Made by a program: the position numbers and the translations under genes
Notes under the pieces: model-generated
What the model was told of the DNA's origin: nothing
Databases searched by the model: none
What the model saw: only the letters and a program-made list of their open reading frames with translations
Shown: one piece after another, positions 1 to 34,480 of the stretch
How positions within the stretch are numbered: position 1 is the first letter of the stretch
How the letters are laid out: each line of letters opens with the position of its first letter
Source: Hyphochytrium catenoides
Taxonomy: Eukaryota; Protista; Hyphochytriomycota
Length of the DNA: 34,480 nucleotides
Direction: 5' to 3'
Assembly (NCBI GenBank): GCA_900088475.1
Contig: FLMG01002422.1
Span: forward strand, 1-34,480

Positions 1-827
1 GTATAGTTTCTGGAGACCAAACGTGAAGATGACGATTTGTGATATATTATATAAAAATAAGAATCATCATAGCTGAATGATAGAGCATTACAAATCGTTG
101 TGTCCTTTCTCTGGAGAGTAACGAAGCTCGTACCGGAAAACTCAACAGAAAGGGAGCTTGGAGCGACATTTCCATGGCCTAGTAGTACTAACTGGGGATG
201 TACTACTTTCTCTACTGATGACGAACCACCAGCTCGAAGCCTAATATTGCCACAAGCAAGTGAGACTCACATCCTTAGCAATCCACGGATAGGTGACAGC
301 AGGTCGCGGCGCTGAGACAGCGAAAGGCTATCATATTATTGCTGCTAGCAGAGTAATAAGCTTACTTGATGCCATACTATTTGGGCCCCATCATCATACT
401 GGGCGTCGTGAGGAAGCGGTGTAGACAAACCCTATTAGCATCATCATCAATCCAGCTTCTTAGCAGTCGTCCGTTGGTCATCGGCAGCAAGCATGGATGA
501 TAGGATACTCTTTACTTATCATCATCATAGGTTCTATCATAAGAAAAGCTACAGATGACTATCACATCATAACAAAACTGGGAAATGCATGCCCTCCATC
601 CTTCCCGGCATCGCAGATCTCCGCCACATATGTATAAGCATAACAAACATGATGAGTACGGCCGACAAAATTATTTGCTCCTTTTCCAGATGCAAGGTTT
701 CCAAAGGAATGCTCGGCGTTGCAGCAGGAGTACGCCTGCCACAAATCAAGGAATGATCAGACCTTGAGGAGCCATAGTAGCCTCAGCAATGTCCACAAGC
801 TTCCGTCATTCTTCTCATCTTTATCCC

Positions 828-2669
828 CTACGGTCTCCTCCACAGTTCGTCTTCTTCATCATCCTTTCCTCTCAACGAAAACCTCCCAATGCCTGACCCC
901 GCAGTCCTTCTACCAGGGAAGGAAGACCCATGATCACCACTAGAGAATGCTCCAGAGAAATGTGGGCTGGAAGAGTGGTCAGTGCCATTAGGGGAGACAA
1001 GGTAGTTGTTCCCATCAAGCGTCTCTTCATCATCATGGTCTTCTTCTCCTTCTTCTCCGCCAGCAGCCACGAAGCTCGAGGTTACCACAACTGTTAGGAG
1101 CCTTGAACCGCAACTCCTACAGAACCGGTCATCCTGGCTCTCGGCCACCTTTCGACATCTCATACAGAGGGCAGCTGACGGAGGCGACGCCTCATCGTCA
1201 AGACCAACAGTGATCCCTTTCTCGAGAGTCTCTTCCTCCTTCTTCGCAGTGCCAAGTTGTCCCAGGTCTCTCCTGATATTTGCTGAAGTCTCTTGCTCCT
1301 TGGGTTCCGCTTGTAGAAGAGAGACAGACGGCCGAAGAAGTAGTGGAGGAACAACCCTCTCCGCATCACTCTTTTCCATGCTGGTCCCGCTCTCCATGCT
1401 TGATAACGTGGGACCATCGGCTTTAGGGCAAGACGTAGGAGAGGAGGAAGAAACTGGGGCGGACAAGCCCCTTAAAAAGCCTTGAGAGGAGTTAGGCCGA
1501 AGGGTACTTGAGGTAAGATTGTCCTTCCAATCACCCTTGGGCTCATCCATCTCCGGAGACTGCACTTCCAATGCCATCCTCTTCCCACGATAGACTCTGA
1601 CAGCTAGGAACAGGAGAAGAGCAATCCCTATTAGGGCCCCAATGCTTGCAATAACAGCTACCGTCGTTGATGAGAGGCCTCCGGAGGACACCGAGTTGTT
1701 GCCTCCAGTATCAGGTCCCGGACCCATCGAAGGCTGAGGATCTTTCTGGTTGTTGTCGTCGTCTATCGTAGAGCTGCCGCTGCAGTCCGAAGGTATCCCA
1801 AAAAAGAAAGCTTCTGACAGAGCGGTACGGGTGCTCTGAGAACCATCCCGTGCGAGAGAGTACTTGACGCCCACGTAATATAGGCCGGGAGAGAGACCTT
1901 CTGGCATTGTGAGAGACCCATCAGTTAGGTTTGCGTCAAGGTCATAGCTTTTGACAAGCTCCTTCTTAGAAAGCCCCTTAAGTAGATCAGCCTTGATCGA
2001 TAGAACGTCTGTCCCACCGCCGTGCGAGTCATCGATCCAGGCCAGGCTGACAGCAATTGTCTTTGCATCTGAGCTGATAACACCTGCTTGCGGGGCTGTC
2101 ACCCGCAAGGGCTCCACGTTGTCAACAGTTCGAGGGCTAAATACCTCTGGCGAGCAAATGCCACGCTTCCCAGCCACTTCAAATGGTGGAGAGAGTAGAA
2201 CGAAGCCTCCCTTTTCTTCCTCTGTCTTGTAGACAAACCGATACCGTCCGCTGGGAAAAAGAGAGGGAGCATGCCAGGTCCATGATGGACTATCCGTATG
2301 GTACGCCACCACATCCATCACTGTCCCCGTCATGTTCAAGACCTCCACAGCTGCTAGCATGGGAGAGAACAGTGCCCTTTCTTCTTCGGAGGAGTAGGAA
2401 AAGCTGCCCAAGCAGATCTGGCCTGCCTGACAAGAAGTAGGTACGTCACTCCATACCACTTGCGGGGTAGCTGTCACGGCAGGAGAAGGCGCAGGGGCGG
2501 AAGACGGGGCATTATTGATACTATTAATCGGAGTATTGTCTCCTCCATCATCCGTCGAGGACTGGAGCGCACGACCTGTGCCATGGTGGTGGTAAAGCGC
2601 GAGATGTGACGATGTGCAGAGTGGCAATAGCGCCAATGCAAGAAGAAGACTGATGATGGGAGGGACCAT
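828..2669 (-). CDS. Intronless type-I single-pass membrane protein (signal peptide, two Kre9/Ser-Thr-GPI-like beta-sandwich repeats, S/G/P linker, TM helix, cytoplasmic zinc ribbon); paralogue A
   Basis: 643-aa ORF 828..2759. Likely start is the ATG at 2669 (MVPPIISLLLALALLPLCTSS signal peptide); an upstream ATG exists at 2756. TM helix VAVIASIGALIGIALLLFLAV followed by RVYRGKR. CMRC-x11-CRSC at 1098..1166. Collinear similarity with the ORF at 4993..6708. Confidence 0.85.
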   Translation of the reverse strand: MVPPIISLLLALALLPLCTSSHLALYHHHGTGRALQSSTDDGGDNTPINSINNAPSSAPAPSPAVTATPQVVWSDVPTSCQAGQICLGSFSYSSEEERALFSPMLAAVEVLNMTGTVMDVVAYHTDSPSWTWHAPSLFPSGRYRFVYKTEEEKGGFVLLSPPFEVAGKRGICSPEVFSPRTVDNVEPLRVTAPQAGVISSDAKTIAVSLAWIDDSHGGGTDVLSIKADLLKGLSKKELVKSYDLDANLTDGSLTMPEGLSPGLYYVGVKYSLARDGSQSTRTALSEAFFFGIPSDCSGSSTIDDDNNQKDPQPSMGPGPDTGGNNSVSSGGLSSTTVAVIASIGALIGIALLLFLAVRVYRGKRMALEVQSPEMDEPKGDWKDNLTSSTLRPNSSQGFLRGLSAPVSSSSPTSCPKADGPTLSSMESGTSMEKSDAERVVPPLLLRPSVSLLQAEPKEQETSANIRRDLGQLGTAKKEEETLEKGITVGLDDEASPPSAALCMRCRKVAESQDDRFCRSCGSRLLTVVVTSSFVAAGGEEGEEDHDDEETLDGNNYLVSPNGTDHSSSPHFSGAFSSGDHGSSFPGRRTAGSGIGRFSLRGKDDEEDELWRRP

Positions 2670-3302
2670 GCATCTTCTCCGGCAACCTTTTCTTCTCGTG
2701 ACAGAAAAGGCAGCAGAGTAGCTTCCAGAGGCAGCTCTTCTAGAGATATTTCTCATCAATGAAATAGCAGCGGCACCGATAGACCGAGAAGCACGTCAAA
2801 GATGGGACAAGGCAGAAGATGCAGAACTCTTCTACAGATTGTCAACGGCAATCAACCGGACAGACGGCAGCAACTCCAAGATTCGGGGTTAAAAAGCAGG
2901 GAGAAACAGTGGAGCAGACACCTTCAGATGTCGCTGCGATAAAAATCACCGCTAAATGTCTGACAACAGGCTAACAGACGAAGCAAATCAAAAGCCTAGG
3001 GCATCCCTAAGAGATAGATCGATAGAAGACAAGCATAATAAAGATCTGAAGCTCAGACTTCTTGGACTCTTTTATAAAAAAAAGAGGAGAAAGAGAGAGA
3101 ATCTGAAGAAGCTCCAAGGTTGAGGCGGCGAGGTGCCTGATGAAGATGCGCCATTGTTTATCTGTTCTTGGCTGTTGCTCTACTAGGAGACAGAGACAGA
3201 GCAGGAGGGCAGGTTCTCATTGTGTTTGCGATCTCATTGTGTGAGAGAGAGCCTTGTGAGGAGCCTGGACACAGCTGAGCAGCTGCTTGATTAACCTTTT
3301 GG

Positions 3303-3307
<5 letters not shown>

Positions 3308-3346
<39 letters not shown>

Positions 3347-3359
3347 AAGAGAGAGAGAG

Positions 3360-3390
<31 letters not shown>

Positions 3391-3710
3391 CAGAAAGAGA
3401 CAGAGACAGAGAGAGAGAGAGAGCGAGAGAGAGAGAGTGAGAGAGAAAGAAAGAGAGAAGACGAGAAGACAAGAGAGAAAAAGAGGGAAAAAGAAAGAGG
3501 GAGAAAAAAGAGAGAGAAGGGGGGAAGAGACAGAAAGAGAGAGAGATAACGAGAGAAACACAAGACACAAAGAGGGTAAGACAGAGATAAGGACAAAACG
3601 GAGAAAGACAGAGAGAAGAATAGACAGGGGTTAGCCCCAAAAGAGAGAAAGACATAAAGGGAGAGAAGAGGATAGGAGAGAAGTCCTGTACAAGGGAAGA
3701 CAGAGGAATA
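3308..3710. repeat. (GA)n microsatellite and purine-rich low-complexity tract
   Basis: Directly visible GA/GACA/GAAA runs; explains the spurious ER/SL-repeat ORFs at 3158..3772. Confidence 0.95.
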
Positions 3711-4364
3711 ACCTCCTGGCTTTCTTTCTCTCTCTTCATCTTGAAACCTACGTATCTAGTACAACGAGACAAAGCACAATAGACAAACCATACGTCAACT
3801 CTGTCTGCGGCCTATTTCACTCTGTCTCGCAGGACGGCGCCCCGTCAGCCATGATGGTAGGAAAATTTTTCCTGCTTCTTTCATCCCGATCTCTCGCTAC
3901 TTGAAATGTGCGCTCTCTTGGAATCTAAGCTGGTTATATGGAGGGAATCTGTGAGGTTTGAGCGTATCCCCACCACGACCCACCCAAAGGTTCGCCCGTC
4001 TCCCTTATAATCCTCAGTCACTGTCGTTTATTATTTTTACCATAGTAAATAACCCAGATGACGTCGAAATGGTTTTCAGTAACCTCAGTTTCCCTTCGGT
4101 CTGACAGATTGGATCTGAGGGGGGTTTAGCCCTTTACTTGTGACCGGCTCATCAAGGAATCTTCGCTCTTGGCTGTATAAATAGCTCGGTCCTTGTAGAG
4201 AGACCCTCCATAGATGACCTTCATTTCCCAATAATCTTCACATATCTTCATCTTCATCTCCTGCAGATCTTCACCATCAAAGCTTCAGCCCAGGCTTCAG
4301 CACCATCAGCTTATCGCCAAAATCTTATTTTCTCTCCTCATGATGGATTAGAACTCTGATTAAT

Positions 4365-4434
4365 GCGACTAAGCCTTAGCTATCTTGCTATTAGCCTAAC
4401 GCGACTAAGCCTTAGCTATCTTGCTATTAGCCTA
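4365..4434. repeat. Tandem duplication, 36-bp period
   Basis: gcgactaagccttagctatcttgctattagccta occurs at 4365..4398 and again at 4401..4434. Confidence 0.95.
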
Positions 4435-4992
4435 CGTGCCACCGGCATACGAGGAGCAGCAGTGCAGTGGGCGATTCGCATCCAAAAAAGAATTAATGTG
4501 AGGGCAGAAGAAACAATTGGATGAACGTAGTCTATTAGCCAGAGAGAGTTACGGGAAGACGACAGCTTCAGCTCAAGAACGAAGAGGCTTCTCTGCGATT
4601 GAACATGAATAGGGCTACCACTTACTTTTGGTTCGTATTGGTCGTACCAATAACGAGTATAGGTTGTTAAGGTAGAAGGCAAATAACTCGAATGGGATAG
4701 GTTAGGATGGAAGACAGCAGGAATGGGAAAGGAGATGTAATTGACTCGTATCCAGGACGCGAACATCACTGTCTCTGCTGTTCAGAGAGCCAACGAGCCA
4801 AGTCATCAGCCAGGTTGGCAGAGGAACGAATGATCAAATCAAAAGCAAACTGCTTTGTTGCCTTCATCGCTTGTACTAGCTTCATCTATAAGCCCACCTC
4901 TTTGTTGTCGCCGTCATTCTCCTCAAGACTTGTCCTCTGCTCAGCAGTTCGAACGTTCCGTCTGCTGCTTTCTACTGTCACCAACTCTTTTC

Positions 4993-6708
4993 TTACCGTA
5001 GAAGAATCGTTCGGTCTTTCGTCTCCTTCTTCAATCGTCTCGGAGATGAAAGCTCGCTTCCATGTTCTGCCTCCCTATTGTTACTAGTGCCAGGAATCAT
5101 GGTGGCGGGAGCCTGGCTTGCTTCTCTGACGCTATCATTTAGGAGCACTGCCTCTGCAGGATCGGACGCTGCAGCCACCATAATATTGATCAACCTGGCG
5201 CCGCACCAGCTGCAGAAATGCGCGTCAGAGTTATCGGCAACTTTCCTGCACTCTGTGCAGAGAGCAGCGGGTGCCGCGGCCGCGACACCTACAGCTGTGA
5301 GTGCATGAAGAGTAGACTGCCGTTGGGCCATCTCCGTCCTTCGCTCTCCGTCCCACCGCTGGGCGGGAGCTGTCGTCATGGGTGATGATGCTAGAGAAGA
5401 GCTTTGTGTAGCGCCGCCTGGTAAAGAGGCGGGAAGGAGAACGTTGCTCGGACGATGCTCCTCTTCTCCCCTGGGGTTGCCCGCGTTTGGAGAGTGTCCG
5501 CTCCCTGCTGGTAGAGGTAGAAAAGTCCCTTGGTTTGTGCTAAACGCGTCCTTAGAGTCGGGACTGCTGCTCGGATCATAGCCATCTGGCTGAGCTGTGG
5601 CTCCTCTCTTCTTGTTGCGATGAAAGACAAAGCCTGACACTCCAAGACCGACCACTGCCAGGCCAGCAAGAAAGGCTATTATTCCTGCTGCGGTGGTTGA
5701 CAGTCCCGTTGAAGAAGAGGTTTCAGCCTGCTTCTGGGCAAGGTCCCCGCCCTCATGAGGAGATGCTGCTGACCCAGTCCCTTCATCTGATGGGTTGTCA
5801 CTATTACCCGTTGTCTGGCCGTCAGGTGAAGCCGGGCTGGTTCCCGAGCCCGTTGATGGCGAGGGGGAGCTAGCCCCGCCCTCGCTGCTGGAGGTGTTAC
5901 CGCTACATTTAGGCTTCTCTCCAACAAAGAAGATCTCCGAGTACGATATCTTCGTGGTCTTGTCATCTGGCCACAGGGCGTACTGAAAGCGAAGGAGATA
6001 AGATCCAGTTGGCGCCGTCTCTGGCACAGCGAACTCTGGGAAATTTCTAGGGTCCGCCTCAAAGCTCTTGATTACGTCACCGAGTTCCTTCCTGGAGGTT
6101 GCCCGCATGAGCTCCATCTTCAGCCGCATCACTCCGTCTCCATCGAGGTGCTGATTGTCCACCCATCTCGCCTTCATGGCCACCTTTTGTTTGGGAGTGA
6201 AGCTCCAGGCAGCCTGGGGAGCTTCCACACGAAGGGCCTCCGGTTCAGCCATCGTCCGAGGTGTATATTTCTCCGTGGTGCAGCGCTTGTACTTGGACGT
6301 CACGTTGAAGGCAGGAGACAGAGTAGAGAGGCCTCTTTTTTGCTCTGTGTAGCGAAAGCGATAGGCTCCAACAGGAATGAGGCTTGGGACAGACCAGAGC
6401 CAGGACGTACTATCAGTGTTATACTCTGCAACGTCCACCACGGCGTCGGAGCCATCTATCACTTCGATGAAGGCAGGACTAGGGATTGCAGGAGGGCTGG
6501 ACTCCGTTGCTATGAAGCTGAAAGATCCTACGCAGGTTGAGCTGGTGACACATCCTTTCACTGAGTTCCACCTAGCTCCTGGGAGAGATGTTTCTCCTCC
6601 TCCTCCGTCCGCAGATGCTTTATAATTAGCCCCCACGACGAGTAGCGCGCTTAAGATCGCGAGGTATGTACAGGGAGGATGCATAGGAGACGAGGTCCTT
6701 GCTGGCAT
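4993..6708 (-). CDS. Intronless type-I single-pass membrane protein with cytoplasmic zinc ribbon; paralogue B
   Basis: 571-aa ORF. Signal-like YLAILSALLVVGANYKASA. Ectodomain motifs CVGSFSF, WLWSVPSLIPVGAYRFRY, LSPAFNV, LRVEAPQA, YSEIFFVG match paralogue A. TM helix AAGIIAFLAGLAVVGLGVSGFVF followed by HRNKKR. CTEC-x11-CSWC at 5191..5259. Confidence 0.85.
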   Translation of the reverse strand: MPARTSSPMHPPCTYLAILSALLVVGANYKASADGGGGETSLPGARWNSVKGCVTSSTCVGSFSFIATESSPPAIPSPAFIEVIDGSDAVVDVAEYNTDSTSWLWSVPSLIPVGAYRFRYTEQKRGLSTLSPAFNVTSKYKRCTTEKYTPRTMAEPEALRVEAPQAAWSFTPKQKVAMKARWVDNQHLDGDGVMRLKMELMRATSRKELGDVIKSFEADPRNFPEFAVPETAPTGSYLLRFQYALWPDDKTTKISYSEIFFVGEKPKCSGNTSSSEGGASSPSPSTGSGTSPASPDGQTTGNSDNPSDEGTGSAASPHEGGDLAQKQAETSSSTGLSTTAAGIIAFLAGLAVVGLGVSGFVFHRNKKRGATAQPDGYDPSSSPDSKDAFSTNQGTFLPLPAGSGHSPNAGNPRGEEEHRPSNVLLPASLPGGATQSSSLASSPMTTAPAQRWDGERRTEMAQRQSTLHALTAVGVAAAAPAALCTECRKVADNSDAHFCSWCGARLINIMVAAASDPAEAVLLNDSVREASQAPATMIPGTSNNREAEHGSELSSPRRLKKETKDRTILLR

Positions 6709-7272
6709 GCTTTTCTGTTTCTTGTTGATGGGCAGAGCTGCTGCTCAAGCTTGTCCCTAGCTGGAGAGTGGGGGGCAAGATGGTAGAAGTGAGCACGATA
6801 CCTTTAGGATTAGCAAAGAGCAGAGAATAGAGGCGGACGCAGGTGGACACCTGGCGGTCTCTTCCGTCGTCCAAGCTTGCTGACTACTGACCGACGGGCG
6901 CGCACCTCTGTAAAGGCCCGACGATGACTCCTTCTGTTAGCATCCACTGTCGAGCGAGAGAGAGAGAAAGAGAATGCGGATCAAGAGTAAGCTGCTAGTT
7001 ATTAGCGCCGTGGTGGCAAAGACTGGTAAGCCCAAGTGCCAACAGGAGAGCTCTGTGCCTTCATCCCTCGAACTGCTGACAAGAGGAGGAGAGCGATAAA
7101 GTTTCTGCGGTATTTCAATGGAGAGATAGAAGGAAAAGGTGTCGCCCTAGAAGGACTCCTCTACTGATGGCGTTCAGTGTATGGTCTCTCTTACTCCTGT
7201 CTCTCTCTCCTCTCCGATCTCTTATGATGACGCCACCACCAAGAGACAGCATGATGATAGCTATTATGATGA

Positions 7273-7305
7273 TAGAGAGAGAAAAGAGAGAAGGGGAGAG
7301 AGGGG

Positions 7306-7362
<57 letters not shown>

Positions 7363-7427
7363 NNNNNNNNNNNNNNNNNNNNNNNNNNNNNNNNNNNNNN
7401 NNNNNNNNNNNNNNNNNNNNNNNNNNN
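7273..7427. repeat. (GA)n microsatellite running into an assembly gap (N 7363..7427)
   Basis: Directly visible. Confidence 0.95.
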
Positions 7428-7572
7428 GTCGCTACTGTACAGTATCAGTTTTCTTATAAAACAGAATTAGATGGAGGAGGTACTAATGCGCACATCTTAT
7501 TGCGCACATATATTGCGCACATATTACTCTGCACGAGTCAGCCTTTAGCGCTAAAACTATAAGAGGTGGCCT

Positions 7573-7910
7573 TCACTTTGCTCAACGTTTGGTACGCACC
7601 AGCAGACCATGAGAACGCGTTTGAAAGATGGCTGCTGCTCTGCTCAGCGCTCTCTTCTGCTCCTCCTCTTCTTGTTCCTTCTTCTTCTCTCTCCTCATAC
7701 ATCATCATCTCAACAACAAAGCCAGCAGCAGCCCGTCCTCCATCTCCTCAATCAGGCAGGGCACAGCCTCGGCAGGAGGAGGCAGCAGGGCACAGACTCG
7801 GCAGGAGGAGGCAGGGCACAGACTCGGCAGGGAGGAGGCACGCAGAGTCAGGGCAGCAGTTATCAGGAGGGCCAGGCAGGCAGCACGAGTGCGCCGGCGG
7901 CATCTTCATC
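7573..7910 (-). pseudogene. Decayed ORF remnant with an IQ-like motif and a GC-rich minisatellite
   Basis: Minus frame reads ...LLLR**CMRREKKKEQEEEEQKRALSRAAAIFQTRSHGLLVRTKR*AK*; all stops are TGA. Overlaps about three copies of gcagggcacagactcggcaggaggag (7756..7850). Confidence 0.35.
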
Positions 7911-9019
7911 GTTGGCGGCAGCAAAGGACCTCTTGGTGGTTACCGACCATTCTTGCCAGACTGCGGCGGCAGCAGCGCCAGCGAAGAGCAGCGCCTACAT
8001 AATAGTAAAAGCCTCATTAGGTTTTGGCTGCAATGGTGGCTGGTGGGTGGTGTCAGCGCTTTTCCATGCCTGTCTGCTCTTACCTTTAAATGGTCTTCCG
8101 TTTCTTGTGGACTGTTGTTAGTTGCCGCCGGGGCGAATAATGCTTCAAGCTCTCAAGCATGATAAGGACATTACATCCCTAGTAAGTAAGCGAGCGATTA
8201 TGTACGGGCGCTTTGTCATCTGCTGCGTGTTGTTGGCACGTTTGGTCGGTGCTTGGTCGATGGAGCTTGCAGTCGTTCCAGTGCTGATCTCCCAGTACGT
8301 ACTTGCCACGGCCTCGTGCAGGACAGAAGAAGAAAGCAGGGTATGAATCTGTTTATGCGACAACAAAGGAGGAACAAAGGAACCAGGGCATAATAGGACG
8401 ACCGCTGAAGCAGACGGGAAACAAATAAGAGATCCTGCCACAGAGCTATTGTCTCCATCTTCACCTTCACCATTTCATCGTTGATAGAAGCTTCTCGCCT
8501 ACGTACCCCGGCGGCGCCTTCTTCGTAGCCAGGCTCCAAGAGAGCAACAGGGTTGTACTTCTTCATAAGTGTGAGCCAAAGCTCGTCATCGGCACTCCGA
8601 CTGTGAACCGCTGAAAGGTCGATGGTAGTTTCTTTCCTTACTTCACTTCAAGAACGCAATGACTTACGCTAGTGATGGTGCCTCATCACCGACGAGTGGG
8701 CTGGCGATGCCGACAAAGCAGCCTCAAACTGTTTGGGGCCAGGCGTTATACTTTGCTGTTGATTAACCAGTCGCGAATGACAGAGAAAAGAAAGAGCTAT
8801 AAAATGAGGCCATGAAGACTGACACTGTCATTACTAAGGTATTATATGGAGGCGGGCATATGGTCTTGCATTAGACGGGCCAGCCGCTTGCGGAGACTGC
8901 CAGGAAGAAGCCTTGGCCTCATCATAGTAGAGCAGTCCGTCAATCATTACATAAGACCCATAGTCAAAGGATGTTCATACTCCTATCTTCCTGAGCCACT
9001 ACTCGCTCAAGCGCTGATC

Positions 9020-10764
9020 CTAGCTCTCTGTCGCGTCCTTGTCTTCAACATAAGGAAGTAGTTGGGGGTTCTTGTCAACGCAGCGATTGAAAGGGTTGAG
9101 CAGCATCTTGAGCACCTCCTTCTCGCACTGTTGCAGCAAATCGTCTGCTATCTTCGTTACCTCTGCCGCCTGAGTGGCCGTAGCGTCGGTCTGCTTCGCC
9201 ATAACTGCAACGGCTGTTTGCATGGCCTGCAAAGTTTGCTTTCTTAACTTCATTGACACGTTAATCTGGTTCAAGCTCGCGTCAGCGAAGAAGTCCTCTT
9301 CCATCTTCCGCATAATAGAGACACGTGTCTGGAGATCGGTGGCTGCGCAATAGTCATTGAGAATACTGATGAACAGCATGTTCTCAATGCAAAACTCCTT
9401 AATGCAGTACGCTGCGAACTCTGTGGCAAGCTGTGGCTGCTTAAGGAGCATCTTCAGCCGCCCCGTGTTAGCTACCTTCTTGCTGTTAACCTCTGAGCGG
9501 GTCTTCCTGCTGGTAGCAAGCTCCTCTCCAGGAGCGACCTTGCCTCTGATGCTAGCTTCCGGAGCATTTATCCCCAGCGCCAATGATAGTTTCCAAGGCT
9601 CTATGCCCATAAAGTAGTTGTACGCAGAGAAGGAGATCCACCAGGTCACGATCTCTATAGCCTTAAAGTGCCGGACCATGTCGATAGGGAACGTCGGAGT
9701 GGTGAGAATGACAAAGAGACGCCAGGGCAGCGCTGTGGTTGAGAAGGCGATGACGACCATGATAATGTTCTTCGTCAGCCGGAACTCCTCCTGAACGTTG
9801 CGGAAGAGCCCGATCACGAGGAAGAGGAGAGTGGATGCCGCACAGAAGGGCTGGCCGTAGTACAAGGCATTCTGTTCCGCAGAGCAATGAGGAAAGCAGC
9901 AGAGAGCAGACCATCGAGAAGCAGGAAGGGTGGTCAGAAGGACGAGGTACAGGCTTATAGAGAAGAGCGAGAAAAGCAAAGCGTCGGTCCTTTGGCTTAC
10001 CGCAATGACTGAACTGAAGGTGCAGAGCTTGGTATCCAGTCCAATAAAGGAATAATCCGCATTGAAGGCGATGATCTGCGGCACGCTCAGGATGACAGCC
10101 ATGATGGTGTACTGGACAGCCAGCCACTTGGGCTGCATGGACGCCAAGTGTGGCCTCGCCTTCATGAAAAACTCTTCTGGCTTCTTTCTCCTAGCACGGA
10201 TCAGCTGGACCACATAGCTTGCTTGGACATACCTGCGTCAGGAAGCAAGACCTACAGAGTCAGACACCCAACAAAGAGAGAGGATGATGGCACAGAGAAG
10301 CTTTGAACAGCAGGCAGCCAACAAGAGAGAGGCAGGCAACGACGTGCCACCTACCACATGAGCATGAGCATGCCAGAGACAAAGGGCACCCAGTGAAGAA
10401 TGGGATAGTAGAGCCAGAACATGATGCAGTTTGGTGCATGGAAGAGAGCAGGATGCGTGTCCGCCAGGATGCCTACAGCCACTCCTACGTGCGTAGACGC
10501 CTGGAGCCAGAATGGAGCCACGTTGAGAGGAAAGAACTTCCTCCGCTTGTACATAAGGTAGACGGTGATCACGGTTGAGATCTCCACAAGGACATTGCAT
10601 AGAATGCCCAAGGGAAGAGAGTATGACGTTCGATAGCGAGAGAAGTACGTGTCATCCTCTGGACCAGTGACATATGGAGACCTGATCTCTGTGTAGTTGG
10701 TCGCCTCGGCATCTCTTTGCATCAGCGGCAGCGCGCTCATATCTGTGCCGTTGCTAGCAAACAT
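9020..10764 (-). CDS. 7TM-RGS protein (seven TM helices plus C-terminal regulator of G-protein signalling domain)
   Basis: Exons 10764..10355, 10232..10001, 9871..9020; introns 10354..10233 (GTAGGT..CAG) and 10000..9872 (GTAAGC..CAG) keep the frame. Seven hydrophobic segments, N-terminal NGT/NYT sequons, and an RGS box (LLKQPQLATEFAAYCIKEFCIENMLF...FFADASLNQINVS...EKEVLKML..PFNR) at about 9457..9081. Confidence 0.88.
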
Positions 10765-11369
10765 GCTGCCAGTAGCCAGAGCTCCCAAGTGATGGAATGG
10801 GAGAGACTCAAAGCTCTACTCTTCTATAGCTGCTATGACTTGAGGATAACCGTTTGATCTTCTCTTTGCCAGAGGAAGGCCAAGCACTGTTCCTGTCAAT
10901 CAGCTGCCTAGAGGCTGCAGCTGATAGGGCGACAGAGAAAGCTAGATGTCTAGAGTAGAGCGTAGACAAAGAGTGATCATCAGAAGAGAGATCCCATGAA
11001 TGCCGTGGACGTTAACTAGCAGCGAAGCCCATTCCATTGACGAGACAAAGCCAAAGTCACGCGCCGAATGATAGAGATTAGCCCAGGCTGAGAGCACATC
11101 TCCCTTAAGTATCTCAAGGTCGCTCTTAACCCGCGCGGAGACGGGCCCGCGCCTTATCATCGTGGTTGTTATCTTTGATAGCGTCGGAGCGTAAGGGAAA
11201 GCTCTGGGGCCAGGCGATTAGCACCGAAACCGCCGTCAAGTCCTTAGCATTCTTGTCCGTGCGCGAGTGGGTTTGCGGGTGGGGATGAGCTGGCAAGCAG
11301 GAGCGTAACGGTGCAGGTGAGGCATATGATGAAGAGGAGAGAGGAATGGAATTGGATTGATGACAGAGG

Positions 11370-11601
11370 GGAGAGAGCACAGAGAGAGAAAGAGAGAGAG
11401 AGAGAGCGAAAGAGAGAGAGAGAGAGAGAGTGATAAAGCGAGAAGAAAGAGAGAATGAGGGAGAGAAAAATTGAGAGGTGACCAAGCTCACAAAAAAGAT
11501 AAGGGTGATAAGGGAAGAGCCAGTCGGGAAGGTCGAAGAAAATCGCTTTGTGGGCATGAAGAAACAGAGAGAAGAGAGAGAGAGAGAGAGAGAGNNNNNN
11601 N

Positions 11602-11652
<51 letters not shown>

Positions 11653-12045
11653 TGCGTGTTCAAAGAGGTGCTATAATTTCTTGGATCCGTCCTTCTTCTT
11701 TGTTCCTCTTTCCACCACGCTCCTCCTCTCTTCAAGATAGTGCTTCTTCCCCATAACAAAGAGAGAGAGAGAGACAGAGAGAAAGAGAAAGGAGACTTGA
11801 TGGTTGACAGCAGCAGAGGAGAAGTTTAATAAAGAGGAGTCGCAGCTGAGGCGGTGCTGCCTCTAAGGGGCACTGAACTCCCATCCAACACAAGGACGGA
11901 AGAGAAAGCGTTTGCATGCCCAGTACCTAACGCCAGGAAGACATGGAGCTGGCGGCTTGGTAGGAGTGAGGGCAGCATAGTGGTGGGATTTATAGAGAAA
12001 GAGAGAGAGAGGGAGAGAGAGAGAGAGAGAGATAGGAGAGAGAGA
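11370..12045. repeat. Several (GA)n tracts upstream of the 7TM-RGS gene (small gap 11595..11601)
   Basis: Directly visible. Confidence 0.9.
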
Positions 12046-12120
12046 AACTGTGCAACGGGCTTGGCTGGATCTTCGAGCTTCCTCTTCATCTACAACGCCA
12101 GTCTCTTGATTCTTCCCNNN

Positions 12121-12170
12121 TCTCTCCACTCTCTCTCTCCCCACTCTCTCTCTCTCTCTCTCTCTCCTTC
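12121..12170. repeat. (CT)n tract upstream of the LRR gene
   Basis: Directly visible, immediately after the 3-N gap at 12118..12120. Confidence 0.9.
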
Positions 12171-12461
12171 CTCCTATGAAGCGCTGGTTTTAATAATGGT
12201 TGAAGTCAAGGTACGAGGACTCCAGCTGCCTCTTCTCGCCCATCTCCCATCAGATGGTCGCTTAGTGACCGCGATTCCTACTCTCACTGGGCGCACTTTC
12301 CCCTCTCTTTCTCGCTGTCTCTATATCTCTTTCTCCGTCCCTCTCTGGCTCCCGCTCCGTGGCTCTCTCTCTCCCGCTTGTTGTCTCTCTCGCTTCTTCC
12401 TTTCTTCGCTCTCTGGGACTTCCTCTTTGACTCAGCGACAGTAGGGCAGCATCACCGGGAG

Positions 12462-15400
12462 ATGTACTTGAATGATCCGTGGGGCTCCATAGACTTCTCT
12501 CGTGATGCTGGAGGATGGATGAGGAGCCAGCGACGAGAGGGAGACCTCTCTTCTCCTTCTCTCTCTCTCTCGCACTCCACAGGAGGTGTCTCTCCTTCCC
12601 TTGCCTTTGGTCCAGGAGTCCAAGACGAGGGAGAGAGGGAGAAAGGAGAGGACGAAGGCAGGCTAGATCTCTCCTACAGGCAACTCTCGGAACTGCCATT
12701 GGGAGCTCTTCTCTCTCCTTCTGTGTGGTCTCTTACCCTCTCTCATAACCTCATCGGGAGCATCAGCCCAGCCTTCACAGCTCTGGCAGCGAACCCTCAG
12801 ATGCGAGCTTGGTCAAACTTTGAGACGCTGTTAGAGGTAAAACCAAGAGATACTGTGAGCTCAGTCCCAGGCATGGCACTGTTCGTCTATTGCTTCTGGC
12901 TCTACATGCGTTAGCTTCTGTTTACTCGGGGCTGATGGCTCTTGGCTCTAACCTTTCCCGACCTGCTCGTCTTCCTCTCTGTGTCTCCTGTCACTGCTCT
13001 GAACGACGCGCTTCCGTGGTGACGTCTGCCCTAGTTGAATCTATCTAATAACCGCATAGTCTCCCTCGATGGGATAGAACATCTGTCGCACCTGAAACTC
13101 TTGGACGTCAGCTTCAACAGGTGAGCCGAGGCCATAGCAGCCCGCCAGCGACAGGGCAGACTTGGGACGCGTTTATCAAGCGGGAAAGGGAAGAGAAGAA
13201 GAGAACAGATACTAAGGAAGAACAAGAGTAACGGTGGTCAAGAAGATGGAGAATAGGCTGGATGGTAGACTCTGACGCTGTGGACGAACAGAGCCTGCGG
13301 CGCGGCCCTGAGGATCAGCTGACCCTCCGTGCCAAACTGCTCCCGATCCTCTCCTGCGTGTCTCTCTTAGCATCTCTTCTCTAGGTCCTGTTGCTGATCT
13401 CATGGCGCTGGAGGTATTGCGTGCCTCCGATAACATCCTGCAGGAGGTCAACGGAGCTTTCACAGAGCAAGGTTGCTGCCGACTAAGGCTCTTGGACCTG
13501 TCCAATAACCCTTTAGGCAGTCTTCCGAAGCTTCCCATGCTTTCAAAATTAGAGGTTGGGCCTTGTCTCTTCCATGCTGCCCTTTCAAGCCACCATGCTC
13601 GAGTAGCTCCTCCCTTTACTCCTGCTCTTTTCTTCTCTGTTCACTGCTCTCTCTCCCTGCCTCTCGGTTTCTCCTCTCTCTCTCTCCCCTCTCTGTTGCT
13701 TCCTTTTTTTCCTCCCCTTTCGTCTTCCTCCGTCCTCCTCTCTGTTTTACTCGTCGCTCAATTGTTCCCAGACCAAAAATGGAACTCTAAGCTATACCTT
13801 CGGATCCTGAAGCTATGGTTAGAGCTTTCTCTGCTTCCACAGAAGCCTGCAAATGCAGTTTCTTGTTCCCTACCGCCCAAAGAAGCCACCTTTCTGGACG
13901 TCGCCTCTTACTATACTTGCTTGCCGTCGCCTTGGCGGTGCTGTGATCTATAGGTGTTGAAGCTCAAGGGTTGTCTCATTGCTTCCCTGACCCACCTTCC
14001 GGAGGCTATACCACGCAGCCTGATCGACCTGGATCTGAGCACTAATCGCCTGACCGTGGTGCGGCGAATGCTCTTACTTCTTCTGCTGTATCTTCTGCCC
14101 GGCTTGGCCTTTGACCATGGCTCCTTTTGGCCCCGGTGACGGTGCCTTAAACATTCCTTCTGGCGTCTATTTTTGCTCACCTCCGCATATTGAACACACC
14201 TATCTAGGTCATCTTGAGACAGCTGGCTCTCTAATTCTTAGTTAATTACCTTCATATGCTTGACCTCCCTTGCACATTATTGTCCCTCTTAGCAATTTCT
14301 ACTGCTTGCATGTCCCCTGACAAATGCTCTTGCAGATGGGAGAGATAAGCACGCTTGCTGCTCTGCACAATCTCTCCTCTCTTTCTATCAATGGGAACCC
14401 GTTCCTCTCCCTATTTATAAGCGCCAATGTCGACCCGAGGCCCCTCTTGCTCTTCTGCATTCCTACTCTCCGTTACCTGGAGGGATTGGACGTGTCCCCC
14501 TACCTTTTCACTACGTCTAAGGGCCTCTTTAGGTGCCCAGCTGGGCAACTGGTAATGATGTTCTCCTCTTGTACGTTGTCACTTGTCATTGACTGTTGTC
14601 TCCTCTGAACTGTCTTTCCAACGATGTCTCTTCCTTAGGTTTTACATTTTCTTCCCTGATGAACCTTTGCTGTTGCCCTCCTGCCCCTATACTACTCCCA
14701 GTGGACAACACTAAGCTCACCATCTCTTTTATGACTGTTTGCTTTGCTTTCGCCAGTCTGACTCTCTGATAGCTCTACTGGAACCTGGCCGAGAGAGAGA
14801 ACTCTTAGATTACCTCCGCTCTTGCTGTCCAATAGAAGCGCCGGAACCCTCGCCGGTTCCGACAGAACCACCTTTACCAGTGCACAAGGAGAAAGGTGAT
14901 CGCCAGCTACGACCGTGGTCTCTTATCCTCTTTGCTCCTCTGTCGCCCGCCGCATCTAACCTGCATCTATTTCTCTTCCAGAGATTAGTCATGAAGTAGA
15001 CTCTTTCTCCGGCGCAACGCCAGATAAGGGTCTTGCGGCTCCTTCGCCGCTTGGGGCACTCTCAAGCTGGGTTATGGCTTCCGACATAAAGCAGAAAGCG
15101 CCTGACGAGCAGCCCCCGGACAAAAGCAGTCACGTTCAGGACGAAGGCAGCCATATCTTCCTAGAGCTTGCGAACGCAAAGGAAGAGAGAGAGGTAAGAG
15201 GTGTCTGTCTCTTACATCAGTGGCTGCACATCATCGTCAGAGGTTTGTGCCCCTGCCTAAGCTCCCCCGATCTTCCTTATATTTCGTGCCTTCCTCTCTC
15301 TTTCATGCCTCATCCTTATTCAGATATTGAAGAAGCAGATAGAGGACAATGTAAGTTCGTGTGGGCTGACGGCGTAATGTGCGATGGCGGTGAGCTAGGG

Positions 15401-16762
15401 CGTTATAATAGATATGGATTGAAGACTGATGCGACAATAAAGGCAGGTTTAGGGTCGGTCATAAGGTTCCTTCAGTGCTTTTATGGCGCTCGGATATGAA
15501 AGTAATACCGCGGACTAGGAGGGGGATATGACACTCAGGAGAGAAGAATTCGAACCAAAGGGATCGGGGATGGGGGGCGCGGGATAAGTGATGGACTGAA
15601 TACAGGTGTAAGGGCCCCGACTTTAACCATTCGAAGCTAACCACGTTTCAAAAATGCGGGCCAGGCTAACGCTAGGATTGCTGAACTAGAGTCCGAGATC
15701 CAATCATTGAGAAAGAGCCTTCACCTTCAAGAAGAGGCTGTCAAGAGACTATGGACGGAGGTAACGTCTGCTCATATATTCTGACTACGTAAGCTCGGGC
15801 AGCTTAACGCAAACTTTGCCACTCAAGTATTTCCCCTATTTCTCCTTACGCTCCAGGTTGTCGAATTAAGGTCGCTCAGGGACAAAGATGCCCGAAAGAA
15901 GCTAGTGAAGGCGGTGACAAAGCTTCAGGTCAGTAACGACATATGCCGCTAAAGGTAAGCGAGAGCGGATTAGACCTCTCTTAACATCATAGTCGGCAGG
16001 CAGCCTGGAGAGTAAGAAGAGCTCAAAGGGAGCTGGCCGACCTTAGAGCAGACTATACAGCGTTCTTCTCCTCTCTGGTAAGCCACTTACCTCTCGGGCA
16101 ACCCTTTGCAAGGGTTGAGGAGCCTGGATTGTTCTCTTTCCGCTGCCATCAAGCTACATAGGCTCAGTGTTAACTCACGCCGTGCTGGTCTAAGTATTCT
16201 CTAGACCTAACTCCCTACCCGGTGTGTCAATAGTGACCGGTTCGAGCCCTTGCAATGTTTTAGGGCTATCTCTACGCCCTCTTCTCATTGTCTTGTCATC
16301 TGGCCAGCGCTGCAGGAAGTTCAGCCCCTTTTCTACTACTAACAGCTTGTCCTGCTGAATGCTGGCGGAGTACTGAAATGTTGCCTTCTTTCTTTTCAAG
16401 ACTCAATCAGCACTAACCATCCAGCGATTTATTCGACGAAGACGTCGTCGACACTCTGAGAGACTCAAAAGCAGCGGTGAAAAGAGGAAATTACAGTCGT
16501 TGCGTGCAGAGGTAGAGCAGCCACAGGTACCTAGAGCGACTGCTCTGTCCAACATGGCCACTGGGCTTTACCTTGTAATCCTTGTTGCGTTACTGACCGT
16601 CTGCCATGCCTTTGGCAGGAAACGTGTAACGAACTTCAAGAGCTCCGGCATCTTATTGAGCAACTCAGCTCTAGGCTGCAGAAAGTGGAGGCCTCAAGAT
16701 GCGTCCCTCTTTCCCTCCCTATCACTAGCTACCCTGGAGGAGCAGGCTCGTCAGGCTCTTAA
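12462..16762 (+). CDS. CEP97: CEP97-like centriolar protein: SDS22-type LRRs, LRR cap, coiled coil, two IQ-like motifs
   Basis: Frame-consistent GT-AG exons: 12462-12836, 13035-13120, 13371-13554, 13954-14058, 14336-14551, 14757-14895, 14982-15193, 15324-15350, 15665-15760, 15857-15928, 16000-16077, 16401-16526, 16619-16762. LRRs include LNLSNNRIVSLDGIEHLSHLKLLDVSFN. PGRERELLDYLRSCCP and LQEEAVKRLWTEV resemble CEP97 signature segments (from memory). IQ-like motifs AVTKLQAAWRVRRAQR and ALTIQRFIRRRR. A short upstream exon 12196-12210 (MVEVK) is possible. Confidence 0.75.
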
Positions 16763-17097
16763 GTTAAATCTGTCCCATCTCGTCAACGTCACGGTTGATG
16801 GACCTTGTCATCTATTTATTGCAGTGTCAAACTCAGCATATCTTTAAGGCAATAAATTAGTTCTCCTTAAGCTATTCTACCGGTGATCTTTCTCTTGGTC
16901 AGTCCATTTAGCACTGATCGGGGCCGACGAGATGGAAAGGCTCTATATGTCCCCACTTACATCGTCTCTCATGCCAACTCCGGCGCCCTGAATGGGACGA
17001 GTTACCTTGCTTCTCTTCAGGTCTAGGATGTCTCTAGCTATCTACTGTCCCAACTGGAAGGCGCCGGGCTCCTGTGCGGAAGGACCCAATAGGTCAA

Positions 17098-20000
17098 TCA
17101 GTGCGTTGCAGCTGAGTAAGCGCTATGAGCCCTTTCTTCAAGTTCTCTCTTCCCAATCAGAGGGGTCAACTTCCGCTCCACCTCTCTTTCCTCGTCCTGC
17201 CTTAGGCTATATAGCTCGGGACCCAGATCATAGAGGGAAACAGTTCCCGAAGAGTCACCAACTGCCACGCGCCTGCCGTCCAAGCTCCAGGACAGGCGAC
17301 TTAACGCGCGATCGGTCGTGACCGAAGTACGTACAACCGGAACCTGTAGAGAATAGACGTCAACCACACTCGGAACTGAGGTGCTAGTGCCACCTTGGGG
17401 GAAGTAGCTAATCATATCGACAATGACAAAGACCAAATGATGAAGGAATAGCACTCTTCCTTCAATAGAGCCAGGAAGATTAGCTTTGAAGGGCCAAACC
17501 TCTGTATCCTGATTGATGTTCCAAAGGTCAAAGCTGCCGGTGCCATCCACGCTGCCAAACACTCCGGGGTGGGTGGGGGACCTGGGGTAAGGAAAAAGAG
17601 ATACAGAAAAGTGAGAAGATGGGTTTCGATCGTTCTCTCAAAGCCCTGCAGGCTCACCGCTCTTTGCTTTGCTTTTCAAGGTGATACCCATTTACTAGCC
17701 AGATTCTGTAACTTCTACTTACCACTTAGCGTCGAAGACGTAGTCATTCGCTGTCTCAAAGGAGAAAAGAGGTCGACCAGGACACTTTGAGCTCCAGAAT
17801 TTGCAAGACCAGTCTACTGACGAGGTCAACAGTAGGCGTCCTGCAGGAGAATTGCTTCCGCCTAAAGAAAAGACAGCAAAGGAGGACGGTTAGAGTCACC
17901 GAGCTGCACAGGCCGCTAAAGCAACCAAGACTAGAATGGGATCCTCATTCGAACTGCAGAGCTATAACACTAGTGAATGAAAGTACTCCGAGCGAGAATG
18001 GAAGATACGGAACTTCTTGCGCTTACCTATCAATGGGTGGAGTTGCATCGATGTGACCGGCCCGAAATGACCGCTGAAGAGAGGGCGAACTATACATTCA
18101 CGTGTCGATGAGCTTGACGCCTCTGTCGCCAAGGAGGGATTCTTACTGACTCGCACAAGTTGCGTTGGGGAAGAGAGACACACCGAGAGAGAGTAAAATG
18201 AGGTACGTAGGTTAGGACAAGAGCAGGACAAATGAGAGATATAAGTGCGCCGAGAGCAAGGACAACATCGCCCAATGCAAAAAAATAGCAGACTGGTGGA
18301 CCAAACGGTAGGCTGTGGTCCAGTTAATCAGAAGAAGAGTCCATTTGCTCCAGAGCGCAGAGCCGGCATAGGTGCAGTTTAAAGAGAACAGCAGACGTAC
18401 GGCTTGCCGTATCAACGGCTCAATGGATAAGGAGAATGCATACAGGTAGTTTGGAGTGAAGATGGGCGTGCCATAAGCCCAGGCAGACAGCGCAGATAGG
18501 AAGAGACGACACACAGAAAATGTGTATACTAGGGCCTTTGATCTCACTTGCTGTGCAGCTGGGCTTGAAAGATATCTCCAGATTCTGTGCCAATTAAAAC
18601 TTCATTCATATCCTCCTTCTCCATGGCGACGGAGGTCACGGCCACATTGACGCGCTTTGGAGGGGCAGCCGCTCCTCTACCAGAACCGGAGTCCGACATG
18701 GTATAGACCAGGTCGACGGAGTCCTATGGTAAATAGAAAGAAGCAAAATCTGAGTACAAGGTGCCAAGTTGGAGATATGCATCTGCGTAACAAGATGTAT
18801 CAGCCAGGATGGAGATAGATGGGAAGGCAGAGGTACGAAAGACAGAAACACTAGTTTGGGACGGGTATCCTGCTAGAAAGAGCTGAACTACGCACCGTGG
18901 GCTGGGCCAGATTACTCATCGACCACAGACAGAGGCGGCCGTCTGTACTAGTAGTCAGCAAGCTACAAAGGAAGTTTCACCTCAGTGGCAGAGATGGATA
19001 AGATGAAACAGACGCAGAAGAAAGAGGAACCCCGCAGAGCAAAGGCGAACAAAGAAAGAAAGTTTACAAGGTACCAAGATGTCAACACTGCGCATTGCGC
19101 GGCGACAGTAACAACACACAGTGGAGTGGCTAGATAGGTCTAACAAGCCTAGAGCGGAGCAAGGGGCTCCTGAGGCAGACCATTGCCAGCATCAGGAGTG
19201 GTCAATGAGAGCATCACCAAAGAGGCCCTAAATGGTAGCTCGAGACAATCGCGAAAAGGCTAAAGGAATGCCAGAGCAACAGATATTGATGTATACAGCG
19301 ATTGGATGGAGAGGCATCTTGTCCTAATGGCGCACCTGTGCGCATTCTTTGAGCCCACAACTCCCATGCTGAAGACTGGATGCGTGTGACCAACGGTGGA
19401 AAGCTGGGTCCGCTGCACCGGAATGGCCTTGGNNNNNNNNNNNNNNNNNNNNNNNNNNNNNNNNNNNNNNNNNNNNNNNNNNNNNNNNNNNNNTAGTTAG
19501 GAGATTTAGTAGATTCTTAGGGAGGGCACAGATTGGGAGGGATGACCAAGCAATCATGGACAACATGAAGATATCTCGCTGAAGATAGAGCTACTTCACA
19601 CCTGGCCCGAGTACGTGCCTCCTACGATCAAGTTCCGGTCAAAGGGGTGGAAGCAGGCCGACAGCAGCGCTGACGCGCAGGTAAAGACGTACTCTGGCCT
19701 AGAGGGAAGCGTTGTGATACGTATATGTAACTTGCTCTCAGTATTTTCCTTTTTCTCATCATTTTTGCCGTCTTCAGTATACGAGACGCTACCTGTTAGT
19801 CATGGCAGTGGACCACAGAAGCACTAGTCCGTCAGCCTCTGAAGTTATGTTGAAGTCTTGCCAATCCGCGCCAGAGGAGTCGATATTCCTCGAGTTATAA
19901 CCAGCAAGAAACATTTCCTAGGAGGGAGAGGATATGACCAGAAAGTCAAATCTTCGGCAGAAGGACGAGAGCCCGAGAGTAGAAGAGAGGGGCAACAGAT

Positions 20001-21970
20001 TGTCAGACGGAACAGATAAGCCGAAACCCTGCACCTTGTAGTGAGGAGACCATTCCAGCGTTGTGATTGCGCGATTTCTGCTCCACTTGTCCTCTTCCAT
20101 CCTGCCCTGAAGGGAAGAACATGGAGACCATGAAGGTAGTCAGACTTGATGACGATAAAGGTAGCGAGACGATTTTAGCAGCTGCTGAGTTTCAGGGCTC
20201 GGCTCGGCAGAGGTCATCACAGCAGGTAGCTAGGCTGCTCGTACACAAGCTCTATTATAGCGTATCTAGTCAAGCAAGAAGAGTAGTCAATAGTACTGAG
20301 TAGAAGCTCTCCTTACCCACAGGTTGACTTTCTCAATCGTTGTTGCCTTTGAATCATCATCATCTGCTGCCCCGTAATCTATCAGATCATCTCCGTGCTC
20401 CAATCGGCTCAACACGCGTTCCACAAAACGAGATGACTTGGAAAGGAAATCCTACCGCGAAGAACAGAAGGGGCCACAACGTAAGGCCTGACAAAGAGAC
20501 TCTATCTAGGACTCAGTAGAGGTATAGAACCGGAGTAGTTGATGGACGTCATCATTTAGCCGAGACGTAACCAAAATGGAGACATAAAGGTGTGATTGCT
20601 CGGCACAGGAATGGTATAGAGTCTTTGTAGATCAAAGCAGCTTTCACGTTAGGGACATGCTCTGGCTTACCTCAAACCCTGGTGATGATAGGATCTTTTG
20701 CTTTTCTTCGGGCGGAACCTCCGCAGCAGCTTGCATTTCTTCTGATGTGCCACTGGCCTCTGCCCCTTCCGCCTGCTTTTCCTCATCTCCAGCGAATTCT
20801 CCTGCGTTCTGTTTACCATCGACTCCAGCGTCTACGATGGTGCGACGCTTGGGTGAGGGAGTTGGCGACTGGAGAGGCATGATTTAGCTTGGCGGGCATT
20901 AATATTGAAATGAAGTAAGCATGTGGCAGAGTGCTAACGTCGAGCTAGTCAAGGTTAAATTGAAGGACAGACGTTGAGCTGTAGAGTTGGTGTAAGAGAC
21001 GAAGAGAGGTGCTTGACAGGCGCAAGGGACCGAACGAGACGGTGGAAAACAAAGGGGTTCGTTTGGAGAGAACCTCTAGATGCAGAAAGATAGCGAGAAC
21101 GAAAGCAAAACCGAGGGAGAGAATAAATCCCAGGAAAAAGCTGTGAGAAGAAAGAGGATACGTGGCCTACCGATGGTGTGACAACGCTATCTGTCTCTGT
21201 CGCTTTGTCGTACACTTCCCTCGTCTGACTTGCGATCGTGACCTCCGCAATATTGAAGACCTAGACGTAGAGCATTAATAATTGAAGAACGACCAGTTCA
21301 CCAGAGTCTACAAGGGGAAGGGGAGGAGAAGGTGCCGGCGCAACGAAAAGTACTTACCGTCGAGAGCCGAGAAAGCTTCTCTGCGAAGGATTCCTCTGCT
21401 CCAATGGTTCGCTCGCTAGGCTTCTTCGGTAGCTTGTTTTCAGACTGGGAGTTCAGCGCCGATAGCGTCAGACAGAGAGATGCCGTACGAGTGAGACAGT
21501 GGCGAAAGTGGCAGAATGGAGGTGAAGGAGAGGATAACCAGGGTTCAGCGGTTAACGAGGGCCGCGCTCTTCCCAAAATTAACTTGCAGAAGGACAAGGG
21601 CGATCAGCCCTGCAAGAAGCGCACCGGTGTGTCAGTTGACGGCGCCGCGGCGGTGGACGTCAGTATGTTCTGAATGAAGTCATCCAAGCGGGCATCTCCA
21701 GGAGCTGCTGCTGGCAGGCTTCCGGAGGCAGTGGTTACTGATGCAGAAAGCTCGCTGCATTGAAAGCCAACCGATCAGTGGCTTAGCAAAGACTCACAAG
21801 TTCAAAGATCTTTGGGTCCAAGAAGAATGGTGGGTAACGGATTGTATCAGGAGAGTGCTATACCTTGCAGAGCTCGCTGCAGCTGCTTTGCGTTTTCGAA
21901 GCTCTTCAAGCTTCCTTTTCTTCTCTTCGAGCTCGGCCGACCGCCGCTGCCTTGCAATATCACGATCCAT
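17098..21970 (-). CDS. DYNC1I: Cytoplasmic dynein 1 intermediate chain (N-terminal coiled coil plus WD40 propeller), about 16 exons
   Basis: N-terminus [19 protein letters not shown]; YDKATET light-chain-site-like motif; conserved blocks [128 protein letters not shown]. One exon start is hidden in the gap 19433..19493. Confidence 0.93.
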
Positions 21971-23084
21971 CGTAGGCTGTCCTCTCACTATAGAGGCTGC
22001 CCAGCTCTATAAATGACAGTGCAGGACTGAACTCAGCCTATGGAGTAGCAGAGCAAATGCGACAACATAGCTTTCTCGACATTCTATCCTTCCGCGTCCA
22101 AGTGTCTCTCTATTTCACACTAAGGCGACGCCTCTTTTTACAGTGACTCCCGATCACCTTCACAACCACGCACACCCCTTCGTCCACCTATCAAGCAGCC
22201 CACGCCAATCTCTTCATAGCCCTGTCGTTACGCCTGGTCGAGAGGTCCTATAAGAATCAGATGTGCCTTCATGGCAAAGAGGCAGCAGAGCTGCAGACAA
22301 ATCTCCAGATTCCCGCGGCATCGCAGAAAGAAACAAAGATTGCCAGAAGCTGCACAAATCTACCTGATCGTATTCCGCCATCATCGAAATCTACATAGAG
22401 TCTAAAAAGTAATCAATCTAATCCTATTCCTTGAGGTGATTGATTCGATAATCTCAACCGCCAAAGACTTCAGTTACCAATTAGGAAGATGAAGTCAGAA
22501 GTCTTCCATCAGCTGGCATTTCTGATAAAAAGTTTAGCTCCCATCTATGTCGTACTCTGTCTTCCTATAGCGGGATAAAGACATCCTGCCTGTTCATCTC
22601 TGTTGCCTCTTCCTCGCCAAAGTGCCGCAGTTATTGCACTTTCTGCGTTCTCTGTTCTTCCTGTCTTCTTACTGACATAATATATGGAGACTGACCGAGA
22701 GATTCTCATTGTGCCAAGCTTCATGAAGAAGTCAAAGGACGAAGGTTGCCAAGGAAGACGCCGTCTGAGTATAGGAAGCTTACCGCGAAGGAAGGCATAC
22801 AGGCGTCTAGGAGGCGCAATGAGAACTAGTTAGGGGCCGTTTAGAGGAAGACAACTGTGGACAGAAAACGCCCCATATAACTTGTGAGTACTTCCTTCTA
22901 TCCCTGCCTTCCAGGGAAAACCAGTGATGGCTACGCTTTAGCAGAAGAGAGGTTTCTACAAGCTTTGAGAGGTGATTTGCCGAGGACCCCAGCTACGAAG
23001 GAACGGAAAACTCAGGGTATCTCTATCGTATAGTAGTGGAAAGACATGTTGATTGGCGGTTCTTGAAGTCCAGACCATTCCACG

Positions 23085-26000
23085 ATGATAAGAAGGGCTT
23101 CATCAAAACTCCTGCGCAGCCTTAGCGGCCAGAGAAGAGAAGATGACTTTGACGATGACGTCCCGCTCTCAAGTGCGAGGTCAGATATTCAGGACAGTTA
23201 CTATTCTTCCAGAGATTCGGATGAGGGTGTGCAGGCTCCAGATGGGGTGCATGAGCATCCCACGGGGTCGGAAACAGCATCCCGTCAGCTTGTAGGTGGT
23301 GAGCGAAGCAGCGAAGAAGTCTCTTCACGTCTCTCGGGGAAACAAATCATCGAGGCTATTAGCAAGGCAATGACCGTCGATAATAATAAGGAGGAGGGAA
23401 GCGATCAGAGCGATCAGAGCAGCCGCGATGAGGATCTGGTGATGCCGATTCACTTGAAGATAAAGAGGAAACAGAGAAAGTTCCTACATTCTCACTCGCT
23501 CTCTCCTCGTTCTTCACCTTCAGGTCAGACATGCGTAAGAAACTGCTTAGCTGACCAGTGTAGACTCTGGCCGCTGGCCTCTCACTTTTACTGAGTGTGC
23601 TGACCTTACTGCACAGATTAGTCTTCCTACGTTTTCTTCATTTTTCCACCGTCATGGCTTCCCTTAAGAGATTAAATCTCTTCTGACGTCCCGGGTGTCA
23701 CGCTTTCTTGTCTGCCAGCCACTCGCGCAACCCTCCTTCGGTCTTTCAGTCAACCGGATGCCACCGAGCGGTCGATGTATTTTGGGGCAGGAGCTGATTA
23801 CGAAGACACGGAAGAGGATGATGACGAATCTCAGGGACGTGAACAGTTTTACGGTGATGGAGAGGTTGTCAGAGGCTCGGCTGCATCTCCCACCATGACA
23901 CCACGAGGGACGGCAGAGCTGGTGGAGAATGTTCTCAAGCACCCTGTAAGGCTTTCTTCTCAATGGCTTGAAGCTTTTAGGCTGTGATCCCTTCTGCCTC
24001 ATACTTTTCTATGTTCTGCCTCAAACTTTTCTAGGCTCCCTTCGTGTGCTCAGTCTCGTCCTTGCATATGATCTTTGCAGGAGAATGAGAAGAAGTTGAT
24101 GCGAACCTTAACCAACCGTTTTAGCGACAAAGAACTGGAGAGGGCATATCAGAGGGAGAGCACAAGAATTGTTTTTTTCCAGTCAAGAGTATTTGTCGGG
24201 ATTGTCATCACTTCACACTGTCTAATCGCTATAGCGTTTGCCATAACGGATGAGCTCAGCGATGGTAATGAACACGCTCACAAAGTTCTGCTTTCAGCTA
24301 TATGTCCACTTGTTGTTGAGACATTGCACTGGGCTGCGTACATTACCGTCTTCGCTCGCACCTGCTTTCGTTGGGATCTGGACATTTTTTAACCTGCTTT
24401 TTATTTCTTTTGGCCATAGTAGCTAATGAACCCTTACATGTCCGCAACAGCAGTTTAACTTTGATCTTCTTGTTGATGTCGATGCTAAATTTTCGGTCCA
24501 TAGTCGCTATCAGGTTTTTGAACACTCGCCTTGTGTGTCGCTTCTCTCCTTTTTGAACACAGAATCTGGACTCCAGATCCTCTCACGCGGCCTCGATGAC
24601 GCATGGCAATGGCTACAATTTGTTTATTTATTTGTCGGCATCCCGTACGCTGCTTGGCCCGGAGAGGCTAGTCCTTTCAGAACTCATTGGAAATGGTGGT
24701 TGGCAGGTAGGCTCTGCTGTTGGTAGCTCTTGCTGCATAGTTGGACCTATTCGCACTGAGAGCTCTTCACTATATTGTGGCCCTTTGACCCGTTTGTTTT
24801 GCGGTTACTCCAAAGCCTTTGCATTTGTCGTTTGGGCAAATGCCCTATGTCATCCTTGCAATGGGACGATCTTTCTTTGTCCTCTTCATCTCTCTCTCTC
24901 TCTCTTTTTCTCTCTCTGTCTCTCTCTATCCCCTCTCGCTCTGGGTCTGTCTCTCTCTCTCTCTCTGGCTCTTTACTGTGAATGGTAGTTGTTTAAGGCT
25001 AACTATTTTCCTGCTTTACGGGCACTCCTGTAGGTCTTATTTTTCTCTTTAGCGTCGGCCTTCAAATCTGGATTGCACAGCAGTCTCCACAGTCAGCATT
25101 GGCCTTCGAGGAACAGGTTGGAATGATGGAAATAAAGAACTGCTTCGTGAACGTCTCGACGCTGGACTTTATAAAGGGCGAGGAGAATTACCTTGGCGAG
25201 GGGAGAACACTTGCAGAGTTTCTAAAGACACGAGATGAACGGCTGTATGACGCCTACGTTTCAGTTGGCGCAGTTCTGTTGACTGTTATCGGGTAAGCTA
25301 AGCCATTTTCCGGCTAGTTCCGGTCGGGACTGTGTGAGAAGAGGGCCAGCCTGATGATGAAGGATCCTACGCTTTCTTATTTTAGCGGCTTCCTTCTGCG
25401 CCAAAGACTTCTCATAATGCTGTTATCTGGCGTCGTTGCGTTCGACCCTATTGACTCAGCTTACCGGTGGCCTCATCTCCCTTCCCGTCTCAATTGGAAT
25501 CTGTTTGTGGCGATAGGGTAACCCTGGCAGTGGCTATGCGCTTGGATTTCGTCCAAGTCCTATTTGTAGGAGTGTGCAGTTCTTTGGTGCTAGGCGTCGT
25601 TCTTGTCCTTACGCAGAGTACCAAGGAGCCAGTAATCTTGGTTCCGGATTCGGTCCCGTCCATCCTACTTTGCCTTGCCTCCTACCTTTCAGAGAGGAGC
25701 TCTAGAAGACTATTTCTCAGTAAAATTGCGCTGCAGTGTGAAAATGAAGAGGTGGGCATTTTCCTAACTCTACGACCGTTCCCGTCCGTCTTAGTCCTAG
25801 TGGTGGCTGTGAGCATGGCTTGGCTCTACTAAAGCTGTGAGGAGTAGATGTGGCCTTCATCTACTCTTGATCTTTGAGCATGCCTCTTAATGACTAAACT
25901 TCTCGCATTCCAATTTGGCTTATTACTCGCGGCTGTAGCTGCAAGAGAACCTGAACAAGGCGGAAGCAGCTTTGGCGAATGATGAAGCTCTACCGTCGGA

Positions 26001-28033
26001 AGAAGCGGCAGTAAAGAATGTTTTGATGAGGTTGGAAGGCCGAAGTGTGACCGTCCTTCAACATTCAAATAACCCTTCTTACATTCTCTACGACTAACGT
26101 TGTCCCTAAACGAGTTCCTACCTAGTCCCTTTACGTATATCCGATCTTTATACTCAATGCTTGTCTCTTTCTGCCATACCTCCATACGTTATGTGCTGTT
26201 CTCACATATCTGGGTCTCGTTTATCCGTTAGCAAAGAAGCGAGGTATCTGTCGTCCATCCGGATTAACTTTAGCGAGCTCAAGTTGCTCACAGTTATTGG
26301 CCGAGGGGGAATGGGCGAGGTTATTAAGGCTGAATACTTAGGGACCGTGGTGTGCGTCAAGAGACTACGACGAGACCTCATCACCCCGCAAAGTTTGCTA
26401 GAGTTCAGAGGCGAGATAGAACTCATGTCCTCCCTCAGGCACCCCAATATTGTGCAGGTAAGACACAGGGGCTACTTATACGAGTGCTTAAGTGTCAACT
26501 CGCTGTTTTATATATTGAGCTTACTAGAAATTGCGTTGCTGCGGCCACAGCGTAGCCTAACTCAGTTCTGACAAATGTCCCGCTGTTCGCTCCACATGTG
26601 CACCCTACCCTCATTAGTTTATTGGTGCGAGTTGGGATAATCCTAGTAACGTTTGTATGGTTATGGAGTTCATGGAAACCGGTGACGTACACTCTGTACT
26701 CCACACGCCGAACCTAAAGCTTTCATGGGCAGACCCACTGCTCAAAATAGGTAAGAAGCATGTCATCTGTCTTTAACTCATCGACTTATATTCTCCTCTG
26801 GCCATTTACTTGTTCTATCTGGAGCTACGATCCTTTCTTTACCTATAATGTAGTGGTATAGGCCTTTCTTGCTTGTCCCTCCCAGTGACTGAGCCATCGC
26901 CTTGCATTCTTTAGCTGTGGATGCAGCCCAGGGGATGCTATACCTGCACACAAATGATCCTCCAATTATACACCGAGACCTAAAGAGTGTCAACCTGCTC
27001 TGCTCCGGGACCTACGGCTGCAAGGTGACAGACTTTGGGCTTAGCCGCAAGCTTCAATCAGACCTCAAGACCGTAGTAGGAACGCCCTTCTGGCTGGCAC
27101 CGGAGGTAAGCACAGCGGCATCTTGAACACTGTCAATTCGACGGTATTGCCTTGATTAAACCCGATCGTGTTCGCCGTCGCGCCACTATCTCCGACCCGC
27201 CTTGGTCTTAGCAACTCGCTGCAACTAGTTCTGGTCATGCAAGTGCTGTGCTTGTTATCCCTAAATTTCAGTGCTCATTTCTTCCTGTCATCTTTGCAAG
27301 GTTATCCGCAATGAGAGCTACACTATCAAGGCAGATGTCTATTCCTTTGGCATTGTGCTGTATGAGCTGGAGGTGAGTGGGTTGATACCCCCTAGCGCCT
27401 CAAATCTCCTCAGCTGTCGATCTTCGTACTTCTTATGCATCGGAGACTAGACGCGATTGCTTGCTTACGGTCATCTTGATCCTACCTAGACCCGCAAGAA
27501 CCCGTATTATGAACATAAGAAGGAGGGCAAGAAAGATGGGGTACACTTACTGGTTGCTATCGCACACCGTGGCCTTCGCCCTTCGCTTCCCGAGACTACT
27601 CTGCCGAGGTTAAGGAAGCTGATTGAAGATTGCTGGCAGGTGAGCTGCCGATACGACTCTGCTATTCACCTATCTCCTTTCTTGTGTTCACGTTAACACT
27701 CTGTTACCTTACCGGCTTAGTCTAACTTCTCATCTCTTCCAGAATGATCCACAAGGCCGGCCCACGATGTCGGAAGTTCTCATGCGACTTCAGGGCGAGA
27801 TCCGTCTGGAGATCAGTAATGAGACAGACAGATTCGTGAGTGAACGAAGGGCTGTACTACAGAGACGGTTGCGCGGTCTGGAAAGCGACTACCTTTCCCG
27901 CGCGTCTTCCTTTATGTCGGCATTGGACGGTCTCAGTTACAACGACGACAGAGGGACGCTACAGGGACATGCTAACAATACTTTCGAAGATTCGCAAAGC
28001 AGCCTTGTAAAAAGCGTCCGCTTCAGAGTTTGA
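23085..28033 (+). CDS. Multi-pass membrane TKL (Raf/MAP3K-like) protein kinase with adenylyl-cyclase-like 6TM module
   Basis: Exons approx. 23085-23523, 23719-23945, 24081-24264, 24563-24706, 25034-25292, 25386-(about 25420 or 25439), 25517-25751, 25939-26030, 26232-26457, 26618-26750, 26915-27105, 27301-27372, 27490-27639, 27743-28033. Complete catalytic motifs: [66 protein letters not shown]. Confidence 0.9.
24888..24966. repeat. Intronic (CT)n tract
   Basis: Directly visible inside kinase intron 24707..25033. Confidence 0.9.
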
Positions 28034-28843
28034 CCTGAGAAAGGAGCACACACCAGCTTATTTATGGATCGAGAGCTTATTTCTTGTGACGAGTCTATAT
28101 TTATTTGTTAGTGGGCAGGGTATTGCGCCCGTGCTCACTTTCGCAGAGCTAGCAGTAGCCACTCAGGCCTGTCCGCTGACAATTATCGCCAGTTATTATC
28201 CACCCGTAATCCTTCATAATTGCTTAGAGTACTGCATGTTTCCTTGTTCTTCCTTGTGAGTATAGCTTTGTGAGCTAACCGTAACCTAATATCAATGAGG
28301 GAAGATCTGGCTTGTCAATGTAGCAATGACGGTACGAGACAACATGGCTGATACACGATACGCGCTCCAAGGAGGGGAAAGATGGTGATAGTGGGCTACT
28401 GCCTGATAGAAAAAGGGCCTCCCAGGTACGTATCGCTTTGTTAGCACTTGCTGATGGGTCGATGGTAGCACCATGGAGTATGGAAGTCTTACTGAGGTCA
28501 TTACTACCTGCTTTTCAATCTATTTATGAATCATAGGAGAAGTATCGCGATGGGGGTTGTTTCTATTTTGTGCTAGGCAGAAAGATTATCAATCTGGCGC
28601 GGGCGTGCATCAAGCTGGCGTCGGCGTGCTCGATGATGAAGTCTCTGTAAACTTTTGTCCAACAGACAGAAGTCAATGACTCCTTGTCGCTCTTTCTTCT
28701 CTCTCTTTACGAACCCAACCATAAACGCTTCATGGGACGCAGGAAAGTGCTGGAGCGGGCAGGATGGCAGTAGACTATTGATCTGACGGTTATAGATGAT
28801 GACTACGTGTAGAAAGGCATGATAAGAATGGCGATCAATAGAT

Positions 28844-29038
28844 CTACTTCTCCAGACCCACGGCTGCCTCCTCCAAGCCAAACATTGACGCCAAGCATCT
28901 GGAATGACCTGCTGCTGGTGGCCACCATAGAAAGAGACCTAACTTCACCATGGAGTTTCTGTATCCATCCCTAGAGGAGCGAGCAACCGTGTTGGCTCTG
29001 ATAGAGGCCACTTGAAGCTCTGGTTCTGATAGGTCCAT
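28844..29038 (-). mobile_element. Possible 5' fragment of a Crypton-like (tyrosine-recombinase) transposon ORF, frameshifted and truncated
   Basis: IRANTVARSSRDGYRNSMVKLGLFLW followed, after a frameshift, by HQQQVIPDAWRQCL. Resembles the N-terminal 'T/S-R-xx-Y' core-binding helix of tyrosine-recombinase proteins. No catalytic domain visible. Confidence 0.35.
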
Positions 29039-29339
29039 CGCTTTCTTAGTCTAATTGCTCAGGACAGAGGTCCAGAAAAGTAAAGGGAAAGTGGATGAAC
29101 GAGACAGAGATTGAAAGTGGAACCCCATTGGCAGGATCACACAAGCCGCCGAACTCCCTATCGGGAAATCATCAGGTCTGTGTCCTGAAAGTGTCCGTAG
29201 AATTGCAAGTTCCATCATGAGAATTTCGGAGAATAGATTTTCCACACAACAATAGTTTATAGTAAAAACATAAAAATCGCATAAAATAATATGAAAGGAA
29301 GGCGGCAGTAAGAAACTCCAAAAAACATCAACAGATTAC

Positions 29340-29901
29340 GTGTTTTGGGTTATCAGGAGCACTTGTGTTCGGACAGGACAGAATGGGACCAATCCTGGAT
29401 AGGAAAACGAACCTATCACAATCCTTATTTTAGAGGATGTCCCAGAATTAGATTGCGAAAATGTAGGGATACCGACAGAACGTGAAGGCGGTTTTATGCT
29501 TCATTTATGAAATAAAGTGTAAGATATTTTGAATCCAGGCGCCAACTTGTCGCCCTTCAGGCCTTCTTCCATGACTTTCCAAAGCATCCACTCAGGAAGG
29601 CCCTTTAGCCGATGGGTGGGTGGGAGGAGGGTGACTCCCCCTTTTTCCTTCTTCGCCAGGAGGTGTGAAGTGCGAACGGTTGTTCCTTTCCAATAATATA
29701 GGAGGTCGTTCCCAGAATGCTTGTCGCTTGTCGCACACCTGGCCGACATTCTGCTAGGTAATCAATCTTCTTGGTAACCACAGGAACATTCGAAAGTTGT
29801 GGGCCTTGCCTAGAAACCCCTACATAGTTGGGATGGGTGGGCACCCCTTCTTGTTCCTCCCTCCACCTTCCCTTCCTTGCACTTGGAGAAGGTTCAAGCA
29901 A
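29340..29901 (-). mobile_element. Degenerate L1/Tx1-like non-LTR retrotransposon ORF2 3' fragment
   Basis: LLYYWKGTTVRTSHLLAKKEKGGVTLLPP..RLKGL..WMLWKVM matches the post-RT 'FxW...l..pK.eGGLgl...W.w+' signature. Disrupted Cys/His remnants lie downstream, followed by a T-rich tail region (29340..29250). Confidence 0.55.
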
Positions 29902-30934
29902 AGCAATTTTCCATTTTGATTGTTGAAATCATCAGGGGCGGATGAGGATCAGATATGAAGAGAAATAATTCTCCTATGCACCGTGCAAAGGGAGGTTTAG
30001 GATAAGGTCAGCCGGTAAATTAGCCAAAAAGTGCTCCCGCAGTATCTACTGTAGGTTTTTTTGCCTCGGTTATTATCAGAGAGAGTTTGGAGGAAAAAAG
30101 CAACGAGGAAGAGCGGTGGCAGAGATAGACTGTAGAAGGAGAACAAAGCTATTGTGTAACGTGACAGAGGTCAGAAGAAAGGTAAATGGAATGCTAGTGA
30201 ACATCAACGCGACAGACAGAGGAAGATAGAGAGACAGCCCCCAAGAACAACGTGTCGAGACAGCGTAATGTTCCTTAGCCTTTCACTGTATATGAACGGG
30301 TCGGGACGGATGCGAGGATGACGCGGAAGTGAGACAGAGGTCCGTAGAGATGCGTTAGGTGGGGTTAAGAAAGACCAGCAGAAGAGAAGAGAGACGAAGA
30401 AAAGGAGTAGAGACAGCACCAGTCACTCTATGGTTTGCCGTGCCTAGAAAGGCGCCAGTCAGCCACATCTGCCACTTCGCGCTCTTTCTCTTCACCTTCT
30501 TCTATGCCCTTCATTGCCATTTCTCTTCATCCTCAGACTGCAGCTCGTCCATTTCTTCGGATTGACGAACGCGTTAGCTGGTGCTCTGCCCTGGGGCATT
30601 TAGTGGTGAAGGGCTCCGCGAAGTCTGCAAACAGCTAAGACTTAAGGCAAGATCTTCTGTCGAGTAGGCTAACTGATCCTCTTTCGTCACTGGAGTTTCC
30701 TTGTGGCAAAAGGTTCTCCGAAGTCTTCAGCAGACCAAGCGTCGTACTCTCTTGAGAGTCCGCTCTTTCTTTGTCTCTTACCCAACAGTCGCCGGTCAGT
30801 CCCCTTTAAGTGGGCGGGGCTGCGTCAATCGTTTCTTTCTCCATCTTGGTCCCAGCTTATTGGGCTAAAAGCTGGGTATTTGGATGCCTCCGTGGCGAGA
30901 TAGTTCTCGTTTGCAAAGTTTTTAGGGGTGTATT

Positions 30935-33115
30935 ATGGACTCCAATATGCTGCAGAAACCTGGAGCGCCAGCCGCCAAGTCTCAAACGAACTGGAACATG
31001 CTGGGTAGTGGCTGGGATCCTATTAATCTAAATCTTCTTGAGGGCACAGAGAGACGACCCGTACCATCTCCTGCTGGTTGGAGTCAACAGCAGGCCTCAG
31101 GAGTCGTTCCACCTGGTGCGGTGGCTCCGTTGGGGAAGGAGTTGTTTCTTAGCGAAATAGAGGTAAGATAATCTATATATGAACAGACAGCGGTAGCTAC
31201 CGAGTGGCTCGCCCTATTGTTTTTGGGCTTGAGCTTTGGGCGTTACTTTTGGAGTCCTTATCAACACTAGATCTGCATCGATGATCTGATCGTTGCTTCC
31301 CCTTTACACTTGTATCTATGTAGAATTTTTTCACTGATGACGTGGCCTCTGCGCTTCAAGTGGCGGCCGATGATGCCATGAATGCCAACGCGACACAGCT
31401 CCAACTATCTGTCGTCGATCTCTCCCCTTTGGACGGGCTTGGTGGGGTGCCGCCACCTGCATGGCGAGCACAGGACCAGGGTGTAGGACCAGCGACTCAA
31501 GTTCACCTAATGGATCAGTTGAACCGCACGTTGCTTGAAGGGCTACAGCAGACGTTGCAGACGAGCGGAGGTGAGCCTAATTTCTTCGCCGTTATACAGG
31601 GTTTATTGTTGCTTGACAAGGTTTGAAGACGATAAAGAAGTAGTATCATGGGGATTATGAAGCAAGAGAGACAATTGATAGGGAAGCATCAGAGCACCGA
31701 TGCATGACGATTTGGGAAGTTAGAACTCATGTTGGACTAGAACTAACTGCCGTCCCCTCTATAGGTGCCCTTGGAAATCGAGCTAAGCAAAGTTCGAGTT
31801 CAGTGTCAACAGCTACGAATGTGACGGCCTCTGCAAATAAGAAACAGGGTAAGGTGCCGGCCAAATCCACGCCACAGGTCCAGGGCAAGCCTCCACGAGT
31901 TAAGGAGAAGCCGGCTACGATCCCCGCGAGAAGTACGATGCTGTTGGAGAGGACCGTTCCTGCCAAGCGTGACTTTTTTGGAAGAATGGTCAGCACGACG
32001 AGCGAGGAGGCAGATAGTCCGCGAGAGTCGATGTCTGAGGACTCTGAAGAGAACAAGAAAATGTGAGCGAGAAACTTCTTCTTCTTGTCCACTTCCCATT
32101 ACAACGCCCTTGGTCTTATCTCGCTGACTTAACTCTATCAACAGGACCAAGCGAGAGAAGAACATTCTGGCGTGCAGAAAAGCGCGCCGAAAGAGAAGAG
32201 AGAAGATGGCAAGCATGGAAGAGCGCCTCCGAGAACTGGAGGCCAAGAATAGCGCCTTAGAAAAAAGGCTACGTGTCACATCGCTTCCTACCGATAACTT
32301 GCCAGCAGATTTTGTCGAGAAGCAGGACTTTGACTCGGTGAAGGAGGACCGTATTGCGGTGATAACAGGTATTTATAGGGCCATGAATGATGGCAAGCTG
32401 GAAACAGAACAGCATAACTTCCATCCAAACTGCGTGATGGTCAAACCTATGGAGGAGCTTATTGGGGCTCAGAGCATGTGGAGAAGTTGGTAAGTGGAAA
32501 CGGTTGGTTCTTCACTGTCATGATTGGCACACAAAGTGTTTGAGCTTTGCTTTACCTCTTTTCTCTCTACGCCCTAAGCGGAGGCTTATCTTAGTTTGTC
32601 AGCCAGTGCGCGTTGCGAGGCCAACTTTCCTGTCGTTAGTGGTATAATGACGATACTGACAGCGCTTCTCGGTTCGCAGGAGTGCGCTGCGGCAGCGGTT
32701 TGCCAGTATGCATTGGGAAATTCTGAAGATTGATCCACTGGACTTGAGAGGCGATCAGATACGGACGGAGTGGGTCTTCCATGGTCTACTCAAGGGAGAT
32801 GTGTCAACCATTGATGAGCTGGCAAGGGTCAAGAGAGAAGACCTGAAGAGGGTCTTTGAGATGGAGGAAAATTCCGCTCCTTCGTCATCACTCTTTGTCG
32901 TACCTCCCAAATCTCCAAAGTCAGGCTCCAAACTGACTGCGATAGAGTTCCAAGGACGGTCTTACTATATCTTCACGGCAGACAATCGCCTCGTCTTTGT
33001 CAATCACAACTTTGTCCGCGCCCCAACGTTCAGGCGCATGGGGGCTCCAGAGGATAGCGCAGCGCTGGAGGCAGGCCCTGTAAGTGGAATATCAACTTCC
33101 CTTGTGGCCCGTTAG
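30935..33115 (+). CDS. bZIP transcription factor with C-terminal SnoaL/NTF2-like domain
   Basis: Exons 30935-31162, 31324-31570, 31765-32062, 32145-32489, 32680-33115, all GT-AG and frame-consistent. Basic region KREKNILACRKARRKRREK (N-x7-R) followed by zipper MEERLRELEAKNSALEKRL. C-terminal IYRAMNDGKLETEQHNFHPNCVM..IGAQSMWRSWSALRQRFASMHWEI..GDQIRTEWVFHG..IEFQGRSYYIFTADNRLVFV. Confidence 0.85.
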
Positions 33116-33479
33116 TTCTTCAAGGACGCTAAGAGGAGCCTGAAGAAGAGCAGTGATCATGTATATAAGAAGATAATTATTGTGACTACGCTAGACTCTC
33201 CCAGGGCCCATCCCTAAGTCTATATATGACGCTTATGCTTGTTGGAGCAGTAGCATACCCTCTTCCTTGTTAATCGGAGAAAGTGGCGAACGAGAGATTT
33301 CTGACGATGAAGCTAAGGTAGCTTCGACAATTCAAGCTGATTAAAGAGCTATCTATCTATGAAACGCAAATTGATTGGAGAGGACTTCTAATCACATTGC
33401 CTGACCCTGTGCCCAAGACATGTCGACTTCTAGCAATCTCAACAGCCAACCACTAGCAATAGTTCTACGAATGTCGTCG

Positions 33480-33525
33480 TCAATATTATCACTATTGGCA
33501 TCTCAATATTATCACTATTGGCATC
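33480..33525. repeat. Perfect 23-bp tandem duplication
   Basis: tcaatattatcactattggcatc twice in succession. Confidence 0.95.
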
Positions 33526-33708
33526 ACAATCATCCCTATCATCTCCAACATCAAACCGGTCACCATTGTGAAAACGAGTGCTCGCGAATGGGCTTTACTT
33601 AACCCATGAGCGCAATTGAACAGCTCCGGCCTATGAAAATCTAATGGATAGGACTTTGGACTGCCTCTCACTGATTGCAATCATAACGCCTCTCGCTGTC
33701 TTGTAGAA

Positions 33709-34182
33709 TTATCATCACGGTGGTGCACCTTCGGATCCCCTCACCTTCGAGGTGACTCACGGTGGATCGCCATTCATTGCGTAATCAAAGAGGTCGAGCG
33801 GACGCACTCCTGGCGGTAAACGCGACATGTACTTACGATCATCAACAGGCAGCTGTCGCTGAGGAGAGCAGCCACTATGTTTGGTCGTCAAGTTGAGTAT
33901 CTTTCAAACCTTCTCGTCAATATCGCTATCGCTTCTTTGATCAAAGAGGTCCAGCCTTCGGGTCTGACCAGGTGATGATTGTGCCACTGACATAGTTCTA
34001 GAGCTTGCGTGCAGACGCCGCTCCCGTGTCTTATCAATAAGAAAGCTCTGAAAAAACACCTCCCAGACAGCGCTCTGCTGATAAATCCTGTAGATTTTAG
34101 AGTCGAAAGGCACTCTGTCTCTGCCTTTTGAGCACTCTTTACAGGTAATAAACTGAAGGATTTCCCTACTTGACCTGTCCAT
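33709..34182 (-). pseudogene. TGA-interrupted ORF remnant of unknown origin
   Basis: The 92-aa ORF continues in frame past the TGA at 33906..33904 for 48 codons, and past the TGA at 33759..33757; LDLFD occurs twice. Confidence 0.3.
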
Positions 34183-34480
34183 CTCTCCCTTTACTTACCG
34201 TTAGCGTCCCTTTTGGTCCACCATACCCACCCACATTACACACACAACAGGGTCCACACCCATACAAACGCACACCCATCAGCTGCCTACAATCCCCTAG
34301 AATCTATTAGGCTCAAACGGCCAAGTCGAGACCCTACAGCTGCCCTAGACTTTATGCCTAAACTTGAAAAGTGCGTTGGCCCAGGTGCATTTCTCCTAGA
34401 CCATCGGCATGAGCGAGTTGTTGGGATGTTGGGGGTCTGTAGCCTATTTTGATTGGGCGGCAATGTGGTGGGGTGGGTGG

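Follow-up and report, generated by a model that had tools for sequence, protein, structure and literature searches.

What is a membrane block with the flanking motifs of an adenylyl cyclase doing in front of a protein kinase? The question is raised by the forward-strand segment 24081-28033 of the window analysed here, a 34,480-nucleotide stretch of contig FLMG01002422.1 from Hyphochytrium catenoides. The GT-AG exons of this segment, in which the reading frame is kept throughout, encode both flanking motifs and six membrane helices, then a coiled coil followed by an intact Ser/Thr kinase of the TKL type. The motifs that flank cyclase membrane anchors, F-x-[DS]-x-x-L-E-x-x-Y and [ED]-x-x-x-R-x-x-F-L, are both present in the window, and a receptor role has been proposed or shown for the cyclase anchors themselves (PMC4821796, PMC11606603, PMC12505454). 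As elaborated below, the window protein probably belongs to a family of multi-pass, receptor-like TKL Ser/Thr kinases centred on oomycetes, in which the membrane block would act as the input module.

Gene structure and membrane topology

The gene spans about 23085-28033 on the + strand, with about 13 exons and a product of about 870 aa. It probably starts upstream of the membrane block, where there is an ATG (23085) together with two exons of low complexity. These probable N-terminal exons (23085..23945, +), comprising an ATG open reading frame from 23085 and then an exon up to the donor at 23946, would encode a disordered, low-complexity, acidic, Ser-rich, cytosolic region, with internal borders that are uncertain. 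The donor at 23946 and the acceptor at 24080 are both of phase 0, and from 23946 through to the stop at 28033 every splice phase is compatible with canonical GT-AG sites. The N-terminal extensions of the relatives vary from 27 to 320 aa.

TM exon 1 (24081..24264, +) contains the pre-TM1 motif quoted in the first-pass annotation, at 24108-24158, followed by TM1 at 24189-24245. The exon is matched by an intronless paralogue described below (tblastn E = 6e-9) and is included in the family alignment A1, which has 21 rows. Its donor at 24265 (gcgatg/gtaatg) is of phase 1 and compatible with the acceptor at 24562. The intron 24265..24562 (+) has no counterpart in the relatives, and the join of the short exon is gapless in A1. 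The first part of this intron, 24265-24389, is hydrophobic with an open frame and was probably taken for coding in the first-pass annotation. TM exon 2 (24563..24706, +) encodes extracellular loop 1-2, TM2 (24610-24657) and the cytosolic W-K-x-W turn into TM3. It matches the family block QW.YL..A.PF...P...W+.W with fitting phases, at 26-45% identity to relatives (blastp). TM exon 3 (25034..25292, +), also matched by the paralogue (tblastn E = 1e-4), covers TM3 (25036-25077), extracellular loop 3-4 (25078-25245) and the first part of TM4. The loop is long and contains the conserved family Cys as well as the NVS sequon; the latter, already quoted as part of an extended loop, lies in the stretch 25135-25167.

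The donor at 25293 reads tatcgg/gtaagc. The acceptor at 25516 (gcgatag/g) is phase-compatible with 25292, and across the intron 25293..25516 (+) the join of 25292 to 25517 is in frame and gapless in the family alignment. It should be mentioned that a candidate exon at 25387-25516 was rejected; it is an open hydrophobic stretch without a family counterpart and would give seven or eight helices. TM exon 4 (25517..25751, +) encodes the end of TM4, the cytosolic M-R-L-D-F turn, TM5 (25551-25613), TM6 (25632-25688), the post-TM6 motif and the start of the coiled coil. The previously quoted closing stretch is found here at 25680-25751 and resumes as LQENL at 25939, in the coiled-coil linker exon (25939..26030, +), which is 52% identical to paralogue residues 416-444. 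The donor at 26031 (gatgag/gttgga) is weak.

The corrections to the exon model were drawn from A1 together with the phase check. Because 24265-24562 and 25293-25516 are introns, the corrected model has exactly six TM helices. The earlier count of about six hydrophobic segments stands, but the exons drawn for it, a first one to ~24370 and another at 25387-25516, have been corrected.

Relatives and the kinase domain

The intronless paralogue in the same genome (L005:3341-5791:-) holds the membrane block and the kinase in one 816-aa ORF. The window exons are gapless and collinear with it, at 25-32% identity between the paralogue and the window TM exons. The same membrane block occurs in 15 independent database clusters, again gapless and collinear with the window exons (phmmer, A1), which is beyond what chance would give. 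Nearly all complete relatives, which come from independent assemblies, have Pkinase downstream of the block in the same protein; the named relatives are oomycete proteins annotated only as "protein kinase" (Albugo candida, Peronospora destructor and Lagenidium giganteum). The window protein matches the family, in order, over the pre-TM1 motif, the six helices, the post-TM6 motif, the coiled coil and the kinase. In the ESM Atlas, the family's own cluster, "Protein kinase domain-containing protein", has 398 members from Oomycota and aligns with a TM of 0.79. The cyclase domain PF00211 was found in none of the 15 relatives, and no intermediate joining the two families was seen.

Conserved positions of the block include a His in TM1, Q-W ahead of TM2 and P-F within it, Q-x-W closing TM3, a loop 3-4 Cys and R-L-[DE]-F following TM4. 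The relatives that show these polar and aromatic positions are 20-31% identical to the paralogue's block. Loop 3-4 is the most length-variable region of A1, with ~45 to ~150 residues, and is rich in sequons, with one conserved Cys column.

The kinase is encoded by six exons including the stop (26232-26457, 26618-26750, 26915-27105, 27301-27372, 27490-27639 and 27743-28033, +), based on Pfam matches, phases and motifs; a C-terminal tail of ~80 aa is encoded by the same exons. Both Pfam Pkinase and PK_Tyr_Ser-Thr match. The G-loop IGRGGMGEV, the VVCVK lysine, the Ser/Thr-type HRDLKxxN loop and APE are kept, in agreement with the coiled coil and intact kinase reported at first pass to follow the TM block. 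Identity of the kinase exons to the relative P0002 is 44-83% (blastp), and the solved kinases nearest to P0002 are CTR1 (E = 1e-51), MLK1/4, Roco4, DLK and TAK1. Judged by its sequence, the kinase belongs to the TKL group, as the initial label of a TKL Ser/Thr kinase had it.

It could be argued that the gene model is an artefact, in which a separate membrane-protein gene adjoins a kinase gene. The weak donor at 26031 would favor such a split, but the single ORF of the intronless paralogue holds both parts, and so do nearly all complete relatives, whose assemblies are independent. The conserved coiled coil of the family is matched by the linker exon 25939-26030, all junctions are phase-compatible, and the kinase exon has neither a start codon of its own nor upstream ORF context. 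An artefact is thus very improbable, and the sequence comparison supports transcript continuity, with membrane block and kinase forming one protein, not two. The chance is slimmer still that this protein is an oomycete "GPCR-TKL bigram", a seven-helix GPCR-like receptor joined to a TKL kinase (PMC5784254, PMC6033456). Bigrams number ~17 per oomycete genome, their output domain is in the same kinase group, and kinome work counted TM-TKLs of one to nine helices. However, the corrected window model and the paralogue both have six helices, not seven. No 7TM Pfam family matched the exons, the paralogue or the A1 rows, and no DEP domain was found; GPCR chains gave a TM of ~0.2 in Foldseek, with none among the matches listed from the exhaustive structure search. 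The oomycete TM TKL kinases and GPCR-TKL bigrams (PMC3019232, PMC5784254) do resemble the present family in kinase group, taxon range and receptor-like topology, and the family is probably among the multi-TM TKLs counted in the P. infestans kinome. These two papers give helix counts or a seven-helix GPCR signature, and a six-helix subset is not linked in them to cyclase anchors.

Likeness of the membrane block to cyclase anchors

When the family profile A1 was compared with 177,635 PDB sequences, adenylyl cyclase 8 (AC8) was the sole match under E = 0.1, at a modest E = 0.0037, with the next match at 0.64. The cyclase-type flanking motifs proposed from the first reading are recovered in this match, which is made of four collinear pieces on the two motifs of both cyclase halves. 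The pre-TM1 motif of the block is aligned to AC8 155-176 (pre-TM1) and 687-712 (pre-TM7), and TM5-6 with the post-TM6 motif to AC8 304-368 (SYLSDRAQRQAFLE) and 850-955 (TM11-12 and post-TM motif), the post-TM6 piece giving 11.4/19.5 bits. In the family, the pre-TM1 motif reads N-x-F-x-D-x-x-x-E-x-x-Y-Q and sits on a cytosolic helix running into TM1, and the post-TM6 motif at the membrane exit reads S-Y-x-S-[DE]-R-x-x-R-x-x-F-L. Toward the end of the helical domain, where cyclases carry the cyclase-transducer element, the alignment extends through the coiled coil as far as an Asn (...AEAALxN in the profile versus ...NENMLRN in AC8) and stops there. An ATPase-cyclase fusion from the same genome shows the same motifs in register; the pairwise hhalign probability between the block and the genome's own cyclase motifs is ~4%. 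Pfam AC_N (PF16214) did not match the window exons, the paralogue or the 21 A1 rows at E up to 1-10, and neither did MASE8 (PF20968) match the window exons, the paralogue or any A1 row at E up to 10. For MASE8, a language-model feature score of 0.84 was obtained. A genome-wide search for AC_N also returned no match, but the control genomes were without a match too. Because Pfam AC_N does not match, the relation of the block to AC_N is, at the sequence level, one of remote similarity and not of family membership.

Both fold and dimer were modelled on the paralogue's block, not on the window's own protein, the exons of which were not joined. The AlphaFold (AF2) model has a pLDDT of 86 and a pTM of 0.82. 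Hydropathy and this model both give the paralogue six TM helices. In the model, a single unbroken helix spans TM6 and the cytosolic stretch (block residues 247-305), with TM6 extending as one cytosolic helix of ~40 residues before the kinase. An exhaustive VIA structure search over 48,161 PDB chains placed cyclase anchors at ranks 1-3, namely ImcA (Z 13.6, 215 residues, 4.1 Å), AC5 (Z 11.8, 222 residues, 3.3 Å) and AC9 (Z 10.7, 221 residues), although Z values below ~13 in this tool may come from common helical-bundle arrangements. Designed helical bundles ranked below the cyclase anchors (Z 8-10.5, at most 183 residues aligned). In a second look at the Foldseek candidates, ranks 1-6 were ImcA, AC8 (Z 12.7, 259 aligned), AC5, AC9, AC5 and AC9; over both comparisons, AC5 scored Z 11.8-12.0 and AC9 Z 10.0-12.0. 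Foldseek itself found nothing significant in the PDB, the best E being 0.27 and the TMq values 0.38 for AC5 and 0.39 for ImcA. The likeness to adenylyl cyclase anchors, on which the first-pass annotation had staked its reading of the TM block, is therefore borne out by the profile and by the exhaustive structure search, but not by Foldseek. In the ESM Atlas, the named non-self neighbours are the Guanylate_cyc, GGDEF, AC9, MASE8 and AC_N clusters (TM 0.60-0.65), every one a class III or GGDEF cyclase, or MASE8. The structural alignment of model residues 1-321 to AC8 675-975 agrees with the sequence alignment at both ends. For the paralogue's membrane block as modelled, the fold of the class III adenylyl cyclase and ImcA six-helix anchors is supported.

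We have compared the block with the known systems that it resembles. With the class III adenylyl cyclase anchors (AC5, AC8, AC9 and M. tuberculosis Rv1625c/Cya) it has in common six helices with the N-terminus inside, the F-x-[DS]-x-x-L-E-x-x-Y motif running into the first helix and, at the exit of the last helix, [ED]-x-x-x-R-x-x-F-L followed by a coiled coil. The fold likeness of the paralogue model to these anchors is Z 10.7-12.7 over 217-259 residues. In contrast, the output is a TKL protein kinase here and a class III cyclase domain (PF00211) in the adenylyl cyclases, and the long extracellular loop 3-4 is a further difference. There is one six-helix unit per chain, as in Cya, whereas the mammalian cyclases have 2 x 6. 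The best structural match, ImcA of Pseudomonas aeruginosa (PDB 8wcn), is a six-TM diguanylate cyclase; it forms a homodimer, and activity requires the six-TM domain (PMC10904736). Among its Atlas neighbours, the block has the MASE8 and GGDEF clusters at TM 0.60-0.62. However, modules of the ImcA/MASE8 type are bacterial with GGDEF output, and the flanking motifs found their match in AC8 alone and not in ImcA. CqsS of Vibrio, a six-helix receptor for a lipophilic ligand wired directly to a kinase, is alike by description and is functionally interchangeable with cyclase anchors in chimeras (PMC4821796, PMC12414865), but it is bacterial with a histidine kinase as output in place of the TKL Ser/Thr kinase. 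CqsS was not among the matches of the PDB searches.

Predicted dimer and proposed input mechanism

A dimer model, suggested at first pass as a check, was built as a homodimer of the paralogue's block and gave an ipSAE of 0.63, compared to 0.02 for the best control. The runs share at least 66% of contacts, with a partner pLDDT of at least 68. Among proteins of known structure, 21 of the 30 solved as pairs attained this mark, compared to none of the 23 solved as single chains; the pass may stem from cyclase dimer structures already known to the predictor. The predicted dimer is symmetric, with an interface formed by TM4, TM6 and the coiled coil, and its contacts along the TM6/coiled-coil helix have a spacing of 3-4 residues. 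The predicted TM4/TM6 interface matches that of Cya, where TM4-6 mediate dimerisation and TM6 continues into the helical domain (PMC9433096).

Our proposal is a ligand-sensing block that drives the kinase. As the input module, the 2 x 6 helix bundle would detect a cue that is membrane-borne or extracellular. This might be a lipid or small molecule lodged in a pocket of the bundle, or a factor to which the variable loop binds. In response, the two TM6/coiled-coil helices would shift in register or rotation, and this change would set the mutual position of the two kinase domains and thereby control trans-autophosphorylation and output. The logic would be that of the membrane cyclases, from anchor to helical domain to catalytic dimer, with the kinase replacing the cyclase.

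Two other readings of the block bear on this proposal, one concerning its function and the other its origin. The block might be a passive anchor and dimerisation scaffold acting through TM4, TM6 and the coiled coil, with no ligand sensed and with regulation by the cytosolic N-terminus, the C-terminal tail or partners. The dimer prediction is equally compatible with a pure scaffold, TM1-5 of Cya have been assigned a "guide rail" role in assembling the helical and catalytic domains (PMC9433096), and cyclase TM domains are still described as a functional blind spot (PMC12414865). The conserved polar and aromatic positions in and beside the helices would be superfluous in a greasy anchor, however, and the variable, sequon-rich loop 3-4 is as expected of a diversifying exposed surface. 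Lipid regulation through cyclase anchors has also been reported (PMC11606603, PMC12505454), and we regard a mere scaffold as unlikely, if still a serious competitor. Somewhat less likely again is convergence, by which a six-helix bundle followed by a coiled coil was reached independently and the motifs reflect general juxtamembrane needs. It would account for the missing Pfam AC_N and MASE8 matches, the non-significant Foldseek result, the hhalign probability of ~4% against the own-genome cyclase motifs, the Z of 8-10.5 attained by designed bundles, and the lack of cyclase output among the relatives in the 15 clusters. Against it, the sole profile match with E < 0.1 is a membrane adenylyl cyclase, matched four times at homologous positions in both halves; cyclase anchors align over 215-259 residues, compared to at most 183 for the designed bundles; the named non-self Atlas neighbours are all nucleotide cyclases or MASE8; and the sequence and structure alignments agree in register.

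Returning to a cyclase-type input module, an intact kinase in place of the cyclase offers a second natural read-out for what these poorly understood anchors sense. A further-reaching idea, which we put forward tentatively and as the less probable outcome, is that the cyclase-type six-helix module is a portable ligand-binding receptor domain with at least two eukaryotic outputs, nucleotide cyclase and Ser/Thr kinase. In that case, true homology would link the kinases of this family to the cyclase anchors, and they would answer to a lipid in the membrane or to an extracellular small molecule via the same TM6/coiled-coil transmission. If true, phosphorylation would provide an independent and easily assayed output to de-orphanise cyclase-type anchors, and the family would be natural evidence for adenylyl cyclase membrane domains as receptors.

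Exon structure and paralogues of the window gene

Between 23000 and 28100 on the plus strand there is no long open reading frame, only a succession of short open segments with GT and AG at their borders. The gene model was built from A1, the family alignment of the membrane block, together with a splice-phase check. It places the membrane block and linker on plus-strand exons at 24081-24264, 24563-24706, 25034-25292, 25517-25751 and 25939-26030, and the kinase on plus-strand exons at 26232-26457, 26618-26750, 26915-27105, 27301-27372, 27490-27639 and 27743-28033. The peptides quoted in the first-pass annotation were all located (17 letters at 24108-24158, 11 letters at 25135-25167, and 24 letters at 25680-25751, continued by LQENL from 25939). 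Its description of the kinase as intact also holds, with the downstream exons matching Pkinase and PK_Tyr_Ser-Thr and keeping all catalytic motifs, including GTPFWLAPE. Upstream, two more predicted exons (ATG at 23085) probably code for a disordered N-terminus.

Two open hydrophobic stretches were rejected as coding, each being without a counterpart in any relative: 24265-24389, as part of a longer TM exon 1 reaching about 24370, and 25387-25516. Their inclusion gives seven or eight helices; without them the joins are gapless and the helix count is exactly six. A CT/TC dinucleotide-rich tract at 24875-24975, inside the intron between TM exons 2 and 3, gives rise in every frame to long Leu/Ser-rich ORFs that are spurious.

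A search of the organism's own genome (61 Mb, 4,759 contigs) with the first TM exon turned up paralogues of the window gene. One of these, at L005:3341-5791 on the minus strand (contig C3996), is an intronless ORF of 816 aa, possibly a retrocopy. It carries its parts in the same order, namely an N-terminal region, the pre-TM1 motif, six hydrophobic helices, the post-TM6 motif, a coiled coil and a kinase, and is collinear with the window across all exons by tblastn. From sequence, we infer a continuous transcript with the modelled splice sites; the basis is this paralogue without introns, the compatible phases of the exons and the relatives. Window searches were carried out with single exons, and whole-protein analyses used the paralogue as a stand-in for the full-length product. 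In the kinase of the paralogue the glycine loop is degenerate (IYTGTITEV) and DFG is replaced by DFA, with the VAVK lysine and HRDLKSRN kept; its activity may be weakened, or it may act as a pseudokinase partner. A third, intron-bearing paralogue lies at about 1360-4300 on the plus strand of L006 (contig C3461, 1-5338), with LTLRFKDKEEEKKYQRD ahead of TM1, YVSERRTRYVY past the last helix, and a coiled coil and kinase at the end. Contig C3461 is short, and in L003, a stretch of the same contig, the ORFs contain a run of X (masked or N bases).

Relatives of the kinase family

A word-indexed search with the TM region of the paralogue returned no homologues, so an exhaustive phmmer search of 1.84 billion representatives was needed; 15 clusters match the TM block. 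In this search, the combination of membrane block and kinase originally read from the window recurs in nearly all complete relatives, the kinase following the block, and a cyclase domain is absent from every one of the 15 clusters. The exception without a kinase is P0007 from Lagenidium giganteum (DAZ99580.1, 2,614 aa), which has the six-helix block at 152-450, a START domain at 1394-1578, a weak PDZ match and no kinase domain by Pfam. In this protein the module may have another output, or the gene model may be a merged one.

The named relatives come from Albugo candida, Peronospora destructor and Lagenidium giganteum and are labelled "unnamed" or "protein kinase domain-containing" in the databases; an Oomycota cluster of this architecture in the ESM Atlas has 398 members. 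Identity of the window exons to the relatives is 24-45% in the TM block and 32-83% in the kinase. The kinase of P0002, another database relative, is closest to CTR1, MLK1/4, Roco4, DLK and TAK1, all of which are TKL kinases. By ESM Atlas language-model features, the clusters nearest to residues 125-445 of the L005 paralogue (0.90-0.91) contain unnamed eukaryotic proteins of 262-454 aa and are commonest in Haptophyta. The six-helix module may occur outside oomycetes, perhaps without a kinase.

Comparison of the membrane block with cyclase anchors

When the A1 profile was compared with 177,635 distinct PDB sequences, the sole match with E < 0.1 was adenylyl cyclase 8 (AC8; 8buz_A, E = 0.0037), the runner-up being at 0.64. 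The alignment to AC8 consists of four collinear pieces. The pre-TM1 motif aligns with AC8 155-176 (NSFKSRDLERLYQRY) and 687-712 (MFKDSSLEHKYSQ), while TM5-6 and the post-TM6 motif align with 304-368 (SYLSDRAQRQAFLE) and 850-955 (LEYTARLDFLW...). The two flanking-motif positions put forward in the first-pass annotation, before TM1 and after TM6, are thus matched exactly in both halves of AC8. No Pfam match to AC_N, MASE8 (MASE) or 7TM was found in the TM exons, the paralogue or any row of A1, where the only hits were sub-threshold noise (DUF4131, TgpA_N, 8xMP and Halogen_Hydrol). A PF16214 search of the organism's own genome gave no matches, and its controls likewise gave none, so that this negative carries no information. 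In the Pfam sense, the membrane block is outside the cyclase-anchor family.

The same genome encodes, on the plus strand of L018 (contig C1912, 44000-53999), a fusion of a P-type ATPase with a two-domain class III cyclase, of the alveolate/stramenopile type. Its cyclase membrane blocks have the same flanking motifs (LTLEF...YLETLYNRQF; RRDFLQQR...ILDNIYP; FTLRFRNRATEEWFQ; FFTRRKLWLLQQ...LLYQMLP). The hhalign match of A1 to these motifs, in register yet weak (pairwise E about 0.01, probability about 4%), is taken as supportive colour only. Another class III cyclase, at L017:2491-5244 on the minus strand (contig C4243), was set aside as irrelevant to the anchor comparison, being without a six-helix anchor. 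This intronless ORF of 917 aa has the layout of a bacterial-looking protein: a sensor region outside the cell, a single TM helix, segments resembling HAMP and PAS, and the class III cyclase domain.

The fold was evaluated on a template-free AlphaFold2 model of the paralogue block, not of the window's own protein (pLDDT 86, pTM 0.82). The AlphaFold2 weights are older than the first membrane cyclase structure, and recall of this model from training is therefore unlikely. In an exhaustive structural alignment of the model to all 48,161 PDB representatives, the top three were the six-TM diguanylate cyclase ImcA (8wcn_B; Z 13.6, 215 residues, rmsd 4.1 Å), AC5 (8sl3_A; Z 11.8, 222 residues, rmsd 3.3 Å) and AC9 (6r3q_A; Z 10.7, 221 residues, rmsd 4.7 Å), where a Z under about 13 may reflect an arrangement common in helical bundles. 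Under these came designed helical bundles with at most 183 residues aligned. In a second look, ranks 1-6 were entries of ImcA, AC8, AC5 and AC9; AC8 aligned with Z 12.7 over 259 residues (model 1-321 to AC8 675-975), in the same register as the profile alignment. Foldseek alone gave no PDB match for the model at E ≤ 0.001; the cyclases, a resemblance expected at first pass, were set apart by the exhaustive aligner only. In the ESM Atlas, all named structural neighbours outside the family itself are nucleotide cyclases or MASE8 (bacterial Guanylate_cyc, GGDEF and GGDEF-EAL proteins, AC9, an arthropod adenylyl cyclase with AC_N, and MASE8; TM 0.60-0.65 over 227-267 residues).

Three independent lines, profile, solved structures and predicted structures, agree on the cyclase-type reading. 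It is well supported that the membrane block of the kinase family shares its fold with the cyclase anchors. Remote common descent of the two is likely but not proven.

Predicted dimer and proposed role as an input module

A dimer, whose modelling was suggested as a check at first pass, is predicted for two copies of the paralogue block, which pass the controls with an ipSAE of 0.63 against 0.02 for the best control. Contact agreement between runs is at least 66% and partner pLDDT at least 68. Of 30 proteins solved as pairs, 21 attained this mark, compared with none of 23 solved as single chains, and a pass may stem from the predictor's memory of solved relatives. The predicted interface comprises TM4, TM6 and the helix running on from TM6, and contacts recur at intervals of three to four residues. 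It resembles that of Cya, in which TM4-6 form the dimer interface and TM6 continues into the helical-domain coiled coil positioning the catalytic dimer (PMC9433096). ImcA, too, is a homodimer, and its activity needs the six-TM domain (PMC10904736). Conserved polar and aromatic positions in the family include the His of TM1, Q-W and P-F around TM2, Q-x-W where TM3 ends, and R-L-[DE]-F beyond TM4. The extracellular loop 3-4 is variable and sequon-rich in A1, with one conserved Cys.

For the family of the window gene we infer an input mechanism in which the protein would be a homodimer with a 2 x 6 helix input module. The conserved polar and aromatic positions could line a pocket, and loop 3-4 could bind an extracellular partner of some kind. 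On a signal, the two TM6/coiled-coil helices would move, changing how the two kinase domains are placed to each other and so controlling trans-autophosphorylation. The same logic applies to membrane cyclases and to the six-TM histidine kinase CqsS, which in chimeras can take the place of cyclase anchors (PMC4821796, PMC12414865). Regulation by lipids via the cyclase anchors has been reported (PMC11606603, PMC12505454).

Other readings of the locus can be weighed against this proposal. Assignment to the GPCR-TKL bigram (PMC5784254, PMC6033456) fails on the number of helices, and the fold matches point elsewhere. Two adjacent genes, one for a membrane protein and one for a kinase, are contradicted by the intronless paralogue and by relatives that carry both parts together. 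Convergence on the cyclase-anchor arrangement is disfavoured, as the profile match is specific and the sequence and structure registers concur. The membrane block could also be a passive anchor and dimerisation scaffold; we regard this as unlikely, though a serious minority reading, and the conservation inside the helices speaks against a mere anchor. A signal-receiving cyclase-type module remains the preferred reading.

In mammalian membrane adenylyl cyclases, the two six-helix membrane domains account for roughly a third of the protein. Their function was still called a "blind spot" in a 2025 review (PMC12414865), and it is only recently that evidence has emerged for a role as lipid receptors (PMC11606603, PMC12505454). 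TKLs with one to nine helices were counted as oomycete-specific receptor-like kinases in the P. infestans kinome (PMC3019232), and a later survey of transmembrane kinases counts likewise (PMC10463195). In a literature search of limited scope, a six-helix TKL subset tied to cyclase anchors was not found in PMC3019232, PMC10463195 or PMC12414865, nor in the literature on hexahelical domains and Phytophthora. The relatives are already public, labelled as protein kinases only.

Because a natural family feeds a kinase through the same TM6/coiled-coil connection, the six-helix module is probably an input domain in its own right, and a cyclase-specific anchor is unlikely. Ligand searches and domain-swap experiments gain a second read-out in the kinase family. 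In oomycetes, where multi-pass TKL "receptor-like" kinases form a large and uncharacterised set, the family provides some of them with a structural identity.

Follow-up and report, generated by a model that had tools for sequence, protein, structure and literature searches.

A spliced bZIP transcription factor gene of Hyphochytrium catenoides with a putative NTF2/SnoaL-like C-terminal tail

Does Hyphochytrium catenoides encode a bZIP transcription factor that carries a second, pocket-forming domain on the same chain? The question is raised by a 34,480-nt stretch of its genome (assembly GCA_900088475.1, contig FLMG01002422.1, hereafter the window), in which an initial annotation made from the letters alone had proposed a ligand-sensing fusion of a bZIP to a SnoaL/NTF2-like pocket at 30935–33115. 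We find that this locus is a real, spliced nuclear gene for a bZIP transcription factor, and we weigh below what its C-terminal tail is likely to be and to do.

Gene structure and transcript evidence

The locus lies on the forward strand and comprises five exons, with the ATG at 30935 and the TAG stop at 33113–33115, exactly at the ends given in the initial annotation. The coding total of 1554 nt (517 codons plus the stop) predicts a protein of ~517 residues (Table 1). All four introns are bounded by GT..AG and are phase-consistent, each has a pyrimidine-rich tract and a YAG acceptor, and split codons are correctly restored at three junctions. GC content is 0.43–0.48 in the introns against 0.49–0.57 in the exons. 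Codon-usage log-likelihoods, for which three long ORFs from other parts of the window served as the training set, are positive for each of the five exons in the model frame only (0.11–0.20 bits per codon; exon 1 +0.12, exon 2 +0.18) and negative in all frames for all introns and the downstream flank. Searching the window by tblastn with all exons revealed no paralogue within it.

Table 1 Features of the bZIP gene and its predicted protein, in window coordinates.
Feature	Coordinates	Strand	Description
Exon 1	30935..31162	+	76 codons from ATG, ends in phase 0; run X1 contig 30954-31160 runs on into exon 2
Intron 1	31163..31323	+	161 nt, GTAAGA..TAG; joint 31160>31322 in run X1 contig, GT..AG, cut +2
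Exon 2	31324..31570	+	82 codons + 1 base; run X2 contig 31483-31568 runs on into exon 3
Intron 2	31571..31764	+	194 nt, GTGAGC..TAG; joint 31568>31763 in run X2 contig, GT..AG, cut +2
Exon 3	31765..32062	+	Ser/Thr/Lys/Pro-rich low-complexity; contigs X2 (31903-32053) and X3 (31772-32011)
Intron 3	32063..32144	+	82 nt, GTGAGC..CAG; predicted, outside read coverage
Exon 4	32145..32489	+	bZIP, linker, first part of C-terminal domain
bZIP	32145..32277	+	Exon-4 residues 1-20 basic region (N-x7-R = NILACRKAR), 21-44 three-heptad zipper
Linker	32278..32328	+	~17 residues (TSLPTDNLPADFVEKQD) with prolines; helix ends at residue 44, pLDDT 52-63
C-terminal domain, first part	32329..32489	+	Helix 62-81, FHPNCVMV segment, start of helix 102-109 (AlphaFold2)
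Intron 4	32490..32679	+	190 nt, GTAAGT..CAG; predicted, outside read coverage
Exon 5	32680..33115	+	Rest of C-terminal domain, insertion, tail end, TAG stop
Exon 5 residues 1-40	32680..32800	+	Helix continuation ALRQRFA, then strand-like HWEILKI and QIRTEWVFHGLL; strands read from the sequence only
Insertion	32801..32932	+	~44 residues: amphipathic helix, then Ser/Pro-rich loop; modelled helices 44-47 and 52-60 (low-confidence)
Beta-meander	32933..33025	+	LTAIEF / RSYYIFTA / RLVFVN; strands 85-90, 93-100, 103-108 (low-confidence model)
C-terminal tail end and TAG	33026..33115	+	~29 residues, pLDDT 23-34

The gene was represented in three public runs from three studies (X1, X2 and X3), each at ~5% of sampled words, and contigs from these aligned to it at 95–99% identity. 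One contig of 260 nt, from X1, links 31160/31162 with 31322/31324, and one of 151 nt, from X2, links 31568/31570 with 31763/31765, in both cases at GT..AG. Because these spliced contigs span both joints, introns 1 and 2 are exactly confirmed. Contigs from X2 and X3, the latter a soil metatranscriptome, cover exon 3 up to 32053. No read or contig in the three runs falls over 32054–33400, leaving exons 4 and 5 uncovered. We therefore infer the junction that forms the bZIP (3/4) and the one that unites the tail (4/5) from frame closure and opening, splice motifs, phase and codon usage. That bZIP and tail share one transcript, as first assumed, is thus borne out by contigs as far as exons 1–3 are joined, whereas the step to exons 4 and 5 is a prediction.

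The prediction of intron 3 leaves little choice of sites. The frame of exon 3 stops at 32064–32066, that of exon 4 opens at 32128, and GT 32063 with AG 32143–32144 is the sole phase-compatible GT/AG pair nearby. The resulting 32062/32145 joint restores a split ATG codon, and the ...EENKK end of exon 3 then abuts TKREKNILACRKARRKRREK of exon 4. The first in-frame ATG of exon 4 (32206) lies downstream of the basic region, so the basic region is translatable only via splicing to an upstream exon; the initial annotation was right that the bZIP appears only after this joining. At intron 4, the frame of exon 4 stops at 32491–32493, one codon past a consensus GTAAGT donor, and that of exon 5 opens at 32660, 20 nt upstream of the CAG acceptor and in matching phase. 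Since the acceptor reads CAGGAG, an alternative acceptor 3 nt downstream is possible. The frame of exon 5 has no ATG before 32708, that is, after the predicted helix start, and its codon usage is of coding type across 144 codons, insertion included. A modelled helix (exon-4 residues 102–109, exon-5 residues 2–8) runs across the 4/5 junction, the two halves having been folded separately.

The bZIP domain

Exons 1–3 encode a long, low-complexity N-terminal half. Exon 3 matched no Pfam family and ends with an acidic Ser cluster and NKK directly upstream of the basic region, and the core bZIP lies entirely within exon 4. Pfam bZIP_2 (PF07716) matches exon-4 residues 2–42 at 25.3 bits (curated cut-off 22.3, E 1.6e-5), while bZIP_1 (PF00170), at 16.4 bits, stays below its cut-off of 27.6. 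A search of exon 4 against the sequences of solved structures gave 32 matches at E <= 1; bZIPs, including C/EBP, Jun, CREB and GCN4, account for 31 of them, and the sole exception was an eIF-2B chain (E 0.82). The top match was C/EBP alpha (E 0.015), in whose alignment KREKNILACRKAR of exon 4 pairs with RRERNNIAVRKSR and both invariant residues, Asn and Arg, are conserved. AlphaFold2 folds exon 4 alone into one helix over residues 2–44 (pLDDT 89–98), with the basic region continuous with the zipper. Exon 4 encodes a genuine bZIP with a C/EBP-like basic region.

Two details of the domain had drawn attention to it, and both are present: an N-x7-R signature with atypical residues (NILACRKAR), including a Cys on the DNA-facing side, and a short zipper. 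Counted from the Asn, the Cys is at +4, a position occupied by Val in C/EBP and by Ala in Jun and one that, in established bZIP–DNA structures, faces the bases. The redox-sensitive Cys of Fos/Jun lies at +7, where this protein has Ala. That the protein is under redox control through its basic-region Cys is speculation. In the zipper, M24, L31 and L38 occupy d positions and L28, N35 and L42 a positions, and the a-position Asn aligns with that of C/EBP alpha. The repeat, whose first position falls nine residues after the Arg, is ended by T45 and P48, giving three heptads.

Layout of the C-terminal tail

The second domain had been placed directly after the zipper, but a proline-containing linker of ~17 residues lies between them. 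After this linker we predict a compact alpha+beta domain that begins at exon-4 residue 62, ends near exon-5 residue 111 and spans ~160 residues, or ~116 without a 44-residue insertion. AlphaFold2 was run on exon 4 and exon 5 separately, that is, on half-domains. The exon 4 model has a tail helix at 62–81 (pLDDT 61–72) and a further helix at 102–109; that of exon 5 alone, from a single sequence, has a mean pLDDT of 36, a helix at 2–8 and three strands within 85–108. The order of helix, helix, strand, helix and beta-meander described initially is only partly reproduced by the three helices and three strands of these models, and the confidence of the exon-5 model is very low.

The FHPNCV motif and the DVSTIDEL...PPKSPKS stretch are present as first written. 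The insertion reads as coding because its in-frame codon usage is +0.17. A hidden in-frame intron beneath these 44 residues was considered and ruled out by the codon usage together with a poor donor motif.

Searches for relatives of the tail

With E values of up to 10 allowed, neither the halves of the tail nor sub-pieces of them matched any NTF2-clan, PAS or DUF3425 profile in Pfam or NCBIfam. The sequence search of solved structures matched no NTF2-like chain, and exon 5 gave two chance matches there. HMMER, run exhaustively with exon 5 against 1.84 billion representative proteins, found no credible relative and no eukaryotic protein. Its sole match (P0001), a 1591-residue bacterial CshA/Big_9/cadherin repeat adhesin, was rejected as spurious because the score was summed over five repeats. 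A word-index search with exons 4 and 5 was blank within a length window of 63–252 residues, which excludes full-length relatives. Among JGI metagenome contigs, patterns of both exons were matched and tblastn confirmed no relative.

Six-frame tblastn against plasmids found nothing with exon 5 and three chance matches (E 2–10) with the exon-4 tail. One of these falls in unannotated DNA of a Ralstonia plasmid, where the longest ORF runs on the other strand, and another, in Hymenobacter, falls in a hypothetical protein with weak zinc-ribbon-type Pfam matches only. The protein collections searched evidently lack this genome's own proteome. As no relative was found in any collection searched, the tail is without conservation evidence.

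An NTF2/SnoaL-like fold

Neighbours of the tail in a protein language model (Atlas) point to a single clan. The best ten family-bearing neighbours of exon 5 share one family or clan; those that carry a name, at scores of 0.86–0.89, belong to SnoaL, SnoaL_2, DUF1348 and limonene epoxide hydrolase (LEH). The only named neighbours of the exon-4 tail are SnoaL_2, SnoaL_4 and DUF3804 at 0.79–0.82. Scores below 0.9 often arise by chance, and either result alone is a lead only. Convergence of two non-overlapping halves on the same clan is harder to obtain by chance than a result for one half, and is suggestive.

The NTF2-like fold (clan CL0051) is an alpha+beta cone in which three helices pack into a curved sheet of five or six strands. 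The order of the secondary-structure elements predicted for the tail fits the NTF2/SnoaL fold. Set against what we take to be the SnoaL_2 consensus, the tail threads co-linearly across the exon junction. Segments that presumably resemble SnoaL_2 are Y-x-A-M-N-D-G, F-H-P-N-C-V and G-x-x-x-M-W-x-x-W-x-x-L-x-x-x-F, followed by strand-like segments. The NTF2-like superfamily is described as having no common sequence motif (PMC3924330), so a blank profile search with half a domain carries little weight.

Since no clan profile matched, we do not assign the tail to SnoaL or SnoaL_2. We nonetheless consider it likely that the tail adopts an NTF2/SnoaL-like cone fold. The fold proposed initially thus gains from the language-model neighbours of both halves, sub-threshold as they are, but not from any profile or sequence match, nor from the exon-5 model with its low pLDDT.

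Proposed role of the tail and alternative readings

We lean, by somewhat more than an even judgement, towards a bZIP protein in which the NTF2/SnoaL-like tail serves as a second module, for dimerisation, partner selection or regulation in cis. Many NTF2-like domains self-associate, and a bZIP dimer would hold two such tail domains side by side. The tail may thereby compensate for the short zipper and tune DNA binding, in a manner comparable to that of bacterial ECF41/56 sigma factors, whose activity is tuned by their SnoaL_2 extension. We infer the dimerisation role purely from these parallels. A ligand in the cone pocket could, more speculatively, modulate the role of the tail.

The initial annotation went further and made the ligand central. 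According to this reading, the tail is an NTF2/SnoaL-like pocket in which a small hydrophobic ligand switches dimerisation or DNA binding, as in an aureochrome-like one-component bZIP, and the Cys adds redox control. The order of bZIP, linker and sensor-like domain matches that of aureochromes, and the language-model neighbours include the ligand-pocket enzymes SnoaL and limonene epoxide hydrolase. A similar order occurs in the bZIP-PAS proteins of oomycetes (PMC4046829). However, the SnoaL_2 extensions of ECF sigma factors have been described with cis-regulatory contacts and with no ligand named (PMC7730460), no adjoining metabolic gene hints at a ligand, and the Cys sits at +4 rather than at the Fos/Jun redox position. 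We regard this reading as unlikely. Ligand sensing by the tail is speculative, and the odds are likewise against a true NTF2-like ligand pocket that gates the dimerisation of a weak three-heptad bZIP, which would make the protein a one-component, small-molecule-sensing eukaryotic factor unrelated to nuclear receptors.

It is also rather unlikely that the tail is not NTF2-like at all, being instead a lineage-specific alpha+beta or partly disordered region, for example for activation or protein docking, whose SnoaL likeness is that of generic helices followed by strands. The lack of profile matches up to E 10 and of relatives among the 1.84 billion proteins searched with exon 5, the low AlphaFold2 confidence beyond the first tail helix and the frequency of chance Atlas scores below 0.9 would all fit such a region. 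Yet both halves point to one clan, a minor part of all protein families, and the ~116 residues without the insertion fit the NTF2 fold in size as the elements do in order. The blank half-domain profiles count for little in a superfamily described as having no common sequence motif (PMC3924330). Least probable by a wide measure is an error in the gene model that would leave exon 5, or exons 4 and 5, outside this mRNA, with the protein ending soon after the zipper or exon 5 being a separate or decayed gene; the gap in coverage over 32054–33400 in the three runs would accommodate it, but it is opposed by the phase-matched closing and opening of the exon 4 and exon 5 frames at GTAAGT and CAG, the coding-type codon usage of exon 5, its lack of an ATG before 32708 and the predicted helix that crosses the junction.

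Comparison with known systems

A bZIP with an NTF2/SnoaL-like tail as its second module would be of a known general kind and of an unfamiliar combination. The bZIP itself most resembles that of C/EBP alpha (1nwq, 8k8c), with which the Asn, the Ala at +3, R-K at +5/+6, the Arg at +8, the zipper Leu and the a-position Asn align. The two differ in that NNIAVRKSR of C/EBP is NILACRKAR in this protein, with Cys for the specificity-determining Val at +4 and Ala for Ser at +7. Three heptads make up the zipper, against four to five in C/EBP, and a large C-terminal domain that C/EBPs do not have follows it.

Aureochromes and bZIP-PAS proteins of stramenopiles likewise carry a bZIP, a short linker and a C-terminal sensor-type domain on one chain. 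Unlike these, exons 4 and 5 gave no PAS or LOV match in Pfam and NCBIfam, and the tail is predicted to begin with a long helix and to end with a beta-meander, with no known chromophore-binding motif. In a survey of 71 bZIPs of Phytophthora sojae, no extra domain was reported except one PAS (PMC4046829). Neither this survey nor the HMMER search of exon 5, which returned no eukaryotic protein, gave any sign of the kinship with oomycete bZIPs that the initial annotation had entertained. Some fungal bZIPs have an uncharacterised C-terminal DUF3425 (PF11905) of ~100–130 residues (PMC9223689, PMC12765306, PMC13113314). These share with our protein a bZIP followed by a C-terminal domain of unassigned function, but they belong to another lineage, and PF11905 did not match our half-domain queries even with E values of up to 10 allowed.

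On the side of the tail, the bacterial ECF41/ECF56 sigma factors (SigJ, SigG1) have a fused SnoaL_2 that contacts and tunes their DNA-binding core in cis (PMC7730460). They too are transcription regulators with a C-terminal NTF2-superfamily domain, putative in our case, but the DNA-binding module and the domain of life are different, and their SnoaL_2 is recognised by Pfam whereas the tail described here is not. SnoaL-type polyketide cyclases and free-standing NTF2-like proteins are the nearest language-model neighbours of both tail halves. They differ from the tail in that there is no sequence-level similarity, the catalytic residues cannot be aligned, and our protein combines the insertion of 44 residues with a bZIP. 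For the diatom Seminavis robusta, an NTF2-like family of 68 copies is reported, and NTF2-like families are known to expand in stramenopiles (bioRxiv 10.1101/2020.02.11.942037).

Full-text literature searches found no description of a bZIP paired with a SnoaL/NTF2-like domain. We conclude that a bZIP with a C-terminal accessory domain is a known kind of protein, and that its pairing with a predicted NTF2-like tail is undescribed in the literature found.

To our knowledge, direct small-molecule control of eukaryotic transcription factors is well documented for few families, for example nuclear receptors, bHLH-PAS and fungal zinc-cluster proteins. If true, a bZIP with an NTF2-like pocket would be a new architecture of direct small-molecule control, parallel to the light-gated aureochromes. 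Even without a ligand, the combination of a short zipper with a second self-associating domain would represent a new way of setting the partner specificity of bZIPs.

Other features of the contig

The first two ORFs in the table yielded no family above its cut-off in the Pfam search; both were included in the set of three long ORFs on which the codon-usage score was trained. The third carries an RGS domain at its C-terminal end (28.1 bits, above the Pfam cut-off) and, as first read from sequence alone, is a candidate 7TM-RGS protein. A further fragment, with protein-kinase subdomain motifs, is part of an intron-rich kinase gene that was likewise first read from sequence alone. Four long microsatellites, with copy numbers of 42–125, account for the strong purine skew of the corresponding 2-kb bins in the composition profile. 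A short tandem repeat (23-nt unit, 2.2 copies) lies ~370 nt 3' of the stop codon of the bZIP gene.

Features of the contig outside the bZIP gene
Feature	Position	Strand	Length or content
ORF	828-2759	-	643 codons
ORF	4993-6708	-	571 codons
ORF	9020-10213	-	397 codons; Pfam RGS domain
ORF fragment	26161-26571	+	Protein-kinase subdomain motifs
Microsatellite	3302-3546		(GA)n/(AG)n
Microsatellite	7274-7362		(GA)n/(AG)n
Microsatellite	11371-11466		(GA)n/(AG)n
Microsatellite	11566-11649		(GA)n/(AG)n
Tandem repeat	33480-33530		

Transcription of the bZIP gene in soil

Contigs 95–99% identical to exons 1–3 of the bZIP gene (window 30954-32053) were found in three unrelated public runs. Because one of these runs is a soil metatranscriptome, the source organism or a close relative is present in soil and transcribes the bZIP gene there.
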